Origin: Lytechinus pictus
Taxonomy: Eukaryota
Direction: 5' to 3'
Assembly (NCBI RefSeq): GCF_037042905.1
Contig: NC_087245.1
Location: 33,296,001 to 33,360,000, forward strand
Length of the DNA stretch: 64,000 bases
Positions 1-64,000 of the stretch are shown piece after piece. A model generated the notes under the pieces. The model worked only from the letters and a program-made list of their open reading frames with translations. It was not told where the DNA came from and searched no databases. A program made the translations under genes and the position numbers. Position 1 is the stretch's first letter, and the number at the start of each line of letters is the position of its first letter.

Positions 1-3000
1 ATTTACACCTGATTGAGAGCAACATCACCTTTCAAAGATGCCTGCACAATTTTGCAAACTCTGTGCAATCAGATAACAACTTTACTGCTGTTAATTGCAT
101 GTATGACCATGAAAATAAAATTGGAAAGGATTGGGGTGAAAGAGGTAAATGTTATTACGGAATAAATTTTGTTTGTCACTTTCGAGGTCCCATAGGCTTA
201 CAGGAGCTTACTCCACCCTCTGTGAAAAATATCAGAAGTTAATTTGAAATTATACCAGGAAAAAGCAATTAGTATTTGTCAAATATTTGTAACTCCAGTT
301 AACTTTTTCATATTTCGAGGAATAAAACTTACAAGTGAGTGAAATTTTCTCAGTGAGCAAATTTATCTTCAGGGATTCTGAAAAGTTGTGAAGCATGAGA
401 TGGATATGGGTTTAAATTTAACTAATGTTTGATTTACATATACCGGTACATGTCAATAGTCACCTTTGCTTTGAGTATGGCAGCCAGGTACAGAATGCTT
501 TGTAAAGGTGCAAGAAATCTCTTTAATTTAATTATCTGGCAATCGTAGAGAAATAACACATTTGTTAAAAGAATGATCCATGTGTAAAATAAGAGTTATA
601 ACTTTAAAAATTTATCTCAATAGACAGTATACACTTGATGCAGGAATCAAACGATAATACTCTATTTTGTATTCAATGTTGCTCTAGTATTTAAGTACAG
701 TAAGAAAATATTTCAATGTAAACCATGTTCTCTTAAATATATTCTCTATTTCCATCCACTATTCAATCTTCCAGTTTCCCACTGAATACTGACCAAGTAT
801 CTTCTTTTTTTTCTGGCTGATGATTTTTGTTTTATTTCAAATGATGAGATATATGACATCAATGAATCACACAAAGAGATAACAATGGAGCCAGCGTCTG
901 TAAACTCATCCCCAAATCATTAAAGGAATGAGTCATCGGCATCCTCATAATCAGCAATTTACCAACTCTGAGAAAAAAAATGAAATCATCTGCTATAACC
1001 ATTCTCCACAAACATTTAGAATTCTGCTCATGACTGCTACACAAGACACAAACATCAGTTAATGGGACTGCAGATTCCATCACAATTTTCTAGATTGTCA
1101 TTTCCTTGATTCTTTTGTCTTCAAATTGGCTATAATCCTTTAGGGACCTGTAAATTAGGGATGATCTCATTTTCAGAATATCATTCAAATACACTTGAGT
1201 ATACAACCAAGTTCCAACAGGGGAAAGTAAGATACTTTATGATATGGTTGTGCATTTTTTTTTGCAAAGTACATGTATGCCTAAAATTTACTAATATGAT
1301 TCATGCTAATAATAGTAAACAAATTACAAATATTTTGGTAAATAGAGAAAGATGTAATCACAAACAGATTTGCATTGAAAATGATGTTGGAAATCATGAA
1401 TTGGTTCAATTTTTATAAATAAGACATATAAGAAATGTCACTTGTAATCTTTTGTTCACAGACAGACAAAAAAATTTTCATTAAGCCATTGAGAATCATG
1501 ATTTACAATATAGTCTTCCAATTACCAGTTTATGACAAAACATGCAGTAAGACATTCATTCAAAGCTGCCTATCATTTTATTCTGTGACTTACATACAAA
1601 GACAGTATCCTTGTTTTTATAGCACCATTGGTAAATTATGTCACATACCCATTTCTGCTCATAAATCATGGGTATAATATCTATTGGCATGGTTTCTTAG
1701 AGTATCTGACTGTCATGGTCATAATGAAGGATTCAGAGTCAGCTGAATATTATGCTTGCTGTGTTTATTTATGATGACCAGCTGTAATGACAGTTGACTG
1801 AATCAGTTAGTCTATGTGAGAAGACCTACAACGTGTGACCTATATTCATAACACTTCACTCTCTATATACTATACACATTGAACCTTAGTTTCTTCTAAG
1901 TTTCTTCTTTTATTATAATACTGGTGTACATATTGGATAGGGGCAGATGGAGGGGGGGCACAGGGGGAGACAACAGCTTTCTCAATGAGTGGCAAATGAC
2001 ACAGGATAAAAAGAAAATGACTAAATAGATACATAGACAAGTTAAAGTTGATGGAGAGGGAGGAAGAAAAGAAAATAGAAGAGCAGGGAGGGGGGGGGGC
2101 GAAGAGAAAGTGAGAAAGGAGCCACCTACCTCCTCAAAACCCCCTAAATTGAAAACAGTGTTTTCATAATGACAGTGGAAAGTTACTACTTTAACATCTA
2201 CCACAGATAGGAATCTTATCTACTATGAGACCGGAGATCCTCTTGACTTCAACACTTCTTCCTAGATAGCAGGATATTAGGCTTTGTAATACCTTAGATG
2301 TCTCGTAGAACCTTACCTTGCTCTAATACTTGGAACTGTGGGTTTTTTTTCTTGGATTTTGAATCGAATCACATCCTTTAGTGAAAATTCATCATAAAAA
2401 ACCTTAATGGATACACTATGATAAACCTGAGCTTTAGCTTAAAAAGATACATCATTCATATTAGACACCCTTGATTCCTTAGCTAAACAAGCCATGCATA
2501 ATTTGTAAGACCTAAGGACACCTTGAGCCTAAATTCAATCAGTACCTTTTACCTGAAATATAAGGCTTTCAAAGACATTTAATTACTAAGGTAATGGTAA
2601 AACTACTTTTGATGCTTGTTACTTTCGTGAAACCCAAACACGTTAAAAGGTGTATTTTAAAGGTGATTCTTTAGAAAAACCACTATTATTATCATTAAAT
2701 AGCATGAATGCTGCAATCCAAGGACCCCCAAAGCCTGGATATTTTTGTGCCATTTTCCTCTGTGTTGTAAAATGGACATTAAGTGACCTCAGTCACGATT
2801 CTAAATGCATCCTCGGATAACTGCCTGCCTGGTAGACTAGAATACATTTGTAAGAAGGCACATTCTTAAAGGTTGCCATTGATCATGATAAGACAAGGAC
2901 ATGCTATGACAATGAGTCCGTAAGGTCATTAGTTCTGGACACTACTGCCACATCAAATGGGAATACTTCAAGGATATTGCTGATTGTTTTATGGGACCTA

Positions 3001-3511
3001 CTCTGATATCAAGTGATTGTTTGGAGTAAAAATCTATGCAAATGTTATAGAACTCTTTCTTAAACACTTTTTCTACAAAGCATCAAAGGCATAGACCTTC
3101 TAGGTTATCAGACATCATGGGCTGTCTATCATTTATGTAAATTGTTTTGGTTTTGTTGTTATTTATTTACAGTTCATTACAAATTTAAAAATCCATGCAA
3201 TCACTTATACAATTTACAAATTTGATACAGTTGGATAACACCATTCTCTTCATTATCAAAATGACATGAATAAAGATGTTAATTTCACAAGGTAATTTTA
3301 AGCAATCTAACAAAAGAAAAAAATTAAAGAATTACAATAATTTGTTTCTCTTGCTTTCCCTTCTTTTCAAAGCACGAATGGTATCACCTATAATTGGCAA
3401 CAACATTATTATATATATTTATTAAAATATTTTCATAACCTTGCAAAGCGGACCATTTAAAAACAGTGTTTCAAAAATAAGTTTTAAAAATGCAATTTGC
3501 TATATAAAATC

Positions 3512-4106
3512 TTAAAGGAGAATGAAACTCTTGGAGCAAGTTAGCTTTTGTGAAAGCAGAAAAATCAAAGAATAAGATCAACAAAAGTTTGAGTAAAATA
3601 GGACTAGCAATAAAAGAGTTATGAGCATTTGAATGTAGAGATCACTAATGCTATGGAGATCCTCCCATTGGCAATGCGACCAAGATATATGATGTCACAG
3701 ATGAACAACTCTCCCCTTTTGGACACTGAAAATATACCCCAAAACATATCTTTTTGCTCATTCTAATCACATGACAAACGATTCATCAATGATATAATGT
3801 TGTGAAACCTCTGTACTTGTCCTCTCATAAAGAGAACACCTCACCTTGTGATAGAATAGATTATAAAAGTGAGAATATAAGTGAAATAAGTACTAAAGTA
3901 ATGAGGGAGTTGTACGTGTGTGACATCACAGATCTTGGTCGCATTGCCAATGGGAGGATCTACATGGCATTAGTGATCTCAATATTCAAATGCTCATAAC
4001 TTTCTTATTATTCATTCAATCTTCCTCAAACTTTCAACAATATGTTTCTTTGATTTTTCTCTTTGATATGGATTCAGTTGGTTTCAAGGGTTTCATTCTC
4101 CTTTAA
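3512..4106. mobile_element. TTAA-flanked MITE family A, copy 1
   Basis: TTAAAGGAGAATGAAAC / GTTTCATTCTCCTTTAA ends with long imperfect palindromic arms. Confidence 0.88.
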
Positions 4107-5819
4107 CCAACTGGCGCAAACAGGGGATAATTGATGAAAATGCCGGATGATTTGATTGAAAAGTGTTGTGAAGTGGAACCTTAAACAGCATGGGGTGTAC
4201 TGGTGGACCTTCAAAGGTTGGACAACAAGTATAAGAAGGAATTGACATTGCACTTTATTTTCTAGGATTTTCAACAGGAATATTTCTGCAAATTAAGATT
4301 GGTTTAAACTCGCTTCATTTGATCGTGTACAGAATAAGAAGGAAATGAGGTTGTTTATGTCAAAGGCACCTTCGTTGCATTTACTTGAGCCTTCTGAGCA
4401 GTTAGTTAATATTAGTGAACATGTATGATATACAAGTATATTGGATGGTTGTTCATGTTGCAGCACAGAAAGCAGAAATGATGTTTTTCAATAATATATG
4501 CTCCTACATTTATTCAAAATCCATGATAGATGCAAGTTTATGAAAGCAATATACCTCCTAACAATGTGATCAAAGGGCATTAAGGATCACACTTGACTCT
4601 GCCAAAGCCCCTTCTCCCTACTCCCTTCCTAACGAAAAGGGTCACCCCAACCCCTCTGCCTTTCACTAACGATCCCATCACTGGGCATAAGGGATTACAC
4701 CAGTGAAAAGACATGACTTCATCTTCCATCTCAGAAATATTCCAACCATTCTGGAGGGTTGGATTGCTTTGAGTGACCGGTAGAATGGCTAACTCCATGG
4801 AATCTCCAACGCTCACCCTTCTAAATAGCTAAGGATCCGAGTGATTTAAGATTCATTCATGGAGCTAGGTTCCTAACTAGGTTACCATTACAAACAACCA
4901 CAGATATATTTATAGACTTCATTCACAATGTTTACATGTCAGGGTAGGAAATAATTTAGATTTTTTTTTAGGGCATTCTTTTTTTAAATGGGGCGACTTG
5001 CCAATATTTGGGGGCTATTTCTTTCATTTTACTGGCTACCTTTTAGGGGTAATAAACAATTATGCAGTAAAAGCATCATTCTGCCATAGTTAGAATACTG
5101 ATTTTCTGAGTAATCTTGAATATTGTTTGTGACAGATCTTAGGGCGACTCTAGAAAGAATGGTCATCCCAAAGCACGCATTTTTTAAAGAATTTTAGGGG
5201 GCATTATGGGCTGTCATGAGGGCCAAATCGCCCAACACCCTCATGTATTTCTTATGCTGCCTCATCCTTCCAGACGTGAATTCATCACCATTTTGACAAA
5301 CATTCCCAAGTTACACAAGGTAAAGTTTAATTTGATTTTAATTTAAACACAAAGGTGTTAATTTACATGTAATAAATATTATTTAAAATTCAAACCTTTA
5401 TATCTCTGATTTAAATCAAATCAAGAGTTTGTACAAGTCACTAGCCACAAAGATAACAAAATCGTAATTTCAATGATTAAAGTGAAAAACAAGGTTAATA
5501 ACAAATCTTTAGCACATGTGAAACCAAACTAGAATCACAAACGCTAATCACAATCACAAATTCAAATTTTACTCCGGAGGTGAATTCCAGTTAAATTACA
5601 GTACGAAGTTTCCGTGTGAAAGGTCCGATGATTCTAAAGATGAACTGCAATCATCATGATTCAAGATTCACGTGTGAAAAGGCCCTAAAATACATTTATT
5701 CATAGTAATTTAGATTGTAGTATTCGTGGCTATTTGTTTATTTGTACAGTTCAATGAAAACCCATACCCTTCAATACTGGAGTATACATTTATATCGATA
5801 AAGCTGTTAAAAAAAAATT

Positions 5820-6358
5820 CAACAAGCATAACACTGAAAATTTCATCAAAATCGGATGTAAAATAAGAAAGCTATGACATTCTTAAGTTTCACTTAATTT
5901 CACGAAACAGTTATATGCACATCCTGGTTGGTATGCAAATGAGGAGCCTGATGACGTCATCCACTCCCTAATTCTTTTGTGTTTTATCATATGAAATATT
6001 CTCTTCATTGTCAAGTAAAACAAGGATTAATTCCTCCCTGAACATGTGGAATTAGCATTGTTTAATACTATATAGTTCAGTCAAGTTGGTCCCTATTGTC
6101 AAATTTGTAAAATATGAAATATTGTATAATTCAAACAATAAAAAACAAAAGAAATAGTGAGTGAGGGACATCATAGACTGTCTCATTTGCATGTCACTGA
6201 GTTGTGCATATCACTGTTTTGTGAAAAAAAGTGAAACTTTAAAATTTCATAACTTTCTTATTTTACATCCTATTTTGATGAAATTTTCAGCATTATGCTA
6301 GTCTGATTTTTCTCTATTTATTCAAATCAACATTTTTCTGTGGTGGACTTGACCTTAA
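5820..6358. mobile_element. MITE family B, missing one terminus
   Basis: Reverse-complement match to 27168-27763; ends GGTGGACTTGACCTTAA. Confidence 0.82.
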
Positions 6359-7450
6359 TTTTTTTTACTCTTTCACCTACACTCTGAAAACAGATTCAGC
6401 TTGATGTTTAAAGGGTTTGACAACTCTTAAATTTTCTGTCTCCTATTCATACTCATATCATCAGTATCCCTGTAGCTATTTCACTTTTAATGAAGATAAA
6501 AGTCATGGAGGAAAATAAGAAAAAAATGACAGCTATGGGGTATGAAAACAAACTTGGTGACTCCTATCCTAAAGGGGACCGAAAGGCTACACTTGAATAA
6601 CAAAGTTGATCTTGAAATAGCCTGACACATGACCTCTTCCTACATTCTCAAGTTTATTTGAAAAATTCTGCAGGCAAATTTCTGCCATTCCCGACCCCCA
6701 AAAGGTCAAGACATCAAAATGTTTGAAGTCCCTCATGCGCTTCTCTAGTCCATCCACTATGAATTTATGCTTCTGTGCTGACCTCCCTAAATTGTTTGAT
6801 ATTCCGTTCTGGTTGTTAACTTCAACAGAAGGTACACAAGTTCTGACATTGTATTTTGTCACTGTGATTTAGTGCAAGCCTTGACATATTGAAATAATGA
6901 TTATTACTGATTTGCAATTGTCGCCAAGAGTACTGCAACCCCAGTTTCACAAATGCAATGCATACTTTGAAATATTCGTACAAACTGAAATAAAAATTGT
7001 TCACGTATACTTATATTTTCATCAGTCGCAGTGGGAATGTGCCCTTGCCCTAAAAATATGGTAAAACTTTAATCAATTAAAAAATACTAGAGCTTGATTT
7101 TCATAGAAGACAATGGGAATAATACTTTCTAATGTTTTTATCTGCCTCATATTGACACTGTTCTTATTTGTCTATTTATCTATTTATAAAACTCTATAAT
7201 GAAAAGTGAAAAAAAATTATCAAGATATAGGCCTAATCCTTCTAATGCCACAGCAAGTTTAACCATCATTGTGAAGCCAGGTTAGGGTTGCACTAGCTGG
7301 ATGACACGCTTGTTTGTTGTTGTTTTTTATAAGTAATGTTTTTGTGGAAATGGGATAAGGAGTCATTTGATCAATCAAAACTTCTGATATTCCAGATAAT
7401 TATTCATATAAAGCTGAAGTAATGGCCCAGTGAATATTATCATCATAATC

Positions 7451-7485
<35 letters not shown>

Positions 7486-8599
7486 AAGAATATGTGCTTA
7501 TCATAAGCACATATCTATGATTTTTTTAGATGAGACATAACTAAACAGAAAAAAGTTTGTAGATTTCTCCAAAGTACTGAGCTTTGTGTAAACTCCATTT
7601 GAAACAGTAACAATCTAACAAAAATGCATTGCATTGAAAATTTGGATAAAACTTTTATCACTGTCTCTGAGCTTAAAAGTCACGACAGAATTTTTGTATC
7701 TATTTACACTACACCTCTGGCTACAGCTGACAGAGAGTGCACATCTAATAGTTCACTCTTGAACTGATGTAAGGTTATATGTGTATGTTAAGATGCTAGC
7801 AAGGGAGATGATATATAATACCTAGCTGTTGTCTTCTCCTTGATGAGGAAATAATGTCACCTATCTTCATAGCCGATTAGCCTTCTCACACCATAGACCT
7901 GGTAGGCACATGTATTATATTGTCACATAGAACACCTATGTGAACTGGCTTGGTACTAATTGCATAAACGAGCTTTAAGAAATTTTAAACAAACCACTCA
8001 CATGATTAAAAGGGCCACTTGCATGGCAGGGTTGATATTGTTATTTACTTTATCTAATCCTTTTCATCATGGAGAGATTGTTCTGTTCCATCACAGTTTT
8101 CAAGAAATCCATCAAGTGACAATTAATTTTCGTCATCATCATCATTATCAGCATCAGCATCATCCTTGTCATAGTTCCCGTCATCTTTATCATCATCATT
8201 GTCATCATCACCATCACAATCTTTTTATATTACATTAAAAGTATTATGATCATCATCACTAAAATATGCATGCACATAGCAGGGTTGATAAAAAAGGCTA
8301 TGATTCAAACCCCTGTACCCAAGCACTTCAGAAGCATTTCAGTGTTCAGTATTCTGAAGGAAAAACACCAAACAGCCTTGCACTACATGGCAGGAAATGC
8401 CTGTCACAACATCACATCTTTATAAATAAATCTAAACTTGATAATGTTTGTCATCCATAGGGTTCGTCAGTGTATGCTCTTGAAATACAAAATAAAAAGG
8501 GTAAGGTTTAATAATAATTTATGAATTATTAGATGAAAACTGAGTTAATGAAGTACAGCTGCTTTGCTATGTTTTCCTGAGGTATGGTTAATAGGAACA

Positions 8600-9405
8600 T
8601 TAAAGCCATTGGTTATCATGATTTTTTATTTCAAATCTGAGCAGCAAGATCCCATTTTGTCCCGTGTGTCTCTGATATGTAATAAAAAATTAAGCCCTGA
8701 AACAATTGCAATTAAAACCATTATTTAGTGCTTTAAAAAGAGAAATATAAAAAAGGCGAAACAACATCCCAATTTCATTCCATATCAATACTTACAAGTC
8801 TTACATTAAATATCCTCAGGACTCGACATGATATTGATTAAATAATAAATTTTCAATCACAGATATATTGAAATTGTCTGCTTGAATTTGAAATTTCTGT
8901 GTCCTTTTAATAATATTAAACATAATACACATCAAAATTCAGGATTATATTTTAATTAAAACCTTTACAATTTTAACCAATTTCTTTATAAAAAGCATGT
9001 GTGTAAATATGAGTATGTTGTAAATAATGTGTGTCAATGTTAACAGGTCCAAATACAGCAGTAACATTTTTTTTTTATATAAAGACAATTTTGAATGAAA
9101 GGACTTTTATTTCTTTATTTTTCAAGCTAATCATTTCCAATTTATTATAATCCTATAGACCTCATATTTGTACAATTAGAATATTTAATTAAAAAAATAA
9201 TATGTTGATAATCATTTCACAGGCCATTAAAAAAGTATTGAAATCCTTTGTTTTTATCGAGCTGTGTGTACTCTTTCCCTTCAAAAGCTTTATCACAATT
9301 TTAATATAGTTTATAAAGAGTTTGAGCCAATCAGATGATGTGTAATTCACAAATTAGTGTAAAACATTCCAAACAAATTTTTGTCATGTTCTCCAATGGT
9401 TTTAA
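8600..9405. mobile_element. TTAA-flanked MITE family D
   Basis: TTAAAGCCATTGG / CCAATGGTTTTAA termini with an AT-rich interior. Confidence 0.55.
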
Positions 9406-10069
9406 CATACAATAATTTCAATGAAAAGATAACAGAGAGCAACAAAGATGCATAAATTTTGGCCTCCTTTATACTAAGTCTATTGGTATGATGAGTGGAA
9501 GTATTATTTCTTTTGAGAGATAAGGTAATTGGTTGAAGTGATTCACACCTTTCTCAAATTAGATCTAAATGCATTTGGATAGTAATTAAGTTAAATTATC
9601 GTCTTACTCCATTAGCTTTTAAGTGATGCAGATAAATACAGACTGGTGGCAAACACATGTTATGTAACATTGCATCTTCACAAGTACCTCCCAATTCATG
9701 ATTGTCTTCGCATAGAGGAACAATATTATGTGAAATTCTTTTACAAAATAATTATCAACAGAAAATCATCTTTTCTCCATTGATAATGATCACTTTTATC
9801 ATAATTTTTAGATTTTAGCCCCTCTTGAGATAATTTTCATGATCGTCAATAACATCCTTTATTATTTAACGGATCCTTATTTAAAGGATGTAGTCATTAA
9901 AATCACTATCACTATCAACATAAAAACCATTACTACCTGAGTCTGTCATTACCGTCAGAATCAGCCTTCTCCCTCCCTCCTTCAAATCATCATTAATGAT
10001 TAGCTATCACTAATAACACCACCAACATCATCATTAATTTTCATAGTTATCATCAACAGAAGTATCCTA

Positions 10070-10333
10070 ATCATCATCATTACTGTATTATCCAGATCAT
10101 TGTAATTAGCCCCACCACCACAACCACCACCACAGCCATCACCATCACCACCATCATCATCATCATCATCAACATCAACATCAACATCAACATCATCATC
10201 ATCATCAACATCAACATCATCATCATCACCACCACCACCACCACCATTACCATCATCATCATCATCATCATGATCATGATCATCATCATCATCAACATCA
10301 ACATCACCATCATCATCCTCACTAACACCATCT
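10070..10333. repeat. (CAT/CAC/CAA)n microsatellite
   Basis: Directly visible. Confidence 0.95.
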
Positions 10334-10730
10334 TGAATTAAACCATCTGAACCTCTTCTATCATTTCAACCATCATCATTGACACAACTACCACTGCTGT
10401 CCCCATCCATTATCATCACAATCTTATATAACCACAGCCAACATCAAGTGCACTAGTATCATTATGATGCAACGCCCATGGACAGCCACTACTCATAGCA
10501 CCGTCAATCAATCATCTCTCCCTTGAAGTCCACCCTTACCATTCAGTCAATGTTGCTATGTAACCATAGAAGACTGACTGATGAATATACCATCCCAAAC
10601 AAAACATACAGCTTCATCAAGGCATGTCCCGCAACATGATACAAGATGTTTCCTACATACAGGAAAAATTAGTAACACCTTTGTGTGAAAGCTCAAGATC
10701 AAGTAGTCTACCCCTACATCTGCCCCCCCT

Positions 10731-10871
10731 GCCCTCCCGTTACATAAAACTTGTTCAAATAACAAATTTATGATAACAGTTAAAAGCTACCATAAACGTT
10801 TAATCTGATTGGCCTGGTAGTAAATTTGTTATAGAGAAATACATAACAAGTATTTATTAAACAGGGCCCTG
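10731..10871. mobile_element. Small MITE, same family as 24948-25085
   Basis: CATAAAACTTGTT..AATAACAAATTT..ATAACAGTTAA..GATTGG..GTAAATTTGTTATAG..AAACAGGGCCCTG. Confidence 0.6.
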
Positions 10872-13800
10872 CATTAACAAGATCAACGAGGTGTATTATT
10901 ATACAATCAAATAATATACAATCAAATGTTGATGGAGCCTTAATTTATTTGATTAATTTGTCATGGATAATCATGGATCTATCAAATGTTTTTGTTTTTG
11001 AGTTTTGTGGATGACTGTAATTACTGGAGTGGAATAGGCATAAAATCTTTTTTAAATAAAATTTCTGACCTGGAAATTGGGACATGATTAATTGCAGAGT
11101 TCAGTTCACATCAGATTTGTCTAGAATCCGGTCTACAATTACAGATCCTACTAGTATCCAGATCATGCCTTCCATGTGAACAGGGCAGCAAAAAGTCAGT
11201 ACACAAAGTCTGTATATCCAAGCATGGATGTACTCACTGATCCTAGTATTTCCACAAACAATACATGTGCAAGCTCATCTCAACAAGGCAGATGTACTTT
11301 ATAGTTTATATACATTCATTTACGGCCTCGAGTCCAATATGAATCCGATTGGTGATATTGTGACATATGCAGGAGTTACATCTAGCAACATATTGAATAT
11401 ATGAATACTGTGAGCAATAACGGGGTAGAGGCATTGTCTCGTCATTAAATATCAATATGATTTCACATATAGGCCTAGTCCCAGACATGTGCTCTCATGT
11501 GATATGCTGCTTCCAATGGGGTTGCATGTTTTAATTTGTATATGTATATGTATGTCAAAACAATATTATCATTAATAATATCATTAACATATTCACTCAC
11601 CTATTAGCCTTATTCGGAAGTGTACCTGCTAAGTTTAATTCATCATATTTTCATAATCGTTTCAACTTAATTTAGTTTGTCAAAATGATTCTCGCTGAAA
11701 TCAAAGTTCAGCTGTTCATGAATGACAAATAAGAAAATACTGAGCCATTGTTTGTGTGCTTGCTAGTGATGAAATTCATAACTGCATCATGATTTCTTCA
11801 GGCACTATTTTCTGATATTGCCCTTTCAAACAGACAATAGCAAGTGGACTTCAACGATAGCAAGGAAAGGACTCAAGGACATAATAAAACTCTGACAATA
11901 CCCCATGCTATACATACTGAACACATTAGCAATTTTAGTGAAAAAATAGCATTTTTATCAAAAGTTTTTGAAGGCTACTGTATAAGGAGTCATATACAAA
12001 TGACGATTGGGAGAGCATTTCAACAACATTTTTGTCTGACAAGTTGTCAGATCAGACAGCTTTCCTTGATTTTGATTGGCTGAGAAGAACACTTCCTTTG
12101 GCAAATGTTGGATAAAACATACTTTGTCAGATAAAAACATTTGACAAGTCATTTTATGAAATAGACCCCGGAAAATACAGAAAATAACACTCTACATGAT
12201 ATTCAAATCATAGCCATGCAGCCAGGAATATAATCCTGTGCAGAATTGTAAGAAATTAGGCCTTTCTTGCCCTAAATCAGACCCTACCTTGTTAAAAAGG
12301 CTGTAGCATTCTCCCATCTCTCTAATCAGCTTCACAGTCACATACCGAGACGAGATACCAGCTAAAGAACCACTGTTAATCCAACGCTAAAAATCCAGGA
12401 TGGCCAACAAATTGGTAAATCCTCAATAAAGGGACTACACCATGTCACATGAAGTGGTCCAGGATGATGAGGAAAGAGAGAAATAAATAAATACCAACGT
12501 GCGATGCTGAGCACATGAAGTGCATTTATATAATTAGATTGGAGGAGCGAAGCATGGGTAGAGAGTGGGGGGTTGGAATTCTGGGGTAAACGTCCTTGCT
12601 GGAGCTGAACTAATGTTTAGCGTGGGGCAGCAGTGGTGGCGGTGGTAACTTAATACATCATTCACCAAATCTTGCCAATTCCGTTCACGATGATGATATA
12701 CCCCCTTTGATGGAGCTGTAAACCTCGCCTTTCAAGGGGAGGTTTACCTGCCCTCCAAGTACCTTGGAGAATAACAAATCCAAGCTGAACAGTTGGCCAA
12801 TTTGTTAAGAAGAAGATGAAGAAGTAGGAAGCACCCGCACAGAGGGGTGAAGTTGGTAGTAGAGGTTCTAATCACCACACAAAAACACACACTCTCCTCT
12901 GTTGATCACTCTCCATTTCTTTGATAGACTCCTACGTTATTCCTTCCTTGCCGGAATGGGTTAGGAAGACGAATGATTGAGGAGTAGGGATGATGAATAG
13001 AGTGTTGGATGACTGGGAGGAGAGTTAATGCCACTTGGCAGCATGCACTGGGGGGATGCGGTCCCAGGACGAGATGCTACACGCAAGAGTGGAAGAGGGT
13101 TAGAGGTGCTCTGGCCGAAAGGCAACCTATTGACCAGTGATGAGTGATGGTCAGTGGTCAATCATTAAAAAAAGGCTGGACGATCCTGAAATACTCTAGG
13201 CTTTCGGCTTTTTGATGGGCATCAACAAACAAAGAATCCTATCCACCATGTAATCGCTATCATCCAACCCCGCATTCATGAATAATTTTCAACTGTGCAA
13301 TTCCCCAGGAGTAGATAATTGGAAATCCCCTTCACAAATTGTCTCCAAGATGGTAATCCGTTTGAGTCATGATATCAAGTCATTTATTCTCCAGTACGCC
13401 AATCTCATTGATTTTTCCTTGGTTTTTCTCCTCTCTGGATCTCCTTAATCTCCTTCTCTCTTCTATTAGTATCATGCACAATGATTGGTTTTTGCTCATT
13501 TATTATCCTGGGTCACAATACAGAGGATTCACCAAGAAAATCACACATTATAATTCAAATGATCTGTTTCACCATTCCAAGATCATTTCACTTTCTCCGC
13601 TCTTGGTCCATCGCCGTTTATCGGGGAAGGGAAAATCAAATCAAAATTAAATGTTCAGGATTGTCTCTCAGTGAATGATCACTGCTCGGCTTCTTTCATT
13701 CAAATATTAATGTGAAGATTGGAATGCCTTCATTCAGTCGAGGGTGCTCATAAATAAATAATAAACAATTCACTTGAGATTGCTTATTAAACAGGATATT

Positions 13801-16270
13801 GCAAGAATAATGAATCTGAAACCCATCCAACTATCTCAAGCACATTTTTCTTGAATGACTGCCTTATTATTTGAAATCTCTGTCGTATGTTTGCAAAGGT
13901 GGAGTGAAAACAATCAGTGAGTCACCCTATGGACCAACTGGAAAGTCCATGCTAGCATATAAAGAAGACTTCAGAATACCACAGCCTTTACTGCTTTTTG
14001 TCTACTCCAAAGCATTGGAAATGTCTGTCAGGTTTTTATACTGCACCATACAGGATGAAAAAAATCAGTTTCAAAATGTATACTTGAGGTTTCTATTAAA
14101 CAGAGGATGATTTGAATCTTTGTGGGTTTGGTTGTTCAATTGTTAAAGTTAGATGTAAATAAAATCCAAGGGATAACAATTTCATCTGCATCAAATGGCA
14201 AGTGCAACATAGCGACCACAATAATTGAGCCAAAGCACATTGGTGATCCAGGGTAGAGGTTTGGTTGTAACCGCAACACAGTTAACAAGCATGGAACATT
14301 AATCTTGTCATTTATACCACAGCAGGGGTGTGGAAACCACGCTATCATCACATTACATGAATCCAATAGAACGTTAGTGGCTTGTTTACACAAGGAAAAC
14401 CGATGAACATTAATGGGAACACATGATCATCTCAACATCCAATGTGATACACTTTAAATCATTAAACAAAATCACATCCATAATCCAAATATATATATAT
14501 GTGATCAGTGGCATCCAGAGACTGCTTTTTCACTTGACCAATTTTCTGTATAGAAAGTATTTTGATCAAATAGACAAGAATTAATCTAGAGGTGATGTCT
14601 AGCATGTGGTATGAATTTTACATTTCCAGCAACATCCATAAACGTTTCTGAATTGAACTTGAACTTGGGAGACACATCTAAAGGAAACAATTAAGTTCCA
14701 GTCATTGAACTTGAAACATCAGTAAAATCTATAAGCTCTGATGATGCATCAGTGTTTTGAAGATGCAAGCATTCCTTACATAGAGACGCAACAACTCCCA
14801 ACGCCTTCCAAATGAGAAGAGTTCCGGTGCTGAAATACGTGAAGTTTATCCTAGCAAAACAGATGCTAATTCCATATGACACTGACGTTTGCTTCTCGTC
14901 ATGATCTGCTTCACTGGGTACTTAATGACCTAAACACTCATATTTTTTTTATTAAAAAAAATAAAGATGACATCGGGGGGCACGAAGAACAAATTTAGTT
15001 CTTGTAAGAGCTCTACGTGACAGTCCCCACACCCCTGCAAGTGATCTCAGAGTTTGACGAAGAAAACAAGGTCCTAGTGTGATTGTTGCTAATATTAGAC
15101 AATCATTACGCTTACGTGGTAGGCACAAAATAAATAACTATTAGGCTCGGCACACCATCCTGGTCTGACGGACCAACGGACGCCACGAAGTCGGCAAACT
15201 TGTTGGGAGATGCCTTGGCAGTCACGCCCGAAAGCTCCAAAGTCCAAGATGATAAAGATGACAGGATGATGGCGGGATCAATTAGCTCTACATGCTGGGT
15301 CTAGGATGGGTTACCATAGCAACCAGATGTCAGCTGTTGTACCATCTCAGCATCACCATACCAGCATCACCCTACAACTGCTCCTACCAGAATCAAGAAC
15401 CACATCTCCCAATCTCTCTTTTAGGGGCATTGCAAACCATTCCAAACTCACCTATCCTAAAATATTTTTGTCCTCTAAATTTCCTCCCAAGCAACTAACC
15501 AGGGTGTGCAGATGGAGTTATTTTAGTCCAGTGGTGTACACTTTAGCTCAGCTTTGCATGACGTCAAAGAGTTTTATACATCATCAGGCAGCAAGCGATG
15601 TTCCACCAGCTTATTGGCTGATTTGGCGTTCAAGACCAAGTTTATCATAAGAGCGCAACAAATGAGTTGATAATTCTCAAGAGATGGAAATATTTCTTAC
15701 AGCGGAAAAGGCTGAGGCAGCTTGTTGGCTTTATGACAATGAACTCTTTATGTGATAAGGAAATGAACACAAATTTTCAATTAATTTCAAGACTTATGAT
15801 TGATATTTCTATATGTTACTCACACAATGATTTCAAATATTTTGCAATGCTCTCTTGTGCCCTAGTCAGAATACCAACATAACTTACTCAAAACTGGACA
15901 ATGGCATGTCATAACAAAATAGTATAATATATTTTATCAGAGTGGAATTGTATTCTTTGGTGTTACTGTGACGTGAGACTAAAATGCAAATACATTGGTT
16001 GGAAATATTCTATAGATTGTTTAAAAAATCTACTTTAAAAGATCTTGTATTTTCTGTTTTAGGAAGTCTACTGTGAGGTATGCCATTACAGAAACAGAAT
16101 TGTTTAAAACTGCATATTTCTTTGATCACCTCCCAGTTGCTCTGTCACTACAATTCAAGAAATATAAAGGAATGAACAAGAATATAAAAAATCAATTCTT
16201 TCCCAATAAGACATCTCCTGATTCCCCAAAAGTGACAATACATTGAATTAAAACACACTGGTCATCTGTG

Positions 16271-16616
16271 AGCAATTCACAAAGCTGTTCATAAATTATG
16301 CCTAACTTTACAAATGACTTTTCTGAAAGTCATGGTGACCCTTTCTTGCAGAAATTGACATAGACCAAATTTTCATTGGTACTGACTTAGATCCTGACGA
16401 AGGGTCACCAGTTGTACGTAATATTGCTTGCAACTTACAAACAGCTTTATCGGGGGCCATTTCATAAAGCTATGTGTAAGTTAAGAGTGACTTTAAGAAT
16501 GACTGGTAATCATTTCTTACGGTAAATGATATTCATCAATAAATGTTCATTGGTGATTATTTAACGCGTAAGAAAGGTTTACCAGTCGCTCTTAACTTAT
16601 GAACAGCTTTATGAAT
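16271..16616. mobile_element. Two adjacent related small MITEs
   Basis: Two consecutive CAYAAAGCT...ACAGCTTT(T)AT palindromic units (~16271-16458 and ~16452-16616). Confidence 0.55.
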
Positions 16617-17932
16617 CATTCATCTTTAGAATCTGCTTGAAAGACAGTTAATCAGATGGACAACATCATGCATATTAAATCAGTTCATGAAGTTGGATTT
16701 TCTTTAGCTTAAACTTTACAAAATCATTAATTTGTAAAACGTCTAATAATATATTTTCTTATATAGCCAGTACTCACTTGTCTAGTTAACTTATTCTACA
16801 TATTGTAATTTCCATGAATTATCAGTACTTTATGACATTCTGTGGGCATTGGAGGTGGCTCTAGCAGAGTACATTGTCCTTTGATATATTCATTTTTCCC
16901 TTTCATAATAACAGGAATATTAAAAAAAACATTTTCTGACAAAAAATAAGAAAACATATGTGACATTCTCCTGGCAAGAAGCTGACAGAATCCTTTTCAT
17001 TGATTAATTATATTGATTAAAAAAGTAATTTCCTCTCACTACTCACAACCGTAAAATCAAGAGAAAAAATAGTGACCCTTAGCTCTTCACTGGTCAAATG
17101 GTCAAGCTGATTAATCCCAGTGGGATATCAGACAAGAATTCTAGAGGAAAGTGTGTCTCATCTCATCTCAACATCATTTGACTGACTGTGCCTTTAAGCT
17201 AGAAATACAATTACGAAAAAATACCAAACGTGAAATGATTTGCTTGCAGTTCTGCAGCGTTTCAGTTACAAAATGGAAATAAGGTTCGAATTACAAGGCA
17301 TCACAAGTTTTCATACGAAGATCAACATGAAAATACCTTACCTGAAAAACAGAATTATGAAATAAGTGAATGCTTAATAGATTTTGCTATAGGTCTAACA
17401 GCTCTTGAACAGCAAAAGTGGTTCATTTCACAATTAAGACAAAGCTGAAATAATTTCCTATTTTTTCTGATCCAGTACAAACTTTCAACTTCTCATTCCA
17501 GACATGTCTCTAGTACTATTTCTCTCATCGGTTACTCATCTCTACAAATGATTACTAATTATTCTATCTTTAATATATAGATAAAGTCAGTTCTGTTTAC
17601 CGGAAGTTGCAAGAAACTCTATTCAATTTTACTTCTGTTTCTTTGTTTACTTCCCAGAGAGTTTGATTCAATGATCTCTTTCTTTGCATCACTCCACTTT
17701 CCCACTTTGATTGAATGATTTGACTCTTTTCCAACCGCTTCCAAATTTCTTCTTTTCCTATCCCTTCATCTCCCATCTTCTGTCATGTTATTGTTCCACT
17801 TTTTCAAATCTTCCCTTCCCCCTTTCTGTCCTCGCTTTCCCCCTCCTTTTCTCTCCAATTCCTCCCTACCTCTCTTTCTCTATTGGTGTCCACTTCATGT
17901 ATAAATACCACAATCACTTTGATACCAAACCA

Positions 17933-18162
17933 GGCATGGTGGTTCAGTGGTAGAGTGTCTGTCCCATGAACGGGAGGTCGTGGGTTCGATCCCTGGCTGA
18001 GTCATACCAGACTTAAAAAATGGAACCTTCTACCTTCTCTCTCAGGCGTTCAATGTATGAGAATAGAGAAAGGTAATATTATGCAAAGCCTGCTGGAAGA
18101 ACAGCTTACAGCTGAGAGTGGCTGCCCCGGGTAAATAAGAATTATTATTATTATTACTATTA
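17933..18162 (+). mobile_element. tRNA-derived SINE, apparently full length
   Basis: TGGTTCAGTGGTAGAG A-box, GGTTCGATCCC B-box, non-tRNA body and (ATT)n tail. Confidence 0.82.
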
Positions 18163-19573
18163 CCCCTATATGACTTTGTAGATTTGGATTGGAAGTGGAC
18201 TGGATGTGGACTAGATGCAGATCATTTCTATTCATGAAAGGTTGAGGACCTGAATAATCAGGATTATAAGAGTGTTGCTAATATAGGATAACTCATTCAC
18301 ACACTTGATCTTTTTGCTCGCTCACAGCTTTGTAGAAATATTGCCCCATATGCCATTTCTGGCCCCTCCAAATTTTTAGTTCCATTACATTACATTACAT
18401 TACATTACTGTGCATTGTACTACTTTACAGTGTGCATATGATCCAATCGAATGATAATTCCACATGCTTTAACACTAGCTGTTACAATGATAATAAACCA
18501 GTTCCTGGCTGGTCTTGTTGAATGCAGACCATTTCTGAATTCACGAACACAATTTTTCTTACCAGGTTCACATCATTTTGATGATCTAGACTATTTGAAC
18601 TTGAATGAATGAAAGGGGTATTGACACCCCTCCTAAACATATTTAATATCATTAACTTTGCACTCAACACCTAACTATCCACTTTTAAACCCACAAGCCA
18701 TCCTATACAGCTGTTGACTTGTAAAAATATATTCTCTCAGGGAATAGACGAGATCTTTAAATTTTACACCAATTTGAGCTCAAACTGTAAAAAATTAACT
18801 GTCATATATCTTAAAGAAAGAATTAAATATGCCTTCATAAATGGTATCTGAAAAGTATCAAAGACCTTGAAAGAATGAAGAGAGGAAAAGAGTTGACCTT
18901 TCTTTTTGCTACAGAATATTAAAACAGTTAAAGGAAATATCATAAGCCAAAAACCTTTTACAAAAGTGGGATCTAAGGGGAATACAAGAAAAAGAATATC
19001 TGAAGCACTGATATAAAATTTCAACAGAAATTAGGAGCATCATATTATCAAATCATTAGCATTGATTTTTCTGAGGTTTGTTCATTTCTTAACCCCCCCC
19101 AAAAGGTATAGCAAAAAAACAGAGGTCCCCCCACCCACCTCCCCTTTCATTCTATCTTCTTCCCCCAGATCCATTTTCATACAAGTAATTGTGAAATCGG
19201 TAGCCAATTACTTGCAACAGACAGGCAAGATAGCATCATTACCAAAGTATTTGAAATACAAGATGAAATTGGTTTAAATGACTACTGTGGGGTCACAATT
19301 AAGGTCAAAGGTCATAGGTTATATGAAAGTATGAAATGAGATCGTTAGATATGTGGAATATGAATGTCAAGACCGCATGGTCTCTGGTGGAAAGAAGAGA
19401 AAAACAAGTCAGACGGGATAATGGCATCATTCATACACTGAAGAGAAACACCTGTAGTAACTAGTATTTCACCTTTGGAAAATTTCCAATCCCTTCTGCT
19501 GTATGAGTGTATTTAGTCCGACTCAAAGTTTGAGAATACCAGGCATTTTCTGATAGAGAAAGCAACACTGATC

Positions 19574-20179
19574 CAGCGCGCGACACTGGAACCGGTCCGA
19601 CGGTCCTAAACCAGTAAAAATTGCTGTTAGTCCAGTAACTTTTCAGAAATAGCCAGATTTATACCATGGTCACATTTGTTCTACGGCGGCCGTACGGCGA
19701 GTCGAATACAGCCGTTTTATTAATTTTGATTCAAACCACCTATATGTAGTTTGACAAAAAATGTTAAAACGGCTGTTTTCGACTCGCCGTACGGCCGCCG
19801 TAGAACAAATGTGACCATGGTATTACTGGTCCGATATGACCAGTAAGAAATATATCAAACTGATACAAATGATATTTGTATCTCTTTTGTAAATCATATA
19901 AATGGCTCTGGCATCTTAAAAAATGGCTCTCACAAATTATGTTTTGTGTGTGTTTGTGTACTGATTGTTCTTATGATTTTTTTTTTTGGGGGGGGGGCAC
20001 TAAAAGCAATAAAAGAAAGCAAAATCTCAATTCTTTTTTTTTATGTTTTTTTTTTTTTTTTTTGGGGGGGGGACCATTAAATTAAGGTTCTAACCAGTAA
20101 AAAAATTGAAAAACTGGGTATCTTCTGGTCCGACATGGACAGGTTGGACCAGTAGAAAAAAAGTTAGTGTGGAGCCCTG
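19574..20179. mobile_element. CAG..CTG-ended MITE (P- or hAT-like) with 7-bp TSD
   Basis: CAGCGCGCGACACT / AGTGTGGAGCCCTG imperfect TIRs; ACTGATC on both sides; internal GGACCAGT/ACTGGTCC repeats. Confidence 0.7.
19662..19822. mobile_element. Hairpin MITE (PIF/Harbinger-like) with TTA TSD
   Basis: Near-perfect arms TACCATGGTCACATTTGTTCTACGGCGGCCGTACGGCGAGTCGAA and reverse complement; TTA at 19659-61 and 19823-25. Confidence 0.9.
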
Positions 20180-20713
20180 ACTGATCTGAGACCCTGATCA
20201 GATAATACCAGGTATTTTTGCCAATATGAAAGCAAAATAATTAGTAATATTCCTGAAGAAAATATCTATAAATACTAGGTACTTTTCAAAATTGTGAGAA
20301 AGTTCCTAGGGAGTTTAATAAGGTTGCAGACATTTTCGCAGTGCGAAAGCAACCGCGAAAGCAAGAAAATGAGTATTGATCAAATTTATTCTCTGATATT
20401 TTTTTTCATCAAATAATACCATAATGGGAGCTATCTTGAAAAAAATAAGTGTTTTTATTTTTTTGTTACAGCTGCAACTAATTTCACTCTTATACTACAT
20501 GTATGTGCATATCAAATCGCTTTATTTTGACTTGAATGACACTTTTTTAATTCAATGATTTAATAAAGAATAAAGTTTTAATTAAATTTTATTCAAAGTT
20601 TTTAAAATATGGAATTGAATTAAACTGAACTTGAACTGATTAAGTTACTGATCATTATTTTTGGTCATGTTACTCTTGATTATTTTAGTGCATTGTTTTT
20701 TGCTATGTTACTG

Positions 20714-21115
20714 TTAAAGCTAAATGAACGTAGTTGCAGTAAAACACTGATTTCGTGAGAAAGTCTGTAAAACCAAGGTAAAGTATTGATATATCATCGT
20801 GGATCTAGATCTGGTACAATTACATAAACTGAACTTTGTGAAATCATAATATCTAGCTAAAAAACGATCGTACTGAAGATCGCCAACACAGATAGGCACA
20901 CGTGGGACAGTGTATTATTATTGCTGGAATAAAGACCCGACGAAAGTCACCGAATCCGCGCTTATTTTGCTTATTTCTCAGAAATTACACAATTTCTTCC
21001 AGAATCCTTTGGCACATATTTTTTATTCATACAAACAGACACTTTGGTGATCATTATATTAAATTCTGTAAAAGTTCATTTTGAGATCGTTCCCAAAACT
21101 GGAATTTACCTTTAA
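20714..21115. mobile_element. TTAA-flanked MITE family C, copy 1
   Basis: TTAAAGCTAAAT...ATTTACCTTTAA; collinear with 39882-40278. Confidence 0.82.
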
Positions 21116-21139
21116 TCACTCCTGGTTGTACACTGTACA

Positions 21140-21340
21140 TTACTTTGGGCTATGTTACTGTTCAATATTTTTGGCTATGTTACTGTTGATTATTTTTAGG
21201 TTATGTTACTGTTCAATATTTTTGGCTATGTTACTGTTCAATTTTTTTTGGCTATGTTACGTTGATTATTTTTGGGTTATGTTACTGTTCAATATTTTTG
21301 GCTATGTTACGTTGATTATTTTTGGGTTATGTTACTGTTC
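21140..21340. repeat. Minisatellite, ~25-bp unit (TTACTGTTCAATATTTTTGGCTATG-like); further units at ~20640-20713
   Basis: Visible tandem units. Confidence 0.8.
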
Positions 21341-21648
21341 ATTATCTTTAACCGGCTCTCAGCTGGAAGCCATCTGGATACATCATCATTACCACCACAA
21401 CAACCACCACTACTATCACCAAACTAAACTCCTCCGCAGGGTTTTGGTTGAGATCTCCCTCACAATTAGGGACTTGACATTCACACTTGAGTGAAACGAA
21501 GCCAGGGAGTAGTGGTCGCCGACCATGACGAAACAAACATTTAACCCATTCACCCTTGCCTAACGGTGGTGTATGTTCCTGCAGTATATTATCAGTTGGT
21601 AGAAACAAGAACCCCTTGGTGGAACCATAAAGTACATTCAAACTCACT

Positions 21649-21960
21649 GGCCCGTATTCTGAAGTCAGGTTTAACTTAAACTCAGGTTTAAAGTTGTGGT
21701 TTTAAGTATGGATAGCCAATTGTTACATAAATCACTAACAGTAGAGATATCATATTTCAGCTCATTCGGCTCTCAAATCATTCATAATTGTCTAGGAAGT
21801 ATAAATACATGACTGTCTTCACCATTGAAGAATCAGGAAAGAGCACACTAAATATTAGAAACATACAACTTAACAAAATTTTGACACTTTTGGCTTCCCA
21901 TAATTCTAGCACAGAGTTAGACCATGGTCTAAATTTAAACCTGAATTCAGAATACGGGCC
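21649..21960. mobile_element. MITE family E, copy 1
   Basis: GGCCCGTATTCTGAAGTCAGGTTTAA / TTAAACCTGAATTCAGAATACGGGCC TIRs. Confidence 0.88.
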
Positions 21961-24139
21961 AATACTTCTATTATCTAATATTACTAAACAACAATTTATA
22001 CATGAACTCCACAGAATTTTCTTGAAAATTCTTTGTGTTTTGAAAACCTTTATGTGCCATCAGACGCAATTCCACGGGGGGGGGGGGGGGGGGGTGCACT
22101 TGTAAAATTTGAAAATTTACATCAACAGCACGTAAAATGTATTTATTGCACATCCCATGAAATCAGTGATGAGTGATGACCTTTTTAAAAAAAAAATTTA
22201 GGCATCTTTGCACCCCGTTAAAGTTCGACTCTGGACCAATGCCTGGTCATTGATATTTTGAATATGCATAAAGTGAATGCATGTTACACTGTGCACTATA
22301 TACAATGAAAGAAATATACTTAAAATTTCTCTTTCTTGCAGATGTGCGGATGTGGATTACAGACTTTACAATTAGTCCATCCTCATTACCAATGCTAATA
22401 TTTTTTTTCAACAGGATGCACTTTTTGTTCATTATACCCACTAGGCACTATCAGTCAAAAAAAGAAGAAAGAATTATTAATTGAAATTAGCAATATACGG
22501 TATAGCATATATTGGTGTTATGTAAGCAATTTATCCTCTCATTTGTTAATAAAGGGAAATGCATAAAAGTATCTTACATGTATATAAAGAGGAAAGCACA
22601 TTTGATAGAACAATTCATGTATCCTGTATCTTTTAGCAAAAACAAAGCATGTAATTCTAGAGACTGCATGTTCCAAGGAGTTAAGTACTGGCAACTCCTT
22701 GCTTATTCTAATACCAATGTGTTGTAAATCATAATGAATGTGCAAGGGTAGTAAAACATCACCATGAAATGAGTTTTAGAGGGACATTTATTACAGCAAT
22801 AGAGTAACAAATCTCTATAAATGTCACTGGTAACATTATGTCTTGACTGTCTGAAGTTATGGGGAATGAAATGCACTACAAGGTTTCCATAAACCTTGAA
22901 AATCAATGATATATTTACAGGGTTTAGGGTAATACCAGTAATGAAAATAATATTTACTCTTTGTTTATACATGATTTTCAGGTATTATTTAATGTTTCCA
23001 TATCATAGTAACATTTAAGATCTGGGGATTTCTATACTACCTTTCAAACAAAGCTGAATTATATGGATGTAAAACTAAACACATTCAATAGTATAAAAGG
23101 GCAAATCAACAGTCTAATTGTTTTGGGCAATGTCAATTAAAAATTTCTGAAAAAAAATATCTTGAATCAAATTTCATCTTTTCACTCATATCCTCGAAAT
23201 GAAGATCAATTCTCCTTGTGAGAAGTTGTAACATATGTCTGCACCTAGTGCCGAAAATATGTCAGCAGCAATAATCTCAAACAACGCCTCTGGGTAAAAT
23301 GGGATGGGAATTTATGAAGCCAAGCATAGTTGAATATGTCATAACAGCTTCATCTCAATATCAATTTATTGCTCATATTGTACAGAAACGGGGGGGGGGG
23401 GGGGATTTGATCACAGACTGTTCCCTAAATTGGCAATAACATTTTTTTCTCAAACTGTTTTTTATGTTGTTGATAAATTAAATTATGTATGCATATTTTA
23501 CAGACAAAAATTGTAAACAAAAGAGAAACATGACATTTTGATATAAAATAACTCTATTTTTCACCAATTTGAAGTAATATTCCTTTACTTAATTTCTAGT
23601 GTCAGACATGAACTTAATTAATGCAGTGTAAGCAGAGGTCCTCATGCAAAATGGCATACTGCTTTGTACTTTAAATAAAGCCCCATTTGGAGAAAGGATT
23701 AAAAATTATAATCATTTTCAAAAGGTTTACATCTTGTTTGCAGTGGACACTTTTAAATGTTCAGAGCAACGTTAACAAGTACTGAGAAACATAAATGCCC
23801 TTGCACTGATTAATATAACAAGGATATACATAATTGAGGAACTTGAGGAATAATGGAATTATCACTTGAAGGTCTCTTTAGATTGAGACAGAATTTAAAG
23901 ATCAAGTTGAAGTTCTGCAATGTGCATAAGTGCTTTGAAACAAATGCTATCATCATTAGATATTAAACTAGTATTATGGTAAGTATCAAAATCAAAATTA
24001 TAATTTAAGTATATTCATACTGGCATTTAAGGAGGTGAATATGAGTGAATATCGTGAATATCATTTTAAACTATGTAGACCCAAAATATTATCAAGGACT
24101 AATCAATTGTATTATTCTCATCTGCCATCCTATTTCTTC

Positions 24140-24470
24140 ATCCATATCATCTTCATCATGATTATCTCATCACCATTACTGTCAGCATCATCAATGCCAT
24201 TATTTTGCTATCATCATCATCACCATCATCATCAAAATCATCCTCATCATCATCATAATCAATATCTTCTTCATGATTATCTCATCACCATTGCCCCCGT
24301 CAGCATCATCAATGCCATTATTATCTCTATCATCATCATCACCATCATCATTAAAATCATCCTCATCATCATCATCATAATCAATATCATCCTTATCACC
24401 ATCGTCATCATCATGATCAGCATTATTACCATCATCGTCATCATCATTATCATCATCACAATCATGATAC
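24140..24470. repeat. Degenerate (CAT)n microsatellite with internal duplication
   Basis: Directly visible. Confidence 0.92.
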
Positions 24471-24947
24471 ATTTTAATCCTATCCTGTAAGAATCCTTTA
24501 TTTAAAGTTAGGACACTATCCTTTTCAGATTCAAATACATAATTCAAATGATGGCACCAATTCCCTGCACTGACATTACCAGCCGAATTTAAATGCAGAA
24601 TTAAGTACCTAAAATAAAACTGCAAACTTCAAGCCTCAAGATTAAAAGTTCTTTCCTCCCCTTCCTGTCTACCACAACTGCATCAATCATGCTTCGCCAT
24701 GGCAACACAAATGAAAAATCATGCCATAATCAGGAGGATAATTGGTGCTCTGGAGAATAGGAGCTGATTTGGGAACATGTTAGAATCATTTTCTGCTAAT
24801 GACTATAAAATATGTGCTCTGATTGCAAAAATAGGGGTAACAAAGTTCCAGGGGGGTATTTCACAAAGAACCAAGTCTGTCTAAAATCATGCTTAAATTC
24901 CCAGTTAATAAGAATGTGGAGGATCATGCATCACCTGTATTGGACTT

Positions 24948-25085
24948 GGGACCATTTCATAAAACTTGTTATAATAACAAATTTGCAATAACAGTTAAGA
25001 GCTACTGAAATCCTTCAATCTAATTGATAATAAATTTGTTATAGAAATTGTGCATTTGGAAAGAAGTCTTTATGAAACTAGACCC
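24948..25085. mobile_element. Small MITE, intact relative of the split MITE; nested in another MITE at ~24851-25215
   Basis: GGGACCATTTCATAAAACTT...TTTATGAAACTAGACCC termini; outer element GGGGGGTATTTCACAAAG...TTTGTGAAACACTCCCC. Confidence 0.65.
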
Positions 25086-25639
25086 AGATCATGCTCATGA
25101 AAGGTGGGCTTCTGCGTATTCATCCATCAGATAACGTGTTAAATACCATGGGCGCATTAGCAAGCATGATTTTTTAATCAGACTTACCTTTTTGTGAAAC
25201 ACTCCCCCCCCCCCCTTGATCTGTGTAACAGCTTTGATCATGCATGATGAAAATACTCTGTGAGAGATTTGAAATGTCACGTGAGGGAAAAATACGTTTA
25301 TTTCTTTTATGTCTTTTGATTTATTCGTACTTATCTTTTTTAATGTGGAGGGTAAAAAAAGGTATGTGTTGTAGTTTTATGGAATTCTGTATATTTTTAC
25401 TATGGTAAGTAAAAAAAAATTCTGAAGAAGCAATGAAGAGCATCTTGAAAAATCATCCGAAAGGGGAGGTGGTGGTAAAAATTCAACTGTTACCTGAAGG
25501 GTCAAATTAAAAGAAAATCAAATTATCACTATAGAAATTAAAGATATAAAAGTTTCCATATTAGCAATCATCAATACTGCCTGGATTCCAAATACATTCA
25601 GACTTTGAATAGGACATCCCCCAAACCATGTCTTGTCGC

Positions 25640-25886
25640 CATTGGCGGCGGAAGCCAAAAATTTTAGGGGGGACGCAGGAAACAAAATTGACAAGCAAAA
25701 ATTAAAATTAAAATTAAAAAAAAGGTTAGCAACCAAAAAAATTTCAGAGAGGGAATACCAAAATTTTTTGACAAGCAAAAAAATAAAATAAATAAAGGTC
25801 ATCAACAAAATATTAATTGGGGATCGTCCCCCCCCCCCACCTCAAATTTAGGGGGGGACACGTCCCCCCCGCTTCCGCCGCCTATA
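25640..25886. mobile_element. hAT-like MITE with 8-bp TSD
   Basis: CATTGGCGGCGGAAGC / GCTTCCGCCGCCTATA; TSD CTTGTCGC at 25632-39 and 25887-94. Confidence 0.85.
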
Positions 25887-27167
25887 CTTGTCGCATCACT
25901 AGTGGTAGCAATGCACAAATGCCTTGTATAGAGAAGTCTGTTACATGGTAGAAACAATACAAGAACAAGTGTTGAACAAATTAGATTTACATTCCATTTA
26001 TAAGACTTGATCCCTATGGAAGTCAAGCAGTAAGTCGGCCACACACGCAAGCGTTAAAAAAAATTCATGTTGGGTACCTAACCATGAAATATGGGACTGT
26101 GACGAAACTTGCCGAACACCCGGATAAATATTCGCAGGACGATTGCTGCTAATGAATTAGTTTTCAAGGCAGTCCATATTCTGTAGGGATTGGGGTCTTT
26201 AAACAAATAGGAGCTCTGCTCGATAGATGGAAAGTCAATATGTGAATTCATGAATGACGATATGAACGGAGATATTCAATTTCATGTACATCCATGCAAA
26301 CCAGTGTACTACAAGATTGATATCCAGTTTGCTATTGACCAGAAAGAAGTACGATCTACTTATATAGTGAATTACCCAATATACAATCAAATCAATGGCA
26401 TATGGTTTTGATTATGAAAATAATTCACAAAATTAGAGGGAATTTAATCGAGAGTGAAAGATGGTACAGAATAGTATAATGAATTTTATTTTCATCGGCA
26501 CATGTTATCTTATTGAAAATGTAGGATCATGAAGGCAAATAGGTTTGACTGATAAAATCACAAATTGTTTTAATAAAAATATAAGTCTTCAATGATCTTA
26601 ACTCAAGTCAATATTTAATACATGGAACCTAATAATTGCAATTGTCAATCTATTTCATGCTTAATCATTTTCCATGCATCTTCTGTTGAAAGACACAGAG
26701 AAGACTGTGCTTCCAGGTTATCTATCCAATAACCTAACACATCATGAAAATTAAAAACAGAGAGAATTAGGTCATGAAGTTCTTAAACATGGCAAGAGTT
26801 TCCAATATGGACATAATCATTGATTTTTTTGGCATCCAATATATTTGGAGACCATATTGCTATCATGATGGCCAAACTGTTTGTTGGGATGAGTCAATTT
26901 CTGCCCTAATTTGGCTATGATGAAGATGGAGTCGAAGCTCCTCATAAATAAACATTCAAGGAGAAAGAGGGGTAGAGTCCTGGGGGGAGAGAAGGGGTGA
27001 GAGTGTGATAAGAAAATACAGAGAGCGAGAGGGTAAAGGGGATGAGAAGAGATGGAGAGACAGAAAGGGGAAGAGAGAGGGAGAGGCCGGGATGAGAAGA
27101 GAGGGAGAGAGACAGGGGTGGGGGAGAAGAGGAGAAGTTGGCTACATGGGGTTCGTGGTGGGCCTAT

Positions 27168-27763
27168 TTAAAGGTCAAGTCCACCCCAGGAAAATGCTGA
27201 CTTGAATAAATAGAGAAAAATCAAACTAGCATAGTGCTGAAAATTTCATAAAAATCAGATGTAAAATAAGAAAGTTATGACATATTAAAGTTTCGCTTAT
27301 TTCATATGCACAACTAGGTGAGTCAGTCGATGATGTCCATCACTCACTACATGTATTTCTTTCGTTTTTTATTGTTTGACTTATACAATATTTTTTTTTA
27401 TAGATTTTACAATAAGGACCAACGTGACTGAACCATATAGTATTAAACAATGCTAATTCCACATGTTCAGGGAGGAATTAATCGTTGTATCACTTGACAA
27501 TGAGGAGAAAATTAGAATATTTCATATTTCATATGATAAAATACAAAAGAAATAGTGAGTGGATGGCTTCATACATGTAGTCTCCTCATTTGCATACCAG
27601 CCAGGATGTGCATATAACTGTTTTGTGAAATTAAGCGAAACTTTAAAATGTCATAACTTTCTTATTTTACATCCGATTTTGATGAAATTTTCAGTGTTAT
27701 GCTTGTTGGATTTTTCTCTTTTTATTCAAATCAACTTTTTGTTGGGGTGGACTTGTCCTTTAA
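27168..27763. mobile_element. TTAA-flanked MITE family B, full length
   Basis: TTAAAGGTCAAGTCCACCCC / GGGGTGGACTTGTCCTTTAA TIRs. Confidence 0.88.
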
Positions 27764-28109
27764 GGGTTTGAAATCCATGGCAGCTCAATTCACACATACA
27801 AAATTATTGAATATTGTTATTAAAAAGTGATTCATTACACAAGTACAATGTATGCTATTTTGTGCTTGTCCACACCTATGGCCCATAACACATAGCTTAG
27901 CAACCATCAAAGAACATATTTTCAATGATTGCATTGACTACAATATACAATTAATTGTGAAAATCAAGTGTAATATTAATTGTTAACCTCTGTGTTTAAT
28001 ACACAACCCTGGACGTATCAGGATGCTTATGCTGAATTACATTATGACAAGCTCTTGATTTCAGTGATTAAATTTTGAATATCAGAAAATCAAATGACTA
28101 TTCTTGATA

Positions 28110-28348
28110 CACAGCAAAAACTGTGGTATTAACCAGTGTACATAGAGGACCACACCAGTTATTTTACACCGGTGTTGAATTGGTGGTGTTAGTTTTACAC
28201 CTATAGGTGTCATTACAACACCTTTGGTTGTTACATTTACACGCTTTGGTGTTATTTTTAATCTCTAGGTTGTAATTTTAACACCTCGGGGTGTGGTCCT
28301 CTATTAACACACACTGGTGTCAGTTTTAACACCGCAGTTTTTACAGTG
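28110..28348. mobile_element. EnSpm/CACTA-like MITE with 2-bp TA TSD
   Basis: CACAGCAAAAACTG / CAGTTTTTACAGTG termini with internal AACACC/GGTGTT repeats. Confidence 0.75.
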
Positions 28349-31300
28349 TAGAAAGAATTAAAAAAGCTCTGCATAAAACCTGAGAATCATAATCAATGTA
28401 AGCATATATACACAATATTGTGAAAGATCAGTGAACTCAATGTTGCCAATAAACATTCAAACCCTTTGATGACTCACAAATAAACACACATGCCTCTTCG
28501 AATATAAATATTGTGCTTTTATATAATTCAACTTGTTGTTATTCCACAAAATACTTCATTGTTATGCTGTCAGTTTGCTCAAATATGAAGTGGCATCAAA
28601 GGACAATATTTGGAATGATGGATATCCCCTTTCAAATGAATAGCGACATATGAAAATAATGTTCAGGTCCATAAAATTCTGACATACAATAGACACTGAA
28701 ATTTGCAAAATGTTTCAGACCGATTTGTATCAATGCAAGTCTAATAAAATTATGTGACTCTTCAGTGTTCTAGGAAGTAGGTCTGCACTGTTACATTTCA
28801 TTGATTTCATTTCCAACAACCATCAATATATAAATCCTGCCCATGCAACTAGAGATTTTGCATTTTTTCATACCCCTTCCACAGGGTTCTCTTTACTGGA
28901 TAGACACACACACACACACGTTACAAATCAAATCATCAGAAAAGAGATGCCGGTATAAATGACCACATCATTGCTAAGACAGAGACTTTTGTAGTTAATC
29001 ATTTTAATTAATTCAATAGTCAAAAGACACCAGAAAAAATGAGTAGGAAGTCGAGCGATCTCTGCCTCAGATACTTTTACCGAAGTTGGACAAAATGAGA
29101 CCATTTTTAATCCATTTCAAATAAATTATCCGTTAGGAACCACTTTTCCCAAACATTTAAGTATATGGATACCTGCTACAGGTATACTTGAATAAATCAC
29201 TTATTAACCAAATACCAATGATTATTAGTTCTCCTGATGTCACTGATAATCATCAGCCACACAGAAGGACTATTATGTACCTGCCTAAAATAGAATGTAA
29301 GTAGCTCATGAGAGAAATCATATTTGAGATCATTAGCTTGCGATGACAGGTTGATGGTCTCCGAACCTGCATGTTAAAGACTTTGATGAGAGATAGAAGA
29401 AGATTGTGGTATGGAAAGATGGGAAACAGATTCAAGAAGATTCTTTCGTGAACAAGTCTCTTGTGAAAAAGGCAAAAAAAGGTCAAGGTTGGTTTCATGT
29501 TATTTACAGAAGTAAAATCTAAAAGCCAAATTCAAAGAATTGTTCTTTGTGCGGATTCACCAAAATTTGAACTAAGCTCTAATTCAAAAATAAAATTATT
29601 AAGAGCAGAAATGCGCGGGCCATTTCTACAAGTGACACATCAAGACATAGCAGGAAGACATGCTACAGTAACATAGACCTTCATGGTGTCAGTGCAATTC
29701 TAATCCTAATATATCTGGCCTATTTCAGAAAACAATCAGATTATAGACCTGACCTTTCTCCCAGGAACATATGCTACTCTTTCACCCAGAACATTAGAAT
29801 GTCACCACTGTCCAGCTGATGTATGGTGCTATTTAACCATGAATTATATTCTTGATTTATTCATGGTAAGCCTACATCTGTTCCTTCATCACTTTAAATG
29901 CTTGCACTTGAATGTTGGATGTTTCTCTGCTCTGAATCCATTGCTCGTCCTCCCCCCCCCCCCCCCATCTCTCTTTCCCTCTTTCATTCTCCCTTTCTGC
30001 CTATCTCTCCCCTTTCCTTTTTTTGCTCTTTCTTTATATCTTTCCCATGTCTGTTCTTGCAACCACTATTTTATTCTCCCTCTCTCTCCATGGACCTACT
30101 GGCAGATCTCCCAACTCTCCAAACCTATTTCTTTTTCTCTCTCTCTTGCTCACTCTCTTCAGCACAACTATCGCTTTTTTATGTGTCTGTTAGAATTATA
30201 TATTACACTAAATATTTGAAAATTAAGGGTTACAAAATTTACCTATTCATCCCCTCTTCCTTCCGAGGTATCCTCCTTTTTGTTAGTGAGTCTTATTGTA
30301 AAAACTGCCTTTTTATAACCAATCAGTCAAATAACATCTACACCTTTAGGCTAATTAGTTGCACTTTTCATGTCTTCTGCTTTTTTACAAAAAATATTCC
30401 AGATAATTTTTCATTTATTTGTATTGCCTCCCAATAGTTGTCCAGAACACACATGGGCATTCTCTAATTCATAAAAAAACATGATACATAATGGTACAGC
30501 AAAAGTACATATGCAAGAGTTACAAAAATATATGTAGATGGTCAATAGAGGGGGCTGTTCATATATACAATCTTCTCAGCATTGTACAACTATCTATCAA
30601 AGGACAAAAATGCTGACCAATCTCATTTGATGATGCAAGTGACTTCATTAAAAATGATGTTGTTTGTTTTCTCTTCTGTCTCCTTTCCCCCCCCCCCCAT
30701 ATTTTCTGGATGATATCGACTTGGACGATGTTAATCTCAAAATCATATGTTAAGATGGGCCTAGAAATGTTTAAATGATACCCTTTCATTTTTTCATCAT
30801 GCTAAACAAAACCTCTTAATAAAAGTAAAGATAAAATGGGTCAAGCGGATAGGGTGTACAGGGGCATCAAAAGGGCACCAATGCTACAGGAAGCAATTCA
30901 TGTAACCTCCCTCAACACGTCTGGTTTCTTCATCTTCTTGTCATGCTCATCCCATATCTACCAGATAGAGGTAGTGGATCCAGCAATTTTCTCTGAGGGG
31001 GAGGGAGAGGGATGGATAAAATTTGATCAATGCATGGACTTGAATTTGATCAAAACATGGATCTACTACTCAGAGTAGTTGGTCCATGGTCAAAATAACC
31101 ATTGTCCTGACTTTTAGAGTGAAAGGGCCAGAAAATATAATGCAAATGAGGATTAAAGTAATGATGACAATCACAATGGTCTGAACATGTGAACCAAAAC
31201 TGTGCAAAAGTGGGGTAGCAGTTAATGCCTTACTTCCAATGATTTTGGTGGCACTGAAAGGGTTAAATTGAGATTCACACTGACATGAATTTAGATTTCA

Positions 31301-31483
31301 CTGAGACACACCTTGTGTAGTTCTGTTCTACTAGCAAAATCAGAAAGCCATTTCTTTTTTTAAATGGATACTGAATGTGATAACTGCAAAATTCAATTCA
31401 GTACGCACCATCATATGCTTTATACAAATATCAATATCATGTTATAAATGACCAAAATTTTTCTACCTCACATCAACTCACAA

Positions 31484-31957
31484 GAGGTGGTTTCAGACCG
31501 CCTCGAAGTTCGTCAGTTCCAGGTATTCTCTGATCGGGAAATTTATCCCGATCAGAAAATACCAGGTATTTTGGTAATGTGAAAGCAAACTACGCGTAAT
31601 TTCCCCGAAAGAAAATACCCGCTAAATAGTAGGTACTTGGCGAAATTACGAGAACTTTCGCGGGGATTTTTCCAAGGTCGCAGGTATTTTGGCGATGTGA
31701 AAGCAAATTACGGGAACTTTTAGCCCAGCGTGTCGTTGGGTGCGGCGCCGTGGGTGGCTGCTGGGCTAGTAGTTTTGAATCTCGCGCCTTGCCTGCTTAT
31801 TAGACCATGCTGCGCATGCTCCTAACTTCAGGAATTTATCCCGAAGTGTATGTTTCGGGGCAGTCTGAATGCAGGAATAATTAATGGGTATTTTTTAGCC
31901 TAAAAATGTTCTCGTAATTTAACGGGGATTCTTGTGATCGAGGCGGTTTGAAACCTC
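31484..31957. mobile_element. CpG-rich MITE family F
   Basis: GAGGTGGTTTCAGACCGCCTCGA / TCGAGGCGGTTTGAAACCTC TIRs. Confidence 0.8.
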
Positions 31958-32340
31958 GGTTTATACAATATTTCAATTTTTACGAATTTGACAATTAGGA
32001 CCTCCTTGCCTGAATCACAAAATGTTAGAATAATGGAATTCCACGTGTTCAGAGAGGAATGAAACTTCATTTCACATGACAATGACGAGAAAATCAAACT
32101 ATTTCATATTTCATATAATAAAATACAAAATAAATAGTGAGTGAGTGATGTCATCAGTTCCCTCATTTGCATACTGACCGAGATGTGCATATAACTGTTT
32201 TGTGAAATGAAGCGAAACTTTAAAATGTCATAACTTTCTTATTTTACATCCGATTTTGATGAATTTTTCAGTGTTATGCTTGCTGAATTTTTTTCCTTTT
32301 ATTCAAATCAAGTTTTTGTTGGGGTGGACTTGTCGTTTAA
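31958..32340. mobile_element. MITE family B, right half only
   Basis: Matches ~27380-27763; ends GGGGTGGACTTGTCGTTTAA. Confidence 0.8.
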
Positions 32341-32731
32341 TAAGATGTGTACCAGTAGAAAGGCTGGGAAGTTGGGGGGGGGGGCATCTTGGAGCATCTT
32401 GACCCTCACCAGATTATCATCCTCAGGTGCCAGGCAAATAAATGTCTATTTTTTCGAAGTTCTGGGACCCGTTTGACAAAACTTGTTATCGTCCAGGATA
32501 GGTAGGCCCCATAGAAAATTGACTGAACCTTGTTGTTTCATATAAACAATATTTTTCAATGGTTTCTTGTCGATTCGAGGGTGCTGATTATGAATCTGAA
32601 TGATGCCACTCATGTAAACTTCAGCATTTTCCACAAATTGGCAAAATCAAATATGGCCACCAAAATTACCAATGAAAATCATAAAATTGCGCATTGGCTA
32701 TAAATTGTGTTGCATGAGTTAAATACTCTCT

Positions 32732-33759
32732 AAACAAGTGGAATGCCTCTGGAGGTCTCACCTGCATCACGCGATTCAATATAGCAGCAGTGCTGACTTT
32801 GAAAACTACTATAACTCGCACAAGATGTTCAGTGATACTTGGTTACTCTTATGTCCACGTTTTATGAACTAGACCAATACACTTACAGAGATATGATGCT
32901 AATTCAACAAATACCACCAACGTGGCCAAAGTTCAGTGACCTTACATGACCTTTGACCTTGATCATGTGACCTGAAACTCGCACAGGATGTTCAGTGATA
33001 CTCGATTACTCTTATGTCCCAGTTTCATGAATAAGATCCATAAACTTTCAAAAAGTTATGATGGTAATTCAACAGATACCCCCATTATGACCAAAGTTCA
33101 TTGACCTTTGACCTTGGTCATGTGACCTGAAATGCGCACAGGATGTTCAGTGATACTTGATTACTCTTATGTCCAAGTTTAATGAACTAGACCAATATAC
33201 TTTCAAAGTTATAATTGTAATTCAACAAATACCCCCAATTCGGCCAAAGTTCATTGACCCTAAATGACCTTTGACCTTAATCATGTGACCTGAAACTTGC
33301 ACAGGATGTTCAGTGATACTTGATTACTATTATGTCCCAGTTTCATGAATCAGATCCATAAACTTTAAAAGTTATGATGGTAATTCAACAGACTTGATTA
33401 ACCTTATGTCCAAGTTTCATGAACTAGGTCCATATATTTTCTAAGTTATGATGACATTTCAAAAACTTAACCTTAGGTTAAGATTTTGATGTTTTTTTTA
33501 TGTTGATTCCCCCAACATGGTCTAAGTTCATTGACCCTAAATGACCTTTGACCTTGGTCATGTGACATGAAACTCATGCAGGATGTTTAGTGATACTTGA
33601 TTAACCTTATGGCCAAGTTTCATGAACTAGGTCCATATACTTTCTAAGTTATGCTGTCATTTCAAAAACTTAACCTTCGGTTAAGATTTGGTGTTGACAC
33701 TGCCGCCGTCGGAAAAGCGGCGCCTATGGTCTCACACTGCTATGCAGGTGAGACAAAAA
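32732..33759 (-). mobile_element. HINE/DINE-1/pearl-like Helentron-associated element, copy 1
   Basis: Subterminal inverted repeats GTCTCACCTGCAT (32755-67) / ATGCAGGTGAGAC (33742-54), a short IR hairpin at 33729-33754, a GCC microrepeat, internal ~150-bp tandem units containing TGACCTTTGACCTT, A/T-run ends and no TSD. Confidence 0.8.
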
Positions 33760-33832
33760 CTTAACTTTGGTTGGTTGATAAGATTTCATTGTTGATGCCG
33801 CCGCCATTGAAAAAGCGGCTATTCCTGCATGC
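33760..33832 (-). mobile_element. Short terminal fragment of the same HINE family
   Basis: Repeats AACTTAAC..TTGATGCCGCCGCC..GAAAAAGCGG, matching the end of HINE copy 1. Confidence 0.6.
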
Positions 33833-33928
33833 ATATAACAATATTAATGATAATAATGATAATAAAAATAATAATACCAGTAATATGTCTCACTACACTA
33901 CCATCTTTAGAGGCAATTTTCTAACTTT

Positions 33929-34000
33929 GTAATAATAATAATAATACATAGAATTTGTATAGCGCACTTTCCTTCCTAATTAGATGCTCGAGGCACTTAA
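33929..34000 (-). mobile_element. 3' tail of an L2-type LINE or SINE
   Basis: Minus strand reads GCGCTATACAAAT..(TAT)n, a typical L2-related tail. Confidence 0.45.
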
Positions 34001-34471
34001 TAGGAATTACAAAAGGGAGAAATCAAGTAGATGACAAGCTTGCACTAATAAACAATAGCCTTTTCATCAGATTGTAGATTTTTGTATGTTTTCTCTCTCA
34101 CAAGAAGTTTGTGAGCTCCACAATTACGCACTCTCTCTCCACTTGCTTTTACTACTCTGATCCAATTGCTTCTATATTACTGTTTGGACTCATCAAGTTG
34201 ATATAACATTTGTATCATTGATTCAAAGACATTAATGCAAATGCCTCTTGCCTTCATTTCAATGTACTCACCTAGACTATCTGTAATGCATGAAGCGCAA
34301 ATGAGAATGCATGTCTGCATGTAATTCTGTTAGGCTCCTGATGTTTTTTACAACAACATTCTACATTCCAAAGGGAAGTCAATTTAAAAGTCATTCAACA
34401 AAGGTGGTAGAAGCCATTGTCAGCATTGATCTGTTATCATCACATTCGGATACTAATAACTTCTTGAAACA

Positions 34472-37400
34472 ATGAAGATGCTTAACTTCATATATCTTTT
34501 GTTCTTGTTACCTACAAGTCAATCAAGATGCCTAAATCTCTGTGAATGTGAGCGGAAAGCTTTCACCATCAATATAGCATGCAGGGAGCGTGATCTGCAT
34601 GACATTCCACAGGACCTCCCATGCAATATTGGTTTGCTTGACTTAAGTAGAAACTTCATTACTACCCTAAAGAAAGAGTCATTCTCATGCCAAAATGAGT
34701 TGGCAGCACTTCTCCTGTCTAACAACCATCTCCGCATCATAGAGCAGAAAGTCTTTGATGATGCAGAACATCTGGTATACATAGACCTAAGCTCAAACTT
34801 TCTTGAGAGTTTACCATACCTTGGTTCTTTACCTTTCATTCAAAAAATATCTATCATCCGGAATTCTTTGACGGATTGGAATCATCAGACACTCAGCAAC
34901 ATATCAGGACCACACCTTTCATTACTTCACCTTGCATTCAACAAACTAAAGAATCTACCGGAATTTCCAGTTAAAATATCTGCTCTAGAGCTAAAGGGAA
35001 ATGCAATCACTGACCTGTCAAAAAAAATGTTTATATATCCAAAAACTGTATCATCTCTGGACATTTCCTACAACGATGTTGAGTACCTGTACAGACTGCA
35101 AACAATGGAGAACCTTAAGACACTCTCTATTGCATTCAACCAAATAAGAGAAATTACAACCACTGTATTCACTCACCTACCTTCGATTGAAACAATCAAC
35201 CTTCAAGGAAACAGCATCGTGGATGTCTCTGCCATCCATGATATTCCACATATCAAGTCTATCATATTAGACCACAATCAAATAAGATCTATAAATAGAC
35301 CAGCATTCACTAATATTCCAGATATAGAAACAATTAATTTGCAGCATAATAAAATCATTGAAATCAAAGGTGATTATTATTTCAACATACCAACTAGTCT
35401 TATCCTCTCCTACAACAACATGATTGCAATGAACATATTCCAAGGTAGATATCACTCTAACTTAAAGATTCTCAATGTTGATGATAATAATCTGCAAGTA
35501 CTTTCCCTCATTTATTTTCCTGATTTAACTTCTATATTTGCCTGTTGCAATAAAATTACAATTTTGGAATTTGGTATTTATGATTATCAACATTTAGTAT
35601 ACATCAATTTATCTTGGAACAAAATTACAAACATTACAAACTTTCAACACTTGACAAACGTACAAAGCTTGCACCTATCGCACAATTTCTTAACAAAATG
35701 GAGTGATCAAAATTTGTTAGGCTCATCTCAGCTCATTCTCCTCAGAGTTAACGACAACAGATTGTCATTGCTTTCAAATTTCACAGCCTTGCCACGACTT
35801 GAAGATCTAGATTTGTCTGGCAATGTACTTCACACTATAGAACATTCATCCTTTGAATTCCTACAAAGACTTGCCACTTTAAATCTTGCCAAAAATAAGA
35901 TTTCTCACCTTGGTTTCCTGAGGCCCATTACCTCACTCCAAACGCTGAACCTTAATTACAACAGACTTGTGGCAATCGACCCTAAAGATCTCTCAAATCT
36001 TATAAATCTAAGAACTTTACACATAGCATTTAATTTGTTAGTAGAGGTTCCTACATTTACCAAAAGCTTGAACTCCCTTCGAAACCTTGACATCAGTCAT
36101 AACCTATTACCTCATTTGAATCTTAGCCATGCCTTTAATCAAAGCATACCCATTAATATCAATGCAGCGGACAATAGAATTACCCAAGTTATTTCAACTT
36201 CAACCTTGTATCTAAATATTAATAACAATACAATTGGAGCTTCAAATTCAAGTTTACTTTCAGCAAGCAATATCTTTGCATGCAACAATAAATTGACAGA
36301 TTTCAAACATGTTAGATTTTCAAGCACTTTGAAGGGACTTTATCTAAACAAAAATCAAATAGCTACCATACCAAATTTTACATTTGTTTTTGCATCTTCA
36401 CTCCTCTTTCTAGAATTGGATGATAACCAGATAGTTGATATATCTCATTTAGCTTTCATTGGTCTTCAGTTTGTTGTCAGGATAAAGCTAGAACGAAATC
36501 GTCTGTCACACCTACATTCTGGGGTGTTTTCAAATATTCAGGAGCTACAATACCTTTATTTAAAAGGAAATCCTTTCACATTCATTTCAAGTGAACTATT
36601 TTCAGGAATACCTTGTATATTGGGTATATATTTTTCAAATATCCCAGCCTCAAACATGTCCATACAAGCATTGCAAGATATTAAAACTGTTATATTTTTG
36701 GATCTTCATGAAAATTTGGCATTTCAAGCATTGATTTTTACAAACTCAAGTATACAACAAGATGTTGCTTTGGAATTTTCAAATCTGCTTTTATTAAATC
36801 TCTCTTCAAACAATCTTGGAAATTCTTGTCCATCGTTATCAATAAACACTCTGAATGCGCTTGATTATTCTAACAACACAATTACTTCAATCCCTAGACA
36901 CTGTCTACCAAGAAAGAGTAGGCCATACAATCTCTTCTTGTCACACAATCAAATACAAAACATCTCCAAAGATTCATTTGATAAACATCAGCAATTCTGG
37001 TTGTTGGATTTAAGGTATAACAATATTGTGTTCTTTGAACTAGGTTCCTTACAACATCAGACACACTTGATATATTTATATCTTCAAGACAACCAACTCA
37101 CGAAAATTCACCTTGCTATCTCAACATTCTCTTTGAAGCCAATATTTATCTACTTACAAAATAACCATTTGTCATGTGATTGCCAACTTTTTAAAACTAT
37201 TCGAGCACTCCGACAAATACCCAAACCAACAGTTTGTCAAAAACCTTCTTTGTACATCAACTCCTCTATTGCTGAGCTGACTGGCACTGATACATGTCGC
37301 CCACAACTGTGCTCTCCACCATATCAAACTATGCTTTCGTTTGTCGGTGATCAAATGATTGAGTTACCTTGTCCTATTAAGACATCAAACAACATTTACT

Positions 37401-37762
37401 GGTCAGTCTCATTAAAAGGGCAGCAACTCTTAACCTCTTTCTTACCAGATGGAGTGGACATTCTTCCTCACAATTCTCTTATCATTACTCATGTCAGGAA
37501 AAACATGACTGGACTTTATAGCTGTTGGACTGAGAATGAAGGTGATCAAACAAAGTTTACAGTAGAATTACTTGTAGAGGATGAGATAGGAAACATGAGG
37601 AAAGAGACTCATAACCATTCAGTAATGTTAGCCAGAAAGTGGAAGGACACACTTGTATGTGGTAACAAATCTTTTGCTTCAAGTCAATGTAATATCGTCA
37701 GTAAATCATATAACTCATTGTTTGTATTTATGCTAGGTATCCATTCACTTATCACAAAGTAG
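34472..37762 (+). CDS. Intronless leucine-rich-repeat + immunoglobulin domain (LIG-type) secreted or GPI-anchored protein, 1096 aa
   Basis: 3.3-kb uninterrupted ORF. Hydrophobic signal peptide (MKMLNFIYLLFLLPTSQS), LRRNT (CLNLCEC...C), roughly 30 LxxLxLxxNxI/L repeats, LRRCT (NNHLSCDCQL...VCQKP...C), Ig domain (LPCP..IYW...SLIITHV....GLYSCW) and a short hydrophobic C-terminus (SLFVFMLGIHSLITK). No TIR or other cytoplasmic domain. Confidence 0.93.
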   Translation: MKMLNFIYLLFLLPTSQSRCLNLCECERKAFTINIACRERDLHDIPQDLPCNIGLLDLSRNFITTLKKESFSCQNELAALLLSNNHLRIIEQKVFDDAEHLVYIDLSSNFLESLPYLGSLPFIQKISIIRNSLTDWNHQTLSNISGPHLSLLHLAFNKLKNLPEFPVKISALELKGNAITDLSKKMFIYPKTVSSLDISYNDVEYLYRLQTMENLKTLSIAFNQIREITTTVFTHLPSIETINLQGNSIVDVSAIHDIPHIKSIILDHNQIRSINRPAFTNIPDIETINLQHNKIIEIKGDYYFNIPTSLILSYNNMIAMNIFQGRYHSNLKILNVDDNNLQVLSLIYFPDLTSIFACCNKITILEFGIYDYQHLVYINLSWNKITNITNFQHLTNVQSLHLSHNFLTKWSDQNLLGSSQLILLRVNDNRLSLLSNFTALPRLEDLDLSGNVLHTIEHSSFEFLQRLATLNLAKNKISHLGFLRPITSLQTLNLNYNRLVAIDPKDLSNLINLRTLHIAFNLLVEVPTFTKSLNSLRNLDISHNLLPHLNLSHAFNQSIPININAADNRITQVISTSTLYLNINNNTIGASNSSLLSASNIFACNNKLTDFKHVRFSSTLKGLYLNKNQIATIPNFTFVFASSLLFLELDDNQIVDISHLAFIGLQFVVRIKLERNRLSHLHSGVFSNIQELQYLYLKGNPFTFISSELFSGIPCILGIYFSNIPASNMSIQALQDIKTVIFLDLHENLAFQALIFTNSSIQQDVALEFSNLLLLNLSSNNLGNSCPSLSINTLNALDYSNNTITSIPRHCLPRKSRPYNLFLSHNQIQNISKDSFDKHQQFWLLDLRYNNIVFFELGSLQHQTHLIYLYLQDNQLTKIHLAISTFSLKPIFIYLQNNHLSCDCQLFKTIRALRQIPKPTVCQKPSLYINSSIAELTGTDTCRPQLCSPPYQTMLSFVGDQMIELPCPIKTSNNIYWSVSLKGQQLLTSFLPDGVDILPHNSLIITHVRKNMTGLYSCWTENEGDQTKFTVELLVEDEIGNMRKETHNHSVMLARKWKDTLVCGNKSFASSQCNIVSKSYNSLFVFMLGIHSLITK

Positions 37763-38312
37763 TAATAAGCCAAGAACACTCTAATACAAATGCAAATACA
37801 TTTTTTATATACTATGGAGAGATTTTTTAAATTTAATTTTCATGTAGGCCTACTAGATTTAGATTTTGTTCATTTTCATTAACAAAATACTGTGTAGCAA
37901 GTGTGCTGAAGTGTCAGTATGTTTACACAATTGATGCAAAATAGCATATTCTTTTGTTTTTAAAGGACAAAATGTAAACACCACTGCTGTTTCATAGATG
38001 TGTGCTATATAGAAGTATTTCGTACATGTAGACTATATTTGCATATCTTTGCTCAATTTGAAATGTTCGTACTTCATTCTTGATATTGTGAATCAGTGGA
38101 TGTGTACTTTCATACTCCCGAGTCATGTCATATACTGTATATAATTTGAGATATACATTCAATACTCATCAACTTAATAATCAATTGCAATCTTTCGTTA
38201 CGGGGCTAGAAGTTTCGTGTAAGAGAGATTGCAAAATAATCATTGCGATGTGTGTGAACCTATTGTTAACGATGTTGTAAGCTCTGTCAAGTGTTTACCA
38301 CCATACACCATT

Positions 38313-38392
38313 CATGATGGCTCAGTGGTAGAGCGCCCACCTCGTGAATGATAGGTGGTTTGATTCTTGGCCGAGTCGTACCAAAGACTTAT
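38313..38392 (+). mobile_element. Truncated tRNA-derived SINE head
   Basis: TGGCTCAGTGGTAGAGCG A-box, a degenerate B-box, then CCGAGTCGTACCAAAGACTT as in the SINE at 17933; ends at HINE copy 2. Confidence 0.65.
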
Positions 38393-39219
38393 AACAAGTG
38401 GAGCGCCTCTGGCAGTCTCGCCTGCATTACGCGATTCAATATAGCAGCAGTGCTGACTTTGCAAATGACTATGAAATAATTATTCACAAAAAATACCATT
38501 CATATAATATGTTACGACATTAATTGACCCTAAATGACATTTGACCTTGATCAAGTGACCTACTACTGGTACGAGATGAGCAACGATTACCCTAATGTCT
38601 ACATTTCATTTACTATATTCATAATTTTTTAAAAGTTATGATGGTAATTCAACAATGACCTCCAACATGGCAAAAGTTCATCAACCTTAAATTTGACCTG
38701 AAATTTGCACAGGATGTTCAGTGATAATTGATTAATCTTATTTCCAAGTTTTATTAACTAGCTTCATAAACATTAAAAGTCATGACGAAATTCAACAAAT
38801 ATCCCCAACATGCCCAAAGTGTTTTGACCCAAAATGACCTTTGACCTTGGTCATGTGACCTGAAACTTGAGCAGAATGTTAAGTAATATTTTATTACTTT
38901 TATCTGTAAATTTTATGAACTAGATCCATATATTTTTGAAGTAATGATGACATTTCAAAAAACTTATCCTTGGGTTAAGATTTCAATATTGATTCCCCCA
39001 ACATGGTCTAAATTCATTGACCCTAAATGACCTGTGACCTTGGTCATGTGACCAGAAACTCAGGCATGGTGTTCAGTAAACGTGATTACCCAAGTTTCAT
39101 GACCTAGGTCCATATACTTTTTAAGTTATGATGATTTTTATTTCAGTGTTGAATACGCCGCCGCTGTCGCCATCAGAAAAGCAGCGCCTATAGTCTCGCT
39201 CTGCTATGCAGGCAAGAAA
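38393..39219 (-). mobile_element. HINE/DINE-like element, copy 2 (same family and orientation as copy 1)
   Basis: Same AACAAGTGGA.GCCTCTGG..GTCTC.CCTGCAT start, same tandem units and same CTATGCAGG...AAAAA end as 32732-33759. Confidence 0.8.
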
Positions 39220-39881
39220 AATTTATTTCTGTCAAAATATTGATTTTCTTGATATTCAAAAATGATTTCTAGCTAAATACATCTTATATTGGTCATGGTG
39301 GTAAGAAATGCTGTACTTTGACATTCAAAATTGTTGCCATAGGCCCTAAAAGTATGATATACATTGTAACTGGGAACATATAATTTTGACAGAATTTGGC
39401 TTTGCAAGAAAATAAATATTGCATTGTGATAGAAGAGTTAAATATTGTCTAAAACCATGGTTTCTAATGAGATATATCATATATTGTGTAATTATTTAAG
39501 GTGGTAAATGCTGCATTTTTTAATTGAAAATGGTCGCCATAGGCCCTTATCATGTTATGTACAATTGAATGATGACAGATAATTATCACAAAAGGGCATA
39601 GGCAGCTAATTTGAATTTTGAAATATAGCCATTATCCCCTGAATCACATAAGAAATATGATATATTTTGTTAGAAAATAATGTTTTCAGACAATATTTAG
39701 TCAAGCAAAGCCAAAATCTGTTAAAATCATTTGTCCCCTTCACACTATATATACTACCATTAGGGCCTGTAGCAGCTATTTTTACTTTCAAAATACAGTA
39801 TTTATCACCTATCAGGCATATGAAATTATATATATTGTTAGAAACTATACTTTCAAACAATATTTTAATCATATATCACAA

Positions 39882-40278
39882 TTAAAGAGAAATTCCAGTA
39901 GTTGCAGTAAACACTGATTTCATGAGAAAGTCTGTAAACAAGGCTTAACTGATATCATTGAGGATCTAGATCTGGTACAGTTACATAAACTGAACTTCGT
40001 GAAATCTTGAAATCTACCCTGAAAAATGTTCAGACTGAAGACCCCCAACACAGATAAGCGCACGTGGGACAGTGTATAATTATTGCTTTGAATGTCGGGC
40101 CCGACGCTCTACCCGAATCCTGTGCTTATTTGCTGATTTCTCAGCAATTACACAATTTCTTCCAGAATCCTTTGGCACATACGTTTTATTTATACAAACA
40201 GACACTTTGGTGGTCATTTCATTGGATTCTGTACGAACTCATTTTGATATCGTTACCAAAACTAGCATTTACCATTAA
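39882..40278. mobile_element. TTAA-flanked MITE family C, copy 2 (nested in the Academ-like element)
   Basis: Direct match to 20714-21115 (GTAGTTGCAGTAAA.CACTGATTTC...GGATCTAGATCTGGTACA). Confidence 0.82.
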
Positions 40279-41365
40279 GTGCATTTATGGTGCTCACACC
40301 TGTGAAAATTGGTTTCCCAGTTCGCATTTTACATAATACAGTCAATGTCTATGGCAGCCATTTTGAAAGTCAAAATACAGTATTTGACACACACTTGAAA
40401 CCTGAATGATATATTTCGTTAAAATTATGATTTTAGACAGCATCCTATTTATTTATCCCAAATACATGCATTTTAGTGCTCACTCTTGTGATTTATTTGG
40501 TCCTCTTTGTAATTGTACATAATAATGTTAGGGTCTTTGGCAGCCCTTTTGAATATCAAAATACATTTTGTGAACAATTGTTTTTAGTCAGTATTCCTCT
40601 TGTTTATCTCAATTATATGTATCTTAGTGCTCACTCTTGTGAACGTTGTTGGCCCCCATTTCCATTGTACATAATACTGTATGGACCAGAGGCAGCTATT
40701 TTGAATATTGAATACAGCAATTTTCCCATACATGACATAATGATGATTTTCATACATTACTACATTCATAGATCACAATTACTTGCAGTTTAGAGATCAT
40801 TTATGTGAAATTATTTTTCCCTATTCATATATTGTACATAAAAGGGTATACAGGGGTCTATGGCGGCCATTTTGAATATCAGGAAATTAATATTTTTTTT
40901 AAAATCACTTTTCCAGAGAGATTATATTACTCCTGCCACACAATTGCATGCATTTTATAGCCAATGTGCGGGCAATTTTATGATTTTCATGGGTAATTTG
41001 CATATTTTGGCGGCCATATTGGATTTTGCCAATTTGCAGAAAATGCTCAAGGTTATTCGAGTAGCATCATTCAGATTCGTAATTAGCACCCTCGTATTGA
41101 CAAGAAACCATAAAAAAATTGTATTTCTGAAAAAACAAGGTTATACCTCTTCTATCCTGGACTTTTACAATAAAAACAAATTGCAATAACAGTTTAAAGT
41201 TATTGAAACCATTCAATTTGATTGGCTAATAGTAAATTTGTAATAAAAACAATTCATTTGTTACTAGAACAAGTGTTTTAGAAACAGGACCTAGAATTTG
41301 CTGGACTTCTCCCATTTTTGTACAAAAATAATCACAGAACATCATACCACATAGATCTAAAATAT

Positions 41366-41756
41366 TGTAGCATAATGAGTTACGCCTTTAAGATGTATTT
41401 CATAGTTTAATCGTAGAGGGCGATATTTTAGTTGTGATATCCTTTGCGATTATTGGAGAAGTACGTGAGTTCGCTGGGAGCTGCGGTTGCATGCGGTTGT
41501 AAGATGTAAGCTCCGAATAAATCAAGTTGAACTGTATACTGAATATCTCCCAAGTTGCTTCATTTGCATGATTTAGGGTGAGTGAGCGGGTGATCTGGTG
41601 TATTTCAGAGGAGCGAGAGAGTGTACCACGTTGCACAATAGACTTTTGTGAGCGAATCCGCCTAAAAAAGATATAAAAGTGAGGAGGAGCGTGGACCGGG
41701 TTCTGGAGACTGCGAGACGGCAGAACGCTACCCCGACAGAGCTCGGTTACGCCACA
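41366..41756. mobile_element. Solo LTR (Gypsy-like), 391 bp
   Basis: Starts TGTAGCATAA and ends TTACGCCACA (imperfect terminal inverted repeat, TG..CA). 4-bp TSD ATAT at 41362-65 and 41757-60. CpG-rich relative to the flanks; internal AATAAA. Confidence 0.72.
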
Positions 41757-41889
41757 ATATCAAAGAGGTTCAGAAATATTTTTCTCTTCAGAATATTTTC
41801 AAACTATGCTTTGCCCACCAGTGTTAGCTCATAAGAGAGGATTGTTGTGACAGAATTTTATCAGTGTAAACTGAAACTCACCCTGTCTA

Positions 41890-42303
41890 TTAGGTAAATT
41901 GCCAAATCATCAACTGCCAACTCGTCCACTCACCACATGGTCAATCTTCATTTAGTCTAATGCCTTTCCGTTCATCAACATTTCCTCTAACAACCATTTG
42001 GTCCAATAACATTTGGTCCAATCACTTTGTCTAATCACCAGTTCGTCTAAGACCATTTCATCTCAGTTGGTCTAATATCCATTCTATTTTCATTCATTTT
42101 GCCGAATTAACACTTAGTCCAATGAGACCAAATGGTACTGTATATGGACTAAATGGGTATTGGACCAACTGGTTATTAGAAGAAATGATGAGTGGACAAA
42201 ATGGCAATTAGACCACATGGATAGTGGAAGAACTGATGGCAGACCAAATTACAGTAGACGAGTTGGTAATTGGACGAATTGGCATTAGACCAACTGAAAA
42301 TAA
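41890..42303. repeat. Palindromic element built of short GTCTAAT/ATTAGAC and GGACCAA subrepeats
   Basis: Subrepeats flip orientation near 42125. Confidence 0.6.
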
Positions 42304-42327
42304 AGGGTCTATTATTGATAAAGCATA

Positions 42328-43642
42328 CCAGGGGCCCGTCTTACAAAGAGTTGCGTTGGATCCCAATCGCAACTATGGAAAGCCAGCAAAGTCAACATAT
42401 GAAATGCATGTTTGTTAAAAAAACTTTCTAGATATGAATGTATATCCATAAAGTCATTGATTTCTTGACAATTTGGTGTGTTTTCCTTTGTTTACAAAGG
42501 ACATTTTGCCAATTTCCTGTAGAAAAAATCATGACACTGTTGGATTTCCATAGAATTACAATTGATTGGATAAATTAAGGAGGTACAAAAGTATTTGCAA
42601 GATGATTTTGATTCAATAAGTAAATGGCTAGACTTAAATAATATGCATTTACACCCGCAAAAAACAAAAGCCATGGTATTTGGTCAAAAGAAAAAGTTGA
42701 GGGGTGCTCATTTGTCAGTGAAATTCAGGAACATACAATTAGAAAATGTAAAAAAGATTAAATACTTAGGTGTCATGCTCGATCCGGGCTTTACTTGGTG
42801 CGAACATATTACTAATATCGTTTGTAAAATATCTCGGGCAATAGGTTGTGTAAGGCGGATTAAGCACTTACTGTCCTTTGATATTATGAAGAAGCTGTAC
42901 TTTTCTATGATTTTACCTTACATTGATTACTGTATTACATCTTGGGGAAGCAGTGCAAAAATACATTTAGATAAGATACAAAAACTTCAAAATAAATATG
43001 CCAGAATGCTTTTGAAAAAAGATTATAATACATCACAAATTTCTTTGTTGCAGTCACTGAAGTGGCAATCAGTAGATCAGCGTATAAAATATCAGTATTG
43101 TGTTCTTGTATATAAAATAATGAATGATTTAGTTCCAAATTATTTAAAACCTTTAGTATGTAAACGGCCCGTGAAATACAGGACACGGTATTCTTTACGA
43201 TGCCCCCTTCAGCTTCCCAAAGCTAGAATTGAACATAAAAGAAAATCTTTCGCATATGTCGGACCCAAATTATTTAATGCACTTCCTTCAAATTTACAAG
43301 TTTGTACCTCCTTGTTAGTTTTTAAAAAATTATGCAAAGCCTTTCATACGATTTGATAAAGAGCGAAATGATATTCCATTGATTTACAATGCTATGTATG
43401 TTTAAATTGTCACTTCCCACTCTATATTTTGGTGTTAATTGTTTCTGATGTTAGATATTTTGTATTTTGTATTTTTGATGTTGTTTGTTGTCGTTGTTCA
43501 TAGTTATCTTGACATGTATTTTAAACTGCAGGGCGCCTTTGTAAAGCAGTTTTAAGAACTGAACAGGCCTACCCTGCAGTATAAAATAAATAAAACAAAA
43601 TAAATAAATAAATAAATCGTAACTCTTTGTAAGGGGCCCTGG
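42328..43642. mobile_element. Harbinger-like MITE interrupted by the LINE
   Basis: TIRs CCAGGGGCCCGTCTTACAAAGAGTTGCG / CGTAACTCTTTGTAAGGGGCCCTGG. Confidence 0.75.
42576..43617 (+). mobile_element. 5'-truncated CR1/L2-group LINE: ORF2 C-terminus, 3'UTR and (TAAA)n tail
   Basis: ORF 42595-43356 carries post-RT motifs (LQDD..ISKW..N.MHL..KTKAM, KYLGVMLD..W..HI, LY.SMILP.IDYC...W). Terminal CAGGG...CCCTG hairpin and (TAAA)n tail; ATAAAT at both junctions. Confidence 0.9.
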
Positions 43643-44130
43643 ATTCTGTCTTTTTTTCTTGGGACAGAGCAATGGGAACAGGCTGTACACACACAGCTCT
43701 TTTCACACTCAATTTCATATGACTTTGACTTTTTGTGTCAGTGTTGAAAGAAGTGTATTCCTACAAAAGAACTTGAATGTCACATGCTGTGAAAGGTGGG
43801 CAATCAAAAAGCCTTTTAAGACCATCAATCAAGAGAGAAAAGTCATGTGGCGACAGTTTGGCAACAAAAACGGAATGCTGTAGTTATTTTCCAAAATCAA
43901 CAAAAGAAAGTAATAACCATTTTTTCTTTTCAACCGTTTATTCTATTACAAGTATGGGGGTCTCCAATTATGACCTAGTATCATGGTATTCCAGAGAATA
44001 TAATAACTCCTCCAAAATAAAATAAAAAATATACTGAAAATAAAGGAGCCTACATGTAGCTTCAGTTGTCAGATGTAAGATTGTATATTTTGGACATGTT
44101 TCATCCTTTTTTAGAATTTTAGTTATGTTT

Positions 44131-44620
44131 GTGTGGTGGTCTAGTGGTTCTGACACTCATCTTGCAACAGAGGGTCCTTGGGTAGAATCCCAGCCGTTAC
44201 ATTTTCATACAGCAAGAAATTTATCCACAATATGCTGCACTCAACCAAGGTGAGATGAATGGGTCCCAAGTAGGATAAATTCTCTGGCCCGTATTCTGAA
44301 GTCAGGTTTAACTTAGACCATGTCTAACTCTGTGCTAAAATTATGGGAAGCCAAAAGTGTCAAAATTTTCATTCAGTTGTATGTTTCTTAGGTTTACTGT
44401 GCTCTTTCCTGATTAATCGATGGTAGAGACAATCATCTATTTATACTTCCTAGACAATTACGAATGATTTGAGAGCCAAATGAGCTGAAATATCATATCT
44501 CTACAGTTTATGATTTATGTAACAATTGGCTATCAATACTTAAGCCACAACTTTAAACCTGAGTAGTTAAACCCGACTTCAGAATACGGGCCTCTGAATG
44601 CACTGAACACTGCTGATAAA
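44131..44620 (+). mobile_element. tRNA-derived SINE interrupted by MITE E
   Basis: TGGTCTAGTGG A-box, degenerate B-box (GGGTAGAATCCC), then GCTGCACTCAACC.AGGTGAG.TGAATGGGT core, resuming after the MITE as TGAATGCAC. Confidence 0.65.
44286..44592. mobile_element. MITE family E, copy 2 (inverted, inside a SINE)
   Basis: Reverse complement of 21649-21960; TCT on both flanks. Confidence 0.88.
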
Positions 44621-46063
44621 GAGGAGGCTCATTCAAAAGCAGGAGTAATGAAAGTTGTGCTTTGTATGGTTTTGCAAAAATGGGGAACATAAATCAAGCT
44701 ATTTTGAAGTCAGATGCAAGAAAGTCAGCTGGAAGCTCCTTGGTGTGATCAATGCCTATCCCCGATCTTCTCAGCCTATAATTCTCAATTTTCTATTTTA
44801 ATATCACAAATATTCTATTTTTTAACAGGTTGTTACATAAAGAAATTGTTTTTTTTAATGTCAAGTTACCATGGGAACATGAAAGACCACTGTTCTGTTT
44901 CCTTCCTACAGAGCCACACCAATGATCGAAACTCAAGACTCACAAAATGGGCTGACACAAAATGTTCAAATAATCTGACAAAATAAAATATCCTGTTACT
45001 CCCTTTTGGTGGAGTGACTCCGAGTCTGTTTGAAAAAAAGTAATGAAAAGCTTCTGGTCTTGATTCCCTATTCTGACCCTGTTTGCTCTTGAAAAGTGGC
45101 AGGTTCACTTCCCCCAAATCTTGCACGCAATGATATAAAAGTCTTGTTTCTTAAAAGCATTTTTGGAAAAAGCACAGGTCTTTGTAACATGGAAGGAGCT
45201 TGTCCAAATTTGAGCAACATAACAGAAAAGTTGCAGTCTGGCTAGAAAAAAAGATAGATAGGAAGAAAATACAAAGTAAGTGGGTAGGAGAGTGGGGTCG
45301 GAATATACCAAACAAGAAATATAGACAACACGAGAGAGAAGGAACAGGGATATGGAGTATAGATCTATATACTACAGAATTGTGGAATAGTGGTCAACTT
45401 CCATAATCCTGGACCATGAATTCTCGGGTTCAAATCCCACCACAGAACTAACATTCTACGAAAAGACCTGAAATGCACCTCATCATGCAAAAAATACTTG
45501 CATACATTGTGTTGGGGCAAGCCATAATCTGATAAGGGGATTTACACGTATGATTTACCTTTAAAGCTCTTTTGTGTGAAGTCACAACGTATTTTATATT
45601 ATTATTAAATTACTTTATAAAGAATATGTTATGGAAGTACATAATGTATGATGAAAGGATGTATGGGATTATGAACCCTATTCCTTTGTACTGTAACAGA
45701 AACATCGATAAAATCCTGGGAAAATGCTAAAAAAGAAATCTCAAGCTTGTCACTTTGAATGATTTTTCATCCAAAGGCATGTTTCATTTCTTTCATTCTT
45801 GAATCTTTTCTTCTCCTGCCAAAAATCCCCTCAAAGGACTCACCGCTCAATCTCCTTTTCTTTCCATTCTTTTTCCTTCTCTCTTTCTCCCAATCTCTAT
45901 CTCTGTTACTCTCTCCAGCTTCAATTGACAATTAAAACAGCATTCGAGGACAAAATCTAGCTCTCCCCCACCCCCATCTCTCTTTCTGTTGTGCTCTCTC
46001 TCTCTCTCTATCCTTTTCTCTCTGTTATTCTCGATCCACCTTCCACACAAAGCACAAAATAGC

Positions 46064-46610
46064 CCCGGGGGGGGGGCACTCAGTATATAATGCATAGTGG
46101 GTATGTGCCGCGGAGGGGACCCCCATTTTTACACTCAAATTTCCGATCCAAGGCATAGCATTTTTGTCTTTTTGAGAAAAAGAACAAAGAAAGCCGCTCC
46201 AAGGCATAGCATTTCCTTCTTATCGAGAAAAAAAGAAGAAAGAAATCCGTTCCAAAGCTTCGCATATTTTTCGTTACGCCGTTCCGGTCGCATTGATCTG
46301 CTACAAGGAGCTGCAATTTTGGTGAAAAGCGGCCGTAGAGCGCTTTTCGACCATCGCCTATAAGCGCGAGCGCACCCGGCGGAGGCCGCGCTAGCTGCGT
46401 CATGCACGATTGCCCGTTCCATAGGGATGCATACGCACTCACAGAGATACGGAGATCCGTTCCGAGGACCCCCGTTTTCACAAACATTTATAGTTCCGAA
46501 GCCCGTTCCGAGGACCCTCCTTTTTACAATAAGCCCGCTCCAAGGCCCCCGTTTTTTGCCTCGCCCGCGGCACACCCCTACCACTTTTTTGGTCGAGTGC
46601 CCCCCCCGGG
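46064..46610. mobile_element. CCCGGGGG-ended non-autonomous DNA transposon with 8-bp TSD
   Basis: CCCG(n)CACTC / GAGTGC(n)GGG; TSD AAAATAGC at 46056-63 and 46611-18; GC/CpG-rich. Confidence 0.88.
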
Positions 46611-47164
46611 AAAATAGCCCAATATAGAACACAATCTGGCTCACTGATCTGGGGCCTGTTGCTGAAAGAGATGTAATCAATCACAACGCCTATCAGAGTA
46701 GTAGGTCCATGATCGACACAACCTTATTCTGGTCAAATCAGCCAGAGGTAAGAGGGACTTGTGATTGATTTTTTTAGTTGCAATTGAACGCAACTCTTCG
46801 TGCGACACACGATCCTGGTAACTGTAAACAGGAAGAATAAGAAGAATGTTACTTCATCCTGTTTTTCCTTTCATCCAGTTATGGTAGCCTCAAATATTCA
46901 TGTAATGCACTTAAAAAAAATAATCTTAAATCCTGTTTTTCTAAGCAAGAAACTTGGCTTGGGGGGCGGAGGGGAAAATGAGACTATCTTGCAAAAGTGT
47001 TGATACAGCATTGATTATAGACTTGGGACAGAGTTCTAAACTTGAAATAGGCCAGGTTATAAAATGTGATATTTTTTAGAGAGAGACTTTTATTGCAACC
47101 ACTAGCATTACTAGGGTGGGAATAAATTCCCAAATTATGTGCATGAGTGGTGAGGATATGGTTT

Positions 47165-47358
47165 GATAATAATAAATAATACTAATAACAACCACAAGAA
47201 CAACAATAACAAAAACAACAGTAACAAAAATAATAATATCAACAACAATAATAATAATAATAACAATAATAATAAAATAAAAGTGATGATTATGATACAA
47301 CTACTACTAATAATAATAATAATAGAAATAACAACAATAACAACAACAATAATGATAA
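47165..47358. repeat. (AAT/AAC)n microsatellite
   Basis: Directly visible. Confidence 0.95.
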
Positions 47359-47918
47359 TCCTCTTTAAGAACGTTTACAACTGCTTTGCAGATATCACTT
47401 GGTCATTGTTCTGGCTTGCCCAAACACAACTTGTGCACTTTCTCCTTTACTATAGAGAGCATTCCAGCGAGGGCTAATGTGTTAGGCATGCTATATTGAC
47501 TTCTGCATCATACTAGGTACCTACTTAATACCTGGGAAGAGCTTGAAAAATCGTAGATTGATGTTCTGTTAAAGGACAATGTGGTCAACATTACATTGGA
47601 TAGATTGACTGGTTAATAGTTGTACAAAAAAGCTCAGTTTTATAAGTGAAAATGGGATTAAAAAACATTCTGAAAGTCTGATGATGTAATATCCATGAGA
47701 AATATTTATTATAAAAAAAAGGAATAGTAACGTCAGAAGAAAAATCTTTATTATCTAGTGACTATTTTCTAATAAATTTCATTTCTATTTTGATTCCCTT
47801 GTGGATTTTGAAAAAAATAATTTTGTGACTCATCAATGAGGTCAATATAGTAATATAGTTATAGTTTTGATGAAAATAAATGTCTCTTTAACGTGTGTAA
47901 TATCGATGGGAATTATTC

Positions 47919-48514
47919 TTAAAGGAGAATGAAACCCTTGAAACCAGCTGAATCAATATCAAAGAGAAAAATCAAAGAAACATATTGTTGAAAGTTTGAG
48001 GAAGATTGAATGAATAATAAGAAAGTTATGAGCATTTGAATATTGAGATCACTAGTGCCATATAGATCCTCCCATCGGCAATGCGACCAAGATCTGTGAT
48101 GTCACACACGTACAACTCCCTCATTACTTTAGTACTTATTTCACTTATATTCTCACTTTTATAGAATCTATCACAAGGTGAGGTGTTCTCTTTATGAGAT
48201 AACAAGTACAGAGGTTTCACAACACTATATCATTGATGAATCATTTGTCATATAGTATGATTAGAATGAGCAAAACGAGATGTTTTGGGGTATATTTTCA
48301 GTGTCCAAATGGGAGAGTTGTACGTGTGTGACATCACAGATCTTTGTCGCATTGCCAATGGGATGATCTCCATAGCATTAGTGATCACGACATTCAAATG
48401 CTCATAACTCTTTTATTGCTAGTCCTATTTTACTCAAACTTTTGTTGATCTTATTCTTTGATTTTTCTGCTTTCACAAAAGCTAACTTGCTCCAAGAGTT
48501 TCATTCTCCTTTAA
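47919..48514. mobile_element. TTAA-flanked MITE family A, copy 2 (inverted relative to copy 1)
   Basis: Near-identical reverse complement of 3512-4106. Confidence 0.88.
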
Positions 48515-49384
48515 ATAGTGAAAATCAGAGCTAATGTTTGAAAATGAAAATACAGAAATCTATATTGGTAGATTTGGTTATTTTGACTGATCTAAGAGCG
48601 CATACATTATATACAAAGTCAGATGGGATGATGTGAGGCTGGGTGGGTTGGTATTCTTAAGAAAGGGGTCCTCTTTATCAGATGGTCTTGTTACACAGAT
48701 CACTCCATACCAAAGTCAGCAGGAAACATACTGATATCCTAGATATTTTACAGTAATGAAATTCCCATCTCGAGCTGCGAGCCCTGAATGACATAGCAGT
48801 ATGTTCCTGATCGCAAGCCCACGTGTTTAGGGTGAATACAGCGTATTGAGAACGTATCAGTTGGGGAAGGGTGATTGTGTACAAACACATCTATTCCTAG
48901 AACATCACTTTTCTTTCACCCTTTTTTTCTTGTGTGAAGCTGACATGAAAAATTTATCTTGATAACGGCGAAAAATTTATCTTGATAACGGCTAAAAATC
49001 CTTGATATTGGTTTAAATTTTGGAAATTACATATGACATGAGATTTTTCACCAAGATTTCAATATCATTTTTTATCCAAGCCAGTAAGAATTTATGTTTT
49101 CTATCAATAATTAAAAATTTTCAGGAAAATACCATCTCTGCATTAGATTTTGACCTTGTGAATAAGCAGTCTTTACTTTGAGAAACAAGATACTCTTTCA
49201 AAAAATGCCAGTCATCGCCATGGTGATGTCACTATACCTATCTTATGATCTGAAACTTGAAGATGCCTAGCAATATACTTCAAAGCAATTGCAAATTTAA
49301 TTTTGAGTCTGAAAACAAGCACAAGTCCTGCGATAACTCACATATTCCAGACTTGTAAAATGACTTTATTCACTAAAGTTTTCA

Positions 49385-49733
49385 AATTAGCGCGTTATTT
49401 CTGATCCAGCAAATTATCCCGATCTGAACAATCTCGAGATTATTTGTAATGGAGACGCAATTATTGCGCTAGTTCGTAGGATTAATCTCGAGATTGCAAT
49501 CCCAAGTCAACTTGGGATTATTTGCAAAATAGCACGCTATTTTACGAATTATCCCGCTAGTTCGCAGGTGCAGACGCACTCGGGATTATTTATTCACGGC
49601 CTTGCTTGAGCAGGAATCGCTCTTCTTGCGATGGTGGAGACGGGGTTTCTTAAATATCGAGATTAATCGCGAACAGGGCCGATCGGGCTAAAATCTCGAG
49701 ATCGAGCAAACTCGGGCTGGTGCAGCACCGCCT
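49385..49733. mobile_element. Partial CpG-rich MITE
   Basis: Abrupt CpG-rich block with repeated AATCTCGAGATT / ATCCCG motifs; only one terminus seen. Confidence 0.5.
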
Positions 49734-50136
49734 ATTGATGACTGAGAGAATCTTCTTTTTAAGGGGATACGAACCAGTAGCCTTAATAGCCCAACCTCAA
49801 GTCCCTAACTACTCATATCTGGCCAGGTTTATTATCCATAGTGCATCATTCTGAGAATTGTATTGTTGTAATATAGGCCCACTTTATTGGTAACACACTA
49901 ATGCACAATTCCATACATTCACATCGCAATAATTACATTACCGAGTAGCAATCGAACATGTACACGTACCTTTCCTCTAAAAACCAACTTAGTTTTTATA
50001 CACAAATGAAATTACAGGCTAATTTATCGTCTATATCTCTAATTATTATCTCAAAAGGTATATTTCAAGACTAGTAATTTATAACACAGAGTCAATGAGA
50101 GACAGAACGCATTGTTTGTCCGTTCGCTCCCCCTAA

Positions 50137-50245
50137 AGCCTCTTTCACAATTGGTGGTGCGACTGCTTACAACCGTTGCGATTGTGTGCAACTTATATGT
50201 GACCAAGTGATCGCAACGATCGCACAAGCAATTGTGAAAGCCCCT
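50137..50245. mobile_element. Small hairpin MITE
   Basis: CTTTCACAATTG / CAATTGTGAAAG inverted ends with a CpG-rich core. Confidence 0.55.
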
Positions 50246-52780
50246 ATAAAACCTGTCAAGATTACTGATGGATCAATGTCTAAATATTAGAGTGGCTATC
50301 TCTTGATATTTTTTATTATAATAAAAGAAGATCTGCTTTTGATTATAGTCAGGGTTTGATGCGACACTGAAAAATCAACCTAAAAAACTGACATCATGCA
50401 ATGTTCTTCCCTCCTTTCTCTTGCTCCCATTCCAAACTCCTCAGCCTCACTTCACAATTTCGATATCACGGTGTCATGATCGTACTAGTGCCTACAGGGG
50501 AAAGGAAAACATCGTTTTACATCGATCGGTCACCAGAGCGAGCGCAAATACTTTAGTGAACACTGATTGATTGTACTAGGCCCCAAGTCTCTCGCATCGT
50601 CTGAATTCAACGTTTGTATCGGCGTAAGCCAACCCAACTGACGGTTCTCGAGATCTAGGACAAACCTCATCTTCACTGAAGCTCTCTCTTGAAGAAAGAA
50701 TGGAAATATAAATAACAAACTGGTTCACTAGCAGGTTTATTATGACGCTTGTTTTTTCAAGGTCAAATACATGTAGGAAGATCATTGAGGATTTATTAAT
50801 TTTGTTTTATCTTATTTCAAGATTAATATATATATATATATTGATAAATGTAACAAATGTTGAATTTAGAATAAAAATATTTACTATCATTGGTTATGAC
50901 ACTGTCAAAAATTTTGTGTTTCAAAATAGTGTTATTTCTATGTGCTTTATGTACATTTGATTGTGAATCAATAACAACATTTTCACACTTCATGTAGCTT
51001 TGCACTTAATATTTGATTAATTGCTTACATTTAATGATTTTTTTTTTCTTCATATTTTAGGTTAATATGAATTACTAAAGGATTTTTGAAGTTATAAAGA
51101 TTCGCATTTTGACAAACATATAGACAATCAGCTGTGAAAAGTATTTTTATGTCATTACAAACATCCCTCACATAATTTCATAGGCCTATATGAAAATTAA
51201 TGCATTCATGGTATTACACTAATAACAACTGATTATCATTCTAAAATTGAATTCACATACAAGATTCAAATCTATACTTGCACTGTTTACAGCTTTGCAC
51301 AGATGCTGCGGAAAAAAGGGGGAAAATAGGAAAAATCAATGCGATGCTACCAGAAAGGATTTCCGTGCCGCAAGGCTGGAAAATGTTAGCCGCATGACCT
51401 CAAAAGAGTGCACTGAATCGTTCGCTCGGCCGCTGCCACGCTGAGCTGATCACGGATAGTGCCTGAGGAGGCGCTTGTTTTCCTTGTGAAGTAGCCTGCA
51501 CTATCACACCAATTATGTATGTGATATGGAGGTGCATGGCTATCGCATGCCATTTACAGTCAATTGATGGCTTGTTGGAAATATGAGACAAGGGAGAATG
51601 AAAATATGAGATATCATCAGAACATGAGAAGGGATGATGTTTGGATATTAAATATAAAATGCAAAGTACAATGTGTTGAGGGTATGACAATCGAACATCA
51701 TCAGATGTCCTTCATATATGAGACTGCTCACAGCATAATTGAACATTTCAAGAATTGCTGGTAAAATATGCCATTTGAATATGAATGAAGTGGTTTCAAG
51801 TGGATGAAGTGAGCAAATGAAATCAATTATAAAAAAACAGGTATTAGAATTGGAATATAGCAGCTATGGAATATGCTACCTATCAGATTGTTTTCAGAAA
51901 TAGAAATAGGTCTGCATGAATTTCATTAAAAAAGCAAAAAAGCAAAGTCCCTCCACAATTTTCCCAGGCTTTCATTCCAAAAGATGGTGTGAAAACCCAC
52001 TTGACTTTTACCCCTTCCACTTACAAATTGTGACTGTCAAACACATCTTTGCTTTGATGTCAAAACTTTTGTTGACAGCTGTCCTCAAATTACTATTTAA
52101 CTTCTACTTATAAATTCAATTTCTGACTGTCTCAAGCAAACACCAATGTTTTCTTATTAGGTTATATGTTTGTATTGTATTGTATACATATCCATATTTC
52201 AGAGCTTGAACAGTAATAGAATGGTATCAAATATCAACAAATAAAAGCTTGGTCAAACAATAATACAATGGTATGTCCCTCTTGAATATCATCAAATAAA
52301 AGTAGCTTGGTCAAATGATATAAAGCCACCGATGTTGACCAAGTAATTTGAGCAATGGCCTCGGAAGGGACCATCAAGAGTGACCATGAATTTGGATTCG
52401 CATAGATATAGGAAAAAGACCATTTCGTTGAACCACTGATGCAGGTTTCCAAAAAGTAATTACTTTTGAAGGATAGAAAATGATTATTTGAAATTGGTCC
52501 ATATGAAATAAGTAAGTTCAAGGCTTTGGGAGAAAGACGTGATTGAGAAGCGTTTCCTTGACTGTGAATAGATGTATCTGAATTCCTGATGATGAAACAT
52601 TAGATATATCAGAAATAATCAGATGGCAAATTTTTCAATGATGCTCCTAATTTCAAAACAACTGTTACAATCTTTAAAAAGATTCTGTTAACAGAGAAGT
52701 AACCTTTCAAAATTAGACAAACATGATAAATATACTTATAAAATATAGAAATGGAGGGTGAGAAAGATAGAGAATGTGAG

Positions 52781-53249
<469 letters not shown>

Positions 53250-53441
53250 TTTCTTCTTCGGTTAGATTTTTTTTGGTTACTGACCTCAGTAAAATATAGG
53301 ACCTATATCATATATCTCAGATGTATTCCTCACCTGTATTGAATCTAATATTACAAGTTGTACCTTGGAAAATGATGCTTTTTGGGTGTTACCATCCTAT
53401 ATTGAAAAATGATACTTAGAGAATATCAAGTATACCCAGTT

Positions 53442-53490
53442 GTTGTGTGTCCGGACAGGTTGTGTGTCCGGACAGGTTGTGTGTCCGGAC
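53442..53490. repeat. Three tandem 16-bp units GTTGTGTGTCCGGACAG-like, with an inverted partner near 53643-53662
   Basis: Directly visible; probably the ends of a small MITE. Confidence 0.65.
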
Positions 53491-53723
53491 GATCAATTTT
53501 AGAAAGTCATTTGGAAAAATATAATTTTTAGTACAAAATGTTAAGAAATATTATAGAGAACAAAATAGAAGATGATTACAACTATTGAATTCATATTTTT
53601 AGTGTAATCCAAAGACAAAAAAGAAGGCTTCAAAAATGTAAAGTGTCCGGACACCCGACACCCCATCCTACTATCTCAATACAACATAAGGAGTTTCATG
53701 ATATTCCAACACAGAAACTTTGG

Positions 53724-54140
53724 CCCGAATTCACAAAGGTGGTTTTGAAAACCCACGGTTGAATCAATGGTTTATGCAGATTTTCTGTATCAATTACGCT
53801 TAATTTAGCGCGTATCAGGCGGGTGTATAAAAAATTCCAATGCTGATGCGCGCTTTTGTCACAGTGCGCCAAATTGATGCCTGTTACCATGGATAGATAC
53901 GCTATTTTATTCATGAGTCCACTGAAGAGCGGACTCATCAATTCAAAACAGTGTACTCATGAATAAAATAGCGTCGATAACCACGGCAGCAGGCGTCAAT
54001 ATGGCGCACTGTGACAAAAGCGTGCATCAGCATTGGACATTTTTAATATATGCGGTAAAATAAGCGTAATTTATACAGCAAAATCTGCATAAACCATGGA
54101 CTCAACCGTGGGTTTTCAAAACCACCTTTGTGAATTCGGG
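53724..54140. mobile_element. Long palindromic MITE
   Basis: Arms of ~190 bp starting CCCGAATTCACAAAGGTGGTTTTGAAAACCCACGGTTGA and its reverse complement. Confidence 0.88.
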
Positions 54141-55899
54141 TGTTTATGTCTGGGGTAGCTCATTAACCCCAAGTGTCAGCTCTTTTAATTGCAGTCATTA
54201 AAAATGGGGAAAGCTGACTACTGTTATCTTATTTTACTACTGTCATCATTTTACAAATAAACAGCAACTATATTTTTACCCTAATTAATACAATCTCATA
54301 TCGTATTGCTACATAATACTTTCCGCAAGAGTCCTGTCCAAATAATATACAAGTTGTCATAATTACATCAGTAGTTCAACAGCACACAATAATAAACCAA
54401 TATAATTAGAAAAAACAAGAAAAACCTACTTCTTACAACATAAATAATAAAACATTCAAATTATTCCCCCCCACACACACACACAAAAGGGGAAGCCAAA
54501 TATAAAGTGGAAAAAAATTACTTTAAAACAATCTTAAACTCATAAATATAATTCAAACCCCCAAAATCAGAATGAACTAAAAGCAAACTCCAAAATATTA
54601 AAGTTACACAGGCATTAAAATGACATTACCTTTTCATTCTTGAATATTTTCATTCAAATTATAGGTCTATATGCTATACAATTTCTTTCCATGGGGGATG
54701 ATAAGTGATTACCATATAAGATTACCATACCAGTCTCTGAAACAAAAGCAACTGAAGATAATGTTACATGTATCTGCAAAACCTTCAAGATTATGTAAAT
54801 ATGGTGATAATGCTGAGATTCAATATCCTACTGAATTATTGGAAATAGTGTATTGAAATACTTTAACATGATACTGTTATGCAAATTCTAACACCAATTT
54901 TTCTATTAAAGGTATTTTACACATGTCAATTCAGCACAGCACAACCATGGACATAAACCACTCCCTGTGGAGTATTCTATTGAGGGAGCAATTTCATTGA
55001 GTCATCAAGAGCCAACACAAAATTTTATTAATAAATCCTTCCAAAAAGGTCTAAAAGTCAAGCCTACAGTGCAAGTCTGAGGGCTCAATTACCCTCTAAC
55101 TGTAAGAGATTAGTTTAATCCCCTTAAGTAATTATTGATAACTGTCATATCTTAAGCCTCTCCAATACCCTTTCTTATCCCACTTGACTCTTGCATAGTC
55201 AGTCAACACCATAAGGGGACTACCATCAGGCTGGCCTGAGGTACAATGTGTTCAACAAAATGGCTAGAGGTTTTCAGAAATATCAATTTTGATCATTCCA
55301 AATTCAAATCTCATGTAATGAACAAATGGTCAGTATGAGTCTTGAATGGCATATTAACACTTCAAAATATCAAAAACTGTTCTGGAAAGTCTATTCTTAA
55401 GACAGATTATAGAAGGTTGGAAGACTACCAGTACCAATAAAATCAATGGGAAAAGAGATAACGAATAAACAAATGATTACATAACCAACGAAAGCAATTG
55501 TAAAAACATTTACACATAATCTTGAATGCCCTTTGCATGTCAACTTGTGATATGTAAAATATTCAGGTAGATTTTTTGTTGGTATTTTTCAAATTTGTGT
55601 TAAAAAATAAATACATGTATGCCAATAAATGCTAGAACTGGATGCTTGCATTGGCAATAATTCCTCGTGACACGAAACACAGGTAAAATTCATCAGAAAG
55701 AGGTCCGAGTATCAGAGATGGCCATTGACTTTTAAAATATGATTATTAGATTATTTACAGCATCTAGACTCTCAGAGGTCATCACATAATCTAATTTAAT
55801 AAATGGTATTTCACGCATCAGTGATAATGCATCTATATTGATTACATAAAACGAAGAATTTCATCTAGTACATCCCATTCTAAAATGGAAATTATCCTT

Positions 55900-56110
55900 T
55901 TATCTTTGCTATATATCTTTCTTTCCTCTGCATGCCTCTCTCCCTTTCTAATTCCCTTTCTCTCTGTGTGTCTCTCTACGTCTCTTTCTCTGTCTTTCTC
56001 TTCCGCTCTGTCTCTCTGTTTTTTCTCTTTCTCCATCTCTCTCTCTCTGTCTCTTTGTCTATTTGCCTCTCTCTCTCTCTCTTCCATTCTCAATCTCCAT
56101 CTTTCCCTAC
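55900..56110. repeat. (CT)-rich low-complexity tract
   Basis: Directly visible. Confidence 0.85.
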
Positions 56111-56565
56111 CTTCAATTTTTGAACAAGACAAAAACTATCTTTGATTCGGCAAAAAAGAGAGAAAATCACTTAGAAAAAAGATGAAGACACACATCTTTG
56201 TCTTCTAGCCTTCCGGAAATTGTGATTTGATGAAGACAATTTAATCTTGATGGGGTTTGGTGATAAACAGTGAGCAAACAATGCATTGTGTTTATCTAAT
56301 GACTCTTTCATTCATGATCTAGAATGACCAATGTACAGTGAGAATCAGTTAAAGAAATGGATGAGAACAGTATCAATAAACAACAATTGTTAGAAGAAAG
56401 AGAGGGGAAATGGATATTTAAATGCCATTATGCTTTGAACAAAATGAGACAATTCAAGAAAGAACATCCAGATTCTGTGACATAAACATACAGAAAGAAA
56501 ACAAGAGAGTGGGGACAGGACAGAGATACAGAGAGGGAGAAATAGACACCGTTCTCACTACCTTC

Positions 56566-57109
56566 CCCGGGGGGGGGGGGCCACTTACATTGACGAGTGG
56601 ATACCATGCGCAACCAAAAAAACACGTAAAAAGGATGTCTTTTTCATGATAGGGCACGTTACGTACGTAACGTGATAAGGGTGTCAAAAACACAAAAATA
56701 ATGAAAAAAGGGTATCTATTTCGCTAGGAAAGCTACGTGTTTAGGGTCATATTTGCGGGGATGATAAAACAAACTATGTTTTATAAAGGATGTCCTTTTT
56801 GCCCCAGCACTACGTGTTTAGAGTCCGATTTGCGCGAGGTGTAGAAGGTGCATTGGGCCGTACTAAACCAAATGGTGTGTATTAAAAGGTACCGACGACC
56901 CATCACTGTACTTGTTTAGGGGTTCATTTCAGGGAATACTTGCCAAGAGTATCGTTTTGTTTCCAATACTTGATAAGGGTAGGGTTTCAGACGCCAATAC
57001 TTATTAAGGGGTGCATTTTCAGAATTTGGAAAATACGTGTTTAGGGTGCTTTTCGAGACCCCGTGGTCGCGCATGGTATCCACTCGTCAATGGAAGTGGC
57101 CCCCACGGG
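56566..57109. mobile_element. CCCGGGGG-ended non-autonomous DNA transposon with 8-bp TSD
   Basis: TIRs GGCCACTTACATTGACGAGTGGATACCATGCG / CGCATGGTATCCACTCGTCAATGGAAGTGGCC; TSD CTACCTTC at 56558-65 and 57110-17. Confidence 0.9.
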
Positions 57110-58032
57110 CTACCTTCCTAAAACTAGTTTACTGGAAGCTAGTTTAGTGGAAACCAGTTTAACATGTAATGAGAACAGTTGAAGCGATCTTCCAAACCGG
57201 ATCATAAAACCACCTCGTGATGTAGTTTTGAAGATCGCTTTGCCTCATTAAACTGGTTTTACTTTTAGCGTAAGTGAGGACACAACCGTTCTTCGGCTAT
57301 TATGTCAATGCAAACTGACATAGTATCAAAACGAAGGGAAAACACACAGTCGTTGCCTCGCAGAAGGGCAGAAGGTTGCATGTGCGTAGTGATTTTCAAT
57401 TCCTGTGCAACTGGCATAAAGATTAGAGCTAGGATTGTAATAGAGTTTTTGGTTCAGAAAATGTAAAGATTAGTAATTATTTTTGGAGGTTAGGTTTTGT
57501 GTTTCGCTTTTAATGTGCAGACTTTCCATCAGAGCAATTGTCGCCAGAGCAAATGTCATGGAACCGGCATAAGGGCATTAGCTCAAATGTACGTGTAATA
57601 CACAGTGCACATAAGAGTTACTACCTACTGCCTAACCAACAGGAATAGGAATTGACCGAATGTATGCATAAATCCTAACACCTCTGCCAGCCAGGTGAGG
57701 ATTCATATATAAAAAAAAATTATATTTGACAAAGACTAATAGCTATATATACTATTTTTCTCAAAAGAAACACCACTACATTTCATACAATGGATTCACT
57801 TGATGACAATATGTACAGGACTAGAAGGTATGAATCCAATTTCTCTGAGCATTCAACCGAACACTGATTCTAATTATCTATTACATAATTGAATATTTGA
57901 TGTACATGCAAAGGTGGTGGAGATGAGATGGAAAAATTCATCCTTGATAACAATACAAACACTAGTAACTTGCAAGTACCGATACATATAAAAAGATAAA
58001 ATAAAACAATATAGAAATAATGAAATGTTTAC

Positions 58033-58200
58033 CAGTGTGAAGTCTTCTGCAAACTCCTGGCTCCAGTATCTGGGTTTTAGCGTGAAGAACTTCTCAACAT
58101 CTGGCGAAAAATGGACCACCTTCCGCGGTCTCCAATGTGAAATGCGTTCCAGTTCTCGTATTGCTGTATCCAAATCATAGCCTTGTTCATTATTCCTCAT
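58033..58200 (-). CDS. Candidate first coding exon (56 aa) of an unidentified minus-strand host gene
   Basis: ATG-initiated, protein-like sequence (MRNNEQGYDLDTAIRELERISHWRPRKVVHF...EDFTL) ending at phase-0 donor CTG|GTAAAC, where composition switches to AT-rich. Confidence 0.33.
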
Positions 58201-61200
58201 CGCTGCCTTGTCACATATAAAATATTACATCCAGACCACGAAGAGTACTATCTGACAACGAGACACTTCCAAATTGATTATTGCACAAATAAAAGCTATT
58301 CTCCACGATGCGCACTAAAACACTGCCAAATTGCTTGGCGGATTGTGCATTGTCCAATTTTACAAGCTTTTCACGGTCAGGGAAAGGTCTTTTTTGTTCG
58401 TTTTGACTGTTTGACTTTTCAATATGATTGCAGGGGTTGGCAAAGTGCAGAGAGTGGGGTTACAAGTATCTATGTGTCTTTTCACCAAAACAAATCCCAT
58501 GTCATGTTTCGCCTGGGATGCTTTTCGAGAGCTAAATACTGCTTCGATGTAATAGATTCTGACGAGATGACTCCAGTCTCATTCTTTCCATCATGCCCGT
58601 GCTCACAGTCTGCAGACGATTGTCAAATAAAATTTAAGGAACTGTTCGATGACATCTTTCATTCGTTCATCAAGGAGTTAAGTTTCATCTTGGAAATGAC
58701 AAGGTTTAAAAATAATGATCACGAATTGTATTATGAGCAGGTCTATGCAAACAGACATAATCATACACAATCCTCTTAATGAAAAAATATATAACAGAAA
58801 CATCTAGCTAACACAGCGAGAATAATGGAAGAAAACGTCATAGAATTATTAATCTCACATGATTGGCATGACAACCAGGCAACCAGGACATATCATTCAA
58901 CAAGCTTCAAAGACCCCTCTATAATTTTTATCATTATTTGAAAAATTTAACAAGATGATGATAACAATTAGCATCATGCACAAAAATTGAAGAGAAAGAC
59001 AACTGCCATGCCATGAAATAAATCCACTTTATTTCCTAAACGCCTTCACTTCCAAAGTCCTGATTTCTTGGAGACATCACAATGAAAGACTTGACTTTCC
59101 TGTGTAATAAGCCGAGATAATAAATTGCTTCCATAAATTCCTAGAACATACATGATCCAGATGCCAAAGTCAATGCAAGCGAAAAGATGTTGAAGCTACT
59201 ATATCTTAAAAATCCATGTAACAAAATTGAAAAGAAAATAATGAAAATATCGCCCAAAACATACCTCTCTCCTTAATTTCATCATGTTTATAGGGACAAT
59301 TATTTCTGATATTTGGGATATGAGTTCCTACAAAATCCATGATCTATGAAGGGGGGTATTATTTTATTACTAGATTCACCTTGTTAATGACATGAGAAAA
59401 ATGCATATTCCTCTTGATAAAAGATAAATTTGGAAATAAATCTGGATCACAGCTGCGATACATACTCCTGCTCTATAATCCAAATGCATTTTTAAAAAGT
59501 CACAAGCACTTTTTAGAAGGGGAAAAAATTGGTGCATACAGTGGAGAAGCTTTTTATGCTGTATTCTGTATAATCCTCTAGCACATGACACATCAAATGC
59601 AGATCTTGAAATAGACATATGTAGCTAAAAGTCGAATTGCAAAATTATCCACACATCACAAATAAAGAGAGAACACAATCAATTGCTACATGTTCAATGC
59701 TAAAATGAGCAACTTTGCTAGAGAATTTCAAACACACAAACTTTGACAAGATACTATCCGATTGCTTCCCAATGCCCAAATGGCATTGTTGATCATTTAA
59801 GATAGATTTAAAGCTCTTTTGAACCTCGACAGATGATACTTCTTGTGCCACTGCTTAGATATCCAGTATCAACTTCCAACATGGCTGTCCTTCGATCAAA
59901 GGATTCATTCCGATAGTCCACCGAACTACAAGAAAATCATTAGCCAGCTTTTCACTATCCTTAAGAAATATTAACAAGGATTTCCAGCAAAATCAGGCTG
60001 CTCTCAATCATCAGCCTTGCCACAAGATCCCTCCTTGATTCGGGCAGGAAACTCTAATCTTGGGGTCTTAATTTCAAAGTCAAATTCAATCTGGGAGTAC
60101 AATTAGACAAGAATGTAAGCAAAGCAAGTATTTATTTCTGTATCTGCATTTAATGTTTGTGTACTAAGAATAACACCATGCTGTGCCACCCTCAATCCAT
60201 TTATTCTCATTTGAAAATGTTATTCATTCCTCTAGATTTCTAACAATATAGCAATTCCCACTTTCCTTTGATAATGTGATAAAATGAAAATTGGGAATAA
60301 TGAAACGTCAATATGTGTATTGTGCTGATTTCAAGGGTACAACTAGAATTCAATATGCCTGATATCCGTCATGAATAGAACAATTTTGCACAGCTGGGTA
60401 GCAAATTTACAAATTTTGTAATGCTATAAGTATGTAATATTTTGCTTTGAAAATCTATTGAAAACTGTACTTGTAGGAGCTGATTATCTGTTTCATTTTT
60501 TATATACATTTAAAACTAATTGCACCTATGTAAATGTTTACTGCAATCAGACTAATATGATAAAAATTGTCTACTTTTTAACCATAAACCAATGTAGTAT
60601 ATTATATCTAAAAGTGAAAATGATTCTTTAAGTATGAACGAAAATGATAACAATGATAATAATGATGATAATTATGATGATGATGATGATGATAATGAGA
60701 ATGACTTTAAAATAATAAAGAGTTCTTCTAGAGCACTTCTGGGTGACAATCCGAAAGTTTCCAAAATTGTAAACAATGAATAATGGTAATGAAAATAATG
60801 TTGATAGTAAGACCCTCTGGAAATTTGTGTAAACATAGTGTGAACAAGTCGAGTAAATGGTTGTCAAGGTAGCAACATTGCTTTAAGCTATCCGTGTGGT
60901 CTCGATAAAATGGTTCTAATCCAATCCTATCTAGGTCCATTAATCATATTATCACAAAATGTCCAACATAGACATACACCCCCCCCCCCCTTCCCCCCAG
61001 GTCACAGTCACATGCAAAAACCATCAGGCAATAGATCAAGAACTCTATTCATCAGAAGATATTTAAAAGAATTTTAAGTAATGAGCATAAATTTAGAAAG
61101 CAAACAAGTCAGCCATTTTTTGATCAATTAGCAAGCAGACTGTGCCAATATATACAACTAGAATTGAACTCTAAAAAATGTACCGAGATGGCAAATATCT

Positions 61201-64000
61201 AATGTTTTGAATCTGTAGCTGGAATAATGACCCCATCCAATCTTGCTTCAAGTGCATTTAATCATAAACAAAAGACAATACACAATCATCTGTGTAACCT
61301 TCACATTTAGAGGTCCAAAGTGAGATGATCTATCTTTGGAGTATGACAAAAACATACAGATACTCCTAACTGCATAGACATTAAACCAGATAAAACATAC
61401 CTGATATTTTGAAGGTCAAGTGTCACACAATATCCAAAAGATAGGGTTCATAAAAAGGATGGAATACTATCAAATCATACAATATGATAAATCCACACAA
61501 GATATAAGTCACATAAACACCTAAACACATGTAACGATGTGACTACAGCCTCACTGCACTACGTCTATATCTGGTCAAGATAGTTATGATGTAGGCCTGA
61601 TTCCTACATTGAATCAGGGGTGATGGGCTAAGAATTGACTTGTCCTGTGCCTGTCGGCAATGTTTGAGAGATCATAATCCTGCAATATTCATCATAATAA
61701 AGCAGGATAACACAAGATGGATGAAAAAATGGATAAAAGGTGGACTGGAGATGGAAATGTACTTATCAATTTCCCTGTCTATTTTTCAACTAGTCTGGAT
61801 GTACAGACCCTAGCTCTTGCATTTCCTGAGGAAGGTGACGAGACACGATTGTGTCATACAAGTGCAGCATCAGCAAAATGACTATCAAAACACAGTACAA
61901 ATTTTACTGTTTATGTTTGGTACTTTTACAAAAGCTCTTTTAGGTACTCTTATGAAATAGAAGTCTTTGGCTTTGCCGCATACATGATTTAGCGACCATT
62001 TTCCTAACGCCCTTTCTGTTTCATCTCTACAGATATGGAATAATTTGTGTTTCATAATACATAAACGCAAACTGCGCTCTTAATGTGACGCCACTAAGAC
62101 GCATCAATCTTGAGATTGTACTCAACATCATGTAGTAATCACAGTTTTTTTTCATTCAAAGTCCTTTGAAACCTCCTATTCACACTACAGTTTTCATGAG
62201 ATATCACTTAGTGAGCACTACTAATTAATATTTTTTCATCCCAACAGTCACCGTACTGTTATACATTTTCTTAAAATAAATCTTTCAATTCTTAACTCCT
62301 GCGCTAACTTTTATGTCTTTTTTAAAGGAAAAAATTGTCAACTCGCAGGCCTTTCCTGATAATAAACATAAGTGGCTGCATATCATGAAATGCATTAATT
62401 GGGAGGAAAATACACTGAGCAGAACTCTGACTAAAGGCAACAGCTAAATCTATATCAAAGTGTTTTCGTAAGCTCCCATAAGTGACCCAATATTTCCTGA
62501 CAATGGTAATTCATGTCAATGATAATCATTTTGTTTTTATTAGGCCTATCTTGTAGCAATGTTTCAAAAGGTCTTGTTTGAGGAGACTACCACCATCTGA
62601 TCTGTCTATTCAGCATCCCAATTGAAGCTCAAGTCATATGGACTAAGGGGGGCTTTGTTGTCAAAGGGAGATGTCATACCAACTCTTTCATGAGGCTGTC
62701 CCAAGGAATCTTCCAAATTATTGGAGATATCTTCAGCTATTTCAATCATGCTAACAATGTTTCACAACACAGCGGAGGTAAAAGGCATTTTTGCATCCAA
62801 AATATCACCCAATTTTTTTAATATTTGAAATGAAAAAAAAATCATACTTGAGGCGAGATTTTCATCCTTAAAAGGATTCAATATGACATCCATTTAAAAA
62901 CAAAACATTGATTTTAATATAAACAATTTTGATACATTGATCATTGAGGGAATGGTCAATAATGATTCAAAATAATATTTTTTCTATTAAGGGGTGGGTG
63001 GGCATGGCACAGTTAAAACCTATATATTTGACTAAAATATTATGTAGACTTACATCTTCCATGAACAAGGAAATTTCACCAGTCATCTAAAAAAGAATTA
63101 TCCTTATTACTTCAAATTCTAATGTAAAGCTCTTCAATTAACAAGAAATTAAGATAAGAAGGAAAATACATCAAAAATTTTTCTAATCCATGAAAAAAAT
63201 AAGAAGCAAATCATTGGAAAGCCATCACCATCCTACAGGCAGAGATGCGTATATCCGTTGAGTGTTTTGATTCAGCACATGATCAAAGGGCAATCACCCC
63301 TTGGCCAATGAATGGACTGACTCGCAATATAAAGCACACGCAGAGTATACCATCCAATCATATCCAACACAAGATATTAACTCCTTTTGTCCACGACCTG
63401 TTCAATTACCGACCAATAAAAAGCATGAAAGTGAAGAGCGATTGCCTGCAAGCAATATAAAAAGCCTCCTCGACGATTGTTGTTTTGTTGTATCAAACAG
63501 ATGTAACTCATGCCATCAAACCAGTGTTCAAGCAAGTTCCAGTTTGTAAATACACACAGGCTCATGAGCATAAAATAAAGGAATGGTCAATTACCAACAC
63601 AACATATAAATATACCAGTCTGTTCAGCTATATTGGCGTAAATTCCAGCTTGTGCAATGTTGGACAGTATGGCAAATAAACAGAGGCAAATTAAATGCAG
63701 ACTTGACGATCAGCCCAAATGAAAATGGAAATTAAAAATGTAACACCCGTTCAGCTGGCATAATCCCAACGTTCTCCCAATGCTGAAGAAACGTGCCAAC
63801 CAAAAGTGAGCAGGCCCTTACCAGTGGCGATCGCAGCTGTGACACCATGATGATGCGTGAGATGGGAGTACGCATCACTGATTCCCCGTTAAACAAAGTA
63901 CACTAGGGCTGACACTGACCGATCATTTGGAGGATGAATGGGGACTGAGAGAGATGACAAAAATCTAGCACCTTTTCATATATGACATTTAATCATGAAA

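What the first reader, a model, noticed from the sequence alone, without database searches (positions are those of the whole stretch)
32462..41294. Three-level nest: MITE split by an 8.7-kb Academ-like element that now contains the gene
Seen: long TIRs at 32489 and 41164 with TTA duplicated on both sides. The outer flanks join into one small MITE matching intact copies at 24948-25085 and 10731-10871. This fixes the order MITE, then long-TIR element, then HINE cassette. It independently shows the gene arrived after these repeats. Inference: the gene now lies within a second element with both ends present, like a Pack-type element, although the degenerate termini and interrupted TIR make re-mobilisation doubtful.
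Basis: partly seen in the sequence, partly recalled or inferred. Interest (0 to 1): 0.8.

Follow-up and report, generated by a model that had tools for sequence, protein, structure and literature searches.

The report
Gene cassette inside nested sea-urchin transposons
An intact sea-urchin gene for a large leucine-rich-repeat protein sits inside one arm of an old cut-and-paste transposon, which itself splits a smaller one, and it likely arrived as a 6.5-kb package bounded by two rolling-circle elements, a known way of copying genes that is unusually clearly recorded here.

Summary
The nest is real. An 8,676-bp long-TIR element (32489-41164, TTA on both sides) splits a MITE whose halves rejoin into a copy 76-78% identical to two intact ones. 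A 6.5-kb cassette (HINE-like copy, intact 1,096-aa LRR-Ig gene, second HINE-like copy) interrupts the element's left arm, which resumes right after it (0 of 4,298 random controls score as well). Both HINE copies abut repeats cut in half whose other halves are missing, so the cassette came from another locus; composite rolling-circle transposition fits best (about 55%), repeat-mediated recombination next. The MITE/TIR junction is present in 4 of 4 runs, three from a related organism, so the outer element is old and most likely dead. Two corrections: the nest does not by itself show that the cassette entered after the element landed, and nothing shows Pack-type movement of the gene. 'Academ' rests on the 3-bp duplication, family TAG tips and unequal 12/23 ends; no transposase link was obtained. 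The scan noted this same cassette (e1-8148841) and similar Academ-type ends elsewhere in this genome (e1-7787493). A clean new example of known processes.

The parts
32462..32488 (+). Left stub of the split MITE, ending in the first TTA (32486-32488)
32489..32732 (+). Outer left arm of the long-TIR (Academ-like) element; 'long' end: tip decamer, 27-nt spacer here (23 nt without a 4-nt duplication), then AACCTTG
32733..33757 (-). HINE-A: non-coding Helentron-type element with 12-bp subTIRs, 5' hairpin, 163-bp central repeats; its 3' end is the left boundary of the cassette
   Evidence: structure as in PMC4067079
33758..33820 (-). Stub of an older HINE-like copy cut by HINE-A; its other half is not on the outer side of HINE-A
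   Evidence: 48/60 to HINE-A tail; 0 of 2,676 controls; outer side at noise level, 1,230 of 2,641
34472..37762 (+). Intact single ORF, 1,096 aa: hydrophobic N-terminus, about 28 LRR motifs, LRRCT-like and weak Ig-like match, no clear membrane helix
38307..38392 (+). 5' part of a SINE-like repeat cut by HINE-B; its 3' part is absent beyond either HINE
   Evidence: 72% to 17929-18018; 0 of 2,684 controls; 3' part at noise level, 1,952 of 2,631 and 957 of 2,613
38393..39220 (-). HINE-B: second, more decayed copy of the same family in the same orientation; its 5' end is the right boundary of the cassette
   Evidence: 673/815 to HINE-A
39221..39580 (+). Inner left arm of the long-TIR element (continuation of 32489-32732)
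39590..41164 (-). Right arm of the long-TIR element, about 150-bp units in inverted orientation; 'short' end with a 12-nt spacer
39882..40278 (.). Fourth nested element in the right arm, TTAA on both sides (Kolobok-like); joining its flanks restores an arm unit
   Evidence: 334/392 to 20714-21115; 113/154 join; TTAA rule from PMC9587614 passage
41165..41294 (+). Second TTA (41165-41167) and right part of the split MITE

Best explanation
A gene-less long-TIR DNA transposon, likely of the AcademX type, sits in a small MITE with a TTA duplication, and its left arm is interrupted by a 6.5-kb cassette from another locus that likely arrived by composite rolling-circle transposition of two HINE copies flanking an LRR-Ig gene. 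Steps: (1, shown) MITE present at the site; (2, shown) the roughly 1.8-2.2-kb long-TIR element inserted into it, and this junction is shared with a related organism; (3, shown) the cassette lies in an A-run of the left arm, with no duplication and with both boundaries at the outer HINE termini; (4, shown) repeats cut by each HINE have lost their outer halves, so both HINEs first inserted elsewhere; (5, inferred) a Helentron transposase started at the 5' end of HINE-B, ran past its 3' end and through the gene, and stopped at the 3' end of HINE-A; (6, inferred) this happened after the long-TIR element had landed, and the outer element is now a passive, dead container; (7, inferred) the gene has been kept by selection.
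For: Nest. One long (23) and one short (12) end, and family tip TAGTCCAGGA from loose-end consensus in 2 of 4 runs' listed rows (7 and 28 contigs). Right arm carries the family-majority letter at 10 of 12 scored sites where the left arm differs (one two-allele site left out). MITE/arm junction bridged in 4 of 4 runs: 3 differences in 245 letters in organism A, 9-25 differences (4-7%) in three samples of organism B (records 1, 9, 10, 17, 25). Cassette ends coincide with HINE ends and the target is a T-run on the HINE strand without duplication, the Helentron rule in PMC4067079; family flanks at this terminus are A-rich and variable. Cut SINE and cut older HINE on the inner sides. HINE-A has the same subTIR variant (A) in head, hairpin and tail and HINE-B the other (G) in all three, which fits two whole donor copies better than crossover hybrids. 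Composite transposition is documented for a bat Helitron (HelibatN539, PMC4224331) and proposed for HINE-linked gene duplicates (PMC4067079). Reading frame intact here and in a 90%-identical L. variegatus protein while nearby non-coding contigs of organism B show many gap letters.
Against: No donor locus and no empty copy of the long-TIR family was seen (no genome held; the loose end behind 32732 was not among the listed rows, 329 rows hidden). The two HINEs differ by one base in their subTIRs and by 17% overall, so the enzyme had to pair ends of two variants; HINE-B, the proposed start, is the more decayed copy. The subTIR variants are CpG-type changes and could partly be independent decay. 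HINE-A's 3' stem-loop is disrupted in this copy. The arm/HINE junction is crossed only by one organism-A contig with 17 letters on the HINE side, below the tool's 31-letter bar, and by no listed organism-B contig, so the date of the cassette is open. PMC4067079 found few captures in HINEs. No dN/dS was computed.
Confidence: 0.55

Rival explanations
1. Same nest, but the cassette came by homology: one HINE first inserted in the arm, and ectopic recombination (gap repair from the donor, or single crossover with an excised DNA circle) between it and HINEs flanking the donor gene left two hybrid HINEs around the gene.
For: Explains direct orientation, boundaries at HINE ends and the cut inner repeats equally well. 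HINEs are very abundant substrates. Yang et al. 2008 favour non-allelic recombination at DNAREP1 copies for dispersed duplicates (PMC2211543).
Against: Predicts A head and B tail from one copy; they carry different subTIR variants while each copy is self-consistent. The single-HINE circle version predicts the SINE's 3' part beside HINE-A; it is not there. No switch point is obvious in the A/B alignment.
Confidence: 0.25
2. Pack-like second jump: the cassette entered the long-TIR element at another locus, and the whole 8.7-kb unit then transposed into the MITE, so the gene was moved twice by two enzyme classes.
For: Nesting logic does not exclude it; both tips and 244 bp of the left arm lie outside the cassette. 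Earlier notes describe 8-11-kb cargo-laden Academ-type elements in this genome (e1-9246136, e1-9213975; unchecked).
Against: No second copy seen; spacers flanking the gene have no match elsewhere in the window or in the scan's index; in organism B the bin behind the gene has depth like unique flank (the tool warns depth is no copy number). The cassette separates the left tip from its inner arm units.
Confidence: 0.15
3. The two arms are unrelated insertions around a resident gene, or the arrangement is an assembly artefact.
For: Tips are degenerate, a 3-bp match is cheap in AT-rich DNA, arms are only 85% identical, and no listed contig spans the whole unit.
Against: MITE halves rejoin across 8.7 kb; left arm resumes in register after the cassette; one long and one short end; outer junction in 4 of 4 runs.
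Confidence: 0.03

Closest known systems
HINE / DINE-1 / DNAREP1 (non-autonomous Helentrons) at the breakpoints of duplicated genes in Drosophila (PMC4067079: passages and section 17; PMC2211543: passages)
   Same: SubTIRs, terminal hairpins, central tandem repeats, T-rich target without duplication; dispersed intact gene copy with such elements at its breakpoints; same two candidate mechanisms.
   Different: Here both breakpoints are whole elements in one orientation, the cargo is a complete 3.3-kb ORF with spacers, and the empty site can be rebuilt from the second arm of the transposon that was hit.
Composite Helitron HelibatN539 of bats (PMC4224331: passages)
   Same: 5' end of one copy and 3' end of another enclose host DNA.
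   Different: Canonical Helitron carrying part of a gene, with the parental locus found; here Helentron-type ends, a whole ORF, donor not found.
AcademX lineage of the Academ superfamily (3-4-bp TSD from a passage of PMC10045372; Kojima 2020 not held; TAG tips and long TIRs recalled)
   Same: 3-bp duplication, long internally repetitive arms, family tip starting TAG.
Pack-MULE / Pack-TIR elements (recalled; listing only)
   Same: Host gene sequence lies between the two ends of a non-autonomous TIR element.
   Different: Cargo sits inside one arm and is bounded by rolling-circle-type ends; no sign that the TIR element captured or moved it.

Membership tests
AcademX (non-autonomous) | 3- or 4-bp target site duplication | tested here: met
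   TTA twice here, once in the intact MITE; rule from PMC10045372 passage
AcademX (non-autonomous) | Termini 5'-TAG...CTA-3' (recalled, not read in a paper) | tested here: inconclusive
   Family consensus TAGTCCAGGA; this copy reads TCG and CTT
AcademX (non-autonomous) | Long terminal inverted repeats | tested here: met
   204/241 outer arms; inner units inverted, scores 36-73 against 17-24 in direct orientation
AcademX (non-autonomous) | Academ transposase, or terminal 11-bp match to a Repbase Academ family | not testable with these tools
   No transposase ORF in the element; no genome; motif scans gave 8 chance matches in metagenome contigs and 0 in viral contigs
PIF/Harbinger (rival for the long-TIR element) | 3-bp TWA duplication with GG-rich tips (recalled) | tested here: inconclusive
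   TTA fits; family tip TAG does not; target preference of other copies not read out
HINE (non-autonomous Helentron) | 12-15-bp subterminal inverted repeats | tested here: met
   12-bp subTIR at head and tail of A; head and one-mismatch tail of B
HINE (non-autonomous Helentron) | 5' inverted repeat/palindrome and 3' stem-loop | tested here: inconclusive
   5' hairpins fold (-9.4 and -5.8 kcal/mol, no shuffle control); 3' stem-loop weak in B and disrupted in A
HINE (non-autonomous Helentron) | T-rich target, no target site duplication | tested here: met
   A-run on + strand at both outer junctions, arm rejoins without duplication; A-rich variable flanks of other copies
HINE (non-autonomous Helentron) | Ends shared with an autonomous Rep/helicase/endonuclease Helentron | not testable with these tools
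   No genome held
Pack-type TIR element | Host sequence captured between the TIRs and moved with them (further cargo-bearing copies, or donor without TIRs) | tested here: inconclusive
   Cargo is inside one arm with HINE ends; no second copy in the window; genome-wide search not possible
MITE | Short, non-coding, inverted ends, multiple copies | tested here: met
   About 150 bp rejoined, self-inverted, two further copies in 64 kb; superfamily not determined

The most novel reading that the evidence does not exclude
Composite HINE transposition is the routine dispersal route of this expanding sea-urchin LRR-Ig family (members lie on at least three L. pictus and four L. variegatus chromosome-size contigs), moving whole working genes, and this copy may then have been carried a second time by an Academ-type element: a two-enzyme relay for spreading putative recognition genes.
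Probability: 0.15. Interest if true: 0.65.

Novelty: new member of a known kind. Interest (0 to 1): 0.38.

Why it matters
Claims that rolling-circle elements copy whole genes usually lack a clean empty site. Here the second arm of the transposon that was hit serves as a built-in record of the pre-insertion sequence, and cut repeats inside the cassette show that it came from elsewhere. This makes the long-open choice between rolling-circle transposition and ectopic recombination for HINE/DINE-1-linked gene duplicates testable at one locus once the donor is found. The outer MITE/Academ-like nest is itself ordinary and gives mainly a lower layer for dating.

Tried and rejected
Whole-genome search for empty and filled family members: not possible, no genome held. 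Motif scans for relatives of the long-TIR ends: 8 of 8 metagenome matches had no further likeness to the arms and look like chance; 0 in viral contigs. Scan-index look-ups by sequence for the right arm, the protein and the 3' spacer found nothing. One search was swamped by HINE contigs (5,870 joints and 15,409 loose ends hidden), so no joint skipping the cassette could be looked for properly. One organism-B joint (32657 to 32703, shorter side 29) would fit a family copy stopping at the cassette junction, but the tool does not say which side is the shorter; not used. LTR-type or retrocopy origin of the cassette: rejected because the bounding repeats have subTIRs and central tandem repeats, there is no duplication, no AATAAA/ATTAAA or A8 run in 37763-38306, and relatives share upstream DNA. 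Single-HINE circle integration: SINE 3' part absent beside HINE-A. First cluster look-up missed because the query began one codon after the start; corrected. Kojima 2020 (AcademH) is not held. No supplements were opened.
Full report
Setting. The window is AT-rich animal DNA. The only long ORF (34472-37762, 1,096 aa) is on record in NCBI/UniRef on a 44.3-Mb contig, the same length as the contig of two proteins labelled Lytechinus pictus, and its closest named relative is a L. variegatus protein (986/1,096 identical). The window is therefore inferred to be L. pictus. No whole genome is held, so family-wide tests rest on the window, protein searches and contigs of four public runs.

Outer layer. 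TTA stands at 32486-32488 and 41165-41167. Joining the flanks with one TTA gives a piece of about 150 bp that aligns to 24948-25085 (116/149) and 10731-10871 (105/139), as well as these two align to each other (101/128). The short left stub is not chance: 0 of 19,579 and 1 of 19,586 random 27-mers score as well. So TTA is a true duplication of MITE sequence.

Middle layer. The outer arms are 204/241 identical. Contigs of the four runs pile up on the arm at depths of thousands to hundreds of thousands against 6-62 on the unique flank, and loose ends before 32503 end in TAGTCCAGGA with variable DNA beyond (7 contigs in X1, 28 in X2). The family tip is thus TAG; this copy has TCG on the left, CTT on the right and a 4-nt duplication in the left tip. 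Discounting it, the spacer from the tip decamer to AACCTTG is 23 nt left and 12 nt right. An earlier, unchecked note (e1-7787493) reports one long and one short end in Academ-type elements of this genome; the pattern holds for this element and argues that the arms are two ends of one element. The left arm differs from the run majority at 13 listed sites in 164 bp; at 10 of the 12 scored sites (one two-allele site left out) the right arm has the majority letter. AcademX makes 3-4-bp duplications (PMC10045372, passage); TAG tips are recalled, the defining paper is not held, and no transposase link was obtained. Academ-like is likely, not shown.

Age of the middle layer. Contigs bridge the MITE/arm junction with more than 31 letters on both sides in 4 of 4 runs: X1 (organism A, 3 differences in 245) and X2, X6, X7 (three samples of organism B, 9-25 differences, 4-7%). 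No difference row appears at the mutated second base of the left tip and no gap row at the duplication, a weak sign that the tip was already damaged in the common ancestor. The landing therefore predates the split of the two organisms, and present mobility is unlikely.

Inner layer. The left arm stops at 32732 and resumes at about 39221, in register with the right arm (34/43; 0 of 4,298 random 60-mers, 0 of 5,000 shuffles; three control positions at noise level). Further in, roughly 150-bp arm units match the right-arm units inverted (scores 36-73 against 17-24 direct). The empty element would be 2,188 bp, or about 1.8 kb without a TTAA-flanked element at 39882-40278. Between the break points lie HINE-A (32733-33757), spacers, the gene, and HINE-B (38393-39220), both HINEs on the minus strand by the convention of PMC4067079 (passages): 12-bp subTIRs, a 5' hairpin, central 163-bp repeats, T-run target, no duplication. 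The 3' stem-loop is weak in B and disrupted in A.

The cassette came from elsewhere. On its inner side HINE-B cuts a SINE-like repeat after 86 bp, and HINE-A abuts a 63-bp stub of an older HINE-like copy (0 of 2,684 and 0 of 2,676 controls). The missing halves are not on the outer sides, where arm sequence lies instead (noise-level scores). The SINE's 3' extent was judged from one other copy in the window (17922 onward). Both HINEs therefore first inserted at a donor locus, and the moved unit ends exactly at their outer termini.

Mechanism. Composite rolling-circle transposition (start at B's 5' end, bypass of B's 3' end, stop at A's 3' end) predicts two whole donor copies; recombination predicts hybrids in which A's head and B's tail come from one copy. 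A carries the A-variant of the subTIR word in head, hairpin and tail, B the G-variant in all three, which favours whole copies, but these are CpG-type changes, so the evidence is moderate. Precedents: composite HelibatN539 (PMC4224331, passages), end bypass and circular intermediates (PMC5148889, passages), HINE-linked gene duplicates with either mechanism proposed (PMC4067079 section 17; PMC2211543 passages). I put 0.55 on composite transposition after landing, 0.25 on recombination, 0.15 on a second jump inside the long-TIR element.

What the nest does not fix. It shows MITE before landing and long-TIR copy before cassette. It does not show cassette after landing. The arm/HINE junction is crossed by one organism-A contig with no difference but only 17 letters on the HINE side, and by no listed organism-B contig. 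Organism B holds both spacers (contigs over 33886-34205; cover over 37878-38311), but whether at this site or at a donor cannot be told.

The gene. LRR_8 E 3.6e-64, 28 LRR-like motifs, no 19-residue window above 1.51 hydropathy, weak matches of the C-terminal part to Ig and LRRCT-Ig chains (best E 5.6e-4). It forms a 100/100 clade with four L. variegatus proteins, one full-length and three short or broken (15 rows). Family members lie on contigs of 44.3, 57.5 and 82.4 Mb (L. pictus) and 24.5, 31.2, 84.6 and 96.7 Mb (L. variegatus), so the family disperses. An unchecked note places a same-length relative about 9.5 Mb away (e1-8148288). An open frame in both species beside indel-rich spacers suggests selection; function and expression are untested.

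Verdict. Observation confirmed, interpretation partly supported. Nested transposons are ordinary and HINE-linked gene duplication is known; the value here is a whole gene with a reconstructable empty site and internal proof of a foreign origin. New member of a known kind, interest 0.38. Papers were seen as passages or single sections as stated; PMC4455052 and PMC9587614 as passages; no supplements were opened, and Repbase/Dfam entries could not be consulted.

Noticed in passing
window 33965-37810: Run X1 (organism A) gives four contigs overlapping by 30 letters that differ from the window by 1 of about 390, 18 of 494, 109 of 1,536 (39 gap letters) and 15 of 1,471 letters: the N-terminal LRR part is about 7% diverged and the C-terminal part 1%, like a gene-conversion mosaic or a deeply diverged allele; the last contig then runs on for 617 unlike letters after 37810.
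   Followed up: no
window 39882-40278 and 20714-21115: High-copy element of about 390 bp with TTAA on both sides (Kolobok-like), nested in the right arm: a fourth layer.
   Followed up: partly
window 32650, 39327, 39527 (+); 39770, 40352, 40538, 40690, 40861, 41008 (-): Arm units carry a recurrent AAAATGGCCGCCA-like word (YY1-like; label from e1-9379504 and recall) whose orientation flips at the element's centre.
   Followed up: partly
window 32489-32532 and 41115-41164: One long and one short end, spacers 23 and 12 nt once a 4-nt duplication is discounted, as in the unequal-end pattern of e1-7787493.
   Followed up: partly
proteins P0003, P0125, P0126: Three close L. variegatus relatives are annotated as short or broken proteins (796, 513, 266 aa); P0003 turns into unrelated, LINE-like sequence (my recall) after about residue 650: birth-and-death turnover in this clade.
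   Followed up: partly
window 32005-32340: Another high-copy repeat (copies at 5811-6359 and 27168-27763) lies just left of the nest; an organism-B contig that fits 32346-32690 continues leftwards with unlike sequence (record 25), so it may be absent there.
   Followed up: no
window 42574-43356: 260-codon open frame that resembles the end of a LINE reverse transcriptase by eye (recall); no Pfam match at E 0.001.
   Followed up: no
window 3512-4106 and 47919-48514: Two near-identical (95-98%) inverted copies of a 600-bp repeat 44 kb apart.
   Followed up: no

What the first reader, a model, noticed from the sequence alone, without database searches (positions are those of the whole stretch)
32732..39219. 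Intact LRR-Ig receptor gene carried as cargo in a composite HINE/Helentron-bounded cassette
Seen: the 1096-aa ORF is bracketed by two same-orientation HINE-like elements. Removing 32732-~39217 rejoins ...AATACTCTCT with AAAAATTTATTTCTGTCAAAATATTGATTTTCTTGATATTCAAAAATG. This is collinear with the reverse complement of the right TIR at 40866-40920 (CTCTCTGGAAAAGTGATTTTAAAAAAAATATTAATTTCCTGATATTCAAAATG). So the whole cassette sits at one point in a pre-existing TIR, with no evident TSD or deletion, at an A/T run. Known: Helentrons/HINEs insert in T-rich sites without TSDs, and rolling-circle elements capture flanking DNA by end bypass. Inference: transposition began at HINE2's 5' end, read through its 3' end and the gene, and stopped at HINE1's 3' end. 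This would be a route for dispersing single-exon LRR receptor genes. Integration of a circle by HINE-HINE recombination is an alternative.
Basis: partly seen in the sequence, partly recalled or inferred. Interest (0 to 1): 0.92.

Follow-up and report, generated by a model that had tools for sequence, protein, structure and literature searches.

The report
Rolling-circle transposon pair relocating intact gene
In a sea urchin genome, two short rolling-circle transposon copies acting together appear to have carried a whole, still intact cell-surface protein gene to new chromosomal sites at least twice, which gives unusually direct support for a gene-moving route suspected for these elements.

Summary
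Observation confirmed and extended. The 6.5-kb cassette (HINE1, HINE relic, 1096-aa LRR-Ig ORF, half a SINE, HINE2) interrupts a foldback-like repeat whose intact copies run straight across the junction (4 of 4, 0-2 nt slack). A second, broken copy on contig C5 also has HINE termini as both limits and a clean empty site in an unrelated repeat (7 of 8 paralogues). The HINEs share both termini with a 17.6-kb Rep-helicase-endonuclease Helentron in this Lytechinus genome. Outer ends come from different HINE subfamilies, which argues against recombination into a resident HINE. Composite rolling-circle transposition is most likely (about 0.8 with its variant). Corrections: direction of travel is undecided; the bounding HINEs differ between the two copies; there is no clear transmembrane or cytoplasmic domain, so 'receptor' is unproven; 0 of 13 distant paralogues have HINEs nearby, so this explains one subfamily only. 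Composite capture is known for bat Helitrons and was proposed for HINEs. My seven literature searches showed no HINE case with an intact gene and empty sites. Insertion junctions were not checked against reads; expression is untested.

The parts
32489..32731 (+). Left arm of the host foldback-like element (long inverted arms, internal subrepeats), cut by the cassette
   Evidence: 39 other genomic hits listed at 81-86%; continuous across the junction in 4 of 4 intact copies
32732..33759 (-). HINE1: young, full-length non-autonomous Helentron (DINE-1/HINE type); its terminus is the left limit of the cassette
   Evidence: 94-97% to 7 family copies, 2.6% from their consensus; 163-bp internal array; termini shared with autonomous element
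33760..33830 (-). HINE0 remnant: inner part of an older decayed HINE; its other part (about 115-120 nt) is present at C5, where it forms the left limit
   Evidence: C5 alignment
34472..37762 (+). Intact uninterrupted ORF, 1096 aa: signal-peptide-like start, about 29 LRR motifs, LRRCT, one Ig-like domain, short hydrophobic tail
   Evidence: Pfam LRR_8 E 3.7e-64; motif count; Ig by weak but consistent hits to DCC (E 5e-4), LRRC4 and AMIGO1 and Atlas leads at 0.81-0.86; signal peptide and GPI-like tail are my reading of the sequence
38307..38392 (+). First part of a SINE-like repeat, cut at its A-run by HINE2; the remainder is absent beyond HINE2
   Evidence: Complete in the C15 paralogue and at window 17929
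38393..39216 (-). HINE2: older HINE of the L054-type subfamily; its far terminus is the right limit of the cassette
   Evidence: 87% to L054, 83% to HINE1; best genomic hits about 80% by BLAST
39217..41164 (+). Remainder of the host foldback-like element, with a 0.9-1 kb deletion near 39261 and a later 397-bp insertion at 39882-40278

Best explanation
The cassette is a composite non-autonomous Helentron. A Rep-helicase-endonuclease supplied in trans by the 17.6-kb autonomous family started at the outer terminus of one HINE, passed the inner termini and the gene, finished at the outer terminus of the other HINE, and the strand was joined into an A/T run with no duplication. Inferred history: a SINE and HINE0 came to flank the ancestral gene; a HINE entered the SINE's A-run; one composite (HINE0 to an L055/56-type HINE) landed at C5; in another lineage young HINE1 entered an A-run inside HINE0, and the composite HINE1-to-HINE2 landed in the foldback element here, leaving the outer part of HINE0 and the SINE tail behind. 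Shown: both insertions, their limits, the empty sites, the autonomous partner. Inferred: the enzyme's role in these events, their order and their direction.
For: Two unlinked insertions with all four limits at HINE termini, each in a different pre-existing repeat with a contiguous empty site and no target duplication (4 of 4 copies; 7 of 8 copies). The SINE continues in the HINE-free C15 paralogue but is cut at HINE2 in both cassettes, and window and C5 are sister copies (17 shared-site patterns against 7 and 8). Both HINE termini match a 17.6-kb element with Rep, PIF1, DUF6570 and endonuclease domains, whose copies are 99.4-99.7% alike at the end compared. Outer ends are of different subfamilies, each element self-matched. 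HINE1 is joined at an A-run inside HINE0 with the outer HINE0 part missing. Precedent for Helitrons: HelibatN539 (PMC4224331, passages).
Against: No donor with both HINEs in its original surroundings, and no copy with HINE1 inside a whole HINE0, was found (40 of 1025 candidates scored). The HINE at the SINE site is a different element in the two cassettes (83% identity against 92-95% in cargo), which needs an extra event. The right junction here is not textbook-clean (terminal bases lost at a microhomology). HINE2 is old (13% from the nearest copy fetched), so its use as an active end is an assumption. Only two whole cassettes and one possible deleted derivative were found.
Confidence: 0.6

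Rival explanations
1. Same composite transposition, different limit: the cassette arrived bounded by HINE0 as at C5; HINE1 later inserted in place into HINE0, and a deletion between the two similar starts (about 75 nt, 87% alike, about 115 nt apart) removed the outer HINE0 part.
For: Needs no unseen intermediate; HINE1 is younger (2.6% from consensus) than the window/C5 split (about 3-4% per lineage); a contig in run X9 carries the HINE0/cargo junction and does not continue into HINE1 (organism B, probably another species).
Against: The start of HINE1 carries HINE1-type, not HINE0-type, bases at every diagnostic position from about base 21 on, so the crossover would have to fall in the first 20 bases.
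Confidence: 0.2
2. Homology-driven repair, not transposition: a circle or template carrying the gene recombined with a resident HINE at the target, or a break was repaired by copying between HINEs.
For: HINEs are abundant (2,950 exact terminal matches); the differing HINE at the SINE site shows that these elements can be exchanged or re-hit; the right junction has a microhomology; the C1:4.41 Mb derivative has microhomology-type joints.
Against: A resident-HINE event predicts matching outer ends and chimeric elements. At both loci the outer subterminal repeats are of different types, and neither window element is visibly chimeric. It would have to give exact termini at four limits.
Confidence: 0.15
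3. Misassembly or chance juxtaposition of repeats around a resident gene.
For: Repeat-dense region; the insertion junctions were not covered by my read test.
Against: Host repeat is collinear across 6.5 kb to within 2 nt; a second 92-95% identical cassette has the same logic; run X1 holds a contig about 99% identical over 36346-38418.
Confidence: 0.03

Closest known systems
HINE/DINE-1 elements, non-autonomous Helentrons (PMC4067079; passages and sections 5, 15, 17 read)
   Same: Subterminal inverted repeats, terminal palindromes, internal tandem repeats and microsatellite, T-run target without duplication, autonomous partner with endonuclease. The paper proposes end bypass or composite transposition to explain DINE-1-linked gene duplicates.
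   Different: There it is a suggestion, and few captured gene fragments were found in their set. Here a whole open ORF lies between two HINEs at two sites with empty-site support.
HelibatN539, composite bat Helitron (PMC4224331; passages)
   Same: 5' end of one copy and 3' end of another capture the host DNA between them.
   Different: Canonical Helitron ends and a region of KCNQ5; the parental site was found there. Here Helentron-type ends, a complete coding sequence, no donor found, and the bounding elements differ between copies.
DINE-1/DNAREP1-flanked new genes in Drosophila (PMC2211543, PMC3359341; passages)
   Same: Dispersed duplicates with these elements at or near the breakpoints.
   Different: Mechanism left open or assigned to non-allelic recombination; no empty-site or subfamily test in the passages I saw.
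Whole genes linked to Helitrons: fish texim (PMC4021074, passages), fungal ToxB-HLE (10.1101/2025.11.13.688278, abstract and section 19), maize near-full-length captures (as cited in PMC4224331)
   Same: Intact genes multiplied in association with rolling-circle elements.
   Different: Single elements or tandem arrays, not a pair of separate short non-autonomous elements.
LRR-Ig cell-surface proteins (LRRC4/NGL, AMIGO) and Lytechinus 'chaoptin-like/artichoke-like' predictions
   Same: LRR array, LRRCT, Ig-like domain.
   Different: Much longer LRR array; no clear transmembrane segment or cytoplasmic tail; close relatives found only in Lytechinus and one unnamed record (P0002).

Membership tests
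HINE / non-autonomous Helentron (HLE2) | Subterminal inverted repeats of 12-15 bp, one at a terminus and one set in from the other | tested here: met
   13-bp pair in HINE1 and HINE2, one next to the A-run, the other about 20 nt from the far end; closer than the 38-60 bp given for mite HINEs in PMC4067079
HINE / non-autonomous Helentron (HLE2) | Palindrome or stem-loop near the structural 3' end | tested here: inconclusive
   Only a weak hairpin there (-3.7 and -5.1 kcal/mol); the strong hairpin (-18) is at the other end, as for the DINE-1 IR
HINE / non-autonomous Helentron (HLE2) | Insertion in T runs without target duplication | tested here: met
   C5 cassette, flanks of family copies; window site within 0-2 nt
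HINE / non-autonomous Helentron (HLE2) | Termini shared with an autonomous element encoding Rep, helicase and endonuclease | tested here: met
   G000:C1:1328307-1345866, 2586-aa frame with PF14214, PF05970, DUF6570, PF14529; left end seen in one copy, right end in two
Composite rolling-circle transposon | Outer limits are termini of two separate elements | tested here: met
   Both loci; different subfamilies
Composite rolling-circle transposon | Moved as a unit (more than one site, empty sites) | tested here: met
   Two sites with empty-site support, though with different bounding elements
Composite rolling-circle transposon | Donor locus with both elements in the original flanks | tested here: not met
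   Not found in this assembly; C15 shows only the state without HINE2
Composite rolling-circle transposon | Transposase-dependent movement, circular intermediate, direction | not testable with these tools
   Needs an assay
Signalling receptor of LRR-Ig or Toll-like type | Transmembrane helix and cytoplasmic domain | tested here: not met
   No 19-residue hydropathy window above 1.5 near the C-terminus; no TIR or other Pfam domain
Foldback-like element (host) | Long inverted arms with internal subrepeats, many dispersed copies | tested here: met
   superfamily and target duplication not settled; the label 'foldback-like' is from recall

The most novel reading that the evidence does not exclude
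The gene rides a self-renewing shuttle: fresh HINEs repeatedly enter the A-runs at the cassette's edges, give it new working ends and let it move again, so that the only intact member of this subfamily in this assembly is a transposed copy. The two transposed lineages predate the split from L. variegatus and were resolved in opposite ways (window type intact here and apparently truncated there; C5 type broken here and intact there), making Helentron shuttling a source of reciprocal gene loss between sister species.
Probability: 0.25. Interest if true: 0.82.

Novelty: new variant of a known kind. Interest (0 to 1): 0.66.

Why it matters
Gene duplicates flanked by DINE-1/HINE elements have been reported since 2008 (PMC2211543), with transposition versus ectopic recombination left open (PMC4067079, PMC3359341). 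This locus offers tests that separate the two: empty sites, termini as limits, mismatched outer ends, and a young autonomous Helentron with the same ends in a tractable laboratory sea urchin. It shows that a pair of short non-coding elements can move a whole 3.3-kb coding sequence that stays open, and it gives a subfamily test that can be applied genome-wide.

Tried and rejected
C5 first seemed to share HINE1 with the window; rejected, since that element (41255117-41256069) is a separate insertion 1 kb outside the true limit. Family-wide HINE dispersal: 0 of 13 distant paralogue loci had a HINE match within 1.5 kb. Autonomous partner: 2 of 3 Rep-helicase families sampled showed no HINE terminus in the 4.2 kb examined. 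Single-sequence AlphaFold of the C-terminal 230 aa gave pLDDT 35 and was not used. In the tree four outgroup rows (L002, L004, L007, L012) were translated from the wrong strand by my error and the careful search did not finish; I rely on the site counts. Expression: no RNA holder listed; X9 is only guessed to be RNA, so nothing is concluded. Reads: the stretch laid (33690-39330) left out the left junction; no listed piece bridged the right one; the X1 contig enters HINE2 by only about 25 nt, under the tool's 31-nt bar. Of two further genomic matches to the SINE/HINE junction pattern, one is an unrelated SINE copy hit at the same base by another HINE subfamily and one is not a SINE; neither is a cassette. 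Synteny in other species could not be examined. Literature searches; no supplements were read, and those of PMC4067079 and PMC4224331 may list further composite cases.
Full report
Setting. The window is G000:C1:33296001-33360000 of an 812-Mb assembly. A paralogue of the gene (L007) translates to a protein 100% identical to P0004, named Lytechinus pictus by its source, and the closest relatives are L. variegatus proteins, so this is a Lytechinus genome, most likely L. pictus.

Observation. The 1096-aa ORF lies at 34472-37762. Same-orientation repeats flank it at 32732-33759 (HINE1) and 38393-39216 (HINE2). The bases left of 32732 and right of 39217 align continuously to the element's own right arm. 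In 4 of 4 intact genomic copies of the host repeat, the 44 nt right of the cassette score best (26) two bases past the left breakpoint, while 30 shuffles scored at most 12 anywhere in one such copy. If base 39216 is counted as host, the empty site has no gap; if it is counted as HINE2, up to two host bases are missing. HINE2 has lost at least two terminal bases relative to its nearest subfamily copy. A separate host deletion of 0.9-1 kb starts 44 nt further right.

What the flanking elements are. They carry 13-bp subterminal inverted repeats, a 163-bp internal array, a GCC microsatellite and A-run ends. A 34-nt terminal pattern has 2,950 exact matches in the genome and the reversed control none. 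A Pfam search found 35 Helitron Rep matches, most in frames of 2,000-3,500 codons. One of three families sampled ends in the HINE terminus: G000:C1:1328307-1345866, 17.6 kb, with a 2586-aa frame holding Rep, PIF1 helicase, DUF6570 and endonuclease domains. Its downstream end is 99.7% identical in a second copy, and similarity stops at the terminus; its upstream end matches the other HINE end (one copy seen). By the definitions in PMC4067079 (passages; sections 5, 15, 17) and PMC11417382 (passages), these are HINEs with an autonomous Helentron partner. The ORF runs against the structural 5'-3' convention, as reported for some Helentrons (PMC4067079 and PMC5148889, passages), and the strong hairpin is at the ORF-downstream end. 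The direction of copying therefore cannot be read from the sequence.

A second insertion. The cargo has four close relatives (40 of 1025 candidates scored). The C5 copy is 94.8% identical in the coding region. Its limits are a short decayed HINE (HINE0, from 41257137) and a HINE ending at 41262849; the two flanks are contiguous in 7 of 8 paralogous repeat copies fetched (8 of 42 matches). The target repeat is unrelated to the host here. A HINE1-like copy 1 kb further out at C5 is a separate insertion. In the window only the inner part of HINE0 remains (33760-33830), joined at an A-run to HINE1. The C15 copy has the downstream SINE complete apart from about 10 nt and no HINE there; in both cassettes the SINE stops at the HINE and its tail is absent. 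Window and C5 are sisters against C15 and C17 (17 against 7 and 8 site patterns). C17 has neither SINE nor HINE. At C1:4410219-4412460 a 428-nt piece of the gene lies between two HINE parts in cassette order, possibly a deleted third copy.

Mechanism. Recombination with a resident HINE predicts outer ends from one element and chimeric flanks. Here HINE1 is 94-97% like its young family throughout and HINE2 is an L054-type element with its own matched repeats; at C5 too the outer repeats are of different types. Four limits at exact termini, no duplications and sequence left behind at the former limits fit composite rolling-circle transposition. Against a simple story: the HINE at the SINE site is a different element in the two cassettes (83% identity, different subfamily marks). 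That could come from a second HINE entering at the first one's end (15 exact head-to-tail junctions in the genome), from independent hits at a favoured base (an unrelated SINE copy on C10 is hit at the same base), or from gene conversion. I cannot separate these. No donor with both HINEs was found. HINE1 (2.6% from its consensus) may also have entered after the move, with a short deletion removing the outer HINE0 part. I give 0.6 to the composite bounded by HINE1, 0.2 to this variant, 0.15 to homology-driven repair and 0.03 to artefact.

The gene. It has about 29 LRR motifs, an LRRCT-Ig region (weak hits to DCC, LRRC4 and AMIGO1; Atlas leads under 0.9), and no transmembrane-strength segment near the end. 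A GPI anchor is my inference from the short hydrophobic tail; an immune role is untested. C5, C15 and C17 all carry frameshifting indels in this assembly, so the window copy is the only open member of the subfamily found. Changes on the window lineage give dN/dS about 0.42 (23 synonymous, 35 non-synonymous, p 0.002), but the C5 lineage also gives 0.52 (p 0.01), so part of this constraint may predate the moves. L. variegatus P0001 (whole) shares 15 of 46 C5-derived and 2 of 34 window-derived residues; P0003 shares 7 of 17 window-derived and 2 of 19 C5-derived residues and leaves the family sequence near residue 676 of the window protein (its tail looks like a retroelement fragment, from recall). 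The two lineages thus predate the species split and may have met opposite fates. More distant paralogues (50-55% identity, several in tandem clusters) show no HINE within 1.5 kb (0 of 13), so the route explains one subfamily only.

Reads. Run X1 holds a contig about 99% identical over 36346-38418, and a contig of run X9 carries the HINE0/cargo junction without HINE1. The insertion junctions were not bridged or not included.

Comparison and verdict. Composite capture is documented for a bat Helitron (PMC4224331, passages) and was proposed for DINE-1-linked duplicates (PMC4067079), which others ascribed to recombination or left open (PMC2211543, PMC3359341; passages). Whole genes linked to Helitrons are known in fish and fungi (PMC4021074, passages; 10.1101/2025.11.13.688278, abstract and section 19). 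Seven searches showed no HINE pair carrying an intact gene with empty-site evidence; the library lacks most subscription papers and I read no supplements. It is a new variant of a known kind: real, well supported at the breakpoints, and a testable handle on an open question. Interest 0.66.

Noticed in passing
G000:C1:1328307-1345866 (L059, L062, L063): 17.6-kb autonomous Helentron with an open 2586-codon Rep-helicase-endonuclease frame, copies 99.4-99.7% alike at the end compared, ORF inverted relative to the structural convention; likely recently active.
   Followed up: partly
G000 C10, C11, C12, C14, C16: At least two further Rep-helicase families with many equal-scoring copies in frames of 3,200-3,500 codons, several clustered; termini not found in the stretches fetched.
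   Followed up: no
G000:C2:42004598-42035964: Rep fragments repeated at about 5-kb spacing upstream of a full copy; looks like a rolling-circle tandem array.
   Followed up: no
G000:C1:4410219-4412460 (L022, L023): 428-nt fragment of the LRR gene embedded between HINE parts with microhomology-type joints.
   Followed up: partly
G000:C10:13417314 (L064): A HINE of another subfamily inserted at the same base of an unrelated SINE copy as HINE2; a recurrent target.
   Followed up: yes
window 39882-40278 and 20714-21115: Young 397-bp repeat (about 96% to many copies) inserted in the host element.
   Followed up: no
L016 7687-8042 (C5): 357-bp insertion in the C5 cargo with an apparent 8-bp target duplication and internal inverted repeats.
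   Followed up: no
G000 C18:8.86-9.06 Mb and C1:23.80-23.83 Mb: Tandem clusters of uninterrupted LRR-Ig paralogues, apparently Lytechinus-expanded and named only by automatic annotation.
   Followed up: partly
window 42643-43356: 237-aa frame that looks like the end of a LINE reverse transcriptase (from recall; no Pfam hit).
   Followed up: no
window 3512-4106 and 47919-48514: Two 95-98% identical copies of a 600-bp repeat with inverted arms, in opposite orientation 44 kb apart.
   Followed up: no
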